In this document: positions 1-19,354 of the stretch, piece after piece | How positions within the stretch are numbered: the first letter of the stretch is position 1 | How the letters are laid out: every line of letters begins with the position of its first letter | Virus record (IMG/VR): IMGVR_UViG_2695420523_000020 | Direction: 5' to 3' (one strand) | DNA length: 19,354 bases | Source of the DNA: a virus | Taxonomy: Duplodnaviria; Heunggongvirae; Uroviricota; Caudoviricetes | The notes under the pieces: model-generated | The model's input: the letters and a program-made list of their open reading frames with translations, nothing else | The model's database searches: none | What the model was told of the DNA's origin: nothing | Position numbers and translations under genes: made by a program

Positions 1-342
1 ATGATGAAAAAAAGTATTCTGGCGTTTCTGTTACTCACCAGTTCTGCAGCGGCGCTGGCTGCACCGCAGGTGATTACTGTCAGCCGTTTTGAAGTGGGTA
101 AAGACAAATGGGCGTTTAATCGCGAAGAGGTGATGCTGACTTGCCGACCGGGTAATGCTTTGTATGTCATCAACCCAAGTACCCTCGTGCAGTATCCTTT
201 AAACGATATCGCACAAAAGGAAGTTGCCAGTGGGAAGACTAAAGCCCAACCCATTTCGGTGATTCAGATTGATGATCCTAACAATCCCGGCGAAAAAATG
301 AGTCTGGCACCGTTTATAGAACGAGCTGAAAAACTCTGTTAA
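1..342 (+). CDS. Host-side small secreted/periplasmic protein (113 aa), possibly YebY-like DUF2511
   Basis: Complete ORF with ATG at 1 and stop at 340-342. N-terminus [23 protein letters not shown] is a typical Sec signal peptide with an AxA cleavage site. Resembles E. coli YebY from memory only. Followed by a hairpin plus T-run. Confidence 0.75.
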
Positions 343-378
343 TTACCTAAAATAGCCTTTTGATTTCCAATAAAAAAA

Positions 379-413
379 CCGCCTCAGTTCTTTCACCAGA
401 ACGGGCGGTTTTT
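379..413 (+). terminator. Rho-independent terminator of the host gene
   Basis: Stem ccgcc(379-383)/ggcgg(404-408) with inner gttct/agaac pairing, followed by TTTTT at 409-413. Confidence 0.5.
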
Positions 414-637
414 AACATTTAAGCTGATGACCACCGCGCTTTTTATTGACCATTTTGCACGCAAACTGGAAAACCTGGCGTCGTCATCTATTCTTAAAGG
501 GCAAGGCAACTAAGCCTGCATTAATGCCAACTTTTAGCGCACGGCTCTCTCCCAAGAGCCATTTCCCTGGACCGAATACAGGAATCGTACTCGGTCTTTT
601 TTTAATTGTATTTAAAATCAATCAGTTGCAAGCGTCT

Positions 638-657
638 CCCCGAAATTCCCCGAAATT
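638..657. repeat. Tandem direct repeat ccccgaaatt x2 in the int-proximal att region; candidate Int arm-type binding sites
   Basis: Exact 10-bp tandem duplication at 638-647 and 648-657, with a related cgaattt copy at 663-669, lying ~80 bp beyond the 3' end of int in otherwise ORF-free DNA. Confidence 0.35.
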
Positions 658-734
658 TACTCGAATTTCTGTATTCCGGTCTTTTTTGGTTATATCACAA
701 CCAAAATACATTTAACAATCCATTTACGTTAAAA

Positions 735-1811
735 TCAGAGCAGTAAGTACGTTTTTTCTCTCTCATCAAGATACATTTTTGTTGTCTTCTCCGATGTGTG
801 GCCAAGTAGACGCTGAGCAAATTCTTCTCCACATGTTTCTTTGTACAATCGTCCAGCCAGGCTTCTGATCTCGTGAAAAGTTGGTGGGTTTTCACTGAAC
901 TGGATACCTGTTAATTTTCTGGCTGCGACAAATTTTTTTGTCAGGCCATCCGGGTGAATGCTGCCGTCAGGGCTGTTTTTTCTAATCCCGGCACTGATTA
1001 GATAATCTCCCCGGCTTACCAGGCGGCACTGTTCAACTACTGTACCAAGCCGTAGACCAGCGACAGGAAGGCTGAGTGACAGGGGGATAGCAATCATCAT
1101 TCCTGTCTTAATTTGCCTGATGTGGAGACGATCATCATAAATATCACTAAACCGCATATTCGTTATGTCTTCGCGACGTTGTCCTGTTACAAGGGCTAAA
1201 TCCATAGCTAATGGGAACCATGCCGGAAGTTGATCTGCTGCCTCCCTGATGCAGTTGTATGTCTTTAGTTTCAGTCGTTCTCTTGTAACTACTATTTTCG
1301 GTGCTCTTGTTGGCGTTACTGGATTTTGAGATATACGTCCTTCAACAATGGCCTCACGAAACATATCAGACAACACAGAACGCATTGATCCTGCCATTGT
1401 GTTTTTCCCTCCTTCAATCCACAAATCAAGAAACTCGGCAATATGGCGAGTGGTTATTTCTGTCAGTAAAATCTCTCCCAATTTTTCTTTTATTGTCTCC
1501 AGTTGATTTACCCGAATTTTATAAGTATTTCTGGACACTTTTCTCCTTATAAGAATCGTTTTGTAACGTTCAATCCAGTCTGCCATAGTAAATGAGTCGA
1601 ACCCTTTAAGTTTTTCAATTAAGGCAGCAGTAGAGTAGTTTTTGTATATATAGTGATTTGCTTCAATTGCCTGCGCGATTGCATCTCTTCTTGAAATTTT
1701 ACCTAGTGTAAATTCTTCTTTCGTCAGAGGGTTGCGCCAGTAATATGCTTTGTCCCTCCTTCGATATGTTAAGTTTTTAGGCAAATTGGGATCGTATTTT
1801 TTCCGCTGCAT
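735..1811 (-). CDS. int: Tyrosine-type site-specific integrase (lambda Int family), 358 aa
   Basis: ORF translation aligns by eye with lambda Int: N-terminal arm-binding region ([30 protein letters not shown]), catalytic-domain motifs ([10 protein letters not shown]; [11 protein letters not shown]; [18 protein letters not shown] with the terminal Tyr). ATG at 1809-1811. Confidence 0.9.
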
Positions 1812-2064
1812 GTTTTAACTTCTCCAGTAACGGACTGTCTCTCCCTTGTCGCCCATTAGGCTGATGGTGTGTTATATCGGTATCAACCTTATTGGGGTTG
1901 ATATAGAAAGCTTCCGGAACCACCCTGTAACTCCTCCCGTGTAGTTCAGGTGCAGGATAAATGTTTCCATTCCTTGCCCATCGTCTCAGCGTTGATATTG
2001 ATGGTGGGTTATCCGGATATCTGAGTTTTCCCCACGTTTTGAGTGTCACAAGATTCATTGCCAT
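1777..2064 (-). CDS. xis: Excisionase / Xis-like DNA-binding protein (95 aa)
   Basis: Small basic protein immediately upstream of int and overlapping its start by 35 nt, as lambda xis/int do. Motif STLRRWARNGNIYPAPE resembles the Xis winged helix. SD aagagg precedes the ATG at 2062-2064. Confidence 0.7.
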   Translation of the reverse strand: MAMNLVTLKTWGKLRYPDNPPSISTLRRWARNGNIYPAPELHGRSYRVVPEAFYINPNKVDTDITHHQPNGRQGRDSPLLEKLKHAAEKIRSQFA

Positions 2065-2164
2065 ACCTCTTACGATATGACCGCCAGTAAATATACAGAA
2101 TACTGGCGGGTGTGGTTGATTTTTAATAATCAGCTATGAAGTTCTAATTTGTATATAATGCAAC

Positions 2165-2353
2165 TCACGAGGACAGAAGTTTCTCGCAATTAAAATTTAT
2201 CAGCTTTACTTTCTGCTCTCTGGACACGCCTGCTTCTTTTTTCCCTGAGAGCATTTTTTCGCATTCTGATTTCGTTAATTTAGATTTTGAATATCTTGTC
2301 CAGTTAGTAGGAGTGCCACCTTCTTTTTCAATAGTGGCAGTTATTTTATACAT
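2165..2353 (-). CDS. Small prophage protein, YdaC-like (62 aa)
   Basis: ATG at 2351-2353 preceded by a perfect SD GGAGGTG (complement of 2357-2363). Sits between xis and lar as ydaC does in Rac. The longer 86-aa ORF start at 2425 overlaps lar and lacks an SD. Confidence 0.55.
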   Translation of the reverse strand: MYKITATIEKEGGTPTNWTRYSKSKLTKSECEKMLSGKKEAGVSREQKVKLINFNCEKLLSS

Positions 2354-2540
2354 GAACACCTCCATTATTATTTCCAGTAGTTCGTTTATTCCATCTTTCG
2401 AGTGCTTCTTTTTCACTTCCACCATAGCCAGTTCGGGATTCGCATCCGTTGCATTTTGCCCGGTAATATCCTGAAATTGCTTTCACCGTAACAGATGGAC
2501 AACCACAAAACGGACATGGTTTAACATCGTCATATCTCAT
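2346..2540 (-). CDS. ralR: Restriction alleviation protein Lar/RalR family (64 aa), cysteine-rich
   Basis: Translation MRYDDVKPCPFCGCPSVTVKAISGYYRAKCNGCESRTGYGGSEKEALERWNKR carries the CPFCG...C..C...WN.R signature of Lar-family proteins and lies directly downstream of recT as in Rac. Alternative upstream starts at 2552 or 2579 are possible. Confidence 0.75.
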   Translation of the reverse strand: MRYDDVKPCPFCGCPSVTVKAISGYYRAKCNGCESRTGYGGSEKEALERWNKRTTGNNNGGVHV

Positions 2541-2596
2541 AATTTTTGTCATAAAAACTGTCTCGCGTTGGCGGTGCATTACACCGCCAGGCTGAA

Positions 2597-3406
2597 TTAT
2601 TCTTCTGAATTATCGATCACACTGTATTCCCCGGTTAATACAGAGGAGTCTGCCGGATCGATTGTCAGTGGTTCCTTTTCATCCATTGATACTGCACGCT
2701 GGATTTCAATTGAGACAGGCAGGTATTTAAACAGGCGACGAATAGCCGTTTTTTTTGCCATTTCTTCCCAGTGAGTTACCCATGGCCCGTTATTACCAGC
2801 CTTACTCTGGCTGCGCACCAGCTCAATCTGTTTGCGCGTCATAACTTCAAACTGAGTACCTCCGTCTTTCAGTCTTGCGACAGCATAGACGTGGGTAACC
2901 GGGGCATCTTCGTTTTCTCCTGGGCGGTGTATTAACTTTTCATCAAGGCCAAATTCGAAATTAAATTCGTCACCTTCACGGACAACACGGGCTGACAGGC
3001 TGGCGATTTGACCTGAACGGCGAGCCAGATCAATCATGCCGCGATAGCCAATGATTAGCTGAACGTTTTTTTTACCGCTCTTTTCGTTTTTATTACCAAA
3101 AGGCAGTAAATATGCATGACCGAGGGCGCTACCTGGCTCAAGTCCGAGCTGTGAACACTGTACGATTGCACTGACAAAACTCATAGTGTCACAGTTTCCT
3201 AACGCCGGAACTTTACGAATTTCTGTGGTGGCGATACGGATCATACGTTCAGCCGTCATATGGCGTGGAAGAGCTGCTGCCAGTTGCTCTTTCATTGATG
3301 GCTGGTTAATAAAACTAATCACGTCGTTATTTTTAATTGCTGCTGGTGCACGGTTTCCCTGAGTTTTTTGCAGATCGGCTTTTGCGATTGGTGGTTGCTT
3401 AGTCAT
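2597..3406 (-). CDS. recT: RecT single-strand annealing recombinase (269 aa)
   Basis: Translation from [23 protein letters not shown] matches E. coli Rac RecT as recalled. ATG at 3404-3406 sits a few nt from the recE stop (translational coupling). The ORF-track start at 3463 adds 19 residues not expected for RecT. Confidence 0.9.
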
Positions 3407-6146
3407 TTGCATATTCCTTAGCCCAGCGGGGCAGTGATAACGTCTTAATAGCTGGCCATTCATTGGTATTGAGGCAGTCAGCCAGGGTTCGCAGATTGCG
3501 GTGATATTCCAGCTGACCTGCCAGTTTTGCTTCTTCGCCCATCATGAAAATTTCAACCGGATAACGTCCGCATTCAATAGTTGTGCTGGCAACCAGAAAA
3601 ACGAAAGTTGGCTGCACTCCAAACTGTGCTTCATAACCGTCACTGTAGAATGCATCCTGAACGTGATAGCGGTAGTCGTAATAAGCGGTTTTGAATCGTT
3701 GAATATCCGCCGTAGTTTTCACGTCCATGATCCAGTGAAATTCAGGGATAATTTTGTCCGGACGGCACCGACACAAAATTCCTGTTTCAGGATCTTCCCA
3801 GTAAATTGATGATTCAGCGTGTCCGGCGCTTTCAACAAGCCATTGCCCCAGCGGCAAAGCCATAACGCTTTGATACATGAGTTCAATTTTCCGACCTTCT
3901 TCCGCAGTGATAACCGTTTTTCCTGTGCTTGCGCATTCCATCAGAAACGCTTTCTCTTCTTCTTTTCCGGCGTTTGTACGGCGGTTAAATTCAGGTGCTA
4001 CGATAAAGCGGTTACTGAATTCTTCCGGTTCAAGTACCCGGAAGTGGAAAGCGGTTCCTAAATCGAGCGTTTTTGTCTTTGTGTTGTCCACGGGGGCATT
4101 TTTACGCCACAAATACAGTGCCGGAGTATCAGCAATGTCATCGAGCTGAGACTTACTGACACCGGGACCTACGTGGTAATTCTCATTCGAAATTCCGTAA
4201 TAAATACCTGGCTCTATGTCTTCTACGATTACGGGATCTGCGACTTCGCCAGTTTCATCACTGCAATCGCGATGCGGATCGCTGCCAGCATTCTCATTGT
4301 GCGGATGTTCAGCGCCTTCCATTTCCTCCGGATCATTTTCCTTAGCTTCAACCTGATTCTCTTCATCGAATGTTTCCTGGTATGTTGCGTCGCCCATCAC
4401 CGCGCCACAATCAGGGCAGTTGCCGCCACTCCTCTGGCCGCAGGCGGTGCAGATCTTTTCCGGTTCCTGTTGCACTACTGGTTCAGGTTGTTTCGTTTCT
4501 GGCTCGTTTTGTTGCGTATTTGGGCTGTTCTGTTCCGCTTTCTGGTCGTTCTGTTCCGTTTCTGGCTGATTCTGGTACACAGAATCGCGGGTCTGGATCC
4601 CCTTAATCCATTTCGGATCATTCGGGTCGCTAATCCCTTCAACAAATTCTCCGCGAGAGGCAGCCAGCAATTTGTCGGCATCGACAGGATTTTTGGGCGG
4701 AATGGTTTTCCGGGCTTCATGGAGTTCTGCCCGCAGTTTCTGATATTTCGCATCAACAGAATTTACCTGTGACTGAGCATCCAGCGGCTGCGTGTCCTGA
4801 TGATGTTCAGTTGCATCCGGTTCCACTGTTTCAGCCGTTGCCTGTTTATCTGCCATTGCGCAAGATGGTTGCGGTTTTTCTTCACCATCGTGTTTTCCTT
4901 CTTCTGTTACACGCTGCGGCATCGGGGCAGAGGAACGACCGCAGGCAATATCCACGATTTCCGGATCAGGGTTGGCATGATCGGTTTCAATCAGCACCTT
5001 GTTCAGATATTCAGTGACATGCGCAGGGATAACCTCGATCCCAATTGGTGCTTCTTTTACGGACGCAACCACGATGGCGCGGGAATAATCCAGCCCGCCA
5101 GGCATGGTGATGAATTTGTCGCGGAAAACAGAAAAGGGCGGTTTATTTTCAGCGATAATTTCCTCGACACGTTTAGCGTGTGCCGGATGAAGGTTATAAA
5201 TATCCACATCCATTGAACGGGCCAGAACGCCGGTGGCTACATCTCGTGCGAGTGATGTCTTATCATGTTTGAATCCTTCACCACGATCGGTAATATTTCC
5301 GCCGCCAGCGTTAGCACCGGAAGGCGTACGGGTAATTCCTGAAACATAATTTCCGTTCTGCCATTCTTTTGTCAGCAGGCCCTGATCAAGGTAGTCAGTT
5401 TTCATCCAGGTGGAAATGAACTTGTCGAATTCAGCCGGGCTGATGCGATGATTTGCAGAGTGGGGGAATGCTTTCCCTACAGATTCAGCCAGGCGACTAA
5501 GGTGATAGTTCGTCAGTTTATCCAGTTCATGATGTGCGGCGCGCACAGCAGTAAGCAGGCTCTGAAGGTAACTGTCCTCTGTGTCCATCTCCATACGGAT
5601 CACGTTATTGCGTTGTTCTGGTGTGGCGTGATGCCGGTATTTTCCATCTTCATCCTTGCTGAAGAAGAAGAGGTGAAGGAAGCGATGAGTAAGGCTCAGA
5701 GTGGCGACGGGAATTTCACACTCAGAACAGTCATCGTCGCTGTCCGGGGATTCGCTTTTCTCCACATCATCCGGAATAGTTCCGTCCGGGTCATCGTTGT
5801 CATCGCCAGCAGTTGTGGCATCTTCACCGTTGATGTTGTCATTGAAGGATATAGCCATCATGGTGATGCCATCTTCCCCGCCTTTTTCATAGCGGTTGCA
5901 GAATTCAGTATCAAACACGCCTTCCGGTGGAAGGTCATTCACGACGGGGAAATTTACGCGAACGGGTTTTTTAAAGTCATCTTCATCGTAGCCAGCATCG
6001 TCAATAGCAACAGCACCACGGGATATGGCAATGGATAATTTTTTCGCTTCAGTCCAGTAGAAACCGCCTTTAATACCGAGACGTTTTCTTACTTTGTCAT
6101 TTTTTGCTTCGTAATACAGTGGGTAAACTTGTTTATCGGTGCTCAT
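3399..6146 (-). CDS. recE: RecE exonuclease VIII-like 5'-3' dsDNA exonuclease (915 aa)
   Basis: Very large acidic protein immediately upstream of recT. The central and C-terminal regions (e.g. [29 protein letters not shown]) match RecE as recalled; the N-terminal ~250 aa are divergent. SD gaggt precedes the ATG at 6146. Confidence 0.85.
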
Positions 6147-6218
6147 TGTTTTTTAACCTCAACTCAGATTAAAATTCGTTTGTTCAGTGAATAATCTTGC
6201 CGGATACACACTGTTCAT

Positions 6219-6243
6219 AGCCTGCGCCATACGCAGGCTATTT
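6219..6243 (-). other. Perfect 10-bp-stem hairpin between racC and recE
   Basis: atagcctgcg-ccata-cgcaggctat: perfect inverted repeat with a 5-nt loop. No T-run on the minus strand, so more likely an RNA processing or stability element than a terminator. Confidence 0.4.
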
Positions 6244-6246
6244 CTT

Positions 6247-6523
6247 TCAGATTTCACCTTTTAATTTCATTGCAATCAGAGTTGCCAGAAATTCGGCTTT
6301 TTTTTCTGCGGGCAGATTCTTTCCGATATGCACCAGGCACATTTTTTTGACACCTTCATCAAGTGTTTTTACGTTGCCTGATGGACCATCGATATCAACC
6401 ACAGTGAATGGGGGTTTCTTTATTTTCTGTTTTAATCACGTAGCCAATACGCTTTCCTTCCAGATTAACCTCGTGAACAATGTCATCGGTAGTTACAACA
6501 GTGGCTTCATAACTGGTAATCAT
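6247..6523 (-). pseudogene. racC: racC homologue interrupted by a +1 frameshift in a G5/C5 homopolymer
   Basis: ATG at 6521-6523 with SD AAGGAG. The frame reads MITSYEATVVTTDDIVHEVNLEGKRIGYVIKTENKETP then hits TGA. Shifting one base at the run 6410-6414 continues as PFTVVDIDGPSGNVKTLDEGVKKMCLVHIGKNLPAEKKAEFLATLIAMKLKGEI to a stop at 6247-6249, giving 91 codons in total. Confidence 0.6.
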
Positions 6524-6596
6524 TTTTTCTCCTTAATTAAGGTTGAGCGAATCCCTGCCATTGCTGGCATAAATTCAGTTTCGAATAGTCAATTAA

Positions 6597-6767
6597 TTAA
6601 AGTTCGTGTGCCATCTGGTCTTTTTCGGCACAAGCTTCACTGCAATATTTTCTCGGTTCGTCTTTTGATAAAGTCCCGTGCATGAAGTGAAGCATTCTTT
6701 CAATAGCTTTGCTTTCTTCAACGTCTTTTTTGCAAAGGTGGTAAGCACATTTTATTTTCTTAGTCAT
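6597..6767 (-). CDS. ydaE: YdaE-like small zinc-binding protein (56 aa)
   Basis: Translation [56 protein letters not shown], with Cys/His ligands. Its ATG overlaps the kilR stop (TGATG). Confidence 0.75.
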   Translation of the reverse strand: MTKKIKCAYHLCKKDVEESKAIERMLHFMHGTLSKDEPRKYCSEACAEKDQMAHEL

Positions 6768-6988
6768 CACCATGACTCCGCCTTTACAGGTAAACCATCA
6801 CGACCGAGGAAGACTTTAATCATGCAGTCAGTAATGCATGTTTTTGTAGTCAGGCTACGAATATAAAGTTTTCGCTTTTTAATATTGTTTGCCGAGGCGA
6901 TATATGTCCGGCCTTCATGAAGAACATAATCGCCAGGAGTCACACACTGACGTGGTATTTCATCAGTTCCGAAGTGATGAGCAATCAT
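6767..6988 (-). CDS. kilR: KilR cell-division inhibitor (73 aa)
   Basis: Translation [42 protein letters not shown]... is near-identical to Rac KilR as recalled. SD AAGGAGATAA upstream of the ATG at 6986-6988. Confidence 0.85.
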
Positions 6989-7034
6989 AATTATCTCCTT
7001 AATAAATTTCTCGTATTAAGAAAATTCCAGAAAA

Positions 7035-7589
7035 CTATTTAATACTCAGCAACTGCTCGACGGTCATATTTTTAATTGCGCTTCGGTTTACAAGAGTCCA
7101 GCCCTGTTTCTCCAGATAAAGGCGGAAAGTGTCCAGGGTACAGACGAGAGCGCCATCAGGAACGGTTTCAGTGAATTCGACGTTGCCGAATTTGTCGAAG
7201 CGAACAACCAGAGTGCGCCCATCGCCCGGAATGATTTTGTTTGTGGGAGTGGTATTATTCTGGCGTAGCTCTGCTTCCATGCGGTCGAACTCAGCGATGT
7301 AGGCCTCTTTGAATGCAGCGGCTTTTTTGCCAGTGAAACCCATCACCAGGAAAACGAAGCCGTTTTTGGTGATTTGGTACATTGGGAGTTTGCGCCCGGT
7401 TGAGTCGGTGTATTCACTTGGCTTAAAATTAAGCTCAGTGAATTCTGAGGAACATTCCAGAGCTTCAATTTTTTGAATGACGTTTTTATGCAGCTTGCGG
7501 AAAAACTCTGCAACTGCAACAGACGTAGTGACAGCACGACCATTTTCGATGGTTACGTCAGGGTGAGAAAGGGTAGGGATAGTAGCCAT
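7035..7589 (-). CDS. Rha-family phage regulatory protein (184 aa from the internal ATG; the ORF is open to 7883)
   Basis: Rha-like conserved block VTIENGRAVTTSVAVAEFFRKLHKNVIQKIEAL...KLPMYQITKNGFVFLVMGFTGKKAAAFKEAYIAEFDRME. Start chosen at ATG 7587-7589 (SD gagg), so the domain begins near residue 10 as in typical Rha proteins. The upstream in-frame 98 codons contain a terminator-like hairpin and non-protein-like composition. Confidence 0.6.
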   Translation of the reverse strand: MATIPTLSHPDVTIENGRAVTTSVAVAEFFRKLHKNVIQKIEALECSSEFTELNFKPSEYTDSTGRKLPMYQITKNGFVFLVMGFTGKKAAAFKEAYIAEFDRMEAELRQNNTTPTNKIIPGDGRTLVVRFDKFGNVEFTETVPDGALVCTLDTFRLYLEKQGWTLVNRSAIKNMTVEQLLSIK

Positions 7590-7755
7590 GATGGCAGCCT
7601 CTAGTGATAAGTTGGTAAACTCACCACCGGAGGTGCAAATCTCATGGGTGGTGAGACGTACAGGGTTTGCACTACCGGTCACTAGAGAATCCGGCCCGCC
7701 CGAAAACGGCCCCATACGCCCCACCATAATCTGAATGTGGCTGCGCTTTACGCAT

Positions 7756-7778
7756 AAAAAAACCGCTTTGGCGCGGTT
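7756..7778 (-). terminator. Hairpin plus T7 on the minus strand
   Basis: Minus strand reads aaccgc-gccaaa-gcggtt followed by TTTTTTT (plus-strand A-run 7756-7762). It lies inside the putative N-terminal extension of the Rha ORF. Confidence 0.4.
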
Positions 7779-8061
7779 ATGCGCTCTAGTGATCATCGGG
7801 GTGCAAATCCCGGCACCCGTTTTATGAGGTGCAGGTGCACTATAATTCCACCCGTTCTGGTTTTCAATAGCTACATTCAACATTTTCTCTCACCTTTCAT
7901 CACTGAAGTGAACTTTGTTGATGCGGTGCCTGGTGCCTCCAGGTGACGTTAACCAGTTAACAATTAACGCCGGATATTTCACCCATAACTCTGCTACGAA
8001 GGACAATAGCTTTTTAACTGTTCCGCGTGCGCTTAGCCGCATTCACCGCATCACAAAATTC

Positions 8062-8113
8062 ACTTTAAAAAGGGCGGACATCAGTCGAACTTCAAGAAAA
8101 AACTGATGCCGCC
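8062..8113 (-). terminator. Long hairpin plus T-run on the minus strand, ~200 nt downstream of the ydaG-like gene
   Basis: Stem ggcggcatcagt / actgatgtccgcc (12 bp with one bulge, 16-nt loop), followed on the minus strand by cTTTTTaaa. Confidence 0.45.
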
Positions 8114-8311
8114 AAGACTACACACAGCAGTGTTGTTATTCACAACCGGAGGCGCACTCCCACCATTTAAATTTAACAGACAAGACCGACTCTTTATGGA
8201 TACCGGAAATGCGCCTTCGTGTTATGCCCGGTTTTATTTCACCACCTCCGGGCTTTGGTGGCCTCGGCTATACCTCTACAGCGAGAATATTGAATTAATC
8301 CAATAAATGGA

Positions 8312-8464
8312 TTAGCTGGTATTTTTGGCAAGCCAGCGACGTGCGCCTGTTTCAGTTTTAAATGTTTTGCTTTTGGTATACGTCATGGCGGTGAACGTTC
8401 CATCCTGGTTGGGGAACACGCCACACACTAGGGATTCGTTGTTGCCGAGGTCGATTTTTTGCAT
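8312..8464 (-). CDS. YdaG-like small protein (50 aa)
   Basis: ORF below the track threshold: MQKIDLGNNESLVCGVFPNQDGTFTAMTYTKSKTFKTETGARRWLAKNTS. Lies immediately downstream of the ydaF-like gene in the leftward operon, in the Rac ydaF-ydaG position. Confidence 0.55.
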   Translation of the reverse strand: MQKIDLGNNESLVCGVFPNQDGTFTAMTYTKSKTFKTETGARRWLAKNTS

Positions 8465-8474
8465 TTTGCGAATC

Positions 8475-8609
8475 TCACATCTTGTTGCTGCATATAGCGG
8501 CTTCTGCCTGCCAGAGATCCCAGTCGTTGCTGCGTAGAGCCTGTACAGCTTGGCTGTAAGTGATACCGCAACAATCCATCAAATACTGAACTACTTCGTA
8601 ATGCACCAT
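8475..8609 (-). CDS. YdaF-like small protein (44 aa)
   Basis: ORF MVHYEVVQYLMDCCGITYSQAVQALRSNDWDLWQAEAAICSNKM with a strong SD AAGGGAGAG 6 nt upstream of the ATG at 8607-8609. Confidence 0.55.
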   Translation of the reverse strand: MVHYEVVQYLMDCCGITYSQAVQALRSNDWDLWQAEAAICSNKM

Positions 8610-8675
8610 TTTATCTCTCCCTTTAACGCCGGGTGGCGGAACTAAAACCTACAGCGCCGTGCTGCTTCTGTAATA

Positions 8676-8704
8676 ATATTAGTTATGTTAATATTAATGA
8701 TCAA
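8676..8704 (-). promoter_or_regulatory. Putative leftward early promoter (pL-like) driving ydaF-ydaG
   Basis: Minus strand TTGATC (-35, complement of 8699-8704), 17-nt spacer, TAATAT (-10, complement of 8676-8681). An inverted repeat atcaac-N16-gttgat lies just upstream as a possible operator. Confidence 0.45.
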
Positions 8705-8796
8705 CACAAATATGCATTTCGTTGATAAAAATGTACTATCCTAATGAAATTTTTAGTGTTTTTTTGATAAAAAGTAAGGCGGGGGCGGGCGGAGGG

Positions 8797-8825
8797 GACA
8801 AAAAAACCGCCAAAAATGGCGGTTT
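8797..8825 (-). terminator. Rho-independent terminator after the repressor gene (potentially bidirectional)
   Basis: aaccgcc-aaaaat-ggcggtt hairpin at 8805-8824, flanked by an A7 run on plus (a T7 run on minus) and TTT on plus. Sits 20 nt past the racR-like stop. Confidence 0.6.
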
Positions 8826-8844
8826 AGTTACGAGATGGTGGGAG

Positions 8845-9309
8845 CTATTTCTTCATGCGTTTTTGAGCTGCCAGCATATTTTCAAATGCTTCTTTGTAGA
8901 GTTCATTCTGACCTTTAAGTCTTTCGATTAGTTTTGCTTTTTCTGATTCGGGAAGGATATCAAAAAGATCTAGTAAATCAGCTTGTTGCTTGTTAACCAT
9001 CCGCCAACCTTCGCCTTCGAAACTTTCGTCATAAGTTCCTGAGGAACGGACGTAATTCATCAGATCAGCTAAATCAGGCCTCAACTCTTCAGGCTTAACT
9101 CTTAGTAATACAGCGAATTTTAATGCCGCATCAGTATTAAGTGGAGCCTTTCCGTTGAGATAATGGCTAACCGCAGATTGCGCCTCAAAACCCATTAGCT
9201 CGGCAGCAAGCTCCTGAGTCAGTTTGAGCTCTCTTTTTTTTGCATCCCAGATTGCGCGCAGACGTTGCGTAGCTTCCGGCGATGCGATTTCTTCGCGTTT
9301 TCTTCTCAT
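8845..9309 (-). CDS. racR: Prophage repressor, RacR/cI-like HTH protein (154 aa)
   Basis: Helix-turn-helix segment LTQELAAELMGFEAQSAVSHYLNGKAPLNTDAALKFAVLL. Divergently oriented to the cro-like ydaS across a ~100 bp operator region, the classic immunity layout. No S24 peptidase domain seen. Confidence 0.7.
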   Translation of the reverse strand: MRRKREEIASPEATQRLRAIWDAKKRELKLTQELAAELMGFEAQSAVSHYLNGKAPLNTDAALKFAVLLRVKPEELRPDLADLMNYVRSSGTYDESFEGEGWRMVNKQQADLLDLFDILPESEKAKLIERLKGQNELYKEAFENMLAAQKRMKK

Positions 9310-9320
9310 ACCACCATCTT

Positions 9321-9335
9321 ATGAATACAGTTCAT
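9321..9335. promoter_or_regulatory. Palindromic operator candidate in the racR/ydaS divergent region
   Basis: ATGAA-tacag-TTCAT inverted repeat located 12 nt upstream of the racR start codon, inside the 104-bp divergent intergenic region. Confidence 0.35.
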
Positions 9336-9413
9336 AATCTCAAACTGATATAGGTATTGATCATTTAAATTAGTATGGTTAATATTTTTGTGAGCATTAC
9401 TAAGGTGACCATT

Positions 9414-9689
9414 ATGACATTAGATGAATATTTGAAAAAAAATCGTGTACGACAGTCTTGTTTGGCCGCGCTGGCTGGTTGTTCGCAATCAATGATTAGC
9501 CTCGTTGCTACTGGACGTAGTCAGTTAAGCCCTGAAAAGGTATTGCGTATCGCAGAGGCTACGAATTTCGAGGTTACACCTCATGAACTCCGGCCTGATA
9601 TCTACCCTAATCCGACCGATGGTTTACCTGTTGGATGTAAGGCTAACACGCAAAATGCACAGGAGTTGATTCATGAAAATCAGGCATGA
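9414..9689 (+). CDS. ydaS: Cro-like HTH protein YdaS family (91 aa)
   Basis: ATG at 9414 with SD AAGGTGA. Translation MTLDEYLKKNRVRQSCLAALAGCSQSMISLVATGRSQLSPEKVLRIAEATN is a short HTH protein in the cro position. Confidence 0.7.
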   Translation: MTLDEYLKKNRVRQSCLAALAGCSQSMISLVATGRSQLSPEKVLRIAEATNFEVTPHELRPDIYPNPTDGLPVGCKANTQNAQELIHENQA

Positions 9690-10095
9690 GCACATCGAAT
9701 CAGTGTTGTTAGCCCTGGCAGCCGAAAAAGGGCAGGCGTGGGTCGCTAACGCAATTACTGAAGAATATCTGCGCCAGGGGGGCGGCGAATTGCCCCTGGT
9801 ACCAGGCAAGGACTGGAACAATCAGCAGAATATCTATCACCGTTGGTTGAAAGGTGAAACGAAAGCGCAAAGGGAAAAAATTCAGAAACTGATCCCTGCG
9901 GTTCTGGCAATTATTCCGCGCGAGCTGCGTCACCGACTCTGCATCTTCGATACCCTGGAACGCCGTGCATTACTGGCGGCGCAGGAAGCGTTGAGTACGG
10001 CAATTGATGCGCATGATGATGCAGTCCAGGCCGTTTACCGGAAAGCACATTTCAGCGGTGGTGGGTCGCCCGGTGATTCTGTCGTAGTGCATTGA
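9673..10095 (+). CDS. ydaT: YdaT-like protein (140 aa)
   Basis: Translation MKIRHEHIESVLLALAAEKGQAWVANAITEEYLRQGGGELPLVPGKDWNN... closely matches Rac YdaT as recalled. Overlaps the ydaS 3' end by 17 nt; SD caggag upstream. Confidence 0.8.
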   Translation: MKIRHEHIESVLLALAAEKGQAWVANAITEEYLRQGGGELPLVPGKDWNNQQNIYHRWLKGETKAQREKIQKLIPAVLAIIPRELRHRLCIFDTLERRALLAAQEALSTAIDAHDDAVQAVYRKAHFSGGGSPGDSVVVH

Positions 10096-10140
10096 TTGAA
10101 ATTAATCGTGCCGGATTGTTTTGTTCGGTATCAGTTAAAT

Positions 10141-10558
10141 GTAACGCTGCGAGCGTTACAAGGTGAAAACAAATGGCTTCAAACTGGATAAAGCTCGAGG
10201 TTATTACGCCGGATAAGCCGGAAATATTCAGGCTTGCTGAGATTCTGAATATTGATCCAGATGCCGCATTAGGGAAGGTTATTCGCTTCTGGGCATGGGC
10301 AGATCAACAAATGATAGACGGTAATGCAGATTGTAACGCTCGCGGCGTTACAAAAAGTGCAATAGATCGCATCACTTTTATGGCTGGTTTTGCTGATGCG
10401 TTAATTCAGGTTGGATGGCTGGTCGAAAATGACGTTGGGCTTTCTCTACCTAACTTTGAACGCCATAACGGAAAAAGCTCTAAAAAACGGGCGGTTACAA
10501 ACGAGCGAGTTACAAAAATACGTGAACTGAAACGAAAAGGTAACGCTGTCGGCGTTAC
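10141..10558. repeat. Three perfect copies of a 19-bp palindrome GTAACGC-N5-GCGTTAC: candidate origin iterons or regulator sites
   Basis: Copies at 10141-10159 (14 bp upstream of the ydaU SD), 10333-10351 and 10540-10558 (both inside the ydaU-like coding region), plus GTTACAAA direct repeats at 10493-10517. An acidic-linker-encoding stretch (EEEEEED) follows at ~10580-10605. Confidence 0.5.
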
Positions 10559-10961
10559 ACAAACGGATCAAAAAGCGTTACCAGAGGAAGAGGAAGAGGA
10601 AGATCTAAATACTGATCTCCCCCTAAATCCCCCTCGCCAAAAACGAGCGTCTAAAAAATTCGAGCCGGAGGCTATTGAGCTGCCCGATTGGTTGCCGGAA
10701 ACACTCTGGCATGAGTGGGTCCGGTTCAGACAGACATTGCGAAAACCGATTCGAACGGAGCAGGGCGCTAACGGGGCGATACGGGAACTGGAAAAATTCC
10801 GTCAGCAGGGTTTTACACCTGAGCAGGTGATTCGACACAGCATCGCCAATGAATACCAGGGCTTGTTCGCGCCGAAAGGTGTTCGACCTGAGACGTTACT
10901 CCGACAGGTTAACACCGTTTCGCTACCGGATAGTGCGATCCCGCCAGGCTTCAGGGGGTAA
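10173..10961 (+). CDS. Replication initiation protein, lambda O-like / YdaU family (262 aa)
   Basis: Sits directly upstream of the DnaC-like helicase loader. Acidic linker (PEEEEEEDLNTDLP) between N- and C-terminal domains as in O-type initiators. SD AAGGTGA precedes ATG 10173. Confidence 0.65.
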   Translation: MASNWIKLEVITPDKPEIFRLAEILNIDPDAALGKVIRFWAWADQQMIDGNADCNARGVTKSAIDRITFMAGFADALIQVGWLVENDVGLSLPNFERHNGKSSKKRAVTNERVTKIRELKRKGNAVGVTQTDQKALPEEEEEEDLNTDLPLNPPRQKRASKKFEPEAIELPDWLPETLWHEWVRFRQTLRKPIRTEQGANGAIRELEKFRQQGFTPEQVIRHSIANEYQGLFAPKGVRPETLLRQVNTVSLPDSAIPPGFRG

Positions 10962-10967
10962 CAGACC

Positions 10968-11714
10968 ATGAAAAATATTGCGACAGGCGGCGTTCTGGAG
11001 CGTATCCGCAGACTGACCCCACCACATGTAACCGCCCCATTCAGAACGGTTGCGGAGTGGCGTGAGTGGCAACTTGCTGAAGGACAGAAACGTTGCGAGG
11101 AGATCAACCGCCTGAATCGTCAGTTGCGGGTGGAAAAAATTCTGAATCGCTCTGGCATCCAGCCGTTGCACCGTAAATGCTCGTTTGCGAATTACCAGGT
11201 GCAGAACGACGGCCAGCGATACGCGTTAAGCCAGGCGAAATCCATCGCCGATGAACTGATGACCGGGTGTACAAATTTTGCGTTCAGCGGAAAACCTGGT
11301 ACCGGGAAGAATCACTTAGCGGCAGCTATCGGGAATCGCCTGCTGAAAGACGGTCAGACAGTGATTGTGGTTACCGTGGCTGATGTTATGAGCGCCCTGC
11401 ACGCCAGCTATGACGACGGGCAGTCAGGCGAAAAATTTTTGCGGGAGCTGTGCGAAGTGGATCTGCTGGTTCTTGATGAAATTGGCATTCAGCGCGAGAC
11501 GAAAAACGAGCAGGTGGTGCTGCATCAGATTGTTGATCGCCGGACAGCGTCGATGCGCAGCGTGGGGATGCTGACAAACCTGAACTATGAGGCCATGAAA
11601 ACATTGCTCGGTGAGCGGATTATGGATCGCATGACCATGAACGGCGGGCGATGGGTGAATTTTAACTGGGAGAGCTGGCGTCCGAATGTTGGTCAGCCAG
11701 GAATTGCGAAGTAA
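10968..11714 (+). CDS. DnaC-like helicase-loader AAA+ ATPase (248 aa)
   Basis: Walker [11 protein letters not shown] and Walker B LLVLDEIG. Overall similarity to DnaC and Rac YdaV as recalled. Confidence 0.85.
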
Positions 11715-11736
11715 TTTTTACCGGGAGAAAATTTTA

Positions 11737-12498
11737 ATGGAGACTGTTTTTGACGCACTGAAAGCAATGGGAAAAGCCACATCCATAGAACTTGCTGCGC
11801 GACTTGATATCAGTCGTGAAGAAGTGCTGAACGAACTATGGGAACTGAAAAAAGCTGGCTTCGTTGATAAAACCGCGTACACCTGGCGCGTGGCTGATAA
11901 CAATGTTCAGCAGGAACAGCCAGCGCAGGCAGAACTGCCGGAAGAAACCACCACAGCAACAGTAGTGAAAATTTCAGAGTGCGATTTAACCGCGACGATT
12001 GAGCAACGCGGACCACAAACGGCTGATGAGCTGGCTACATTGTTTGGTACCACATCACGCAAAGTGGCTTCAACGCTGGCAATGGCAATCAGCAAAGGTC
12101 GTCTGATTCGCGTAAATCAGGGCGGTAAATTTCGTTACTGCATACCGGGCGATAATTTACCAGCAGAGCCGAAAGCAGCATCGGTAGCGGAAACTGATGG
12201 TAAGGCCTTTCCTCAGCCCGCAGGTGTTGCATTACCAGTACAGGAGGCTGCAACACAGGAAGATATTAAAACAGAAACGGTGGCGGACATTGTGCAGTCG
12301 CTGCCATCGTTTACTGAAACGCGAGCGGATGACCTGGTTTTACCATCGCTGCATATGGCAAACCGCGAACTGCGTCGGGCGAAAAATCATGTCCAGAAGT
12401 GGGAGCGAGTCTGCGCCGCGCTGCGGGAGCTGAACAAGCACCGGGATATTGTTCGACAGATTTTCGATTCCTCCAGCCGTATTGTGTCGGAAAAGTGA
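11737..12498 (+). CDS. Hypothetical phage protein with N-terminal winged-helix-like segment (253 aa)
   Basis: ATG at 11737 with SD GGGAGA. N-terminus [43 protein letters not shown] resembles a wHTH; the same motif recurs as [27 protein letters not shown]. Occupies the Rac ydaW position. Confidence 0.55.
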
Positions 12499-12513
12499 TT
12501 GCCGGAGGCACCT

Positions 12514-12936
12514 ATGGCAAAAGTATTTACATCAGAAGAGCGGGAAAAAATTAAAGGGCAGGTTGTTGAACTTGTACGTCTGAGCGGTCGCGAGACGTTA
12601 CGGCAACTGGAAGCCAAGACAGGTGCGACAAGATATCTGATGAGTGTTCTTGCCAGAGAGCTGGTTGCCAGTGGCGATTTATACAACTCCGGCTACGGGT
12701 TATTTCCGTCTGAACAGGCACGTAAGGACTGGATAAAGGCCCGCAAAAAACTATCCAGGGCAAAGGTGAAGAAACCATCTGCGGTTGATCCGGACCTTAT
12801 CTGGTCATTACCTGACGGAGAAATACGTCGCTACGACAGTCGCCTAAACATAATCTGTCGCGAGTGCCGGAAGAGCGAAGCTATGCAGCGTGTACTGGCT
12901 TTCTATCAGGGTAATTTTCAGGAGGTAGCGCAGTGA
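12514..12936 (+). CDS. Hypothetical protein (140 aa)
   Basis: ATG at 12514 preceded by SD GGAGG. Basic C-terminal half with a CxxC pair (ICRECRK). No recognisable family. Confidence 0.55.
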   Translation: MAKVFTSEEREKIKGQVVELVRLSGRETLRQLEAKTGATRYLMSVLARELVASGDLYNSGYGLFPSEQARKDWIKARKKLSRAKVKKPSAVDPDLIWSLPDGEIRRYDSRLNIICRECRKSEAMQRVLAFYQGNFQEVAQ

Positions 12937-13418
12937 GTGCACCGGCAACCATTCTTGATATGTGCTGTGGCAGTCGCATGTTCTGGTTTGATAAGAATGA
13001 CGAACTGGCGATATTTAGCGATATCAGAAAAGAAGAGCACACATTGTGTGATGGACGACGGCTGATAATTTGCCCTGACCTGATAGCAGATTTTCGTGCA
13101 TTACCATTTGCAGACGCATCGTTTCCGGTTGTTGTATTCGACCCTCCGCATCTTGAGCGTATTGGTGATAATGCCTGGATGGGAAAGAAATATGGACGGC
13201 TGAATAAAGATACCTGGCGTGATGATTTGCGGCAGGGATTTAAAGAAGCCTTTCGTGTGTTGTGGCCATACGGCGTTCTGATTTTTAAATGGAATGAAAC
13301 GCAAATACCTGTTCGCCAAATATTGGCACTGACCGACAGAAAGCCTGTTATCGGTCAACGAACAGGAAAGGGTGACAAGACCCACTGGATTATTTTTATG
13401 AAGGAGGGCAACCAGTGA
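12933..13418 (+). CDS. Small SAM-dependent methyltransferase-like protein (161 aa)
   Basis: GTG start overlapping the upstream stop (GTGA), SD AGGAGG 7 nt upstream. N-terminal LDMCCGSRMF resembles SAM-binding motif I and VVVFDPPH resembles the (D/N/S)PP(Y/F/H) motif IV of amino-methyltransferases. Confidence 0.5.
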   Translation: MSAPATILDMCCGSRMFWFDKNDELAIFSDIRKEEHTLCDGRRLIICPDLIADFRALPFADASFPVVVFDPPHLERIGDNAWMGKKYGRLNKDTWRDDLRQGFKEAFRVLWPYGVLIFKWNETQIPVRQILALTDRKPVIGQRTGKGDKTHWIIFMKEGNQ

Positions 13419-14062
13419 GCGAGATTGACTATCAGGCGTTGCGTGAGGCGGCAGAACGTGCAATCCCGGCAATGGAACGCCTGTTAATGTTGCCAGTTGA
13501 TGATGATTTGTTAACTGAACAGGAACTTAAGGATTACGGTGTGGATATTGATGCGCTCAACGCCTTCAAATTTCTGGCCGGACCAGAAACCGTGCTTGCA
13601 CTACTGGATGAACGGGAAAGAAACCAGCAATACATCAAACGCCGCGACCAGGAGAACGAGGATATTGCGCTAACGGTAGGGAAGCTGCGTGTTGAGCTGG
13701 AAGCCGCAGAGAAGCGCAACGCAAAATTACAAAGCGAGAATGCATACATCCGCAACCGGTTCAAAGAACTGGACCTATTAATCGGGAAAAACATTCTGGT
13801 CATGCAGGCTGCGATTATCGAATGGCAGGCAACTGGCGACGCTAAGAGCGGACTGGCATGGATTTATAACACACTGTTTGGCCCTGGCGAATTGCCGGAC
13901 GAATCTGAGAAAGATACCCAGGCCTACTTTAATCGCAAATATGCACCGATTGACGAAAAGCTTATGGCGCTTCACAAGTGGTTTTGGGAACAAAGTGAAG
14001 CCGAGCGCGCCGCTGGCATTCACATCAAAGGAGAGGAGCATGGAAATAAAACCAGAAGATGA
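13415..14062 (+). CDS. Ead/Ea22-like family protein (215 aa)
   Basis: GTG start overlapping the upstream stop, SD AAGGAGGG. Coiled-coil-rich; overall resemblance to Ead/Ea22-like prophage proteins as recalled. Confidence 0.55.
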   Translation: MSEIDYQALREAAERAIPAMERLLMLPVDDDLLTEQELKDYGVDIDALNAFKFLAGPETVLALLDERERNQQYIKRRDQENEDIALTVGKLRVELEAAEKRNAKLQSENAYIRNRFKELDLLIGKNILVMQAAIIEWQATGDAKSGLAWIYNTLFGPGELPDESEKDTQAYFNRKYAPIDEKLMALHKWFWEQSEAERAAGIHIKGEEHGNKTRR

Positions 14063-14396
14063 GTTAAGTAATATAGTTTTATTTCCGGTAAAAGAGGATG
14101 ACCCGCGTAATCAGGTTAATTTTCTTTATGAGCCATCGGAAAGACCATACTGCCATCACGCTTCTGTCAGGGTTGACGAAAAAGAGCGTAAGGTCCGCTG
14201 TAAAATCTGCGGTGCAGTTGTGGAGCCGTTTGACTGGATGCTCTCTGTGGCGAAAAGAGAAACCAGACTGGCAGATGATGTAAGGCTATTGCGCCAGGAG
14301 GAACAGGAAAGGCGGAAAAATATAGAAAAGTTAATTCAGATTGAGCGTAACGCGAAAGCGCGGATACGCCGGGCGAAAAAAAACAGAACTGAATAA
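14040..14396 (+). CDS. Hypothetical protein with putative zinc ribbon (118 aa)
   Basis: Internal ATG at 14040 with SD GGAGAGGAG, overlapping the Ea22-like 3' end by 23 nt. Cys/His cluster CHH...CKIC and a very basic C-terminus. The ORF-track start at 13878 lies inside the upstream gene. Confidence 0.5.
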   Translation: MEIKPEDELSNIVLFPVKEDDPRNQVNFLYEPSERPYCHHASVRVDEKERKVRCKICGAVVEPFDWMLSVAKRETRLADDVRLLRQEEQERRKNIEKLIQIERNAKARIRRAKKNRTE

Positions 14397-14687
14397 TTAA
14401 ATTTAGCACTGTAAATAAAATCAAATCCTTAACTGGAGGTATATCTATGTTAAATACACAGAAAACCATTAATGCGGAAAAATATAACGAAGGAAATTTT
14501 CTGAGCAGATTTTTAAAATTACTGGCGACGAGAATGCGGCAAAAAATGAATTAGAGCCGTGGACACCTGAAGGAGTCGAACCAAATTATTGCTGGTGGGA
14601 TGTTGATCCAGTTGATGCTGCAAATGAAGCTATGAGTTATCACAACGATTAATGTCAGGAGGCCGCCCGAAAGGGCGGTAATGAAAA

Positions 14688-15521
14688 GTGACTGAATTAA
14701 CCAAAGAGAAATTAATCGAAGAAGCCAAATTAAAAATAGCGATTGCGAAATGCTACCCCAATTCAGGGATGGCACGGGTAGAGGGCGAGTTATTCAAAAT
14801 TGCACTGGCATCGCTGGAAGCAGAACCAATAGGTGCTTTCCACATTGTAGAACAGCAAGTTGACGGAACAAGTTACTATATCAAGGATGGGGAATGGCCT
14901 ATTGATACTGGGATTATTGAAGTCTACGCCGCCTCACCGATGACGGTAGTGCTGAACGATGTATCTGGACCTCTTGCTCTTGCTTACAAAGAGCTTACAC
15001 CTGCGATTATGCGCAACCATATCGCTGTATTCGAACGATACGGAATAACCCCAAACGATAGCATTACTACAATTCATGCGCTTCGAATTGCGCTGGATGG
15101 CATAGAGCGGAGCGACGCCATGCTTCATGGACGTCAGCCATGCCATCAAATTACCGCCTCAATGGCAAAAGCTATTGCGCTTAAACTTGGTGCCGAACTG
15201 AATAACGAAGAAGCAGAGATTTTCGCGGATGGGTATAACACCGCCATGCTTCATGCCGAAAACTTTCGGGAAAATAAGAATTCGTCAACCAATAATTTTC
15301 GGATAACCTCGGAAACGTCAACCAACTCTCCGGCAATCCCTGATGAGGTGTTGTCCGCAATCCTGAAGGTCGCCAGGGTTCGTGCAGATTTCGATGCTTC
15401 TGAAGGTGACAGGCGAGGTATCGGTGGTTGTCTGGATGAGGCCGAGCAAGAACTTATCGTTACCATTAACAAATACGCCAGTCAGATCGCAGTAGAAGCG
15501 ATACAGGGGGCGCACCAATGA
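14688..15521 (+). CDS. Hypothetical protein (277 aa), no recognisable family
   Basis: Longest ORF in an otherwise gene-poor stretch. GTG start at 14688 just after a ccgccc-GAAA-gggcgg hairpin. Preceded by ~290 bp of AT-rich ORF-less DNA. Confidence 0.5.
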   Translation: MTELTKEKLIEEAKLKIAIAKCYPNSGMARVEGELFKIALASLEAEPIGAFHIVEQQVDGTSYYIKDGEWPIDTGIIEVYAASPMTVVLNDVSGPLALAYKELTPAIMRNHIAVFERYGITPNDSITTIHALRIALDGIERSDAMLHGRQPCHQITASMAKAIALKLGAELNNEEAEIFADGYNTAMLHAENFRENKNSSTNNFRITSETSTNSPAIPDEVLSAILKVARVRADFDASEGDRRGIGGCLDEAEQELIVTINKYASQIAVEAIQGAHQ

Positions 15522-15595
15522 GCCGGCCCGATGCATTTGCAGGCGTTGCTATAGCTATTGCTTTTCTAGTATATGTTATTTGTCGGTGGGGGTAA
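15518..15595 (+). CDS. Tiny hydrophobic peptide (25 aa), translationally coupled to the 277-aa gene
   Basis: ATG overlaps the upstream stop (ATGA). Translation MSRPDAFAGVAIAIAFLVYVICRWG is a single predicted transmembrane helix. Confidence 0.3.
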   Translation: MSRPDAFAGVAIAIAFLVYVICRWG

Positions 15596-15630
15596 AAACG
15601 TTCGCCGGAATTCACACCAAGGGAGGGAAT

Positions 15631-15735
15631 ATGTCGGATGATATTTCACTGGTAATGGAAGGCGCTCTGGCTGTTATTGCTGTTGTGGGTGTTTACTGCC
15701 TGGTTGTGTTTTTGATGGATCGCCTGGGGAACTGA
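15631..15735 (+). CDS. Small membrane peptide (34 aa)
   Basis: Strong SD AAGGGAGGG 5 nt before ATG 15631. Translation MSDDISLVMEGALAVIAVVGVYCLVVFLMDRLGN has one hydrophobic helix. Confidence 0.45.
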   Translation: MSDDISLVMEGALAVIAVVGVYCLVVFLMDRLGN

Positions 15736-15864
15736 ATTCATTCCGTATGGGAATTCCCATATCGGGCAAAAACGGTTTGCTGTAAAGCGAGAGTTAAGTA
15801 GAATTGCTGCGGGTGCTTGAGGCTGTCTGCCTCGGGCATGCCGCCGTAAGGCAGACAGAGAAAA

Positions 15865-15935
15865 GCCCCAGTTAACATTACGCGTCCGGCAAGACGCTTA
15901 ACATTAATCTGAGGCCATATCTATGCGACACATAG
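15865..15935 (-). ncRNA. Sok-like antisense RNA (approximate position)
   Basis: Inferred from hok/sok architecture: antisense to the hok leader around the mok-like start. Possible minus-strand promoter TTGACC-17-CTAATC inside the mok/hok leader. Exact ends not determinable from sequence alone. Confidence 0.3.
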
Positions 15936-15982
15936 AGATTAGCCTCTTACGGACCGAAAGGTCAAGGAGAAGCAGGCTATGA
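15923..15982 (+). CDS. mok-like leader ORF (19 codons) overlapping the hok start
   Basis: ATG at 15923; its stop TGA overlaps the hok ATG (ATGA). Much shorter than plasmid R1 mok. Confidence 0.35.
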   Translation: MRHIEISLLRTERSRRSRL

Positions 15983-16134
15983 AGCAGCAAAAGGCGATGT
16001 TAATCGCTCTGATCGTCATCTGTTTAACCGTCATAGTGACGGCACTGGTAACGAGGAAAGACCTCTGCGAGGTACGAATCCGAACCGGGCAGACGGAGGT
16101 CGCTGTCTTCGTAGACTACGAATCTAGAGAGTAA
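15979..16134 (+). CDS. hok: Hok/Gef-family type I toxin (51 aa)
   Basis: Translation MKQQKAMLIALIVICLTVIVTALVTRKDLCEVRIRTGQTEVAVFVDYESRE is a clear Hok-family member (close to HokD/RelF as recalled). SD AAGGAGAAG upstream. The upstream leader gcttgaggctgtctgcctc resembles the 5' end of R1 hok mRNA. Confidence 0.85.
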   Translation: MKQQKAMLIALIVICLTVIVTALVTRKDLCEVRIRTGQTEVAVFVDYESRE

Positions 16135-16204
16135 GAGTGACCAGGCGGGAGAGTAATCTCCCGCCACCTCTGATGTGTCAGGCATCCTCAATGCACCCAC
16201 ACTT

Positions 16205-16230
16205 AACCCGCTTCGGCGGGTTTTTGTTTT
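16205..16230 (+). terminator. Rho-independent terminator of the hok transcript
   Basis: cccgc-ttcg-gcggg hairpin followed by TTTTTGTTTT. Confidence 0.6.
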
Positions 16231-16356
16231 TATTTTCAACGCGTTTGAAGTTTTGGATAGTGCCGGAATAGAATCAAAAATACTTAAGTAGCGCGCAGGG
16301 AGAAGAGGGATGGACCCCGAACAGGGGAGTGCTATTTATCTGGAAGGATTCTGAAG

Positions 16357-16530
16357 ATGAAAATCGAAGAATTGCGTGAAATTTTTAGTGAAGATGGCCT
16401 CTATGCTGTGCGCGTTGAGAATGGAGAAGTTATCTACACAACGTTAATTCCTGATGATCATGTGATTTTATCTATCGAGGCATTCATTGAATACCTTGAA
16501 AGGCTCGGTTTCAAGGTGGTTCGCGAATGA
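16357..16530 (+). CDS. Hypothetical small protein (57 aa)
   Basis: ATG at 16357 with SD GGAAGGA. Translation MKIEELREIFSEDGLYAVRVENGEVIYTTLIPDDHVILSIEAFIEYLERLGFKVVRE has balanced composition. Below the ORF-track threshold. Confidence 0.45.
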   Translation: MKIEELREIFSEDGLYAVRVENGEVIYTTLIPDDHVILSIEAFIEYLERLGFKVVRE

Positions 16531-16589
16531 GTTATAATTCGTAAGCCAGCCTGAACAACTGGCAACCTACAGCGCCATTGGAGACAGCA

Positions 16590-17189
16590 ATGGCGCATAT
16601 ACAACTGGTCAAACAAACCTCTTCCGGATTACTTCTCCCGGCGACGCCGGAGAGTTGTGATTTTCTGCATCAAATCAAAATAGGCGAGTGGATACACGCT
16701 GATTTTAAGCGCGTTCGTAACTACGCATTCCATAAGCGTTTTTTCAAACTTCTGCAACTCGGATTCGATTACTGGACTCCGGTCGGTGGGGCGATCACTC
16801 CTCGCGAACGAAAACTGGTGTCCGGTTTCGTTGATTATCTGTGTGAATCAGTAGGCCGGGAACATACGCCAGCTCTGAGCGAAGCCGCAGAGCAATATCT
16901 GAATACAGTTGCGACACGCAGAACCCGAGATACAGCATTGCTAAAGTCGTTTGAGGCTTTCCGCGAGTGGGTAACCATTCAGGCCGGATTTTACACCGAG
17001 CATATTTATCCGGACGGTAGCCGTGGGCGCAGGGCGAAATCCATCTCGTTTGCGAATATGGACGAAACCGAGTTTCAGCAGGTTTATAAATCTGTGCTGA
17101 ATGTACTGTGGAACTGGATCCTGTTCCGTAAATTTTCCTCTCCGGAACAAGTCGAAAATGTGGCCGCGCAGCTACTGGAGTTTGCGTAA
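16590..17189 (+). CDS. DUF1367-family prophage protein (YbcN-like), 199 aa
   Basis: ATG at 16590 with SD GGAGA (the track start at 16578 is TTG). Lies immediately upstream of the DUF1364-like gene, the same order as ybcN-ninE-ybcO in DLP12 as recalled. Confidence 0.55.
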   Translation: MAHIQLVKQTSSGLLLPATPESCDFLHQIKIGEWIHADFKRVRNYAFHKRFFKLLQLGFDYWTPVGGAITPRERKLVSGFVDYLCESVGREHTPALSEAAEQYLNTVATRRTRDTALLKSFEAFREWVTIQAGFYTEHIYPDGSRGRRAKSISFANMDETEFQQVYKSVLNVLWNWILFRKFSSPEQVENVAAQLLEFA

Positions 17190-17479
17190 TGGTGGATTTA
17201 CGTAAAGCGGCGCGGGGGCAGATGTGCACCGTCAGAATTCCTGGCTACTGCAATCACGATCCGGAAACGTCTGTGCTGGCGCATTACCGACTGGCGGGAA
17301 CGTGCGGAACAGCGATAAAGCCACACGATATGCAGGCAGCGATTGCCTGTAACTCATGCCACGATTTAATCGACGGGAGAGTAAAAACCAGCGATTACAC
17401 CAAAGAAGAATTGCGCCTGATGCATGCAGAAGGTGTTTTTCGCACACAAGAGATCTGGAGAAAGGACGGTTATTTATGA
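17189..17479 (+). CDS. DUF1364-family protein (YbcO-like), 96 aa, Cys/His-rich
   Basis: ATG overlaps the upstream stop (TAATG). Translation MVDLRKAARGQMCTVRIPGYCNHDPETSVLAHYR...CNSCHDLIDGR has a Cys/His metal-binding pattern. Confidence 0.55.
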   Translation: MVDLRKAARGQMCTVRIPGYCNHDPETSVLAHYRLAGTCGTAIKPHDMQAAIACNSCHDLIDGRVKTSDYTKEELRLMHAEGVFRTQEIWRKDGYL

Positions 17480-18030
17480 TTTACCCAACGAACACAGGAA
17501 AAAGCGGAGAGCACCTTCGTCTCACCACGCTGGAAAGTGTCTGGATTCAGGGGAAACTACGTATGTGGGGGCGCTGGTCGTATATTGGCGGCGGTAAGAC
17601 GGGAAATATGTTCAACCAGTTGCTGACCTCTAAAAAGCTGACAAAAACGGCAATTAACGAGGCGCTCCGGAGGATGAAAAAAGCAGGTCTGGACAAACCT
17701 AAACTTGAGGCTTTTTTGCGGGATATGATCAACGGCAAGCAAAAAAGCTGGCTGGTGCATTGTACCGATTCAGAGGCGTTAATAATCGACAGGGTTATTG
17801 GTGAAGTACTGGCAGGTTATCCCGGGCTGCTCAATGTTCTGAGTCAGCGTTATGTGGGGCGGGGGATGACTAAGCGCAAAATGGCTGAACTGCTGAATGA
17901 TGCACATCCGGAATGGAGTTTAAGAACCTGTGAAAGACGCATTGAGCATTGGCTAAAGGTGGCAGAATTTATTTTGTACAAACCAATGGTTATGGCTTTT
18001 GGTATAGAGAAAAAAGTTATTGCTTTTTGA
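17476..18030 (+). CDS. Putative late-gene antiterminator Q (184 aa)
   Basis: ATG at 17476 overlaps the upstream stop (ATGA), SD AAGGA. Last gene before a terminator and a tRNA cluster, the Q position in lambdoid and Stx phages. The W-G-x-W segment (LRMWGRWSYIGGG) resembles QuuD-type Q proteins as recalled. The track start at 17356 lies inside the upstream gene. Confidence 0.55.
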   Translation: MIYPTNTGKSGEHLRLTTLESVWIQGKLRMWGRWSYIGGGKTGNMFNQLLTSKKLTKTAINEALRRMKKAGLDKPKLEAFLRDMINGKQKSWLVHCTDSEALIIDRVIGEVLAGYPGLLNVLSQRYVGRGMTKRKMAELLNDAHPEWSLRTCERRIEHWLKVAEFILYKPMVMAFGIEKKVIAF

Positions 18031-18106
18031 CGTAAAAACTGCTTCAATTCCGGTAAGCTTCGCAAAGCTGTATCGCGAGGCGAACCAAACGCATGAACTT
18101 TACCAG

Positions 18107-18130
18107 AACCCGCCATTGAGCGGGTTTTTT
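18107..18130 (+). terminator. tR'-like rho-independent terminator downstream of Q
   Basis: aacccgc-cattga-gcgggtt hairpin followed by a T6 run (18125-18130). Confidence 0.6.
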
Positions 18131-18169
18131 ATTGCGGAATTAATTACGGACCGTTATTATTCTGCTCCC

Positions 18170-18245
18170 GGCCCTTTAGCTCAGTGGTGAGAGCGAGCGA
18201 CTCATAATCGCCAGGTCGCTGGTTCAAATCCAGCAAGGGCCACCA
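18170..18245 (+). tRNA. tRNA with CAU anticodon (Ile2 ileX/ileZ-like, or Met)
   Basis: 7-bp acceptor stem ggccctt/aagggcc, D-arm TAGCTCAGTGG, anticodon loop CTCATAA, T-loop GGTTCAAATCC, encoded CCA end. Close to E. coli ileX as recalled. Confidence 0.85.
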
Positions 18246-18345
18246 TCACAAACCGCCATTAGCTTATCAGGAAGAGCAGACGACACCATAACAGGGTTGT
18301 TGGTGCGGGGGCGGGTCCCCGATGGCGGTCCATTATCGGTATTCT

Positions 18346-18422
18346 GCGTTGTTAGCTCAGCCGGACAGAGCAATTGCCTTCTAAGCAATCGGTCAGTGGT
18401 TCGACTCCACTACAACGCGCCA
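18346..18422 (+). tRNA. tRNA-Arg (anticodon UCU, reads AGA)
   Basis: Acceptor stem gcgttgt/acaacgc, anticodon stem attgc/gcaat with loop CTTCTAA (UCU), T-arm agtggTTCGACTccact, encoded CCA. Confidence 0.85.
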
Positions 18423-18435
18423 CACTTATTTTCCA

Positions 18436-18459
18436 GGCTCGCTTCGGCGGGCCTTTTTT
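18436..18459 (+). terminator. Rho-independent terminator after the tRNA cluster
   Basis: ggctcgc-ttcg-gcgggcc hairpin (one G-U pair) followed by TTTTTT. Confidence 0.6.
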
Positions 18460-18591
18460 GTATCTGCGCCACGCCCGGCGCATATCAACCACAGAGCCTT
18501 TCGGGGGTGAGCTTACGGAGTGGTCAGTGTGACTTTCTCTGTGGGCAGATCGCTCCCGGGCGTTGGCTCACCCACCCAAAGGAACGTCACG

Positions 18592-19023
18592 ATGTTTGGA
18601 ATCTTCAAAAAGAAAACCCGCAGAGCGGCAGCGGAAATTAAAAAGTTTGAGAAACGCGATCTGGCACAGGCGGTGATTAACGCTGCATACCTGGTGGCCT
18701 ATGCAGATGGTGAATGCGAGGCATCCGAGAAAGCGAAGATCGAACAGGTCTTACGTAATCAGCCTGCGTTGTCTGCGTTTACCTCGGAAATTAATGCGAT
18801 TAGCGCAACTATTATCGGTCAGCTGGATACCAATTTTAAAATTGGTCGTCGTGCCGCGTTACGCGAGATTGAGGATGTGAAACACGATACGCGTGAAGCG
18901 GAAGATGTGCTGGATGTGGCGGTGGCCATTGCGGAGGCAGACGGCGAAATTGAGCCGGAAGAGCGCAAGGTGCTGGAAGAGATTGCCGGTGTTCTGGGTC
19001 TTCGTCTGGAGAATCACCTGTGA
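18592..19023 (+). CDS. TerB-like (tellurite-resistance TerB family) protein, 143 aa; cargo gene
   Basis: ATG at 18592 with SD AAAGGA (the track ORF starts further upstream at 18520). Acidic helical protein with DGE motifs (AYADGECEASEKAKI; AEADGEIEPEERKVLEEIAGVLGL) reminiscent of TerB-N domains; assignment from memory. Confidence 0.5.
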   Translation: MFGIFKKKTRRAAAEIKKFEKRDLAQAVINAAYLVAYADGECEASEKAKIEQVLRNQPALSAFTSEINAISATIIGQLDTNFKIGRRAALREIEDVKHDTREAEDVLDVAVAIAEADGEIEPEERKVLEEIAGVLGLRLENHL

Positions 19024-19187
19024 CGGTAAAACTGCGCCTGGCTGTGGCTGCACTCCTGCTGTTTCTGGTGGTGATGGTGGATTTCACCAGCAGAATCATG
19101 TCGGTGCTGGCGGATGGGGTGCTGGTCTGCGGCATTGTGGTATTGCTGTGGCCGGTGATAAAAAGAAACAGCCTGCATAATGCTTGA
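19020..19187 (+). CDS. Small hydrophobic membrane protein (55 aa)
   Basis: GTG start overlapping the TerB-like stop (GTGA). Translation VTVKLRLAVAALLLFLVVMVDFTSRIMSVLADGVLVCGIVVLLWPVIKRNSLHNA has two hydrophobic segments. Confidence 0.4.
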   Translation: MTVKLRLAVAALLLFLVVMVDFTSRIMSVLADGVLVCGIVVLLWPVIKRNSLHNA

Positions 19188-19324
19188 TTTTTTTGTTTGC
19201 TGTTTATTAAAAACACTTCTGCATGGTGAATCCCCCTGTGCGGAGGGGCGATCAGCAACCAGGTATATGGGATAATCGCGGATTCAGGTGCTGATACTGA
19301 ATTCACCGGGAGGCACCCGGCACC

Positions 19325-19354
19325 ATGCAAGAAAAAGAATGTGCATGCAAACAT
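19325..19354 (+). CDS. 5' end of an unidentified gene, truncated by the window edge
   Basis: SD GGGAGG 8 nt upstream of ATG 19325 (MQEKECACKH...). Only 10 codons are visible. Confidence 0.3.
   Translation, partial: MQEKECACKH

Follow-up and report, generated by a model that had tools for sequence, protein, structure and literature searches.

racC in a prophage with Rac-type gene order is very probably a pseudogene made by an inherited one-base insertion

Introduction

The racC gene of the prophage described here starts with an ordinary ribosome-binding site and ATG, and its reading frame is interrupted at a run of five cytosines. This raises the question of whether the interruption is a genuine inactivating mutation, a homopolymer sequencing error or a site of slippage-prone expression, all three of which had been offered in a sequence-only reading of this DNA. 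The window, by which we mean the whole stretch of 19,354 nucleotides that was analysed (IMG/VR record IMGVR_UViG_2695420523_000020), carries racC on the minus strand at 6247-6523.

The question bears on retron toxin-antitoxin defense. RacC, a protein of 91 amino acids, was the strongest blocker of the toxin RcaT of retron-Sen2 and also blocked RcaT of retron-Eco9, and the block was seen even without inducer; the retron is set off by RecE through degradation of msDNA, and racC and recE are described as a linked pair of blocker and trigger (bioRxiv 10.1101/2020.06.22.160242).

Results

The features of the locus are compiled in Table 1. The Shine-Dalgarno sequence was kept in all of the relatives aligned (alignment A1) and, together with the ATG, bears out the good start described earlier for this frame. 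The termination after 38 sensible codons was likewise exact: the RacC part of the truncated frame reads MITSYEATVVTTDDIVHEVNLEGKRIGYVIKTENKETP, and the C5 run is followed by the out-of-frame codons ATT CAC TGT GGT and then by TGA. The run itself, reported as ggggg on the plus strand, was found where it had been placed. In the intact gene, a C4 run occupies nt 110-113, and the fifth C shifts the frame after codon 38. Removal of one C gave a 276-nt open reading frame of 91 codons ending at 6247, precisely the protein that a one-base shift had been said to restore. The 3' frame appears in the ORF listing as a GTG-started ORF of 51 aa at 6247..6402.

Table 1. Features of the racC locus, its surroundings and RacC alleles (positions in the window unless RacC residues are given).
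Feature	Position	Strand	Description
Shine-Dalgarno AAGGAG	6529..6534	-	5 nt 5' of the racC ATG (6523-6521); read from sequence
Truncated racC frame	6395..6523	-	From ATG, 38 RacC codons, IHCG and TGA (6397-6395); 42 aa
C5 homopolymer	6410..6414	-	GGGGG on plus strand; one-base insertion relative to ancestral C4
Out-of-frame rest of racC	6247..6408	-	Codons 39-91 (FTVVDIDG...KLKGEI) and TGA (6249-6247)
recE (exodeoxyribonuclease VIII)	3399..6146	-	Intact ORF, 915 aa; named recE in relatives
ydaE	6597-6767/6773		ORF
kilR	6767-6988		ORF
rha	7035-7883		ORF
SraC/RyeA with SdsR/RyeB	463-607		Left end, next to yebY; Rfam above gathering threshold
RalA antitoxin RNA	2169-2347		Rfam above gathering threshold
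C4 antisense RNA and isrK	7644-7832		Inside 5' part of rha; Rfam above gathering threshold
sok (hokD locus)	15811-15981		Rfam above gathering threshold
Two tRNAs	18170-18419		Rfam above gathering threshold
STnc100	19192-19348		Rfam above gathering threshold
RacC breakpoints, A3C4 tract	residues 35-38		13 representatives
RacC breakpoints, A7 run	residues 54-63		12 representatives
RacC breakpoints, A8 run	residues 74-77		22 representatives
RacC breakpoints, T3 run	residue 78		15 representatives
Compensated alleles P0020, P0027, P0038, P0044, P0045, P0068, P0070, P0096	equivalent to 6298-6349		Out-of-frame peptide, e.g. NVPGAYRKESARRKK or CWCISERICPQKK

The restored protein was identical to K-12 RacC at 90 of 91 positions, with S4N as the sole difference, and showed no difference from the O157-type intact copy or from a common intact allele, which is found on at least 1000 contigs. 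It matched NCBIfam NF007306 (PRK09790) over positions 1-91 of 91 with 205 bits (cut-off, 171) and phrog_4778 across the same 1-91 of 91, so that its identification as a racC homologue is upheld. The 42-aa product as encoded matched only positions 1-39 of 91 in both profiles, and its 80 bits fell below the cut-off of 171. Judged from these matches, the locus is a RacC gene by descent, but no intact member of the family. The family itself comprised 121 matches, which were confined to Escherichia and Shigella and had a typical length of 91 aa. A sub-threshold Pfam match of the restored protein to DUF2969 (E 0.005; 17.6 bits; cut-off, 25) was dropped, and a Pfam search with either racC fragment returned no family. 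PP818812.1, named Actinobacillus phage vB_Apl-pPE4, has a racC-ydaE region 94.9% identical to the E. coli sequence of the window, and this host assignment is unexpected because the family is otherwise found in Escherichia and Shigella only.

The gene order of the window is rha-kilR-ydaE-racC-recE-recT, as in the annotated relatives, and racC thus lies between ydaE and recE, as it does in the Rac-type early-left operon kilR-ydaE-racC-recE-recT. The RecE product carries the Pfam domains Exonuc_VIII and DUF3799. Elsewhere, RecE has a length of 1023 aa (L017) or 717 aa (L019); positions 5399-6138 of the window, within recE, had no blastn match to the fetched part of K-12 and positions 5096-5398 were only 85% identical to it, indicating that RecE varies greatly in its N-terminal part.

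Intact racC is, from its pattern of substitution, a real gene under coding constraint. Among intact homologues, dN/dS (Nei-Gojobori) was approximately 0.1-0.3 for codons 1-58, with weaker constraint for codons 59-91, and the invariant and nearly invariant columns of a 29-sequence protein alignment were concentrated in residues 1-58. The frame breaks exactly within the stretch K35-E36-T37-P38-F39-T40-V41-V42-D43, in which every residue is invariant or nearly so. An AlphaFold2 model of RacC (mean pLDDT, 78.4; pTM, 0.65) presents one small domain with predicted strands at residues 16-21, 24-31, 39-43 and 48-51 and predicted helices at 54-69 and 72-87. In this model, the 42-aa product would keep the disordered or low-confidence N-terminus and the first β-hairpin only, with the break removing two of the four strands (39-43 and 48-51) and both helices; owing to this loss, the product is expected to be non-functional. 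The loss of RacC function is therefore to be expected from the predicted structure together with the conservation. When the model was compared with the PDB by Foldseek, nothing matched at E ≤ 0.001, and the best partial match, YkuJ (2ffg; E 0.73, TM 0.42 over 51 columns), was not taken as the fold.

The model and the alignment also bear on the idea that the 42-aa product and a 51-aa peptide reinitiated at GTG 6402 are functional jointly, as the two parts of a split gene. The GTG (6402-6400) is located 2 nt upstream of the TGA that ends the first frame, a geometry that can allow termination-reinitiation, and both pieces were annotated by one gene caller in one of the other sequences with the allele (L010). 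However, no Shine-Dalgarno sequence precedes the GTG, the break would separate strands 2 and 3 of the predicted β-sheet, the conserved motif loses F39 and T40, and the locus is a pseudogene according to PGAP, leaving this arrangement with next to no probability.

To place the tract length in its evolutionary context, we compared relatives of the locus. The K-12 and O157-type copies had C4 and an uninterrupted frame (alignment A1), and four diverged intact homologues with 71-82% protein identity all had C4 at nt 110-113. In the same alignment, the window and three complete genomes (O45:H2 FWSEC0003, O111:H8 8E and 2014C-3061) had C5 with four linked SNPs, forming one haplotype. Of the 1460 complete E. 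coli genomes matching a 65-mer with C5, 3 matched it exactly, and of the 1729 matching a 64-mer with C4, 1402 did so. C4 being the state of the K-12 and O157-type copies and of all four diverged homologues, and prevailing by 1402 genomes to 3, C5 is a derived single-base insertion. The comparison of homopolymer length that had been proposed earlier hence returned C4 in intact relatives and a rare, derived C5, and the reading of the lesion as a genuine inactivating mutation gains support from the confinement of C5 to one four-SNP haplotype. It had also been considered that homologues might naturally end at the same position; none of the diverged homologues does, and the only 42-aa products on record come from the present allele.

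The recurrence of the allele was then decisive for the sequencing-error reading, in which the true run would be C4 and racC intact. The 277-nt allele was identical in ten other independent sequences (L001, L007 and L009-L016), namely, one complete genome (O45:H2 FWSEC0003, L001), four NCBI drafts (GCA_000948555.1, GCA_002542315.1, GCA_000249875.2 and GCA_002460635.1) and five Logan assemblies from separate SRA runs (SRR30307468, SRR22114425, SRR11802354, SRR33486563 and SRR094977). When ten loci encoding the 42-aa product were fetched, nine were identical over the 277 nt, and the tenth, that of 2014C-3061 (L008), had C5 plus an A8-to-A9 change. The exact 42-aa product was recorded on 82 contigs across NCBI, ENA and Logan, for example, in strain DEC8E, and was listed in 99 index blocks. 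Between the carriers and the window, ~3.1 kb of flank had 5-7 substitutions, and the carriers are thus distinct genomes with an inherited lesion in common. The 401-nt region was 100% identical to that of O111:H8 strain 8E. The window as a whole was absent from the complete-genome set, where the best match had a coverage of 78% and an identity of 97.4%, so that it represents an additional independent sequence. In the phage collection, six records had the region, none of them more than 97.3% identical to the C5 haplotype of the window.

Homopolymer indels are a frequent residual error of long-read assemblies, and the A8 run of racC varies in close relatives (A9 in 2014C-3061 and A7 in 61_150228), where some of the differences could be errors. 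For the C5 run, however, complete genomes, drafts and read-run assemblies all carry the allele, ten of the other sequences agree at 277 of 277 nt including the four linked SNPs, five of these come from separate read runs, the 42-aa product recurs across three archives, and a random error would not recur on one haplotype only while 1402 genomes read C4. The error reading was therefore rejected as hardly conceivable: the ten identical sequences are joined by two further complete genomes, and every other carrier of the allele has five Cs where a four-base run would have pointed to misassembly. With regard to the A8 run, A9 occurs on top of C5 in 2014C-3061 (L002/L006) and A7 occurs with C4 in 61_150228 (L005), which is likewise annotated as frameshifted, both at the equivalent of window 6299-6306; these differences may be genuine, or they may be homopolymer errors from long reads.

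Taken together, the lesion is very probably a real and heritable one-base insertion that has turned racC into a pseudogene. The C5 allele is labelled 'hypothetical protein, frameshifted' by PGAP, and a racC pseudogene of this sort is ordinary and already on public record. The A9 for A8 in 2014C-3061 was the only further lesion found among the carriers, indicating that the pseudogene is young, and the inactivity of RacC is without corroboration from decay of the pseudogene.

The homopolymers of racC were also found to be broken in other alleles. In the tract GAAACCCC alone, public data contain three indel alleles of independent origin, each confirmed in the DNA sequence: +C (the window), -C (P0108) and -A (P0110). 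In a breakpoint survey of 120 cluster representatives of the RacC family, in which cluster counts over-represent variants and some of the variants may be errors, 45 of the 120 reached the C-terminus and the others were mostly broken at homopolymers (Table 1). This pattern fits ordinary slipped-strand mutation in a small A/T-rich gene with several runs. Furthermore, in 8 of the 45 full-length alleles (90-94 aa), the protein is out of frame precisely from the A7 run to the A8 run (Table 1); these are compensating double frameshifts that return the C-terminus to frame. A RacC variant of 81 aa ending ...AEF-WQL* was also observed in 15 cluster representatives with 58-91% identity to the query (members include P0035-P0037, P0039, P0043, P0047, P0065, P0075, P0086 and P0106; equivalent to window ~6287-6292). 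The loss of one base from the TTT run at codon 78 would account for its tail, and the variant could be an old lineage with a short C-terminus or a recurrent event.

The survey is relevant to the question of whether the inactivation of RacC was positively selected, for example, because RacC is costly or clashes with a resident defense system, rather than neutral. Such an adaptive loss would be in keeping with the many independent ways in which racC is broken in public data while the neighbouring recE is intact and with the persistence of the C5 allele across strains of different serotypes. However, the recurrent breaks are all in homopolymers, where mutation bias by itself would put them, the intact alleles are far commoner (1402 to 3) and under purifying selection, and the eight compensating double frameshifts suggest selection for keeping the frame; we thus consider adaptive loss very unlikely. 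Phase variation likewise found no support. The tract has a length of only 5 nt, all 13 other sequences with the allele had C5, where on and off lengths would be expected on the same background, and no C4 copy of the same 401-nt haplotype was found among complete genomes.

The remaining question was whether full-length RacC could be produced from the C5 allele by ribosomal frameshifting. In vitro, the native tRNAPro(UGG) shifts into the +1 frame fastest and furthest on CCC-A among the CCC-N contexts, and CCC-C at codon 2 gave ~1% +1 shift in vivo (PMC4519876). The window has CCC-A at this point, where tRNAPro(UGG) can re-pair with CCA in the +1 frame, and a slip at ACC-CCC-A regenerates exactly the wild-type T37-P38-F39. 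A programmed or selected +1 site, at which a shift of tRNAPro from CCC to CCA would supply regulated, low-level full-length RacC, could draw on this most shift-prone CCC-N context (PMC4519876), and low levels of RacC might matter, since RcaT was blocked even when RacC was not induced (10.1101/2020.06.22.160242). Nevertheless, the split frame is not conserved, all of the diverged homologues having C4 and one continuous frame, and C5 is rare and restricted to a single haplotype, with 3 complete genomes set against 1402 with C4. No Shine-Dalgarno-like element lies upstream, where the sequence is AAUAAAGAAA; the A site is occupied by AUU, a common codon at which no pause is expected, in place of a stop or rare codon, and the 0-frame stop comes four codons further on. 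The high rates reported in PMC4519876 concern the second codon, there called the most shift-prone position, and average non-programmed +1 rates are <0.003%. A programmed site is, therefore, very improbable indeed.

As for the earlier suggestion of slippage-prone expression, a programmed device is unsupported, and what stands is that CCC-A is a known +1-slippery context. As CCC-A most readily shifts to +1 in vitro, a small amount of full-length RacC could be made, and a leak at the CCC-A of the window is possible but minor. It is decidedly unlikely that the C5 allele would be leaky rather than null, with spontaneous +1 slippage giving trace wild-type RacC whose anti-retron activity is tolerated or favoured. 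If that were true, the allele would be a naturally attenuated blocker beside an intact RecE trigger.

In the sequence surrounding racC, an upstream ATG at 6570 on the minus strand was observed to open a 16-codon ORF, MPAMAGIRSTLIKEKK, whose TGA overlaps the racC ATG (window 6520-6570). In K-12, one extra C in the spacer between the Shine-Dalgarno sequence and the ATG puts this upstream ATG in frame with racC, which accounts for the 107-aa RacC calls in databases and also for the K-12 region having the same 401-nt length despite its C4. A perfect 10-bp inverted repeat, ATAGCCTGCG...CGCAGGCTAT, is present at 6217-6241 between the racC stop and the recE start; because its T-rich tail is on the plus strand, the hairpin is terminator-like only for plus-strand (antisense) transcription. 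It was the only notable match in a promoter and terminator scan of 6050-7100, in which sites were no more numerous than in shuffled controls, and Rfam at gathering thresholds returned no RNA family within 6100-6700.

Discussion

This study indicates that the interrupted racC of the window is very likely the product of an inherited mutation. The events may have proceeded as follows. A single C would have been inserted into the C4 run at nt 110-113, most likely by slipped-strand mispairing at replication, and the resulting C5 would have shifted the frame after codon 38 and brought in a stop four codons later. The insertion appears to have arisen once, on one haplotype, and the C5 allele would then have been inherited, or carried along by the prophage, in E. 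coli lineages of the Shiga-toxin type, such as O111:H8 and O45:H2, with its fixation probably being neutral rather than selected.

With an intact recE beside a broken racC, the prophage retains the trigger of the retron pair but not its blocker. We infer that the anti-RcaT activity has been lost, since the third and fourth strands and both helices of the predicted fold are removed. Whether a trigger without a blocker has consequences would turn on the presence of an RcaT-type retron in the host. In itself, the lesion matters little, being a further case of a small accessory prophage gene frameshifted at a homopolymer, and its interest is modest: it marks a prophage lineage with the RecE trigger but without the RacC blocker, alongside many other racC alleles broken at homopolymers. 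This pattern of broken racC alleles could help in asking whether hosts that lack RcaT-type retrons can do without RacC.

Among the closest known counterparts are the RefSeq pseudogenes CCU02_RS16180 of O45:H2 FWSEC0003 and C6992_RS07475 of 2014C-3061, which have the same C5 allele as the window. The former (L001) is exactly the 277 nt of the window with flanks a few substitutions apart, and the latter has the additional A8-to-A9 change, which the window lacks. In FWSEC0003, the rha-kilR-ydaE-racC-recE module (L001, 320-1307) was observed next to an nleC effector gene, itself frameshifted, and not in the left-hand context of the window, indicating that the module has moved between prophage backbones.

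With respect to frameshifting, the non-programmed +1 sites of PMC4519876 resemble the ACC-CCC-A of the window in that a slip of P-site tRNAPro(UGG) from CCC onto CCA would bring back the wild-type frame and sequence, but the CCC-A of the window is at internal codon 38, without a stimulator or conservation and with no sign of its use, whereas theirs is at codon 2. Finally, RacC of the K-12 Rac prophage (b1351) shares with the restored gene its 91-codon length, its Shine-Dalgarno sequence and ATG and the order kilR-ydaE-racC-recE-recT. The two prophages differ in that K-12 racC has C4 and 91 codons, whereas that of the window has C5 and a 42-aa product, and in that RecE is 866 aa long in K-12 and 915 aa in the window. 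They also differ in integration site, as evidenced by SraC/RyeA and SdsR/RyeB next to yebY at the left end: the window prophage adjoins yebY/ryeA-ryeB, and K-12 Rac resides at a different site.

Follow-up and report, generated by a model that had tools for sequence, protein, structure and literature searches.

In phages P1 and P7 (immI, c4-icd-ant), N15 (cA/antC) and P4 (seqA-CI-seqC), a C4-family RNA comes from the leader of the operon that it controls. Processing of the operon leader sets the mature C4 RNA free, a step that involves RNase P in P1; control is translational in P1 and acts by termination in P4. IsrK/STnc1160 has been equated with the SeqA/CI RNA of P4 as well as with the systems of P1 and N15 (PMC3632133; PMC4825925). 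In Gifsy-1, IsrK opens an inactive structure of the mRNA so that orf45, which overlaps the C4 sequence, is translated with coupling to the downstream gene (PMC4825925). A C4 copy in strain EDL933 is very abundant, with 88-nt reads and a ribosome coverage of 0.06 (PMC5331693). In the Rac prophage of K-12, the sRNA KilS has its own start site and has been verified by northern blot and Hfq RIL-seq (PMC8175672).

Here we examine positions 7590-8311 of a 19,354-nt stretch of viral DNA (IMG/VR record IMGVR_UViG_2695420523_000020; the window), which carries a Rac-like prophage of E. coli. The region is a row of already-described prophage regulatory RNAs on the minus strand, namely KilS, an STnc100-like element, IsrK and C4 (Table 1). 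Very likely it is the stretch of a Rac-like lambdoid prophage's leftward early operon that does not code for protein, with two known RNA modules juxtaposed on that strand. Since the row precedes an antirepressor-like gene, we regard the locus as real and functional but essentially ordinary: each element is itself known, and the only undescribed parts are the structures flanking KilS. The predicted RNA ends are placed from K-12, Salmonella and EDL933 data.

Table 1. Features of the region and of the adjoining gene, by position in the window.
Feature	Position	Strand	Evidence or remark
Module 1: Rac/Qin-type leader ahead of cell-division-inhibitor gene (kilR or dicB)	8283-7884	minus	
Stem S1, CCACC with GGUGG	8261-8257 with 8246-8242	minus	interleaved with S2
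Hairpin S2, GCCCGG (8253-8248) with CCGGGC (8231-8226)	8226-8261	minus	conserved, co-varying
Long hairpin, basal stem GGCGCAUUUCC with GGGAGUGCGCC	8151-8215	minus	upstream of and overlapping KilS start
KilS homologue, DicF-family sRNA	8067-8163	minus	K-12 Rac kilS alignment, Rfam, folding
STnc100-like structured core	7914-8060	minus	Rfam STnc100 (sub-threshold), alignments, covariation
Module 2: inserted P1-immI/P4/N15/Gifsy-1-type antisense cassette, with Rha-family gene from 7589	7883-7590	minus	
isrK σ70-type promoter, TTGAAA-17-TATAGT	7839-7867	minus	scan, 10/12 matches; start ~7832
IsrK sRNA	7756-7832	minus	Rfam isrK (RF01394), 68.6 bits against gathering 50
C4-complementary site b1, AUUUGCAC	7807-7801	minus	in IsrK hairpin loop
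C4-complementary site a1, UCACUAGAG	7792-7784	minus	in IsrK
C4-type antisense RNA	7644-7731	minus	Rfam C4 (RF01695), 78.1 bits against gathering 45, full length 1-87/87
C4 recognition loop a', CUCUAGUGA	7687-7679	minus	
C4 single-stranded b', GUGCAAA	7672-7666	minus	
Rha leader	7590-7643	minus	fold z -4.7, Shine-Dalgarno paired
Leader target b2, UUUGCAC	7639-7633	minus	exact complement of C4 b'
Leader target a2, UCACUAGAG	7607-7599	minus	exact complement of C4 a'
Rha-family regulatory gene, antirepressor-like, 184 aa	7035-7589	minus	Pfam Phage_pRha, E 2e-31

RNA elements and coding potential of the region

Covariance-model searches identified C4 (E 4e-14) and isrK (E 4e-13) above their gathering scores across the whole window, and DicF (E 1e-7) and STnc100 (E 5e-7) below theirs when the region was searched alone. 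Folding of the minus strand gave low z scores for most elements (-3.2 for KilS, -3.7 for the STnc100-like core, -2.3 for IsrK, -3.1 for C4 and -4.7 for the Rha leader), and alignment revealed compensatory changes in relatives. An earlier note, made from the letters of the sequence, had described the region as highly structured; the Rfam matches and folding scores show that this goes beyond chance, except that folding gave no thermodynamic support for the segment with pseudoknot topology (8164-8283, z +0.1).

All six features listed in that note are found in the sequence, some of them 3-10 nt from where it had put them. The minus-strand hairpin with a U-run at 8062-8113 (GGCGGCAUCAG...CUGAUGUCCGCCCUUUUU) is present, as is the minus-strand terminator at 7756-7778, which a terminator scan also called, and the interleaved stems gcccgg/ccgggc and ccacc/ggtgg have the positions it gave. 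The 9-bp inverted repeat ctcaccacc/ggtggtgag lies at 7620-7628/7647-7655, about 10 nt to the left of its reported place at ~7630-7665; the GTTAAC repeats span 7948-7968, not 7951-7969; and the plus-strand hairpin gggtgc/gcaccc, which mirrors the first two IsrK hairpins on the opposite strand, is at 7799-7818, not 7802-7826. The interpretations offered with these features were partly correct. All of the signals are minus-strand RNA features, in agreement with the suggestion of sRNAs of the leftward early operon. The alternative of a novel RNA element is not supported for the main parts: C4 and isrK score above gathering, KilS is ~95% identical to its K-12 counterpart, and the core is a sub-threshold relative of STnc100.

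Module 1 (7884-8283) is colinear with the kilR-sieB intergenic region of K-12 Rac at ~90% identity. Within it, the KilS block matches K-12 kilS (b4833) at 103 of 108 positions with flanks colinear at ~90%, and the K-12 kilS ends map to 8163 and 8067 of the window. KilS combines a 5' hairpin with a seed that is left unpaired (...AcUGCUGUGUGUAGUCUU) and with a Rho-independent terminator, whose stem spans 8113-8073 and whose U-run spans 8071-8067. The Rfam DicF model matches its 3' half (8072-8126) with 42.8 bits, below the gathering score of 48 (E 1e-7). KilS and DicF have the terminator scaffold GGCGG...CCGCCC(U)n in common but differ in their seeds: the DicF seed UUUCUGGUGAC is absent from the KilS of the window, which has UGCUGUGUGUAGUCUU. 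Because the seeds differ, the targets should differ as well. By analogy with K-12, the KilS homologue is probably a trans-acting, Hfq-dependent sRNA. Its seed is conserved and unlike that of DicF. It would start on its own at ~8163 and end at ~8067, and operon transcripts would need to read through its terminator to reach the downstream genes.

The right-hand neighbour of the region is ydaF (DUF1391) rather than the ydaG-like gene named in the earlier note. Nor does the region take the place of sieB, as that note had it, given that in K-12 Rac sieB adjoins the homologous leader and does not replace it. We consider it extremely improbable that the region is a decayed gene, whether a remnant of sieB or of another early-left Rac gene. 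K-12 Rac does carry sieB between ydaF and the leader, and several ORFs of 50-66 aa are present here, but sieB similarity is absent from the window (blastn gave no match, and tblastn none better than E 2.8), and in K-12, too, the homologous 400 nt are intergenic and non-coding. Among the short ORFs, 7915-8106 (plus) and 7890-8042 (minus) are broken in relatives, 8106-8306 (plus) has mismatches by codon position of 4/4/1, 5/5/2, 3/3/3 and 0/3/4, which is no codon-position bias, and there are no Pfam matches. Hidden small proteins were also considered and rejected, as the 48-66-aa ORFs are without Pfam matches and their frames are unconserved or lack codon bias. No intact gene spans the region in related prophages or phages, apart from 'Rha/antirepressor' annotations that are over-extended through IsrK and C4. 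The earlier note had named such a gene as grounds for rejecting its observation, and this check does not refute it.

The whole composite is present in 63 of 5,426 complete E. coli genomes, and no phage record covering at least 80% of the region was found. The window is not colinear with NZ_CP027548 beyond ~16000.

The IsrK-C4-Rha cassette and its recognition code

The isrK promoter is the sole match of the promoter scan in 7500-8700, and the start of the Rfam IsrK model falls at 7832. The IsrK terminator (7778-7756), which was called by the terminator scan, has a U-run following 7778-7761. A weak Rfam c4-a1b1 match overlaps IsrK here, and in related loci c4-a1b1 matches above threshold overlap isrK. 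As to whether the prophage repressor controls isrK, a comparison of its promoter with the immunity region turned up no shared 9-mer.

C4 folds into a long basal stem with two inner hairpins (MFE -41.6 kcal/mol). Exact complements of both its loop a' and its single-stranded segment b' occur twice, in IsrK and in the Rha leader. Leader site a2 overlaps the Shine-Dalgarno sequence AGAGG (7602-7598), 8 nt before the ATG at 7589. The leader segment GGUGGUGAG (7628-7620) has two possible partners, the 3' strand of the C4 stem or a downstream segment, and the second pairing sequesters the Shine-Dalgarno; the 9-bp inverted repeat mentioned above is the first of these pairings.

We examined the specificity of these contacts at 16 loci from many genera by comparing the energies of cognate and non-cognate duplexes. 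The a' and b' sequences of C4 vary among the loci, and the IsrK sites and leader sites vary in step with them. C4-IsrK duplexes averaged -19.5 kcal/mol for cognate pairs against -12.3 for non-cognate pairs, and C4-leader duplexes -20.8 against -11.4 (16 loci; sd 3.2 for non-cognate pairs). The cognate partner ranked first of 16 at 15 of the 16 loci, for IsrK and leader targets alike. The order isrK-C4-Rha was present in 14 of 20 related loci scanned; these were from Shigella, Citrobacter, Symbiopectobacterium, Arsenophonus, Marinomonas, Pseudoalteromonas, Acinetobacter and Enterovibrio.

In the circuit that we propose, the near-consensus promoter would give rise to IsrK, mostly terminated at 7756, while read-through RNA would be processed to yield C4. 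Loop a' and segment b' of C4 would then pair with leader sites a2 and b2, and because a2 overlaps the Shine-Dalgarno, this pairing is expected to block Rha translation. Sites b1 and a1 of IsrK would act as decoys identical to the leader sites; with these decoys on IsrK, the IsrK:C4 ratio would set whether the Rha regulator is made. Rha-family proteins are 'regulatory', and we assume that the protein has antirepressor activity here; the resident CI-like repressor is at 8845-9309.

Taken literally, 'ORF-poor' does not apply to 7590-7883, as the Rha frame runs on without a stop as far as 7883; this extension has no coding signature. In the PGAP annotation, 7590-7883 encodes an N-terminal 'Ash' domain that is fused to Rha in a protein of 282 aa, a reading that we find very improbable. 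It accounts for the open ORF (7035-7883), which has a Shine-Dalgarno-like AGGUGA before an ATG at 7883, and for a match of the 7590-7883 translation to Phage_ASH (PF10554) above cut-off (49.6 bits against 26, E 6e-13). The RefSeq annotation agrees with it, and in 9 of 16 loci no stop interrupts the frame across IsrK. However, 7590-7883 is fully taken up by the genes of two Rfam RNAs together with a promoter and a terminator, and the start codon that this reading proposes is upstream of the isrK promoter. By codon position, the variable columns number 46/47/96 in the Rha coding sequence but 40/49/43 upstream of it. Indels upstream are not multiples of three (1, 5 and 6 nt among close relatives), and stops break the frame in the other 7 of 16 loci, in three of which a stop falls 15-42 nt before the Rha ATG; the Rha start context GAGGnnGCCAUnAUGGCUACUAUCCC is itself conserved. 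Most likely, the 282-aa 'Rha' (7035-7883) over-extends and its Phage_ASH match is a translation of the IsrK and C4 RNA genes. The Phage_ASH family would then probably reflect conserved RNA sequence read as protein. This corrects the annotation: the RefSeq 282-aa 'Rha family' protein appears to be translated from two RNA genes, and the true regulator would be 184 aa.

The work on Gifsy-1 raises a second possibility, which we regard as open to considerable doubt. Under this dual-function model of IsrK, the read-through isrK-(orf45)-Rha mRNA would be locked in a fold that is not translated until IsrK, binding it in trans, exposed the start of a small ORF. This ORF overlaps C4 and is here fused in frame to Rha, so that its translation would drive that of Rha, and C4 would be a processing by-product, not a repressor. 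The Salmonella homologue shows 139-fold translational activation by IsrK, a need for the orf45 start codons, and compensatory mutants, and a fusion of orf45 to the downstream gene has also been noted in S. dysenteriae (PMC4825925). At our locus, an in-frame AUG at ~7727 lies within the C4 5' stem (AUUAUGGUGGGG), and the leader by itself sequesters its Shine-Dalgarno (z -4.7). Since the orf45 frame is fused to Rha here, some N-terminally extended protein is possible. On the other hand, covariation with the C4 loops is just as tight for a2 and b2 as for the IsrK sites, which the P1-type model predicts and the Gifsy-1 model does not need. The upstream frame, with its frame-breaking indels, stops in 7 of 16 loci and no codon-position bias, is likewise at odds with the Gifsy-1 model, as is the abundant, untranslated C4 RNA of EDL933 (PMC5331693). 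Counting against the P1-type model, co-expression of the C4-equivalent RNA in Gifsy-1 did not relieve IsrK toxicity (PMC4825925). The P1-type and Gifsy-1 models share the IsrK-C4 pairing, and both may hold.

Structures flanking KilS

Upstream of KilS, S1 and S2 interleave in the topology of an H-type pseudoknot whose third loop is rich in A, and the conserved anchor CAUAACACGAAGGCGCA follows immediately on their 3' side. A hairpin at the S2 position co-varies among relatives (GCCCGG/CCGGGC, GCCUG/CAGGC, CCCGG/CCGGG, CCGGAU/AUCCGG, CCCUGA/UCAGGG), and S1 is retained in just three variants (CCACC/GGUGG, UACCAC/GUGGUA, AACCAC/GUGGUU). The support for 8226-8261 comes from this covariation, which points to a conserved hairpin and possibly a pseudoknot. 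The basal stem of the long hairpin keeps GCGCA/UGCGC across 21 variants folded with RNAfold, and the next 5-6 pairs co-vary (UUUCC/GGGAG, CGGCGA/UCGaCCG, UUACGCA/UGCGaUAG, CUaCGCAG/CUGCGaCAG). Inside this hairpin, TGtTAAATT (8178-8170) resembles an extended -10 element and stops 7 nt short of the KilS 5' end; it was read by eye alone, and a simple promoter scan made no call there.

Downstream of KilS, the STnc100-like core comprises a 10-bp closing stem (8053-8044 with 7928-7919), an inner GUUAA hairpin formed by the GTTAAC repeats, and a terminal hairpin CCUGG-AGGCA-CCAGG (7943-7929). Rfam STnc100 (RF02076) matches it with 40.6 bits (gathering 47, E 7e-8) over model positions 22-154 of 206 only. 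Alignments of the core with Rac, with Qin and with a full STnc100 copy elsewhere in the window (19192-19348, 107 bits) agree, and a homologous core fills the kilS-kilR spacer in Rac and the dicF-dicB spacer in Qin. Across 28 diverse members, the paired share of cells is 88%, compared with 42-47% in slid controls, and 84 cells are changed on both sides, compared with 31 in shuffles. In the core of the window, all pairs of the closing stem, the outer pairs of the inner hairpin and the terminal hairpin form, and the first STnc100 hairpin forms only 3 of its 5 pairs. Typical STnc100 members start ~10 nt past a TTGACA-17-TAAATT promoter and stop at a terminator just ahead of the holin gene.

The STnc100-type fold is found both beside KilS/DicF and at the head of late operons. 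The full copy at 19192-19348 corresponds to a partial pseudogene in the PGAP annotation.

The conserved structures around the KilS/DicF terminator might be cis-acting elements that govern its read-through in the N-less Rac/Qin class of prophages, although we think this improbable. The structures that could be involved, with the same small likelihood, are the upstream hairpin/pseudoknot and long hairpin and the downstream promoter-less STnc100-like core. If this were true, kilR/dicB, recET and the downstream genes would be controlled by an RNA device that works through antitermination or processing, a functional analogue of HK022 put, and the STnc100/PasD RNAs that head late operons would use the same fold. 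Homology to the HK022 put RNA (putL/putR) was considered and rejected, as the HK022 genome lacks both the STnc100-core motif and the leader anchor motifs; the analogy is functional only.

Comparison with known systems

The locus illustrates that prophage RNA control is modular: a P1/P4-type cassette with a private recognition code sits inside a Rac-type early operon, next to a DicF-family sRNA that has kept the DicF scaffold but not the DicF seed. Cassettes of this kind are numerous in STEC strains, and the a/b codes therefore predict antirepressor cross-talk between prophages.

The KilS leader resembles that of K-12 Rac (b4833, in the kilR 5' UTR) at ~95% over the whole sRNA, in its flanking conserved sequences and in its operon. 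In K-12, kilR directly follows the KilS leader and sieB lies upstream, whereas the window lacks sieB and has the IsrK-C4-Rha cassette as an insert that separates the leader from kilR. With Qin DicF (RF00039), KilS shares an early-operon position ahead of a division-inhibitor gene and the terminator scaffold; the spacer downstream, the anchor upstream and the long hairpin are homologous to those around the Qin dicF-dicB spacer. DicF is processed from a longer RNA, while KilS is apparently a primary transcript, and the 5' seed is UGCUGUGUGUAG in KilS and UUUCUGGUGAC in DicF.

The core is like STnc100/PasD (RF02076) in its closing stem, inner hairpin and invariant terminal hairpin UCACC-nGG-AGGCA-CCn-GGCACC, with compensatory changes. 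It differs in having no strong promoter or terminator of its own, in its unconserved first hairpin, and in its location in an early-left operon after a terminator.

The cassette agrees with Gifsy-1 isrK-orf45/STnc1160-anrP in its Rfam families and their order, with a promoter, a 77-nt IsrK with its terminator and a C4-like processed RNA, and an antirepressor-like gene last; IsrK is complementary to the C4 region in both. Here, in contrast, the orf45 frame and the gene after it are fused, the a and b recognition sequences are not those of Gifsy-1, and the cassette lies in a Rac-like early-left operon between the KilS leader and kilR.

In common with P1/P7, N15 and P4, the locus has a C4-family RNA derived from the leader of the operon under control, with two short elements that each recur on either side, as a1 and b1 upstream and as a2 and b2 at the ribosome-binding site downstream, and a few bases set specificity, as in P1/P7 heteroimmunity. 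Unlike in P1/P7, there is no icd-like ORF and the Rha Shine-Dalgarno is itself overlapped by a2; the upstream sites belong to a separately terminated sRNA, IsrK; and the output is a Rha-family protein in place of P1 Ant.

Two RNA modules within the leftward early operon

The E. coli prophage that makes up the window is lambdoid, of Rac-like type, and integrated beside ryeA/ryeB. Gene order on the minus strand (Table) places 7590-8311 inside the leftward early operon, where the right-hand neighbour is ydaF/DUF1391 and not, as the earlier note had it, a ydaG-like gene. That note described the region as protein-poor and densely structured, and all six sequence features that it listed are present, three of them shifted by a few bases. 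We conclude that the region is functional RNA. The observation is real, but the element is not novel: two known modules are juxtaposed, the Rac/Qin KilS/DicF leader, recognized through K-12 kilS, and an IsrK-C4 antisense cassette. Rfam models for C4 and isrK reach their gathering thresholds in the left half, while DicF and STnc100 match below threshold in the right. The suggestion of a decayed gene found no support: no sieB remnant was found in the window, ORFs of 50 and 63 aa are broken in relatives, and a plus-strand ORF of 66 aa lacks third-position bias across relatives.

Several STEC chromosomes match 7400-8500 at 99.9% identity. Of 5,426 complete E. coli genomes, 63 have the composite, while its separate pieces are found in >4,600; the whole is in no phage record; Rac-like phages carry the right half, and Stx2 phages and mEp460 the left. 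NZ_CP027548 is 99.9% identical around the region; beyond ~16000 identity falls to ~93% with a different arrangement, which makes the late region a mosaic when compared with the best match of the early region. Other curated sRNAs of the window (2169-2347, 463-607, 15811-15981) are RalA, the RalR antitoxin; SraC/RyeA, which overlaps SdsR/RyeB at the border of the prophage; and a sok antitoxin, adjoining hokD.

Coordinates of features in the window and of STnc100-type examples in comparison viral contigs
Feature	Position	Strand	Remark
CI-like repressor	8845-9309	minus	
UBA-like ORF	8475-8609	minus	44 aa
ydaF/DUF1391	8312-8464	minus	right-hand neighbour
KilS homolog	8163 to 8067	minus	K-12 kilS ends mapped; 103/108 identity in block
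isrK	7756-7832	minus	Rfam, gathering threshold, 68.6 bits
b1	7807-7801		IsrK hairpin loop; exact complement of C4 b'
a1	7792-7784		IsrK; exact complement of C4 a'
C4 antisense RNA	7644-7731	minus	Rfam, gathering threshold, 78.1 bits
b2	7639-7633		Rha leader; exact complement of C4 b'
a2	7607-7599		Rha leader; exact complement of C4 a'; overlaps Shine-Dalgarno AGAGG
Rha-family gene	7035-7589	minus	left neighbour
kilR	6767-6988	minus	then ydaE, recE, recT, ralR
STnc100-type, L097	4019-4151		
STnc100-type, L105	281-413		
STnc100-type, L057	8572-8704		

KilS and its bordering structures

From 8283 leftwards, the right half is colinear (~90% identity) with the spacer between kilR and sieB in K-12 Rac, in which the sRNA kilS is annotated. 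This sRNA was predicted from Hfq RIL-seq and verified by northern blot, with its own start site and yncL as a partner; DicF is nowhere mentioned (Bar et al. 2021, PMC8175672). Given the mapped ends, the terminator-like hairpin at 8062-8113 is the KilS terminator. By eye, a candidate extended -10-like element, TGtTAAATT, lies 5' of KilS and ends 7 nt before 8163. The Rfam DicF model fits 8072-8126 at a sub-threshold score (42.8 vs 48 bits, E 1e-7), and in alignment Qin dicF falls in the same columns as KilS. All 29 variants share the scaffold GGCGG...CCGCCC(U)n, with compensatory stem changes (for example AUCAG/CUGAU to ACCAG/CUGGU), whereas the 5' seeds (window 8114-8135) fall into discrete types: DicF (UUUCUGGUGAC), KilS-type (AyUGCUGUGUGUAGU) and at least one further, typified by locus L149. 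On this alignment KilS is a DicF paralogue, sharing its terminator scaffold and differing in a swapped seed, which suggests that seeds are exchanged on a constant scaffold in DicF-family sRNAs.

Upstream of KilS lies a conserved anchor, CAyAACrCGAArGCGCA. The hairpin 5' of it is wholly different in sequence between variants: GCCCGG/CCGGGC in the window and Rac type, CCCUGA/UCAGGG in the Qin type, and GCCUG/CAGGC (L072, L131), CCCGG/CCGGG (L007) and CCGGAU/AUCCGG (L078) in other comparison loci. A long hairpin 3' of the anchor has a co-varying basal stem. Of the interleaved stems noted earlier at 8226-8261, the hairpin stem is kept; the second, ccacc/ggtgg, recurs in only two other variants with flanking pairs altered (UACCAC/GUGGUA, AACCAC/GUGGUU), so the H-type pseudoknot is plausible for a subfamily, not in general. 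Minus-strand folding energies are below those of shuffled sequences for every sub-element except this segment, 8164-8283, which is not thermodynamically distinctive. No Rfam family covers the part upstream of KilS, and HK022 has no similarity to the KilS-flanking elements.

Downstream, the kilS-kilR and dicF-dicB spacers both conserve 7914-8060, which aligns to STnc100 model positions 22-154 (40.6 vs 47 bits). One of its hairpins consists of the GTTAAC repeats, which lie at 7948-7968 rather than 7951-7969. Searching viral contigs with the invariant terminal hairpin pattern returned at least 120 stretches with 96 distinct cores. In 28 diverse members, with the terminal hairpin fixed by the collecting pattern, four alignable helices are 88% paired, versus 42-47% in slid controls, with 84 double-sided changes versus 31 in shuffles. 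Typical members start ~10 nt after a TTGACA-17-TAAATT promoter and end at a terminator just before holin/endolysin genes; the early-operon copy is without a strong promoter or terminator.

In many phages (viral contigs L031-L150), an STnc100-type RNA follows a λ pR'-like promoter and ends just before the holin gene, where λ has its 6S late-leader RNA; some (L038, L093) carry 2-3 copies within 1-4 kb. The literature gives no function for STnc100 or PasD. A full-length STnc100 copy (19192-19348, plus strand, 107 bits) occupies the window's right end, downstream of two tRNA genes at 18170-18242 and 18346-18419; it has the closing stem and terminal hairpin in common with the promoter-less 7914-8060 copy, and NZ_CP027548 (L001/L004) annotates the matching stretch as a partial pseudogene. 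In viral contig L115 (~4465, minus strand), a core variant whose form lies between the DicF-spacer type (GCUGAAUGCGGCUCAGCGCGCGCGG...) and that of STnc100 (CCGGG/CCCGG terminal hairpin) hints at a continuous family.

The IsrK-C4 cassette upstream of the Rha-family gene

Scanning 7500-8700 for promoters and terminators gave a single promoter, at 7867-7839 on the minus strand (TTGAAA-17-TATAGT, 10/12 matches). The same scan returned the terminator-like hairpin at 7756-7778 as 7778-7761, which is IsrK's own terminator, and the plus-strand hairpin, found at 7799-7818 instead of 7802-7826, is the complement of the first two IsrK hairpins. In C4, a' is the hairpin loop CUCUAGUGA and b' the single-stranded GUGCAAA; exact complements of each occur twice, in IsrK and in the Rha leader, whose Shine-Dalgarno lies 8 nt 5' of the ATG at 7589. 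The 9-bp inverted repeat, reported at ~7630-7665, occupies 7620-7628 and 7647-7655 and pairs leader GGUGGUGAG with the 3' arm of the basal C4 stem. This pairing would expose b2 in a loop; alternatively, GGUGGUGAG can pair downstream and bury the Shine-Dalgarno (leader fold z -4.7).

With the 184-aa Rha protein as query, species-representative genomes yielded 26 related loci. Rfam placed isrK and then C4 directly upstream of the Rha gene in 14 of 20 loci scanned, from Shigella and Citrobacter to Marinomonas, Pseudoalteromonas and Acinetobacter. The a' and b' elements vary among loci, and the IsrK and leader sites vary with them. Mean summed duplex energies are -19.5 kcal/mol (C4-IsrK) and -20.8 kcal/mol (C4-leader) for cognate pairs, against -12.3 and -11.4 kcal/mol (sd 3.2) for non-cognate pairs; for either target, the cognate ranks first of 16 in 15/16 loci. 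The elements also reassort, locus L012 combining the a' of L008b with the b' of L008a. At the sequence level, this shows a recognition code between C4, IsrK and leader. Rfam c4-a1b1 passes threshold overlapping isrK in two loci, which confirms that IsrK is the a1/b1 element in the form of an sRNA. In L008 (Symbiopectobacterium purcellii), two complete IsrK-C4-Rha cassettes with different a/b codes stand in tandem (2252-2446 and 3211-3399, ~950 nt apart).

RefSeq/PGAP calls a 282-aa Rha protein (7035-7883, minus strand), whose 98-aa N-terminal extension matches Pfam Phage_ASH (PF10554) above threshold (E 6e-13). We rejected 7590-7883 as a coding extension. Counted by codon position in eight enterobacterial relatives, the variable columns upstream of ATG 7589 are 40/49/43, versus 46/47/96 in the Rha CDS; upstream indels are of 1, 5 and 6 nt, and stops close the frame in 7/16 loci. 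In EDL933, few small RNAs exceed a C4 copy in abundance, and its ribosome coverage is 0.06 (PMC5331693). Together these observations indicate that the extension is likely an annotation artefact, IsrK and C4 RNA genes having been mis-annotated as protein, and Phage_ASH itself probably reflects, perhaps for the most part, conserved RNA genes read as protein.

A P1-type mechanism is best supported, in which the cassette would control the Rha-family regulator: C4 would mask the Rha ribosome-binding site, and IsrK would act as a decoy for C4. Limited translation may start at an in-frame AUG in the C4 stem, the counterpart of orf45 in the dual-function IsrK model of Gifsy-1, which we retain as a rival mechanism.

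What is modestly new here is the relationship of KilS to DicF, together with conserved structures bordering both sRNAs, the occurrence of an STnc100-like fold within an early operon, and the likely mis-annotation of IsrK/C4 as protein. IsrK and C4 were already described as structural homologs of P4 seqA and CI RNA, with similar systems noted in lambdoid Salmonella prophages (Barquist et al. 2013, PMC3632133). Characterization of Gifsy-1 isrK-orf45-anrP included discussion of the P4 analogy and a ~80-nt processed RNA, STnc1160 (Hershko-Shalev et al. 2016, PMC4825925), which occupies the position of C4. Such matched variation and reassortment of a/b elements and sites is characteristic of the P1/P7 c4 heteroimmunity code.

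Follow-up and report, generated by a model that had tools for sequence, protein, structure and literature searches.

What is a 19-bp palindrome doing in three copies within and just ahead of a phage replication gene? The motif, GTAACGC-N5-GCGTTAC, lies in the immunity and replication module of a Rac-like lambdoid E. coli prophage (99% identical to the chromosome of strain 155), and a sequence-only reading had offered two answers: origin iterons bound by an 'O-like' replication protein, or operator sites for a regulator. Below, the window is the whole stretch of DNA analysed (19,354 bp). Its features are collected in Table 1, together with the dyads of divergent relatives.

The palindromes are non-random. 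A pattern scan of the window recovered exactly three copies with perfect 7-bp arms where 0.03 were expected, and none of 200 dinucleotide shuffles reached three, bearing out the earlier claim of three perfect 19-bp palindromes beyond chance at these positions. No further copy occurs anywhere in the window at up to two mismatches, which leaves the motif count at three. The copies are spaced 192 and 207 bp apart; the first falls in the 77-bp gap between the stop of the ydaT-like gene (10095) and the start of the initiator gene (10173). The 7-nt half-site GCGTTAC occurs ten times in the window (1.87 expected), with seven of the ten inside 10141–10581, and one of these seven is a lone copy (10575–10581) absent from the earlier reading. 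That reading had also listed direct repeats at 10493–10517. The GTTACAAA repeats are indeed present there, with a third copy at 10347–10354, but their count is weakly above chance (matched by 2 of 200 shuffles) and adds little to an origin reading. The pair sits in the coding region of a conserved basic helix, the second copy being found in a subset of relatives in the alignment, and comparison with relatives suggests that conserved coding for KKRA(L/V)TN.RVT partly accounts for the two copies.

Table 1. Features of the replication module in the window, and dyads of divergent subfamilies (positions preceded by a plus sign are counted from the initiator start codon).
Feature	Position	Strand	Sequence	Context
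HTH repressor	8845–9309	minus		
YdaS-like	9375–9689			
YdaT/CII-like	9673–10095			
Palindrome 1 (upstream site)	10141–10159		GTAACGCTGCGAGCGTTAC	32 bp before the initiator start codon, in the ydaT/initiator gap
Initiator gene, 262 aa	10173–10961	plus		Putative origin-binding N-domain, linker, DnaT-like C-domain
Palindrome 2 (site A)	10333–10351		GTAACGCTCGCGGCGTTAC	Inside the initiator gene, codons 54–60 (CNARGVT)
Two half-site-like repeats	10494–10501, 10509–10516	plus	GTTACAAA	Weak, possibly auxiliary
Palindrome 3 (site B)	10540–10558		GTAACGCTGTCGGCGTTAC	Codons 123–129 (GNAVGVT), linker after the N-domain
Lone half-site	10575–10582	plus	GCGTTACC	Abuts the purine tract; conserved in relatives
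All-purine tract	10583–10603	plus	AGAGGAAGAGGAAGAGGAAGA	Roughly 21 nt; encodes an acidic linker; candidate unwinding or loading element
A/T-rich stretch, then two C5 runs	10604–10633	plus	TCTAAATACTGATCT, then CCCCCTAAATCCCCC	
DnaC-like helicase loader (YdaV)	10968–11714	plus		IstB/DnaA ATPase (Pfam); PRK12377 1e-153, DnaC 1e-90 (NCBIfam)
DUF1627 protein				Among the module genes (Pfam)
Epsilon15/phiPSA1 group dyads	+65 and +344		GTCCGC-N7-GCGGAC	Half-site before the purine tract, GCGGACC
Ralstonia Raharianne group dyads	+153 and +368		GTAGACG-N6-CGTCTAC	Pre-tract half-site GCGTCTACC or GCGACTACC
GTGGCGC contigs			GTGGCGC-N5-GCGCCAC	Pre-tract half-site GCGCCACC
Vibrio phages			GTCAC-N9-GTGAC	

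The gene that carries sites A and B encodes a two-domain protein (N-terminal domain, residues 1 to about 120; C-terminal domain, about 170–262). It matches phrog_2509, 'replication initiation protein' (E 2e-88), and the only PHROG families that it matches bear that annotation; no Pfam family, lambda O and DUF1376 included, matches at E ≤ 0.01. The 'O-like' label therefore holds for a functional analogue and not for the N-terminal half, which is no lambda O homologue. A profile of ten C-terminal domains searched against the PDB matched the C-terminal domain of DnaT (2ru8, E 2.2e-7; 6aep, 5.6e-7; 9zbt, 7.4e-7). These matches span only DnaT residues 92–179, the DnaT N-terminal oligomerisation domain being unmatched, and the two proteins have the tail VNT.S.PDS.IPPGFR in common. 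For the N-domain, a profile search of the PDB returned no homologue of solved structure. An AlphaFold model built from an alignment of database proteins (mean pLDDT 66) consists of helices and a beta-hairpin, and fold searches with it gave weak generic winged-helix similarity only; the domain looks winged-helix-like, a weak fold assignment. The model has two internal segments of low confidence, loop 51–56 and linker 122–140, and these coincide with sites A and B; they are presumably places where the protein tolerates a sequence dictated by the DNA.

Across relatives, the motif is linked to this N-domain. Eight N-domain loci (49–95% identity), retrieved by protein with one genome per species (Shigella, Mixta, Erwinia, Rahnella, Pectobacterium, a Stieleria chromosome and two MAGs), all carry the dyad with identical arms and variable spacers, and three loci sharing only the C-terminal half of the initiator have no dyad. 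A bare DNA-pattern scan of 2.9 million viral contigs yielded 120 loci; an N-domain homologue (30–98% identity) accompanied the motif at every one of the 52 loci that have at least two copies and at 51 of the 68 with one. These loci (L013–L132) owe their inclusion to the motif itself, so claims free of that bias are drawn from the protein-retrieved sets. In these comparisons the motif tracks the initiator N-domain and no other gene; downstream partners vary from DnaC-like loaders to DnaB-like helicases. The N-domain is found in named phages that include Stx phage TL-2011b, Salmonella epsilon15 and SPN1S, Xanthomonas CP2, and Pseudomonas PAN70 and phiPSA1, as well as in Vibrio and Ralstonia phages, and hosts extend from Enterobacteria to Xanthomonas, Ralstonia and Vibrio, plus a Planctomycetota chromosome. 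The Planctomycetota carriers lie far outside the proteobacterial hosts of the named phages: the Stieleria magnilauensis chromosome (NZ_CP036432) and a Planctomycetota MAG encode N-domains about 53–55% identical, the former with both GTAACGC dyads perfect, the latter with one perfect and one single-mismatch dyad, and both with the purine tract.

The architecture is conserved as well. Most relatives have site A at +148 to +165 from the start codon, and nearly all have site B at +337 to +441. Exact half-sites in 95 dereplicated loci are confined to −60 to −20, +140 to +200 and +320 to +440, with essentially none elsewhere between −400 and +900. Helical phasing between sites A and B was considered and rejected, the spacing running from 198 to 259 bp across loci without a 10.5-bp periodicity. 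An A-run precedes site B in many relatives. At or beside the A-run in the KKR-coding stretch (window 10484–10489), two near-identical prophage copies (L157, L071) have seven A residues rather than six and another (L163) has five; the change in length closes the initiator frame before or at site B, so these three are probably decayed copies or sequencing errors.

Around site B the alignment has a fixed order: optional extra GTAACGC half-sites, site B, 12–24 bp, GCGTTACC, the purine tract and an A/T-rich stretch, with C-runs ending the series in about a third of loci, the window included. Site B, the lone half-site and the tract occupy codons 123–144, between the N-domain and the DnaT-like domain. 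The earlier reading had noticed an acidic-linker-encoding stretch after the last palindrome, and it is there: PEEEEEED is encoded at 10581–10604, directly past the lone half-site. A 20-mer with at least 17 purines is present in 96 of 100 dereplicated loci. Distant members have AGAGAAGAGAAGAGAAGAGAAGA, which encodes REEKRRE with AGA arginine codons, and the AGA-coded tract is found in phages of Xanthomonas, Ralstonia and Pseudomonas too. AGA codons are expected to be rare in high-GC hosts, and their retention in the tract, like the codon pattern described below, points to constraint at the level of DNA. Mean A+T in the family is 0.72 at +20 to +30 from the tract start versus a background of 0.455 (relatives have, for example, TATAAAAGATAAAA); the A/T-rich part of the window is only about 15 bp, and local GC is 43–48%. 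Runs of five or more C occur in 33 of 96 loci (34%) versus 2% of control windows. H-DNA was rejected as a general explanation, the (GAGGAA)n tract of the window not being a mirror repeat by inspection. Three GATC (Dam) sites within 52 bp (10566, 10602 and 10614) bracket the lone half-site and purine tract; GATC is under-represented in the window as a whole (58 versus 73 expected), and the first of the three is partly conserved in relatives, as GGATC, GTATC or GTTTC.

A natural swap is provided by the Rac prophage of E. coli K-12, which has the same gene order and is 94% (YdaT), 96% (YdaV), 97% (YdaW) and 85% (initiator C-terminus) identical to the window. The N-domain of K-12 YdaU is instead DUF1376, with the window initiator aligning to YdaU at residues 96–262 only, and K-12 Rac contains no GTAACGC dyad within three mismatches. 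DNA homology between the two prophages breaks at 10094 and resumes at 10600, so the replaced cassette (10095–10599) holds the intergenic gap, the N-domain and all three dyads. At a linker position equivalent to that of site B, K-12 ydaU has repeats of its own, GATGTTCAA five times plus TGTTCAAACA inverted, which are candidate iterons of the K-12 Rac origin. The set lies inside ydaU at 1972–2078 of the K-12 locus (L213), as five AAGCAGATGTTCAA-like copies and inverted TGTTCAAACA/TGTTTGAACA. At the right cassette edge, homology to K-12 Rac restarts within the end of the purine tract. Given that the tract and CCCCCTAAATCCCCC (PLNPP) are common to initiators with unrelated N-domains, this stretch may be a recombination joint at which origin cassettes are shuffled.

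How far could regulation by itself account for the dyads? The most durable rival to an origin is that they are autoregulatory operators only, through which the initiator or another regulator represses or roadblocks the replication operon at the level of transcription or translation, with the origin elsewhere. Iteron-plasmid Rep proteins do use dimer-bound inverted repeats as operators, 13 bp separate copy 1 from the ribosome-binding region downstream of it, and some relatives have a half-site directly against the start codon. The upstream site, however, at −32 to −44 and with at most one mismatch, is found in 16 of 90 dereplicated relatives (~18%), whereas the intragenic sites are near-universal. 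The dyad is the sole common element in the upstream sequences of relatives. No sigma-70-like plus-strand promoter was found in the gap at 10096–10172, and hence none overlaps palindrome 1; nor would an operator need the conserved purine and A/T-rich partner of site B, and the repeats of K-12 Rac and lambda occupy the equivalent linker position. We consider operators alone unlikely. The operator alternative in the earlier reading keeps a place as a possible second role of the upstream copy, and does not extend to the family-wide intragenic layout.

A different protein might instead bind the sites: the YdaT/CII-like protein, the prophage repressor or a host factor such as DnaA. The region does belong to the immunity and replication operon, and a YdaT-operator-like repeat, TTGATTGAAATTAATCGT, lies over the ydaT stop at 10092–10109 (two mismatches), 32 bp before palindrome 1. 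The YdaT operator, TTGATT-N6-AATCAA (PMC9986795), is nonetheless unrelated in sequence to the dyads, YdaT of K-12 Rac is 94% identical without a palindrome being present there, and only 5 of 90 loci have a YdaT homologue upstream; of the 16 relatives with an upstream site, 11 lack an upstream YdaT gene. DnaA boxes within one mismatch are absent from 9300–11800, with no positional enrichment in 100 relatives, and the hosts range from Enterobacteria to Planctomycetota. Together these points make another binding factor very improbable. The YdaT-operator matches are of separate interest. Seven occur in the window within two mismatches versus 1.74 expected, and one of them, TTGATTCATGAAAATCAG (9666–9683, one mismatch), is at the ydaS end and ydaT start, the published OM position. 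YdaT forms a tetramer with room for two operators (PMC9986795), which makes a 426-bp loop between the 9666 and 10092 sites conceivable.

If the initiator itself reads the dyads, its N-domain and the sites should be seen to change as a pair, and they co-vary. CP2 and PAN70 retain GTAACGC; in the divergent subfamilies (Table 1) the layout is retained and every site of a locus is altered together, including the half-site abutting the tract. A cognate protein–DNA pair predicts just this: several separate sites that change along with the protein encoded over the same stretch. In the epsilon15/phiPSA1 subfamily (L220–L299, L217) the first intragenic dyad is at +64/+65 rather than +148 to +160, so the number of intragenic sites is conserved and the position of the first is not.

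Changes of arm between subfamilies are complementary, which would also suit hairpins in the mRNA acting in stability, attenuation or translational control. Each palindrome as RNA forms an 8–10-bp stem (−10 to −11.9 kcal/mol, z about −3.3 to −3.7), and on the antisense strand palindrome 3 with the T-run, CTTTTCGTTT (10540–10568, minus strand), scores as intrinsic-terminator-like, the sole such match and no better than shuffles. Yet inside any one subfamily the arms do not vary at all, so neither G-U pairs nor compensatory changes are seen in them; conservation extends to lone half-sites with no pairing partner and to half-sites repeated in direct orientation, and both change in step with the palindromes; and the overall span stays near 19 bp, as would suit a protein that binds DNA as a dimer. 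We give the hairpin explanation hardly any weight.

The dyads are selected as DNA, and the codons that they occupy show it. In 44 protein-retrieved sequences dereplicated at 97%, the arm codons are AAC in 44/44 and GTT in 44/44 at site A, and GGT in 42/43. Entropy at the third position falls to 0 for AAC and GTT and to 0.16 for GGT, whereas most other conserved degenerate codons have 0.8–2.0 bits. The first arm codon of site A varies among TGT, GGT and AGT (C/G/S) with GT kept, the fifth alternates between GGC and AGC (G/S) with the arm bases unchanged, and the leucine codon in the lone half-site is TTA in 38/38. Two reading frames are in use at site B, giving xNAxxVT in 46 loci and VTxxAL in 15, and the frame is open in every case. 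Across these alignments the motif is conserved as DNA, independent of codon choice and reading frame. We see next to no probability that a conserved peptide repeated in the initiator, N-A-x-x-V-T, produced the DNA pattern as a side effect. In its favour, xNAxxVT is what sites A and B of the window both specify, in one shared frame, and residues G50, N and T60 are conserved; against it, the synonymous positions are frozen although arm-flanking amino acids vary, two reading frames are used at site B, copy 1 is non-coding and the encoded segments are low-confidence loop and linker in the model, and we exclude a peptide-driven pattern on the frozen positions, the two frames and the non-coding copy.

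The earlier proposal of origin iterons bound by the replication protein is thus supported by N-domain tracking, conservation as DNA, co-variation and the linker element. We think it likely that both parts of the answer hold, namely that the N-domain binds the dyads and that site B with the purine tract is the origin, and we are more confident of the binding sites than of the origin. Judged from sequence, a lambda-like origin built from non-homologous parts is the best reading. We infer that it would work as follows. An N-domain dimer would sit on each 19-bp dyad; site B, its flanking half-sites and GCGTTACC would position the initiator beside the purine-only and A/T-rich tract at 10583–10618, which would then open; and the single strand would be held by the DnaT-like C-domain, which would recruit DnaB by way of YdaV, the DnaC-like loader. 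Two sites would act as auxiliary anchors, namely site A, in the gene some 200 bp ahead of site B, and the subgroup-specific upstream site, through which the initiator may also limit its own expression.

More tentatively, the family could be a distinct class of phage initiator in which a programmable, sequence-specific origin reader is joined to an ssDNA-filament domain of DnaT type; that domain would recognise the near-invariant purine tract, (GAGAA)n or (GAGGAA)n, as its pad for single-strand loading. The phage would then borrow the restart-primosome route to DnaB/DnaC without PriA, and the half-sites GTAACGC, GTCCGC, GTAGACG, GTGGCGC and GTCAC would amount to a natural recognition code for orthogonal replicons. 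We regard this larger picture as possible rather than probable.

The literature on the motif, the purine tract, oriJ, YdaU and the epsilon15 origin yielded no published description of this origin or motif. The initiator family is widespread, and as far as we found the literature contains no characterisation of it. If correct, our reading locates the origin for a large temperate-phage family, for which we found no origin annotation or description and which covers epsilon15, SPN1S, TL-2011b, Rac-like E. coli prophages and phages of Xanthomonas, Ralstonia, Pseudomonas and Vibrio; it also gives a putative function, origin recognition, to a domain without a Pfam family. The locus is an instance of a DNA signal overriding codon choice in a gene, with 14 specified bases kept in two frames and AGA codons kept family-wide. 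The co-changing site sets would be several natural initiator–origin pairs, of use for working out a recognition code or for building compatible replicons, and the DnaT-like effector domain offers a way to study DnaT-type recruitment of DnaB/DnaC.

Among known systems, the closest in plan is lambda, whose A/T-rich origin segment is strand-asymmetric and whose specificity cassette is exchangeable between lambdoid phages. The lambda origin lies inside the initiator gene, at the junction of a DNA-binding N-half and a loader-recruiting C-half, and its binding site is a 19-bp inverted repeat, with an A/T-rich segment following the sites (PMC7466680). Here, too, the sites lie in the initiator's own coding sequence at the junction of N- and C-domains, the 19-bp inverted repeat consists of 7-bp arms and a 5-bp spacer, and the strand-asymmetric purine tract with A/T-rich sequence behind it, short in the window, would be the candidate counterpart of the lambda segment. 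In place of the four to six tandem iterons of lambda, the locus has lone half-sites and two or three dyads at intervals of about 200 bp. It also differs in having an N-domain without detectable O homology (no Pfam match), an all-purine (GAGGAA)n or (GAGAA)n tract as the conserved neighbour, and a DnaT-like C-domain whose partner is a DnaC-type loader and not lambda P.

With K-12 Rac (oriJ, ydaU–ydaV) the locus has in common its gene order, near-identical YdaT, YdaV, YdaW and initiator C-terminus (85–97%) and repeats at the equivalent linker position of ydaU; it differs in that YdaU has a DUF1376 N-domain and GATGTTCAA/TGTTCAAACA repeats with no GTAACGC dyad. The iteron-plasmid Rep proteins (pSC101 RepA, F RepE, R6K pi) are winged-helix initiators with dimer-bound palindromes and half-sites near an unwinding element. 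Palindromes with single half-sites are found here as well, and autoregulation through a 5′ inverted repeat is possible; unlike those systems, there is no sequence or significant fold match, the sites are in coding sequence and no promoter lies over the upstream dyad.

The C-terminal domain of E. coli DnaT (primosomal protein I), to which that of the initiator is homologous, forms filaments on ssDNA in the preprimosome, and DnaT has been proposed to recruit DnaB/DnaC (PMC13377028). DnaT lacks a domain for sequence-specific DNA binding and is brought to abandoned forks by PriA/PriB, whereas the initiator carries a different N-domain fused to this module, one that appears to supply sequence-specific recognition of the origin.

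What the first reader, a model, noticed from the sequence alone, without database searches (positions are those of the whole stretch)
14397..15735. Unknown 277-aa protein plus two tiny membrane peptides, preceded by an AT-rich ORF-less gap and abutting hok/sok
After the tightly coupled early operon ends at 14396 there are ~290 bp of AT-rich DNA with no ORF, then a perfect ccgccc-GAAA-gggcgg hairpin (14663-14678) immediately before a GTG-initiated 277-aa ORF with no recognisable motifs. Two very short hydrophobic ORFs follow (25 aa coupled by ATGA overlap; 34 aa with a strong SD). The block sits where other lambdoid phages carry accessory toxin-antitoxin or defence cargo (relBE sits before hokD in Qin), so it is a candidate uncharacterised accessory, defence or abortive-infection module.
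Basis: partly seen in the sequence, partly recalled or inferred. Interest (0 to 1): 0.65.

Follow-up and report, generated by a model that had tools for sequence, protein, structure and literature searches.

The report
Ordinary mosaic prophage accessory genes
This stretch is not a hidden defence module but a patchwork of common lambdoid-prophage accessory genes of unknown function: a frameshifted 70-codon gene, a truncated Eaa/DUF551-family protein already in the databases, and two small, conserved membrane-peptide genes lying just before a hok/sok toxin-antitoxin cassette.

Summary
The features exist at the stated coordinates, but the interpretation mostly fails.

- **The "ORF-less gap" (14397-14687)** is a 70-codon phage gene (phrog_4659). 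It is annotated at the matching place in most of 636 E. coli genomes and is broken here by a 7-nt deletion.
- **The 277-aa ORF** is not unrecognisable. The identical protein occurs on 595 public contigs, named "DUF551 domain-containing protein" or "Eaa2". It belongs to the large mosaic Eaa/DUF551 family. An in-frame deletion removed its DUF551 domain but kept the last five codons and the ATGA overlap.
- **The 25-aa ORF** belongs to a mostly unannotated peptide family (xWPEAF…RWG). It is coupled by ATGA to Eaa/DUF551 genes in at least 93 phage records, including 933W. Its pN/pS is 0.35.
- **The 34-aa ORF** is a separate 174-bp indel module that travels with hok/sok. Its pN/pS is 0.44.
- **The hairpin** is part of a conserved SD-hairpin-start element found before several unrelated genes.

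The four parts have independent distributions. None matches a defence model, and no function is known for any of them. My best reading is ordinary early-operon accessory genes expressed on induction. The small peptides are probably real inner-membrane proteins. Interest is low to moderate.

The parts
14447..14652 (+). Frameshifted copy of a conserved 70-aa phage gene (phrog_4659; WP_032206194-like). SD GGAGG at 14435-14439, ATG at 14447, 7-nt deletion after about 14490, premature stop at 14552-14554; the original stop is TAA at 14650-14652.
   Evidence: Relatives L001 and L002 carry an intact 70-aa ORF. The alignment shows the 7-nt gap. PHROG E = 3.9e-51. The downstream frame reads KFSEQIFKITGDEN...SYHND*. 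636 genomes hold this segment; the best full-length matches listed are 6-7 nt longer and none is identical.
14655..14680 (+). Conserved SD-plus-hairpin element TCAGGAGG-CCGCCC-GAAA-GGGCGG-TA. AGGAGG (14657-14662) sits flush with the 5' base of the stem, and the GTG start lies 8 nt after the stem.
   Evidence: Folding gives -17.4 kcal/mol, z = -3.8. There is no U-tract and it is not called as a terminator. The same element precedes at least 4 unrelated genes, each with its start codon 5-8 nt after the stem.
14688..15521 (+). 277-aa protein of the Eaa/DUF551 family ('Eaa2') that lacks the DUF551 domain. It is acidic (pI 4.9) and built of helical modules joined by the family linker NFRENKNSSTNNFR...STNSPAIP.
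   Evidence: 6589 homologues, 99-100% identical database entries named DUF551/Eaa2. No Pfam hit here, whereas full-length relatives have PF04448 at their extreme C-terminus. Module map by BLASTP. AF2 pLDDT is 47; only residues 1-44 are confident.
15486..15521 (+). Deletion junction. The sequence follows the family linker (...NKYASQ-IAVEAI) up to 15503, then jumps to the last five codons (QGAHQ), the stop codon and the ATGA of a DUF551 gene end.
   Evidence: Anchored DNA comparison with the 409-aa full-length relative in L061. Alignment A2 against intact DUF551 gene ends. The same tail occurs in the 187-aa O157:H7 variant.
15518..15595 (+). smORF1: a 25-aa single-pass membrane peptide (MSRPDAFAGVAIAIAFLVYVICRWG), translationally coupled by an ATGA overlap. 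It belongs to the xWPEAF...(C/F)RWG family.
   Evidence: An ATGA-coupled ORF of 25-28 aa is present in 122 of 124 sampled loci, with an in-frame 6-nt indel. Diverged members sit after DUF551 genes in other contexts. tblastn finds it in 93 phage records, including 933W. pN/pS is 0.35 against 0.90 and 1.53 off-frame. KD(17) = 2.66.
15594..15774 (+). 174-bp indel module carrying smORF2, bounded by AAAAACG direct repeats at 15594-15600 and 15768-15774. It is absent in 933W-type loci.
   Evidence: Repeat positions. In the alignment of window, 933W and mEp460, and in loci L168 and L243, smORF1 abuts the hok promoter directly.
15631..15735 (+). smORF2: a 34-aa single-pass membrane peptide with an acidic N-terminus (MSDDISLVMEGALAVIAVVGVYCLVVFLMDRLGN). 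SD GGGAGGG at 15621-15627.
   Evidence: PGAP annotates it as WP_001278459. The exact sequence occurs on at least 1000 contigs. In the aligned unique sequences 18 third-position columns vary, against 9 first-position and 7 second-position columns. pN/pS is 0.44 against 0.74 and 1.36 off-frame. Diverged 29-30-aa homologues lie just upstream of the hok promoter in mEp460, Tritos and HannyBb.
15742..15766 (+). Near-perfect palindrome/hairpin CCGTATGGGAATTCCCATATCGG between smORF2 and the hok promoter. It has no U-tract.
   Evidence: Folding gives -12.8 kcal/mol, z = -3.5. It is a perfect 22-bp palindrome in L004 and L005. It is not called as a terminator.
15776..16222 (+). Adjacent hok/sok cassette, outside the finding. 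Inferred hok promoter TTTGCT-17-TAGAAT at 15776-15804, conserved leader/sok region at 15811-15981, hok at 15979-16134, terminator at 16205-16222.
   Evidence: Rfam RF01794 at 105.9 bits. Hok ORF. Terminator scan. The promoter is read by homology with mEp460, where TTGGCG-17-TAGAAT was detected.

Best explanation
The block is the mosaic distal part of a lambdoid prophage early (pR, nin-type) operon. It is made of four independently shuffled accessory pieces, not one system.

1. **A dead gene.** A copy of a common 70-aa phage gene is inactivated here by a 7-nt deletion.
2. **A truncated Eaa/DUF551-family gene.** An old in-frame deletion removed its C-terminal DUF551 domain. The deletion joined the linker '...AEPI' to the last five codons, so the gene still ends in the SD-containing tail and ATGA overlap that feed the next ORF. 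Its ribosome-binding site is a conserved AGGAGG-hairpin-start arrangement. The folded GAAA-tetraloop hairpin would bring the SD to a working distance of about 8 nt from the GTG (inferred).
3. **smORF1.** This 25-aa single-pass inner-membrane peptide is translated by termination-reinitiation at AUGA. It is the conserved partner of Eaa/DUF551 gene ends.
4. **smORF2.** This 34-aa single-pass peptide has its own strong SD. It sits on a 174-bp indel module that travels with the upstream flank of hok/sok.

Shown here: homology, domain loss, the deletion junction, conservation and purifying selection on both small ORFs, independent distributions, and absence of defence signatures.

Inferred: co-transcription from the early operon on induction, membrane insertion of the peptides, and the hairpin-bridged RBS. 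The biochemical roles of Eaa and the peptides remain unknown.
For: - **Gap gene.**
- **Eaa membership and database identity.** One search gives 6589 hits, including 'Eaa protein' and DUF551 names. One search finds the exact sequence on 595 contigs, named 'Eaa2'.
- **Domain loss.** The window protein has no Pfam hit. Relatives P0018 and P0047 have PF04448 at their last ~66 residues.
- **Junction.**
- **Synteny.** Eaa/DUF551 - smORF1 - smORF2 - hokD recurs in L001-L005. In 124 viral loci, 122 show ATGA coupling and 102 of 111 evaluable loci have hok downstream.
- **smORF1 in other contexts.** It occurs after DUF551 genes and is followed by a terminator, other genes or hok. In 933W it is unannotated and lies between ST933Wp77 and sokW/hokW.
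- **smORF2 with hok.** Homologues sit upstream of hok promoters without any Eaa gene.
- **Coding tests.**
- **Independent distributions.** 25, 636 and 608 genomes.
- **No known signatures.** No PADLOC, NCBIfam or PDB hits. No extra Rfam family and no above-chance promoter or terminator inside the block. Minus-strand ORFs have no family matches.
- **Hairpin element.** It is conserved before unrelated genes at a fixed geometry.
Against: - No expression data were available, so transcription from pR and translation of the small ORFs are inferred from sequence only.
- The Eaa gene shows weak constraint (pN/pS 0.5-1.6). It could be drifting or diversifying rather than simply 'ordinary'.
- The tight, repeated linkage of smORF1 and smORF2 to hok/sok could reflect a functional link that this 'independent pieces' reading underrates.
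- The structure model is too poor (pLDDT 47) to exclude a distant fold-level match to a known function.
Confidence: 0.62

Rival explanations
1. The two membrane peptides work together with hok/sok as one membrane-targeting cassette at the end of the early operon. On induction, read-through from the Eaa-smORF operon runs into the co-oriented hok locus and silences the convergent sok promoter. Hok is then made, and the peptides modulate Hok-mediated membrane damage or lysis timing.
For: - smORF1's stop abuts the hok promoter with no terminator in 933W, L168 and L243.
- smORF2 homologues sit 10-40 nt upstream of the hok promoter in three unrelated phage contexts.
- hok lies downstream in 102 of 111 loci.
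- In Sp5, HokW is produced on induction because sokW RNA disappears for an unknown reason, and this aids phage release (PMC8621323).
- Both peptides are predicted single-pass TM.
Against: - smORF1 also occurs without hok, followed by a terminator or other genes.
- hok/sok occurs without either peptide, for example relBE-hokD in Qin (my own knowledge, not tested here).
- smORF2 shows no sequence similarity to Hok.
- There is no direct evidence of read-through or of any interaction.
Confidence: 0.17
2. One reading: the block is an uncharacterised anti-phage defence, superinfection-exclusion or abortive-infection module. Eaa277 would act as sensor and the small hydrophobic peptides as membrane-disrupting effectors.
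For: - The block lies in a variable accessory slot next to a toxin-antitoxin cassette.
- Small TM peptides are plausible effectors.
- The Eaa family evolves fast (pN/pS about 0.7-1.6), as arms-race proteins do.
Against: - No PADLOC model matches any of the four products.
- The parts are not co-inherited.
- The gene order places them in a lytic early operon rather than under a lysogen-expressed promoter, and no above-chance promoter was found.
- Both peptides lack the cationic character typical of pore-forming type I toxins. smORF2 has net charge -3 and smORF1 about +1.
Confidence: 0.07
3. The block is decaying junk. A cryptic prophage is losing genes, the 277-aa ORF is a non-functional remnant as PGAP's pseudogene call implies, and the small ORFs merely survive by linkage.
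For: - The 70-aa gene is frameshifted.
- PGAP labels the last 96 codons of the ORF a DUF551 pseudogene fragment.
- The DUF551 domain is deleted.
- The Eaa gene is under weak constraint.
- The window's smORF1 allele has lost the conserved W and two residues.
Against: - The deletion is in frame and old. It is shared by two different N-terminal architectures and 27 of 124 loci.
- The 277-aa ORF is intact on 595 contigs.
- Both small ORFs show frame-specific purifying selection and conserved starts and stops across diverged phages.
Confidence: 0.14

Closest known systems
Eaa / DUF551 (PF04448) family of lambdoid phage early proteins (P22 Eaa-like; 'Eaa2' of E. coli O145:H28 RM13516; K-12 CPS-53 YfdS and the Ea22_V2 variant share the DUF551 domain)
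   Same: High-scoring homology over residues 1-272. It has the same N-terminal IALASLEAEP module and the same low-complexity linker NFRENxxSSTNNFR..STNxP. It sits in an early operon and has the same gene end with an ATGA-coupled small ORF.
   Different: It lacks the eponymous C-terminal DUF551 domain through an in-frame deletion. The family itself has no established function (PMC10834534 and PMC4776307).
hokW-sokW of Stx phage 933W / Sakai Sp5 (type I toxin-antitoxin)
   Same: The same local architecture occurs in 933W: an Ead/Ea22-like gene, then an Eaa-like gene, then the ATGA-coupled smORF1, then sok/mok/hok in the same orientation. The hok leader is highly similar.
   Different: The window has an extra 174-bp smORF2 module between smORF1 and the hok promoter. 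The cassette lies in the pR-side nin-type region rather than in the 933W Ead/Ea22-side early region. The mok frame is shifted by -1.
Hairpin-bridged ribosome-binding sites of phage T4 genes 38 and 25 (named from my own knowledge; not tested here)
   Same: The SD and start codon are about 25 nt apart in the linear sequence, with a stable hairpin between them. Folding the hairpin would reduce the effective spacing to 5-8 nt. This geometry is conserved before several unrelated genes.
   Different: There is no experimental evidence here and no covariation, because the stem sequence is invariant. The element could equally be a recombination linker at mosaic junctions or an mRNA-stabilising hairpin.
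Small single-pass inner-membrane proteins and type I toxins of enterobacteria (for example Hok, TisB, Ibs, AcrZ, MgtS)
   Same: Similar size (25-34 aa), a single hydrophobic helix, and location next to a type I TA locus.
   Different: No sequence similarity to Hok or to any Pfam, NCBIfam or PHROG model. No cognate antisense RNA was detected. smORF2 is acidic, unlike most membrane toxins.

Membership tests
Eaa/DUF551 protein family | Significant sequence similarity over most of the length to proteins annotated Eaa or DUF551 | tested here: met
   One search gives E = 4e-174 to 1e-60 for 120 listed hits with 98% coverage for many. One search finds the exact sequence, named DUF551 domain-containing / Eaa2.
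Eaa/DUF551 protein family | Presence of the Pfam DUF551 (PF04448) domain | tested here: not met
   No Pfam hit at E <= 0.1. Relatives P0018 and P0047 score 4.5e-21 and 1.8e-20 at their C-termini. The domain-coding DNA is deleted here.
Eaa/DUF551 protein family | Family linker and junction motifs (AMLx..NFRENxxSSTNNFR..STNxP) bounding exchangeable modules | tested here: met
   Motifs at residues 144, 186, 192 and 200. Module combinations can be seen in P0003, P0010, P0016, P0047 and P0101.
Eaa/DUF551 protein family | Location in the early region of a lambdoid (pro)phage | tested here: met
   Neighbours are replication genes, an Ead/Ea22-like gene, DUF1367, DUF1364 and Q-type genes.
Known anti-phage defence systems (PADLOC-DB v2) | Any component matching a defence-system profile | tested here: not met
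   No meaningful hit for the 277-aa, 70-aa, 25-aa or 34-aa products. The only hit is a chance-level one, E = 0.022 to Cmr5 on the TM segment.
Type I toxin-antitoxin (for smORF1 and smORF2) | Small hydrophobic membrane peptide | tested here: met
   KD(17) is 2.66 and 2.95, with a single TM span in each.
Type I toxin-antitoxin (for smORF1 and smORF2) | Cis-encoded or adjacent antisense RNA with its own promoter and terminator | tested here: inconclusive
   No Rfam family besides sok. One minus-strand promoter-like match lies at 15596-15568, but the total number of matches is not above shuffles, and there is no terminator.
Type I toxin-antitoxin (for smORF1 and smORF2) | Toxicity on overexpression that is neutralised by the RNA | not testable with these tools
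   Needs cloning and growth assays.
Intrinsic (Rho-independent) terminator (for the hairpin at 14663-14678) | GC-rich stem followed by a U-tract | tested here: not met
   The stem is present, but the tail is UAAUGAAAAG. It is not reported by the terminator scan.
hok/sok locus (adjacent element) | Hok ORF, conserved leader/sok region and terminator | tested here: met
   Rfam RF01794 scores 105.9 bits against a gathering score of 59. The 51-aa Hok ORF is, and the terminator at 16205-16222 is.

The most novel reading that the evidence does not exclude
smORF1 (xWPEAF-TM-RWG, 25-28 aa) and smORF2 (TM-YCLxxxLMDRLxx, 29-34 aa) are two previously undescribed families of phage small inner-membrane proteins. 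They are functionally tied to the end of the early operon and to hok/sok.

In this reading, read-through from the Eaa-smORF operon into the co-oriented hok locus is what removes Sok RNA on prophage induction, which is the unexplained step in Takada et al. 2021. The peptides then tune Hok-dependent membrane damage and the timing of lysis and phage release in Stx and other lambdoid phages.
Probability: 0.12. Interest if true: 0.55.

Novelty: already known. Interest (0 to 1): 0.27.

Why it matters
As a defence candidate it matters little. The large ORF is a catalogued member of a very common phage family, and the 'gap' is a broken gene.

Three by-products are worth keeping:
1. **A mostly unannotated peptide gene.** A 25-28-aa membrane peptide is translationally coupled to Eaa/DUF551 genes in at least 93 phage records, including the reference Stx phage 933W.
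2. **A second peptide family next to hok promoters.** Together with the terminator-less, co-oriented junction to the early operon, this gives a concrete, testable idea for how prophage induction switches on Hok.
3. **A conserved SD-hairpin-start element at mosaic gene junctions.** It may be a hairpin-bridged ribosome-binding site.

None of these is established here.

Tried and rejected
- **Structure route.** AlphaFold2 with a 54-sequence family alignment gave pLDDT 47 and pTM 0.34; only the N-terminal helical hairpin (residues 1-44) was confident. Foldseek against BFVD gave no match at E <= 0.001. I ran no further search on this model.
- **PDB sequence search.** Only chance hits at E = 1.4.
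- **Family libraries.** Pfam, NCBIfam and PADLOC gave nothing for the four products. PHROGs gave only 'unknown function' families.
- **smORF2 as a truncated Hok paralogue.** Rejected; there is no alignment.
- **Eaa277 related to the neighbouring Ead/Ea22-like protein.** Rejected; E >= 1.
- **Hairpin as a terminator.** Rejected; there is no U-tract.
- **Minus-strand ORFs (71-100 aa) inside the block.** No family matches, so I treat them as chance ORFs.
- **Literature.** Nothing was found on these small ORFs, and no function is reported for Eaa or DUF551.
Full report
**Context.** The window is a lambdoid prophage of a STEC-like E. coli, inserted next to ryeA/ryeB. It carries RalA/RalR, C4/isrK RNAs, sok, two tRNAs and STnc100. 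The finding lies between replication and early genes and a nin-type region. Upstream are an orphan methyltransferase (12933-13418), an Ead/Ea22-like gene (13415-14062) and a zinc-ribbon gene ending at 14396. Downstream are hok/sok, DUF1367 and related genes.

**The 'ORF-less' gap, 14397-14687.** In the closest genomes, PGAP annotates a 70-aa hypothetical protein at the corresponding place (L001, 98.5% identical; L002). That protein matches phrog_4659 end to end, E = 3.9e-51. The window keeps its SD (GGAGG), its ATG at 14447 and its first 15 codons. A 7-nt deletion then shifts the frame, leaving a 35-aa stub. The remaining 52 codons are still readable in another frame down to the original TAA at 14650-14652. 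The segment occurs in 636 complete genomes at 80% coverage or more. The best full-length matches are 96.6-97.3% identical and 6-7 nt longer, so among those listed the deletion appears private to this sequence. In many of those genomes the next gene is a DUF4014 gene rather than an Eaa gene. The gap is somewhat AT-rich, 37.8% GC against 46.9% for the window, but it is coding DNA gone dead.

**The hairpin.** ccgccc-GAAA-gggcgg is exactly at 14663-14678, with an extra G-U pair. The 41-nt context folds at -17.4 kcal/mol (z = -3.8), and no shuffle folds as well. It has no U-tract and is not called as a terminator. The element TCAGGAG(G/A)-hairpin-TA is invariant in many related loci, where it precedes at least four unrelated genes. 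In each case AGGAG is flush with the 5' base of the stem and a start codon lies 5-8 nt after the stem. An O157:H7 relative has ATG where the window has GTG 14688, which fixes the start codon. Unfolded, the SD is 25 nt from the GTG. Folded, it is about 8 nt away. My inference is a hairpin-bridged RBS, as described for T4 genes 38 and 25 (my own knowledge). It may also serve as a junction linker for mosaic recombination.

**The 277-aa ORF.** Pfam, NCBIfam, PADLOC and PDB give nothing. A homology search, however, gives 6589 proteins at E <= 0.001. They are named 'DUF551 domain-containing protein', 'Eaa protein' or 'putative phage protein'. The identical sequence is on 595 contigs, including 'Eaa2 [E. 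coli O145:H28 RM13516]'.

The family is strongly modular:
- a shared N-terminal region ending in IALASLEAEP;
- exchangeable 40-60-aa modules;
- a recurrent low-complexity linker (AMLQxGNFRENxNSSTNNFREIxETSTNxPxxP);
- in full-length members, a C-terminal DUF551 domain, for example residues 357-422 of the 426-aa P0018.

The window protein lacks that domain. DNA comparison with a 409-aa relative (L061) shows the reason. The window follows the linker region up to ...GCAGTAGAAGCGATA (15503). It then continues with the last five codons, the stop and the ATGA of a DUF551 gene end. The breakpoint lies next to a CAGAACCG microhomology. The same tail occurs on a different N-terminal architecture, the 187-aa O157:H7 type, and in 27 of 124 sampled loci. 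The deletion is therefore old and has been passed around.

PGAP calls the last 96 codons a DUF551 pseudogene fragment. Constraint on the gene is weak, with pN/pS of 0.5-1.6. The protein is acidic, pI 4.9. The AF2 model is poor (pLDDT 47), with only an N-terminal helical hairpin confident, and Foldseek was uninformative. No function is known for Eaa or DUF551 in the literature I could read (PMC10834534, PMC4776307, PMC9879122).

**smORF1, 15518-15595.** This ORF is not a chance ORF. In 122 of 124 loci sampled through smORF2, an ORF of 25-28 aa starts at the ATGA that ends the upstream Eaa/DUF551 gene. The three main alleles differ by an in-frame 6-nt indel. An independent sample was taken through the DUF551 motif WMPLPEPP. 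There, diverged members such as MSWPEAFTTVGIAMAVALVVYSICRWG again follow DUF551 genes by ATGA. They are followed variously by an intrinsic terminator, by other genes or directly by hok/sok. tblastn finds the family in 93 phage records. In 933W it lies unannotated between ST933Wp77 and sokW/hokW. Across 14 unique sequences pN/pS is 0.35 in frame, against 0.90 and 1.53 in the other frames. The last codons of intact DUF551 genes (CAG GAG GTG) form an AGGAGG about 7-8 nt before the smORF1 ATG. This may explain why the deletion variant kept that tail. Only a few genome annotations call this ORF, and the window's 25-aa allele is not in the protein collection.

**smORF2, 15631-15735.** PGAP annotates it, and the exact peptide is on at least 1000 contigs. 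In the aligned unique sequences, variable columns are 9, 7 and 18 at codon positions 1, 2 and 3. It sits on a 174-bp segment bounded by AAAAACG repeats at 15594 and 15768. That segment is missing in 933W, L168 and L243, where the smORF1 stop runs straight into the hok promoter. Diverged 29-30-aa homologues (MVLVLKCALAITAVMAIYCLAIVLMDRLSD) lie immediately upstream of the hok promoter in mEp460, Tritos and HannyBb, with no Eaa gene nearby. pN/pS is 0.44 in frame, against 0.74 and 1.36 off-frame. smORF2 therefore travels with hok/sok, while smORF1 travels with Eaa/DUF551 gene ends. Both peptides are predicted single-pass TM, and smORF2 has an acidic N-terminus. smORF2 shows no similarity to Hok.

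**Is it one module?** No. The complete block is found in 25 complete genomes, its left part in 636 and its right part in 608. No product matches a defence model. There is no extra RNA family and no above-chance promoter or terminator inside the block. Minus-strand ORFs have no relatives.

The most economical reading is a string of ordinary early-operon accessory genes, one of them dead and one truncated, ending in two small membrane-peptide genes and followed by hok/sok. Transcription from pR on induction, AUGA-coupled translation of smORF1 and membrane insertion are inferred, not shown.

**What remains open.** The repeated, terminator-less, co-oriented junction between the early operon and hok/sok is suggestive. 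In Sp5, HokW is made on induction because sokW RNA vanishes for unknown reasons, and this aids phage release (PMC8621323). Read-through into the convergent sok promoter, with the peptides as co-expressed membrane partners, is a testable idea. I give it low probability.

**Verdict.** The main feature is already known. Interest is low to moderate, resting on the small-ORF families and the RBS element.

Noticed in passing
window 14655-14680; L003 1953-1993; L005, L011, L027, L041, L082: An invariant ~28-nt element, TCAGGAG(G/A)-CCGCCCGAAAGGGCGG-TA, precedes at least four unrelated genes. The SD is flush with the 5' base of the stem, and the start codon lies 5-8 nt after the stem. It is a candidate hairpin-bridged RBS and/or mosaic-junction linker.
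   Followed up: partly
window 15594-15774; L255 (933W) 1801-1900; L168, L243: The 34-aa ORF lies on a 174-bp insertion/deletion bounded by AAAAACG direct repeats. 933W-type loci lack it, and there the 27-aa ORF's stop abuts the hok promoter.
   Followed up: yes
L255 (phage 933W, NC_000924.1 58832-58909, minus strand): The reference Stx2 phage 933W carries an unannotated 27-aa ORF, MTWPEAFANVGTVMAVVLVVYSICRWR. It is ATGA-coupled to ST933Wp77 and lies directly upstream of sokW/hokW.
   Followed up: partly
window 15923-15982: The mok-like leader ORF is 56 nt (not 57) from its ATG to the hok ATG. It is therefore out of frame with hok and ends in a TGA overlapping the hok start. In mEp460 and 933W, mok is in frame with hok as an N-terminal extension.
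   Followed up: no
window 15742-15766: A near-perfect palindrome, CCGTATGGGAATTCCCATATCGG, lies between the 34-aa ORF and the hok promoter. It is a perfect 22-bp palindrome in L004 and L005. It folds at -12.8 kcal/mol and has no U-tract. It could be an insulator hairpin or a protein-binding site.
   Followed up: partly
window 13415-14062 and 12933-13418: Residues 95-195 of the Ead/Ea22-like protein match the PADLOC 'DpdH' model at E = 3e-37. The upstream 161-aa ORF matches type II/orphan methyltransferase models at E = 9e-73.
   Followed up: no
L147, L234, L162, L166: A third small hydrophobic ORF family of about 40 aa (MNKCNALLYAMVIGFGLAAGIRVYIAWESLINLAWSAIRG and relatives) also follows DUF551 genes or lies nearby in other lambdoid contigs.
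   Followed up: no
window 14688-15521 compared with L003, L061, L100: The Eaa gene shows pN/pS of 0.5-1.6, and 1.64 over the last 95 codons against the O157:H7 variant. This is much weaker constraint than on the two small ORFs, and is consistent with relaxed or diversifying selection.
   Followed up: partly

Follow-up and report, generated by a model that had tools for sequence, protein, structure and literature searches.

The closest described relative of the locus presented here is hokW-sokW of Stx2 phage 933W and of the Sakai prophage Sp5 (AF125520). Phage 933W carries annotated mokW and hokW genes and a SokW antisense RNA. The Sp5 copy is an experimentally shown toxin-antitoxin pair that requires RNase III and Hfq: HokW, which is 44% identical to Hok of plasmid R1, arrests growth, SokW expressed from its own functional promoter neutralises it, and the system helps phage release after mitomycin C (PMC8621323). 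In hok/sok (parB) of plasmid R1 the full-length mRNA adopts a closed, untranslatable form, only the 19 mok codons upstream of the hok start are needed, and stop codons placed after that start have no effect; the cases described did not include a stop exactly on the hok start (PMC9841398). Fast binding of R1 Sok hinges on a U-turn motif, YUNR, in the target loop (PMC6562991). Two further points of comparison are the chromosomal hokC (gef)/sokC loci of Escherichia, of the same family and with the same order of elements, and hokD (relF) of the Qin prophage of E. coli K-12. DNA similar to the locus presented here occurs in 4724 of 5426 complete E. coli genomes, at a median of 2 and a maximum of 10 places per genome.

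The window, a stretch of 19,354 nucleotides of IMG/VR virus record IMGVR_UViG_2695420523_000020, belongs to a lambdoid prophage whose hok/sok locus is placed between the replication genes and the Q antiterminator. The prophage genes of the window are:

735-1811, minus strand: integrase
elsewhere in the window: RecT, an exonuclease VIII-like gene and a cI-like HTH repressor
Rha/Ash antirepressor, with C4 and isrK RNAs before it
DnaC-like loader and DUF1627 gene, followed by hok/sok
after hok/sok: DUF1367, YbcO, a Q-like antiterminator and two tRNAs

The locus is an ordinary intact copy of the hok/sok type found in lambda-like E. coli prophages, a system already known. We hold with considerable confidence that it is a complete prophage toxin-antitoxin module under R1-like control; it lies in a typical location, has a full set of elements and is probably functional. 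A reading of the same DNA made from its letters only (the sequence-only reading) had proposed a type I toxin-antitoxin locus of the hok/sok type; the Pfam and Rfam matches given below and about 92% identity to hokW-sokW uphold this assignment. From upstream to downstream, the sense-strand elements are:

15776-15804, plus strand: putative hok promoter, with a weak -35 TTTGCT (15776-15781), a 17-nt spacer and -10 TAGAAT (15799-15804)
15811-16232, plus strand: full-length hok mRNA with predicted ends, beginning with GGGUGCUUGAGG and closing with the T run of the terminator
15811-15822, plus strand: tac (translational activator element), GGGTGCTTGAGG, from folds and R1-type alignment
15863-15869, plus strand: ucb (anti-SD of mok), AAGCCCC, from folds and R1-type alignment
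15911-15915, plus strand: mok Shine-Dalgarno GAGGC (GAGG at 15911-15914), paired with dcb in the trimmed fold
15911-15946, plus strand: Sok-target hairpin (sokT), apical loop CGACA at 15926-15930, from the trimmed-mRNA fold
15923-15982, plus strand: mok-like leader ORF of 19 codons, MRHIEISLLRTERSRRSRL, with its own SD GAGG and a stop overlapping the hok start
15942-15946, plus strand: dcb, GCCTC (GCCUC in the RNA), pairing with the mok SD
15964-15969, plus strand: hok Shine-Dalgarno AAGGAG, 9 nt upstream of the hok ATG
15979-16134, plus strand: hok toxin gene, 51 aa, MKQQKAMLIALIVICLTVIVTALVTRKDLCEVRIRTGQTEVAVFVDYESRE
16144-16165, plus strand: GC-rich hairpin GGCGGGAGAG-UAAU-CUCCCGCC, in full-length and trimmed folds
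16186-16198, plus strand: fbi (fold-back inhibitory element), CCUCAAUGCACCC / CCTCAATGCACCC, the complement of tac with one bulged U
16205-16232, plus strand: intrinsic terminator of the hok mRNA, a 7-pair stem (16205-16222) followed by a T run

The toxin ORF matches the Pfam family HOK_GEF (PF01848) with 81.1 bits against a cut-off of 22 (E=4.3e-23), bearing out its earlier attribution to the Hok family, and the terminator that had been announced behind it is likewise found. From its start through VAVF the protein is the same as HokW and HokD, the differences being confined to C-terminal residues; relative to HokW of 933W only the last 3 residues change. Upstream of hok, the Rfam model RF01794 matches 15811-15981 on the plus strand across its full length (model positions 1-157 of 157), with 105.9 bits against a gathering score of 59 (E=1.5e-23). 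This family bears the name 'sok' yet models the hok mRNA leader. A minus-strand match to the same model (16.4 bits, E=0.31) and weak Rfam matches to ceN48 and CsrC were dismissed as chance.

The 933W locus is 91.9% identical in nucleotide sequence over the locus and is also borne by a lambdoid phage. It shares tac, ucb, dcb, fbi, the GC-rich 3' hairpin and the long Sok hairpin described below, with at most 1-2 bases of difference. Whole-locus identity, the extended Sok hairpin and the position in a lambdoid phage all place the window locus in the hokW-sokW subgroup. The two loci differ in four respects. The mok ATG of 933W lies 57 nt upstream of hok and in its frame, giving the 70-aa MokW, whereas that of the window lies at 56 nt and opens only 19 codons. 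The target loop is CUGAACA in 933W, containing YUNR (CUGA), and CGACA without the motif in the window. The Sok promoter reads TTGCCT-17-TAACCT in 933W and TTGACC-18-TAATCT in the window, and the terminator region following fbi is different.

Plasmid R1 hok/sok has the same architecture and the same order of elements as the window locus (PMC9841398): tac, a metastable hairpin, ucb, the Sok region, the mok SD, the mok AUG inside the target hairpin and dcb, then the hok SD, hok, the 3' hairpin, fbi and the terminator. In both systems 19 mok codons precede the hok start. The R1 mok, however, begins 58 nt upstream, runs for 70 codons and is read in another frame than hok. R1 is also plasmid-borne, its Sok hairpin is without the 17-nt extension, its target loop carries a functional YUNR and its Hok is only distantly similar to that of the window. 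For alignment we used an R1-type locus fetched from an IncFII plasmid. Its Hok is 100% identical to what we take to be the R1 Hok sequence. Its leader is not identical to that of R1, its mok starting 57 nt upstream rather than 58, and R1 coordinates were taken from PMC9841398 instead. The leader element gcttgaggctgtctgcctc near the 5' end of the hok mRNA (15815-15833) aligns with its counterpart in the plasmid locus, the hok SD is identical in both, and each R1 element, including tac, ucb, the mok SD, dcb and fbi, has its counterpart in the window. Together with the full-length RF01794 match, this alignment confirms the R1-like leader that the sequence-only reading had recognised.

Folding of the predicted hok mRNA yields alternative structures that reproduce the R1 switch in silico. 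The full-length transcript (15811-16229) has a minimum free energy of -179 kcal/mol (z = -9.0 against shuffled sequences), and both its MFE and centroid structures are closed: a 12-bp stem joins tac (15811-15822) to fbi (16186-16198), ucb covers the mok SD region, and the probability of tac being unpaired is 0.01. When the 3' end is set at 16168, shortly past the GC-rich hairpin, the MFE structure is open, with a tac/ucb stem and an SD/dcb hairpin whose upper stem contains the mok AUG. Folded alone, the first 50 nt form a tac hairpin with 15829-15842, like the metastable structure of R1, so that tac is predicted to have three successive partners: this segment in the nascent RNA, fbi in the full-length form and ucb in the 3'-trimmed form. 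Unlike for 16168, the open form is not the MFE structure for assumed 3' ends at 16175 or 16185; the trimmed fold thus varies with the end chosen and the exact processing site matters. By analogy with R1 (PMC9841398), the 16144-16165 hairpin is likely the 3' end-protecting stem of the processed, active mRNA.

Comparative analysis shows that these pairings are maintained in evolution. Collection of 129 loci from IMG/VR and GTDB genomes gave 88 unique sequences, which were aligned to follow 70 base pairs of the full-length fold; controls were made by sliding the pairing partners by 1-3 columns. Standard pairs occupy 87.1% of the cells (70 pairs, 88 homologues) against 37-47% with slid partners. 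Changes on both sides are found in 42 of the 70 pairs, and the covariation score of 0.187 is reached neither by slid partners (0.046-0.092) nor by any of 500 shuffles. The tac/fbi stem is paired in 92% across homologues and includes a compensatory U-A to C-G change in 12 Photorhabdus sequences, while the tac/ucb pairs are canonical in 99% (83 homologues). Helices 7 and 8, which form the 16144-16165 hairpin, are 96-98% paired, with compensatory changes in 4 of the 5 pairs of helix 8.

The opposite strand carries the putative antitoxin gene, whose features are:

15861-15929, minus strand: predicted Sok antisense RNA of about 69 nt, the positional homologue of the sokW misc_RNA of 933W, with inferred ends
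15872-15880 and 15898-15906: direct repeat of TTAACATTA, two copies with a 17-nt spacer, the body of the Sok terminator hairpin
15936-15965, minus strand: putative Sok promoter placed by eye, with -35 TTGACC (15965-15960), an 18-nt spacer and -10 TAATCT (15941-15936)

The predicted Sok begins with a short 5' tail able to pair with the region around the mok start, continues with a long hairpin and closes with UUUU. Its fold reaches -29.2 kcal/mol (z = -4.91), and none of 200 shuffled sequences is equally stable. The two copies of TTAACATTA, a nearly self-complementary sequence, form the middle of both arms of the hairpin. G.U wobbles let the arms pair on the Sok strand, whereas on the sense strand the same positions give A.C mismatches and the stability drops from -29.2 to -17.8 kcal/mol. 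A direct repeat in the presumed sok region had been noticed before at 15874-15904; it is real, no chance feature of the window, and lies where it was supposed to, although its coordinates are 15872-15906. Relative to the Rfam model, to R1 and to hokC-type loci, the repeat with its 17-nt spacer is an insertion, conserved in 933W and in most prophage loci of the hokW/hokD type and a trait of that clade. A reading of the repeat as a duplication scar or target-site duplication was dropped because repeat and spacer are conserved across the clade and form the arms of one hairpin.

Both promoters were placed by homology and by eye, at positions that match those of 933W. Each promoter has one weak hexamer, and for this reason a consensus promoter scan of 15600-16400 called neither of them. 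The -10 TAGAAT of hok sits seven bases ahead of GGGTGC, at a distance that is identical in 933W, as is the hexamer itself, and hokC-type and Photorhabdus loci have TATAAT or TATATT at this position; transcription is predicted from the sequence to start at about 15811. The Sok start would lie at about 15929 on the minus strand. The TAATCT variant of the Sok -10 is found also in Photorhabdus and other loci, and the Sok -35 overlaps the hok SD on the opposite strand.

By analogy with R1, the locus would work as follows. The weak promoter would yield a hok mRNA of about 420 nt, inert when new, with tac held by fbi and ucb lying over the mok ribosome-binding site. Slow 3' trimming to the 16144-16165 hairpin would strip fbi, tac would then pair with ucb, and the mok SD, left in the weaker SD/dcb hairpin, would make the mRNA both translatable and a target for Sok. 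As long as the unstable Sok of about 69 nt (from 15929 to 15861) is present, it would pair at the mok start and block mok translation; in related systems such pairing also triggers RNase III cleavage. Once Sok is lost, the 19-codon mok would be translated, ribosomes would terminate at the UGA of AUGA and start on hok, and the product would be Hok, a 51-aa membrane toxin. Initiation of hok by termination-reinitiation at AUGA is the most likely form of this coupling. Candidate roles of the module are prophage maintenance, phage exclusion, or lysis or release upon induction (reported for hokW-sokW).

The mok frame is one of the points in which the window locus departs from 933W. As the sequence-only reading had described, mok counts 19 codons (ATG at 15923) and ends on the hok ATG: its stop TGA at 15980-15982 shares bases with the ATG at 15979-15981, forming ATGA; unlike in R1, the hok coding region is otherwise not overlapped. 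Relative to 933W, two small changes together bring the mok start one base closer to hok, to 56 nt instead of 57: the target hairpin has lost 2 nt from its apical loop (CTGAACA to CGACA), and the small hairpin that follows has gained 1 nt (GGCAAGG to GGTCAAGG). Both fall within hairpins or lengthen them and break none. A start 57 nt upstream, in frame with hok and giving the 70-aa MokW/MokC form, is found in the large majority of the 88 unique loci; seven have the 58-nt arrangement of R1 (taking the R1 coordinates of PMC9841398), and six have the 56-nt, 19-codon ATGA form. The last class comprises the window, two further loci (L010 and L002), a MAG, and the hokC-type loci from E. ruysiae and E. 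whittamii, in which the same frame arose separately. Chromosomal hokC/sokC loci of Escherichia have no extended Sok hairpin and encode another Hok subtype (80% identity). All three mok frames (56, 57 and 58 nt) occur because hairpin loops have gained or lost 1-2 nt without damage to the RNA structure. The survey agrees with the published view that translation of mok up to the hok start matters and not the Mok product, and annotators should be aware that the 70-aa 'mokW' protein is not a conserved feature.

The 19-codon allele is common. The 80 nt between the mok SD and the start of hok, both included, recur at 99% identity or more in 777 E. coli records, most of which have an intact hok, and the exact 36-nt target hairpin occurs in at least 120 IMG/VR contigs. 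Among 106 complete IMG/VR loci fetched with this hairpin, the mok frame has 19 codons in 104 and the 51-aa Hok is intact in about 98 (some 92%); in 76 of them Hok is identical to K-12 HokD. The locus is 95.9% identical to that in a prophage of E. coli C325, the 531-nt region has no match above 96% among RefSeq complete genomes, and one other IMG/VR contig (L006) is identical across the 450-nt region compared. The allele of the window is a mosaic of common segments, and the RefSeq result therefore does not speak against an origin in E. coli. We conclude that the short mok is a common natural allele and probably a working one. The word 'truncated', applied to it earlier as a hint of decay, is not borne out by an allele that is widespread and mostly linked to an intact hok, and the R1 genetics agree. 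Since the locus is a standard complete prophage module, the 'truncated mok' is no ground for calling it a pseudogene.

The target hairpin is kept in all 46 unique variants despite widely differing upper stems and loops, and YUNR is present just after the mok AUG in 29 of these 46. The motif is absent from the 5-nt loop CGACA of the window, the shortest among the hairpins compared, and from the loops of the other 19-codon alleles. As YUNR is not universal in the family, its absence does not exclude membership. The missing U-turn motif in a common allele raises a small question on how Sok finds its target; with the frame survey, it is the only mildly new point of the analysis.

Other interpretations of the locus deserve consideration. 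A decayed HokD-like copy had been left as an option. On one such reading the locus would be of the K-12 hokD/relF kind: a hok ORF without leader, mok or sok of its own, any expression coming through a neighbouring operon. Similar E. coli genomic DNA is usually annotated as hokD and the NCBI pipeline calls close relatives 'HokD'. The Qin copy, likewise situated in a prophage, has nearly the same toxin, from which the window protein departs at the C-terminal end only, and shares the 3' UTR including fbi and the terminator. Alignment refutes this identity. In the K-12-type copy (L091) no similarity remains once the hok SD is passed in the upstream direction, and tac, ucb, mok and the sok region are missing, whereas the window has the whole leader from tac to dcb and matches the Rfam leader model in full; it is therefore the complete form and not a hokD-like remnant. 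The upstream neighbours in the window are small hypothetical ORFs and a DUF551-type gene, with no relBE-like genes upstream of hok/sok, and the K-12 reading is left with practically no chance of being correct. Hardly more credible is the idea that the hok mRNA and Sok serve mainly as prophage regulatory RNAs acting on other targets, the toxin being secondary. The window is rich in prophage sRNAs (Rfam finds RalA, C4, isrK and STnc100), but the analysis turned up nothing in favour of such a role, the Hok ORF is intact and conserved across lineages and HokW is toxic and neutralised by SokW (PMC8621323).

A decaying or silent copy, in which the loop deletion and the insertion uncoupled or weakened regulation and left a relic on its way to loss, is improbable in our view. 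The 56-nt class is a minority of the unique loci, its loop is the shortest seen and devoid of YUNR, hok is broken in about 6-8 of the 106 carriers of the allele, and intact chromosomal hokA, hokB and hokC mediated no post-segregational killing when tested (10.1101/2025.08.07.668861). Against it stand the remaining elements, all intact and covarying, the abundance of the allele with a mostly intact Hok, the separate origin of the frame in E. ruysiae and E. whittamii, and the dispensability of distal mok in R1 (PMC9841398). We would sooner entertain, although we still consider it unlikely, that the short-loop, 19-codon allele is a functionally distinct hok/sok regulatory variant. The hok start would then depend purely on termination-reinitiation at AUGA, neither a Mok-Hok fusion (the in-frame 70-aa MokW/MokC) nor a long Mok peptide would be made, and Sok would have to recognise a 5-nt loop without the U-turn motif. 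Taken with the high variability of the upper stem and loop of the target hairpin among co-resident copies, such a variant could point to selection for separate classes of Sok specificity, which would limit cross-talk between hok loci, of which a single E. coli genome has up to 10. We privilege the reading of the locus as a standard hok/sok module with R1-like control.

The coding sequence of hok contains one additional structure:

16112-16126, plus strand: hairpin with stem UAGA/UCUA and loop CUACGAA around Tyr47 (UAC, 16117-16119), present in the MFE structure

The sequence UACG at Tyr47 is invariant across the 88 homologues, and the hairpin looks like a TadA A-to-I editing site that would recode Tyr to Cys. 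Editing of the hokB, hokC, hokD and hokE mRNAs is mentioned, as work cited, in 10.1101/2025.08.07.668861.

In the Sok-target hairpin, the upper part of the stem and the loop (window loop 15926-15930; columns ~160-195 of the locus alignment A2) are highly diverse among prophage hok loci that are otherwise near-identical, with 46 unique variants of the hairpin in 83 sequences. Copies of hok that reside in the same genome also differ in this element, as do loci L084, L087 and L089 of Shigella flexneri SFBU1023. This diversity might correspond to Sok specificity classes that restrict cross-talk.

The mok frame was compared at an IncFII plasmid hok locus:

NZ_CP128973.1 32150-33005, L130, IncFII plasmid hok locus

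The Hok encoded there shares 100% identity with Hok of R1, and the sole RefSeq annotation at the locus is a 'Hok family toxin' CDS of 33 codons. The L130 mok ATG lies 57 nt upstream of hok and in frame with it, versus a published mok start 58 nt upstream of hok in R1 (PMC9841398), so that the mok frame is variable even between R1-type plasmid loci.

Within the hok coding region a short hairpin is predicted around the codon for Tyr47:

16112-16126 (+), putative TadA-site hairpin, predicted fold with a 4-bp stem UAGA/UCUA and a 7-nt loop CUACGAA
16117-16119 (+), Tyr47 codon UAC of hok, within the CUACGAA loop

The UACG motif is invariant in the aligned hok loci (88/88). The CUACGAA loop is the same as the anticodon loop of tRNA-Arg2, the natural substrate of TadA. 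A-to-I editing by TadA that changes this Tyr to Cys was reported for the hokB/C/D/E mRNAs (10.1101/2025.08.07.668861). The predicted hairpin and the invariant UACG fit this reported recoding.

Two small hydrophobic ORFs are found directly upstream of hok, in a region annotated in E. coli genomes as 'hypothetical protein' and 'DUF551 domain-containing protein':

15518-15595 (+), 25 aa, MSRPDAFAGVAIAIAFLVYVICRWG, ATG overlapping the stop codon of a 277-aa ORF that precedes it
15632-15735 (+), 34 aa, MSDDISLVMEGALAVIAVVGVYCLVVFLMDRLGN, preceded by a strong GGGAGGG ribosome-binding site

The prophage that carries hok/sok has a second, predicted type I toxin-antitoxin module at 2165-2425:

2169-2347 (+), RalA antitoxin sRNA (Rfam RF02694, 219 bits)
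2165-2425 (-), ORF opposite RalA, candidate RalR-type toxin gene

The minus-strand ORF may code for a RalR-type toxin, like that of the Rac prophage.

Two RNA matches lie within an antirepressor ORF:

7035-7883 (-), Rha/Ash antirepressor, longest ORF called, with C4 and isrK in its 5' part
within 7644-7832 (-), C4 antisense RNA (RF01695, 78 bits)
within 7644-7832 (-), isrK (RF01394, 69 bits)

Together they form a P1/P7-style antisense-controlled antirepressor module within a lambdoid prophage.

Small RNA and tRNA genes are also present:

463-607, convergent sRNA pair SraC/RyeA (-) and SdsR/RyeB (+), adjoining the integrase gene (735-1811)
18170-18419 and 19192-19348, two tRNA genes directly downstream of the Q-like gene, then an STnc100 sRNA match (107 bits)

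Since the sRNA pair adjoins the integrase gene, the prophage may have inserted next to the ryeA/ryeB locus. The arrangement downstream of the Q-like gene resembles the tRNA cluster close to Q in Stx-type lambdoid phages.

Follow-up and report, generated by a model that had tools for sequence, protein, structure and literature searches.

A tRNA and tciAB cargo region with a conserved, apparently undescribed folded leader at the probable late-operon entry of a mosaic lambda-like Escherichia coli prophage

The window examined in this study (the whole stretch of 19,354 nucleotides of IMG/VR virus record IMGVR_UViG_2695420523_000020) ends in a region that probably represents the late-operon entry of a mosaic lambda-like E. 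coli prophage with a common cargo of tRNA genes and tciAB; as a whole explanation, this was given a probability of roughly three in four. The order of elements was a Q21-family Q gene, a conserved promoter/terminator block, ileZ, a decayed argN, argO, a second terminator, the tciA-tciB pair and the sRNA STnc100. The arrangement as such only confirms textbook Stx-phage architecture. The tciA gene is preceded by a leader that is a conserved and apparently undescribed folded RNA. The features of the region are listed below with the evidence for each.

17476-18030, plus strand: Q antiterminator gene, 184 aa (Pfam, PHROG, Q21 structure alignment, Sakai annotation)
18020-18106, plus strand: conserved non-coding block, expected site of PR' and of Q-loading/pause elements (conservation)
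18107-18133, plus strand: tR'-like intrinsic terminator (RNA fold, conservation)
18132-18160, plus strand: candidate tRNA-cluster promoter TTGCGG-17-TATTAT, ending 9 nt before ileZ (conservation)
18170-18245, plus strand: ileZ, tRNA-Ile2-type gene, anticodon CAU (ARAGORN; Rfam 72.5 bits; Sakai ileZ4)
18253-18332, plus strand: pseudo-tRNA, decayed argN, tRNA-Arg(UCG) (alignments)
18346-18422, plus strand: argO, tRNA-Arg(UCU) gene (ARAGORN; Rfam 67.3 bits; Sakai argO4)
18435-18460, plus strand: second intrinsic terminator, after the tRNA cluster (terminator scan)
18463-18591, plus strand: structured tciA leader, ~130 nt, from the second terminator to the tciA ATG (fold, covariation)
18466-18470 with 18477-18481: leader hairpin H0
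18489-18496 with 18537-18544: leader helix H1
18497-18501: leader anti-SD, CCUUU
18505-18512 with 18565-18573: leader helix H2
18517-18525 with 18548-18556: leader helix H3
18578-18582: leader SD, AAAGG
18592-19023, plus strand: tciA, TerB-family protein, 143 aa (Pfam, PHROG 632, 2JXU)
19020-19187, plus strand: tciB, 55 aa, DUF3927 (PF13064) (Pfam, PHROG 1470)
19192-19354, plus strand: sRNA STnc100 (RF02076), cut by the window end; its end would be at 19384 (Rfam)

Prophage Sp10 of E. coli O157:H7 Sakai matched positions 17400-19354 with 100% identity, and the genes are already entered in its annotation as an antiterminator, ileZ4, argO4 and a protein like TciA/TerB. Identity of the entire window with Sp10 was rejected, as only the last ~2.8 kb matches that prophage; the window is a mosaic, and its whole form was absent from every complete genome compared. 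The tRNA-TciAB cargo arrangement is thus already known, being annotated in Sakai and also described in the literature (PMC4104026). A PR' insertion site for "morons", with convergent sRNAs, is reported there for the Sakai prophages, with Sp10 named, and this is the very same arrangement as here (Tree et al. 2014). The focus of the sections considered here is on the sRNAs 3' of the cargo, whereas the present analysis also covers the tciA leader and the pseudo-tRNA, which are untreated there; its supplements hold no entry at the coordinates of the locus (PMC4104026).

The gene at 17476-18030 had been put forward as a Q gene, and this assignment was borne out by Pfam matches to DUF1133 (351 bits) and Phage_antitermQ (PF06530, 33.7 bits against a cut-off of 26), and by the structure of phage-21 Q (6JNX/6P18), with which residues 13-181 aligned over near full length (E=3.6e-4). 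The protein falls in PHROG 753 ('anti-termination protein Q-like'), and the Sakai counterpart ECs_1958 is annotated as 'phage antiterminator'. On sequence grounds it is placed as a distant member of the Q21 family, because its relationship to Q21 is weak. The start ATG overlaps the stop codon of an upstream YbcO-like gene (17189-17479). The block at 18020-18106 was nearly invariant in two phages, although the 3' ends of their Q genes were only ~80% identical. We infer the position of a weak PR' candidate at TTGCTT (18020-18025), with a 17-nt spacer and the extended -10 TGcTTCAAT (18040-18048). A sigma-70 consensus scan of 17400-19354 returned no strong site and no convincing PR', so that Q is followed by a conserved block and a terminator with no confident promoter or pause element in that scan.

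The tR'-like terminator expected after Q was recovered by RNA folding and by its conservation in related phages; a simple terminator scanner missed the site. It consists of the stem AACCCGC/GCGGGTT with the loop CATTGA, followed by a T run. This terminator is a module boundary, at which homology to the present Q type stops (BLAST pieces, query 729/731), and homology to the tRNA regions of Stx phages begins at 18130 (BLAST). A promoter-proximal terminator directly after Q is shared with the systems that make short PR'-tR' RNAs, such as lambda 6S RNA and StxS. By analogy, a short constitutive RNA, with a predicted length of ~80 nt, should be produced from PR'-tR' in lysogens. The StxS RNA of Stx phages is 258 nt long and is processed to 74 nt (PMC7547250); the predicted RNA has no sequence relation to it.

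Both tRNAs named in the original prediction, with the anticodon CAU and as tRNA-Arg(UCU), were found by ARAGORN and by Rfam. The first does not differ from ileZ in an Stx2a phage (76/76 positions) and matches K-12 ileX, annotated as tRNA-Ile(CAU), at 68/76 positions. In tRNAs of the Ile2 type, the CAU anticodon reads AUA once C34 has been changed to lysidine by TilS, and the charge is isoleucine. Because of these identities, tRNA-Met was ruled out and the gene is, to judge from its sequence, an AUA-reading tRNA of the Ile2 type; the proposed reading of a rare AUA-type codon is supported by the tRNA-Ile2 sequence body. The 100-bp spacer between the two genes (18246-18345) had been suspected to be the remnant of a third tRNA, and from end to end it did align with the interval that holds argN in an Stx2a phage (77/104 columns identical). 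The acceptor and D arms of this pseudo-argN are conserved, its anticodon arm and T loop are destroyed, and no tRNA was called in it even at Rfam E<=1. Among 60 IMG/VR prophage loci, the intact ileZ-argN-argO trio was present before tciA in 21 and the two-tRNA form with the gap in 23.

The candidate promoter of the tRNA cluster is common to the window, an Stx2a phage and phage Evi. For Sp5, a primary start site has been reported at the corresponding position, downstream of tR' and ahead of the tRNAs (PMC7547250). The tRNAs probably have a promoter of their own and need not be late-only. The second terminator, also foreseen in the original prediction, was found by the scan as an 8-bp stem followed by TTTTTT, and other phages keep it ahead of stx2A and ahead of tciA. 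Codon usage of tciA was also considered as the purpose of the tRNAs, and this was rejected: AUA is used for none of the 13 Ile codons and AGA for one of the 10 Arg codons, and therefore the tRNAs are not for tciA in particular.

Both flanks of tciAB in the window have counterparts in Stx2 phages, where they enclose stx2AB. The upstream flank shared with an Stx2a phage comprises the tRNAs, the second terminator and the first leader hairpin (H0), and the downstream flank is STnc100. One slot can therefore hold either tciAB or stx2AB as its cargo. The claim that a TerB-like gene occupies the stx position is upheld by this homology of both flanks, and the proposed comparison with the Q-tRNA-stx region of Stx phages confirmed the equivalence of the slots. 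In the 933W and Sakai Sp5 type of Stx2 region, ileZ is identical, argO is near-identical and the same terminator follows argO, and the first leader hairpin, the edge of the ribosome-binding site (RBS) and a downstream STnc100-type element are also the same. The differences are that the cargo is stx2AB there and tciAB here, that argN is dead here, that the leader is a full 130 nt here and reduced to its edges before stx2A, and that the Q gene and the promoter/terminator block here are a different module, with homology from 18130 only. The exchangeability of tciAB and stx2AB in one slot is thus cleanly shown, down to the leader edge and the RBS. STnc100 scored 107 bits in the window and 145.8 bits in the full-length Sakai copy (Rfam threshold 47), and such an element also follows stx2B. 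Just past the window, on the minus strand, lies the anti-sRNA AgvB (96.5 bits in Sakai, Rfam), with AgvB1 (EcOnc01a) 31 nt past the window end; an esterase-sized ORF and the lysis genes also lie beyond the window.

The TerB-like assignment of tciA, which the original prediction had staked on a profile search, passed that search. TciA matched TerB (PF05099) with 60.2 bits (cut-off 24.4, E=2.9e-16) over profile positions 2-109 of 118, and its residues 14-137 aligned with chain residues 20-144 of the solved Klebsiella TerB (2JXU, E=4.4e-8). The residues D39-G40...E46...E51 and D117-G118...E123-E124 were invariant in six diverse phage copies of TciA; these paired acidic DG...E motifs represent a putative metal site. 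The start of tciA was corrected to 18592, and a GTG at 18520 falls inside the leader. The coupling of tciA to a gene for a small membrane protein was likewise corroborated: the GTG start of tciB overlaps the tciA stop codon (GTGA), and TciB matched DUF3927 (62.3 bits, cut-off 25, E=4e-17) and has two hydrophobic segments. Of 5426 complete E. coli genomes, 802 carried tciAB, and genomes with any match had a median of 4 matching places; the pair is also kept in P1 and in virulent N4-like and jumbo phages. A protein-seeded search of IMG/VR returned only near-identical E. coli prophage copies, and the diversity analysed came from a one-genome-per-species collection.

The names of these genes come from P1, in which tciA, tciB and tciC also show a TerB homologue followed by a small DUF3927-type protein, flanked by tRNA genes including a tRNA-Ile2(CAU). 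The P1 Tci proteins are only 42-51% identical to TciA and TciB of the window, and P1 differs in carrying the additional gene tciC, in lacking a leader copy, and in having tci in the C1-repressed ban operon and not among the late genes. The P1 tciABC genes are dispensable in the laboratory (PMC10695390). TerB of the plasmid or chromosomal tellurite resistance (ter) operon (2JXU) has this domain along its whole length and also shows the paired acidic DG...E motifs, but stands with TerZACDEF, whereas TciA stands alone with a small membrane partner. PADLOC defence-system profiles gave nothing meaningful for TciA or TciB, and an NCBIfam search gave only sub-threshold DjlA-type similarity. A literature search for tciA, tciB and ECs1959 found no functional or expression data, and no report of a tellurite, colicin, phage-inhibition or other phenotype for any phage TciA or TciB.

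Selection on tciA was strong, with a dN/dS of ~0.04 relative to copies with 32-66 synonymous differences. Because of this purifying selection, and of the presence of the pair in strictly virulent N4-like and jumbo phages, TciA and TciB might be a membrane-associated pair which aids the envelope or energy state of the infected cell in lytic growth; this is the least certain step of the interpretation. The same signature bears on the possibility that the region is decaying prophage debris, with the dead argN marking an unselected slot and tciAB a functionless hitch-hiker. The pseudo-argN, the mosaic window that is not found whole in any complete genome, and the fact that many O157 prophages are defective would fit such decay. 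Against this, neither the tciA nor the tciB ORF is broken, ileZ does not differ from its Stx-phage counterpart, the pairing of the leader is kept through compensatory changes, and the two-tRNA form is itself widespread in the prophage loci. Decay is highly improbable, and is already largely refuted by the selection on tciA.

To judge by position only, tciAB would be induced with the late operon. Based on lambdoid biology, PR' would fire constitutively in a lysogen and halt at tR', giving the short RNA, and the tRNAs would be made from their own promoter, with transcription ending at the terminator that follows them. Once the prophage is induced, RNA polymerase modified by Q would pass both terminators, and tciAB would be expressed with the lysis and morphogenesis genes. 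It is distinctly unlikely that tciAB is instead a lysogenic-conversion cassette, active in the uninduced lysogen, whether driven by a dedicated promoter or reached by read-through of transcripts that start at the tRNA promoter, and conferring resistance to tellurite, colicins or phages like the plasmid ter operon. Classical morons are expressed from repressed prophages, tciAB is enriched in multi-prophage pathogenic strains, and P1 has tciABC in the C1-controlled ban operon, outside the late genes; the tRNA promoter is also located 430 nt upstream (PMC7547250). However, an intrinsic terminator lies between the tRNAs and tciA, and the sigma-70 consensus scan revealed no plus-strand promoter-like site in 17400-19354, a range that takes in the interval from the second terminator to tciA. 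The stable fold of the leader hides the RBS, a lone TerB homologue corresponds to one of the seven ter genes, and the strictly virulent N4-like and jumbo phages keep the pair with no lysogen to protect.

In the preferred reading, in which tciAB is late cargo, translation of tciA would additionally be gated by the 130-nt leader, as its structure and covariation suggest. The leader fold had a z-score of -3.8. In the leader helices, 93-94% of the cells pair, with 9-16 covarying pairs, figures to be read with the fact that the leader alignment (A10) was fitted to H0/H1 and leans towards them. In none of 500 shuffles did the percentage paired, the double-change counts or the covariation score come up to the observed value, and slid controls were at most 52% paired. 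As the sequence changes, double substitutions that compensate each other preserve the pairing of at least four helices. Covariation was scarce or absent in H2 and in the anti-SD pairing, because the two strands of each hardly vary. For the most diverged leaders, the MAFFT alignment (A11) was too poor for pair counts, and the helices were checked by hand and by folding; all five diverged members folded independently into an SD-sequestering hairpin, with a probability of the SD being unpaired of 0.02-0.16.

In the proposed off state, a stable long hairpin would pair CCUUU with the AAAGG ribosome-binding site at its base. In the on state, H1 would pair the upstream strand with the tip of the hairpin, sterically exclude the closed base and open the site. 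A pseudoknot with all leader helices at once was rejected on inferred geometry, because the 5' strand of H1 abuts the base of the ~25-bp hairpin and would need to reach its tip. Both of these folds are conserved. The H1 fold costs 6-20 kcal/mol relative to the minimum-energy fold, and H1 formed transiently in only three of six members when prefix folding was used as a stand-in for co-transcriptional folding; the proposed switch would therefore need a helper. Candidates for the opening signal are Q-modified polymerase, a phage or host factor, and a small molecule or ion.

A covariance model of the leader (R1) matched every such tciA and always ended at the ATG. In lambdoid, Klebsiella and jumbo Erwinia/Salmonella phages, the leader stands in front of tciA, and diverged copies of it are found before further cargo genes of late operons, namely two antirepressor types, one gene of which sits inside a lysis cassette, and unknown ORFs. 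Comparison with the 4227 families of Rfam 15 gave no match to the leader, and only terminator-type or noise hits below threshold. A Pas sRNA was also considered and rejected: the published PasA and PasD2 flank an esterase gene in E2348/69, and pasA, pasC and pasD1 are usually beside the holin/lysozyme operon, unlike the leader. The sequence GGGGTGAGC may resemble enterobacterial ERIC repeats.

The leader might alternatively be an element acting at the DNA level, either a recombination 'linker' for cargo cassettes or a small palindromic mobile repeat, and not an RNA switch. Its copies precede unrelated genes, its sequence forms a long imperfect palindrome, it is the target of an IS110-family element, and stx2A retains only its two edges, as expected from recombination inside the leader. 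We regard this as unlikely, since compensatory changes keep the helices, which a patch of DNA homology would not require, and since the copies have one orientation always, end exactly at the start codon and contain the RBS. The two roles are not mutually exclusive. Whether the leader is an undescribed phage cis-regulatory RNA family, bistable or pseudoknotted, that closes the RBS of cargo genes until a signal arrives is, in our judgement, evenly poised. The base of its hairpin, at which a conserved anti-SD strand pairs with the SD, and the predicted mutually exclusive helix are like those of known RBS-hiding switches (RNA thermometers, riboswitch platforms and hok refolding), but the leader differs from these in having no known ligand, temperature dependence, partner or Rfam match, and in its association with several unrelated phage cargo genes.

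With TciA and TciB encoded in about one in seven complete E. coli genomes and in many virulent phages, the pair represents a common phage function. If the RNA reading is true, the leader would serve phage 'morons' as a portable gate on expression, and stx2A would retain only the edges of this gate. Gating of translation by the leader would explain the silencing or timing of cargo genes behind the late promoter, would give a handle for predicting prophage cargo expression in pathogenic E. coli, and would add a phage-borne class of RNA that is missing from current RNA family libraries.

Many complete E. coli genomes, O157:H7 Sakai and EDL933 among them, matched the last part of the window (17400-19354) at 100% identity, and at least 80% of this part was present in 512 of the 5426 genomes. 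Its Sakai counterpart lies within prophage Sp10 and is already annotated there (phage antiterminator ECs_1958, ileZ4, argO4 and the 'TciA/TerB-like protein' ECs_1959). That the whole window is Sp10 was ruled out, as the left 16 kb was unlike Sakai and only the last ~2.8 kb was of Sp10 type. The top whole-window match in the collection had 78% coverage at 97% identity, and no single place in any complete E. coli genome of the collection contained over 78% of the window. Given the divergent left part and this partial match, the window is, on sequence grounds, a mosaic Rac/Sp10-like prophage with a late-region entry of Sp10 type. Elsewhere in the window, Rfam matches were obtained for SraC/RyeA with SdsR/RyeB, RalA (antitoxin of RalR), a C4 antisense RNA beside an IsrK-like RNA, and the sok antitoxin RNA of hok/sok (463-607, 2169-2347, 7644-7832 and 15811-15981).

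The original prediction placed a putative Q gene, a tR'-like terminator, two tRNA genes, a second terminator and a TerB-like cargo gene in this order, with the cargo in the position of stx. The observation was confirmed and its interpretation supported. The Q ORF at 17476-18030 matched DUF1133 strongly, PF06530 (Q21-type) just over the cut-off and PHROG 753, and aligned over nearly its full length with the solved Q21. The first terminator (18107-18133) was a canonical hairpin with a T run; a simple scanner overlooked it because the stem takes in part of the T run. The second terminator was present 3' of argO. Between the Q stop codon and the first terminator the sequence was nearly invariant among phages with Q 3' ends just ~80% identical, which fits a unit of promoter, Q-loading site and terminator. 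The late promoter PR' was not placed with confidence, the top candidate being TTGCTT-17-TGcTTCAAT.

Genes downstream of the first terminator (window positions)
18170-18245, plus strand: tRNA(CAU), ileZ; ARAGORN and Rfam
18346-18422, plus strand: tRNA-Arg(UCU), argO; ARAGORN and Rfam
18592-19023, plus strand: tciA; Pfam TerB, 60 bits (cut-off 24)
19020-19187, plus strand: tciB; DUF3927 match, GTG start overlapping the tciA stop codon

Both predicted tRNAs were thus called by two methods. The CAU tRNA was identical to ileZ of an Stx2a phage and shared 68/76 positions with K-12 ileX, and is assigned from its sequence to the AUA-reading tRNA-Ile2 type. No tRNA was recognised in the 100-bp spacer between the two genes, which had been proposed to be the remnant of a third. 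This proposal held: the whole of the spacer could be aligned with the argN interval found in Stx2 phages, the acceptor and D arms being retained and both the anticodon arm and the T loop destroyed. Among 60 IMG/VR prophage loci with window-type tciA, 21 carried an intact ileZ-argN-argO set, 23 the two-tRNA form, 13 no tRNA and 3 another arrangement. In some phages the argN position was occupied by an ARAGORN-called Lys(UUU) tRNA with argN acceptor arms (phage Evi, L004 2109-2185; L052 1165-1240), suggesting that the anticodon has switched. In Sp5, a promoter has been mapped in the interval from tR' to the tRNAs (Sy et al. 2020, PMC7547250), and its counterpart, TTGCGG-17-TATTAT, was conserved in the window; it is therefore probable that lysogens also produce these tRNAs. 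As tciA contains no AUA and one AGA codon, ileZ and argO do not specifically serve it. In at least four unrelated phage backbones (L003, L006/L115, L010, L011 and the window), tciAB had tRNA genes as neighbours, with a different set in each: Ile2/Arg/Arg, Asn/Thr/Gly, Asn/Thr upstream and Ile2 downstream in P1, and Trp/Cys in jumbo phages. The rare codons matching these neighbours were scarcely used by tciA.

The TerB-like assignment, whose failure on profile search was to refute the prediction, survived, and the TciA product aligned over its full length with the solved TerB 2JXU. Two acidic DG...E...E motifs were invariant across diverse copies, and a dN/dS of ~0.04 indicates that tciA is under strong purifying selection. 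The tci names derive from phage P1; its tciABC genes, flanked by tRNA genes within the ban operon, are dispensable in the laboratory (PMC10695390). At least 80% of tciAB was covered in about 800 of the 5426 genomes, with a median of four matching places per genome among those with any match. TciA homologues, usually followed by a small membrane protein, were also found in strictly virulent N4-like and jumbo Erwinia/Salmonella phages, which favours a lytic-growth role over one in lysogenic conversion. A defence-system profile search with TciA and TciB gave no meaningful match. A 172-aa minus-strand ORF (18836-19354), antisense to tciA, tciB and the STnc100 element, corresponds to the hypothetical protein ECs_1960 of Sakai; no other matching genome had it in its feature list, and it is probably not a gene.

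Both flanks of tciAB were shared with Stx2 phages: the upstream match began at 18130 and took in the tRNAs, the second terminator and the leader's first hairpin, and the downstream match ran from just 3' of tciB through STnc100. The ribosome-binding-site edge CCAAAGGAAC was also common to both. Stx2 phages hold stx2AB between these flanks; by this comparison, the tciAB site is the stx slot. Upstream of stx2A (Stx2a phage L002 1793-1890, against window 18423-18600) the leader was reduced to helix H0 and the ribosome-binding-site edge, its central ~87 nt being absent as if the cargo swap fell inside it. The STnc100 sRNA (19192-19354) was cut by the window end, with the anti-sRNA AgvB immediately beyond; in Sakai, AgvB begins on the minus strand right after STnc100, within 92 nt past the window end. 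Tree et al. 2014 (PMC4104026) described this PR' moron site, together with its convergent sRNAs, and named Sp10. The region upstream of P1 tciA (L006 ~2400-2500) contains CACCGGGAAGCACCCGGCACC, resembling the 3' part of STnc100.

The 130-nt leader from the second terminator to the tciA start codon matched no Rfam family. A covariance model placed it 5' of 78 of the 80 IMG/VR tciA copies, its end always at the ATG; the model did not find it 5' of tciA in P1, N4-like phages, Vibrio phages or Pseudomonas phage Zuri, and gave a borderline, sub-threshold match (14.7 bits) in Pseudomonas phage AF. The leader DNA was conserved 5' of tciA genes whose proteins were only ~43% identical, and also in Machinavirus jumbo phages. 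Diverged copies stood directly 5' of other late-operon genes: in Sp10 itself, the antirepressor gene located between those for endolysin and Rz; the others were an antirepressor of a second type, an HNH endonuclease gene and unknown ORFs (L001, Sakai Sp10 outside the window, 11487-11623; L140 13783-13922; L007 4980-5096 and 1087-1225; L165 3699-3815; L181 2982-3110). A 700-bp contig (L114) of a Kocuria sabuli (actinobacterial) assembly combined a leader of enterobacterial type with the beginning of tciA, and is probably contamination.

Folding of the leader was far stronger than in shuffled controls (z=-3.8). In 14 diverse sequences, RNAalifold predicted H0 and H1 with compensatory changes, and in their MAFFT alignment H0, H1, H4 and H5 were paired in 93% of cells, and 9 pairs covaried; in 500 shuffles the percentage paired, the double-change counts and the covariation score were never equalled. 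A second set, topologically crossing the first (anti-SD:SD, H2 and H3), was paired in 89% of cells. When 42 distinct sequences were aligned on the model, all helices together reached 94.5% of cells and 16 covarying pairs; slid controls gave at most 52%. This alignment was fitted to H0/H1 and is hence biased to those two helices. The main alternative, a DNA-level recombination or repeat element, agrees less well with this covariation. In the G run at 18503-18507, length varied among prophage copies in the same alignment column (GGGGGTG, GGGGGGG, as many as 12 G in Evi and L156), which may be slippage. In PPompW-type prophages (LC567818 and others, H145-H155), ISEc20 of the IS110 family split the leader after its nucleotide 47, at this poly-G run of strand H2a (window ~18507).

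In most members the minimum-energy fold was a long hairpin pairing CCUUU with the AAAGG ribosome-binding site, and this hairpin was also present in five diverged members kept out of model building. In H1, the tip of that hairpin is paired with the strand lying immediately 5' of the anti-SD. Since the two folds cannot coexist, H1 formation should open the ribosome-binding site; its cost was 6-20 kcal/mol, and prefix folding showed it, as a transient helix, in just half of the cases. We put at about even odds that the leader really is a translational gate for phage cargo genes, and one not yet described. The Q-tRNA-tciAB arrangement is already known and common, and therefore adds little in itself; what deserves follow-up is the leader RNA.
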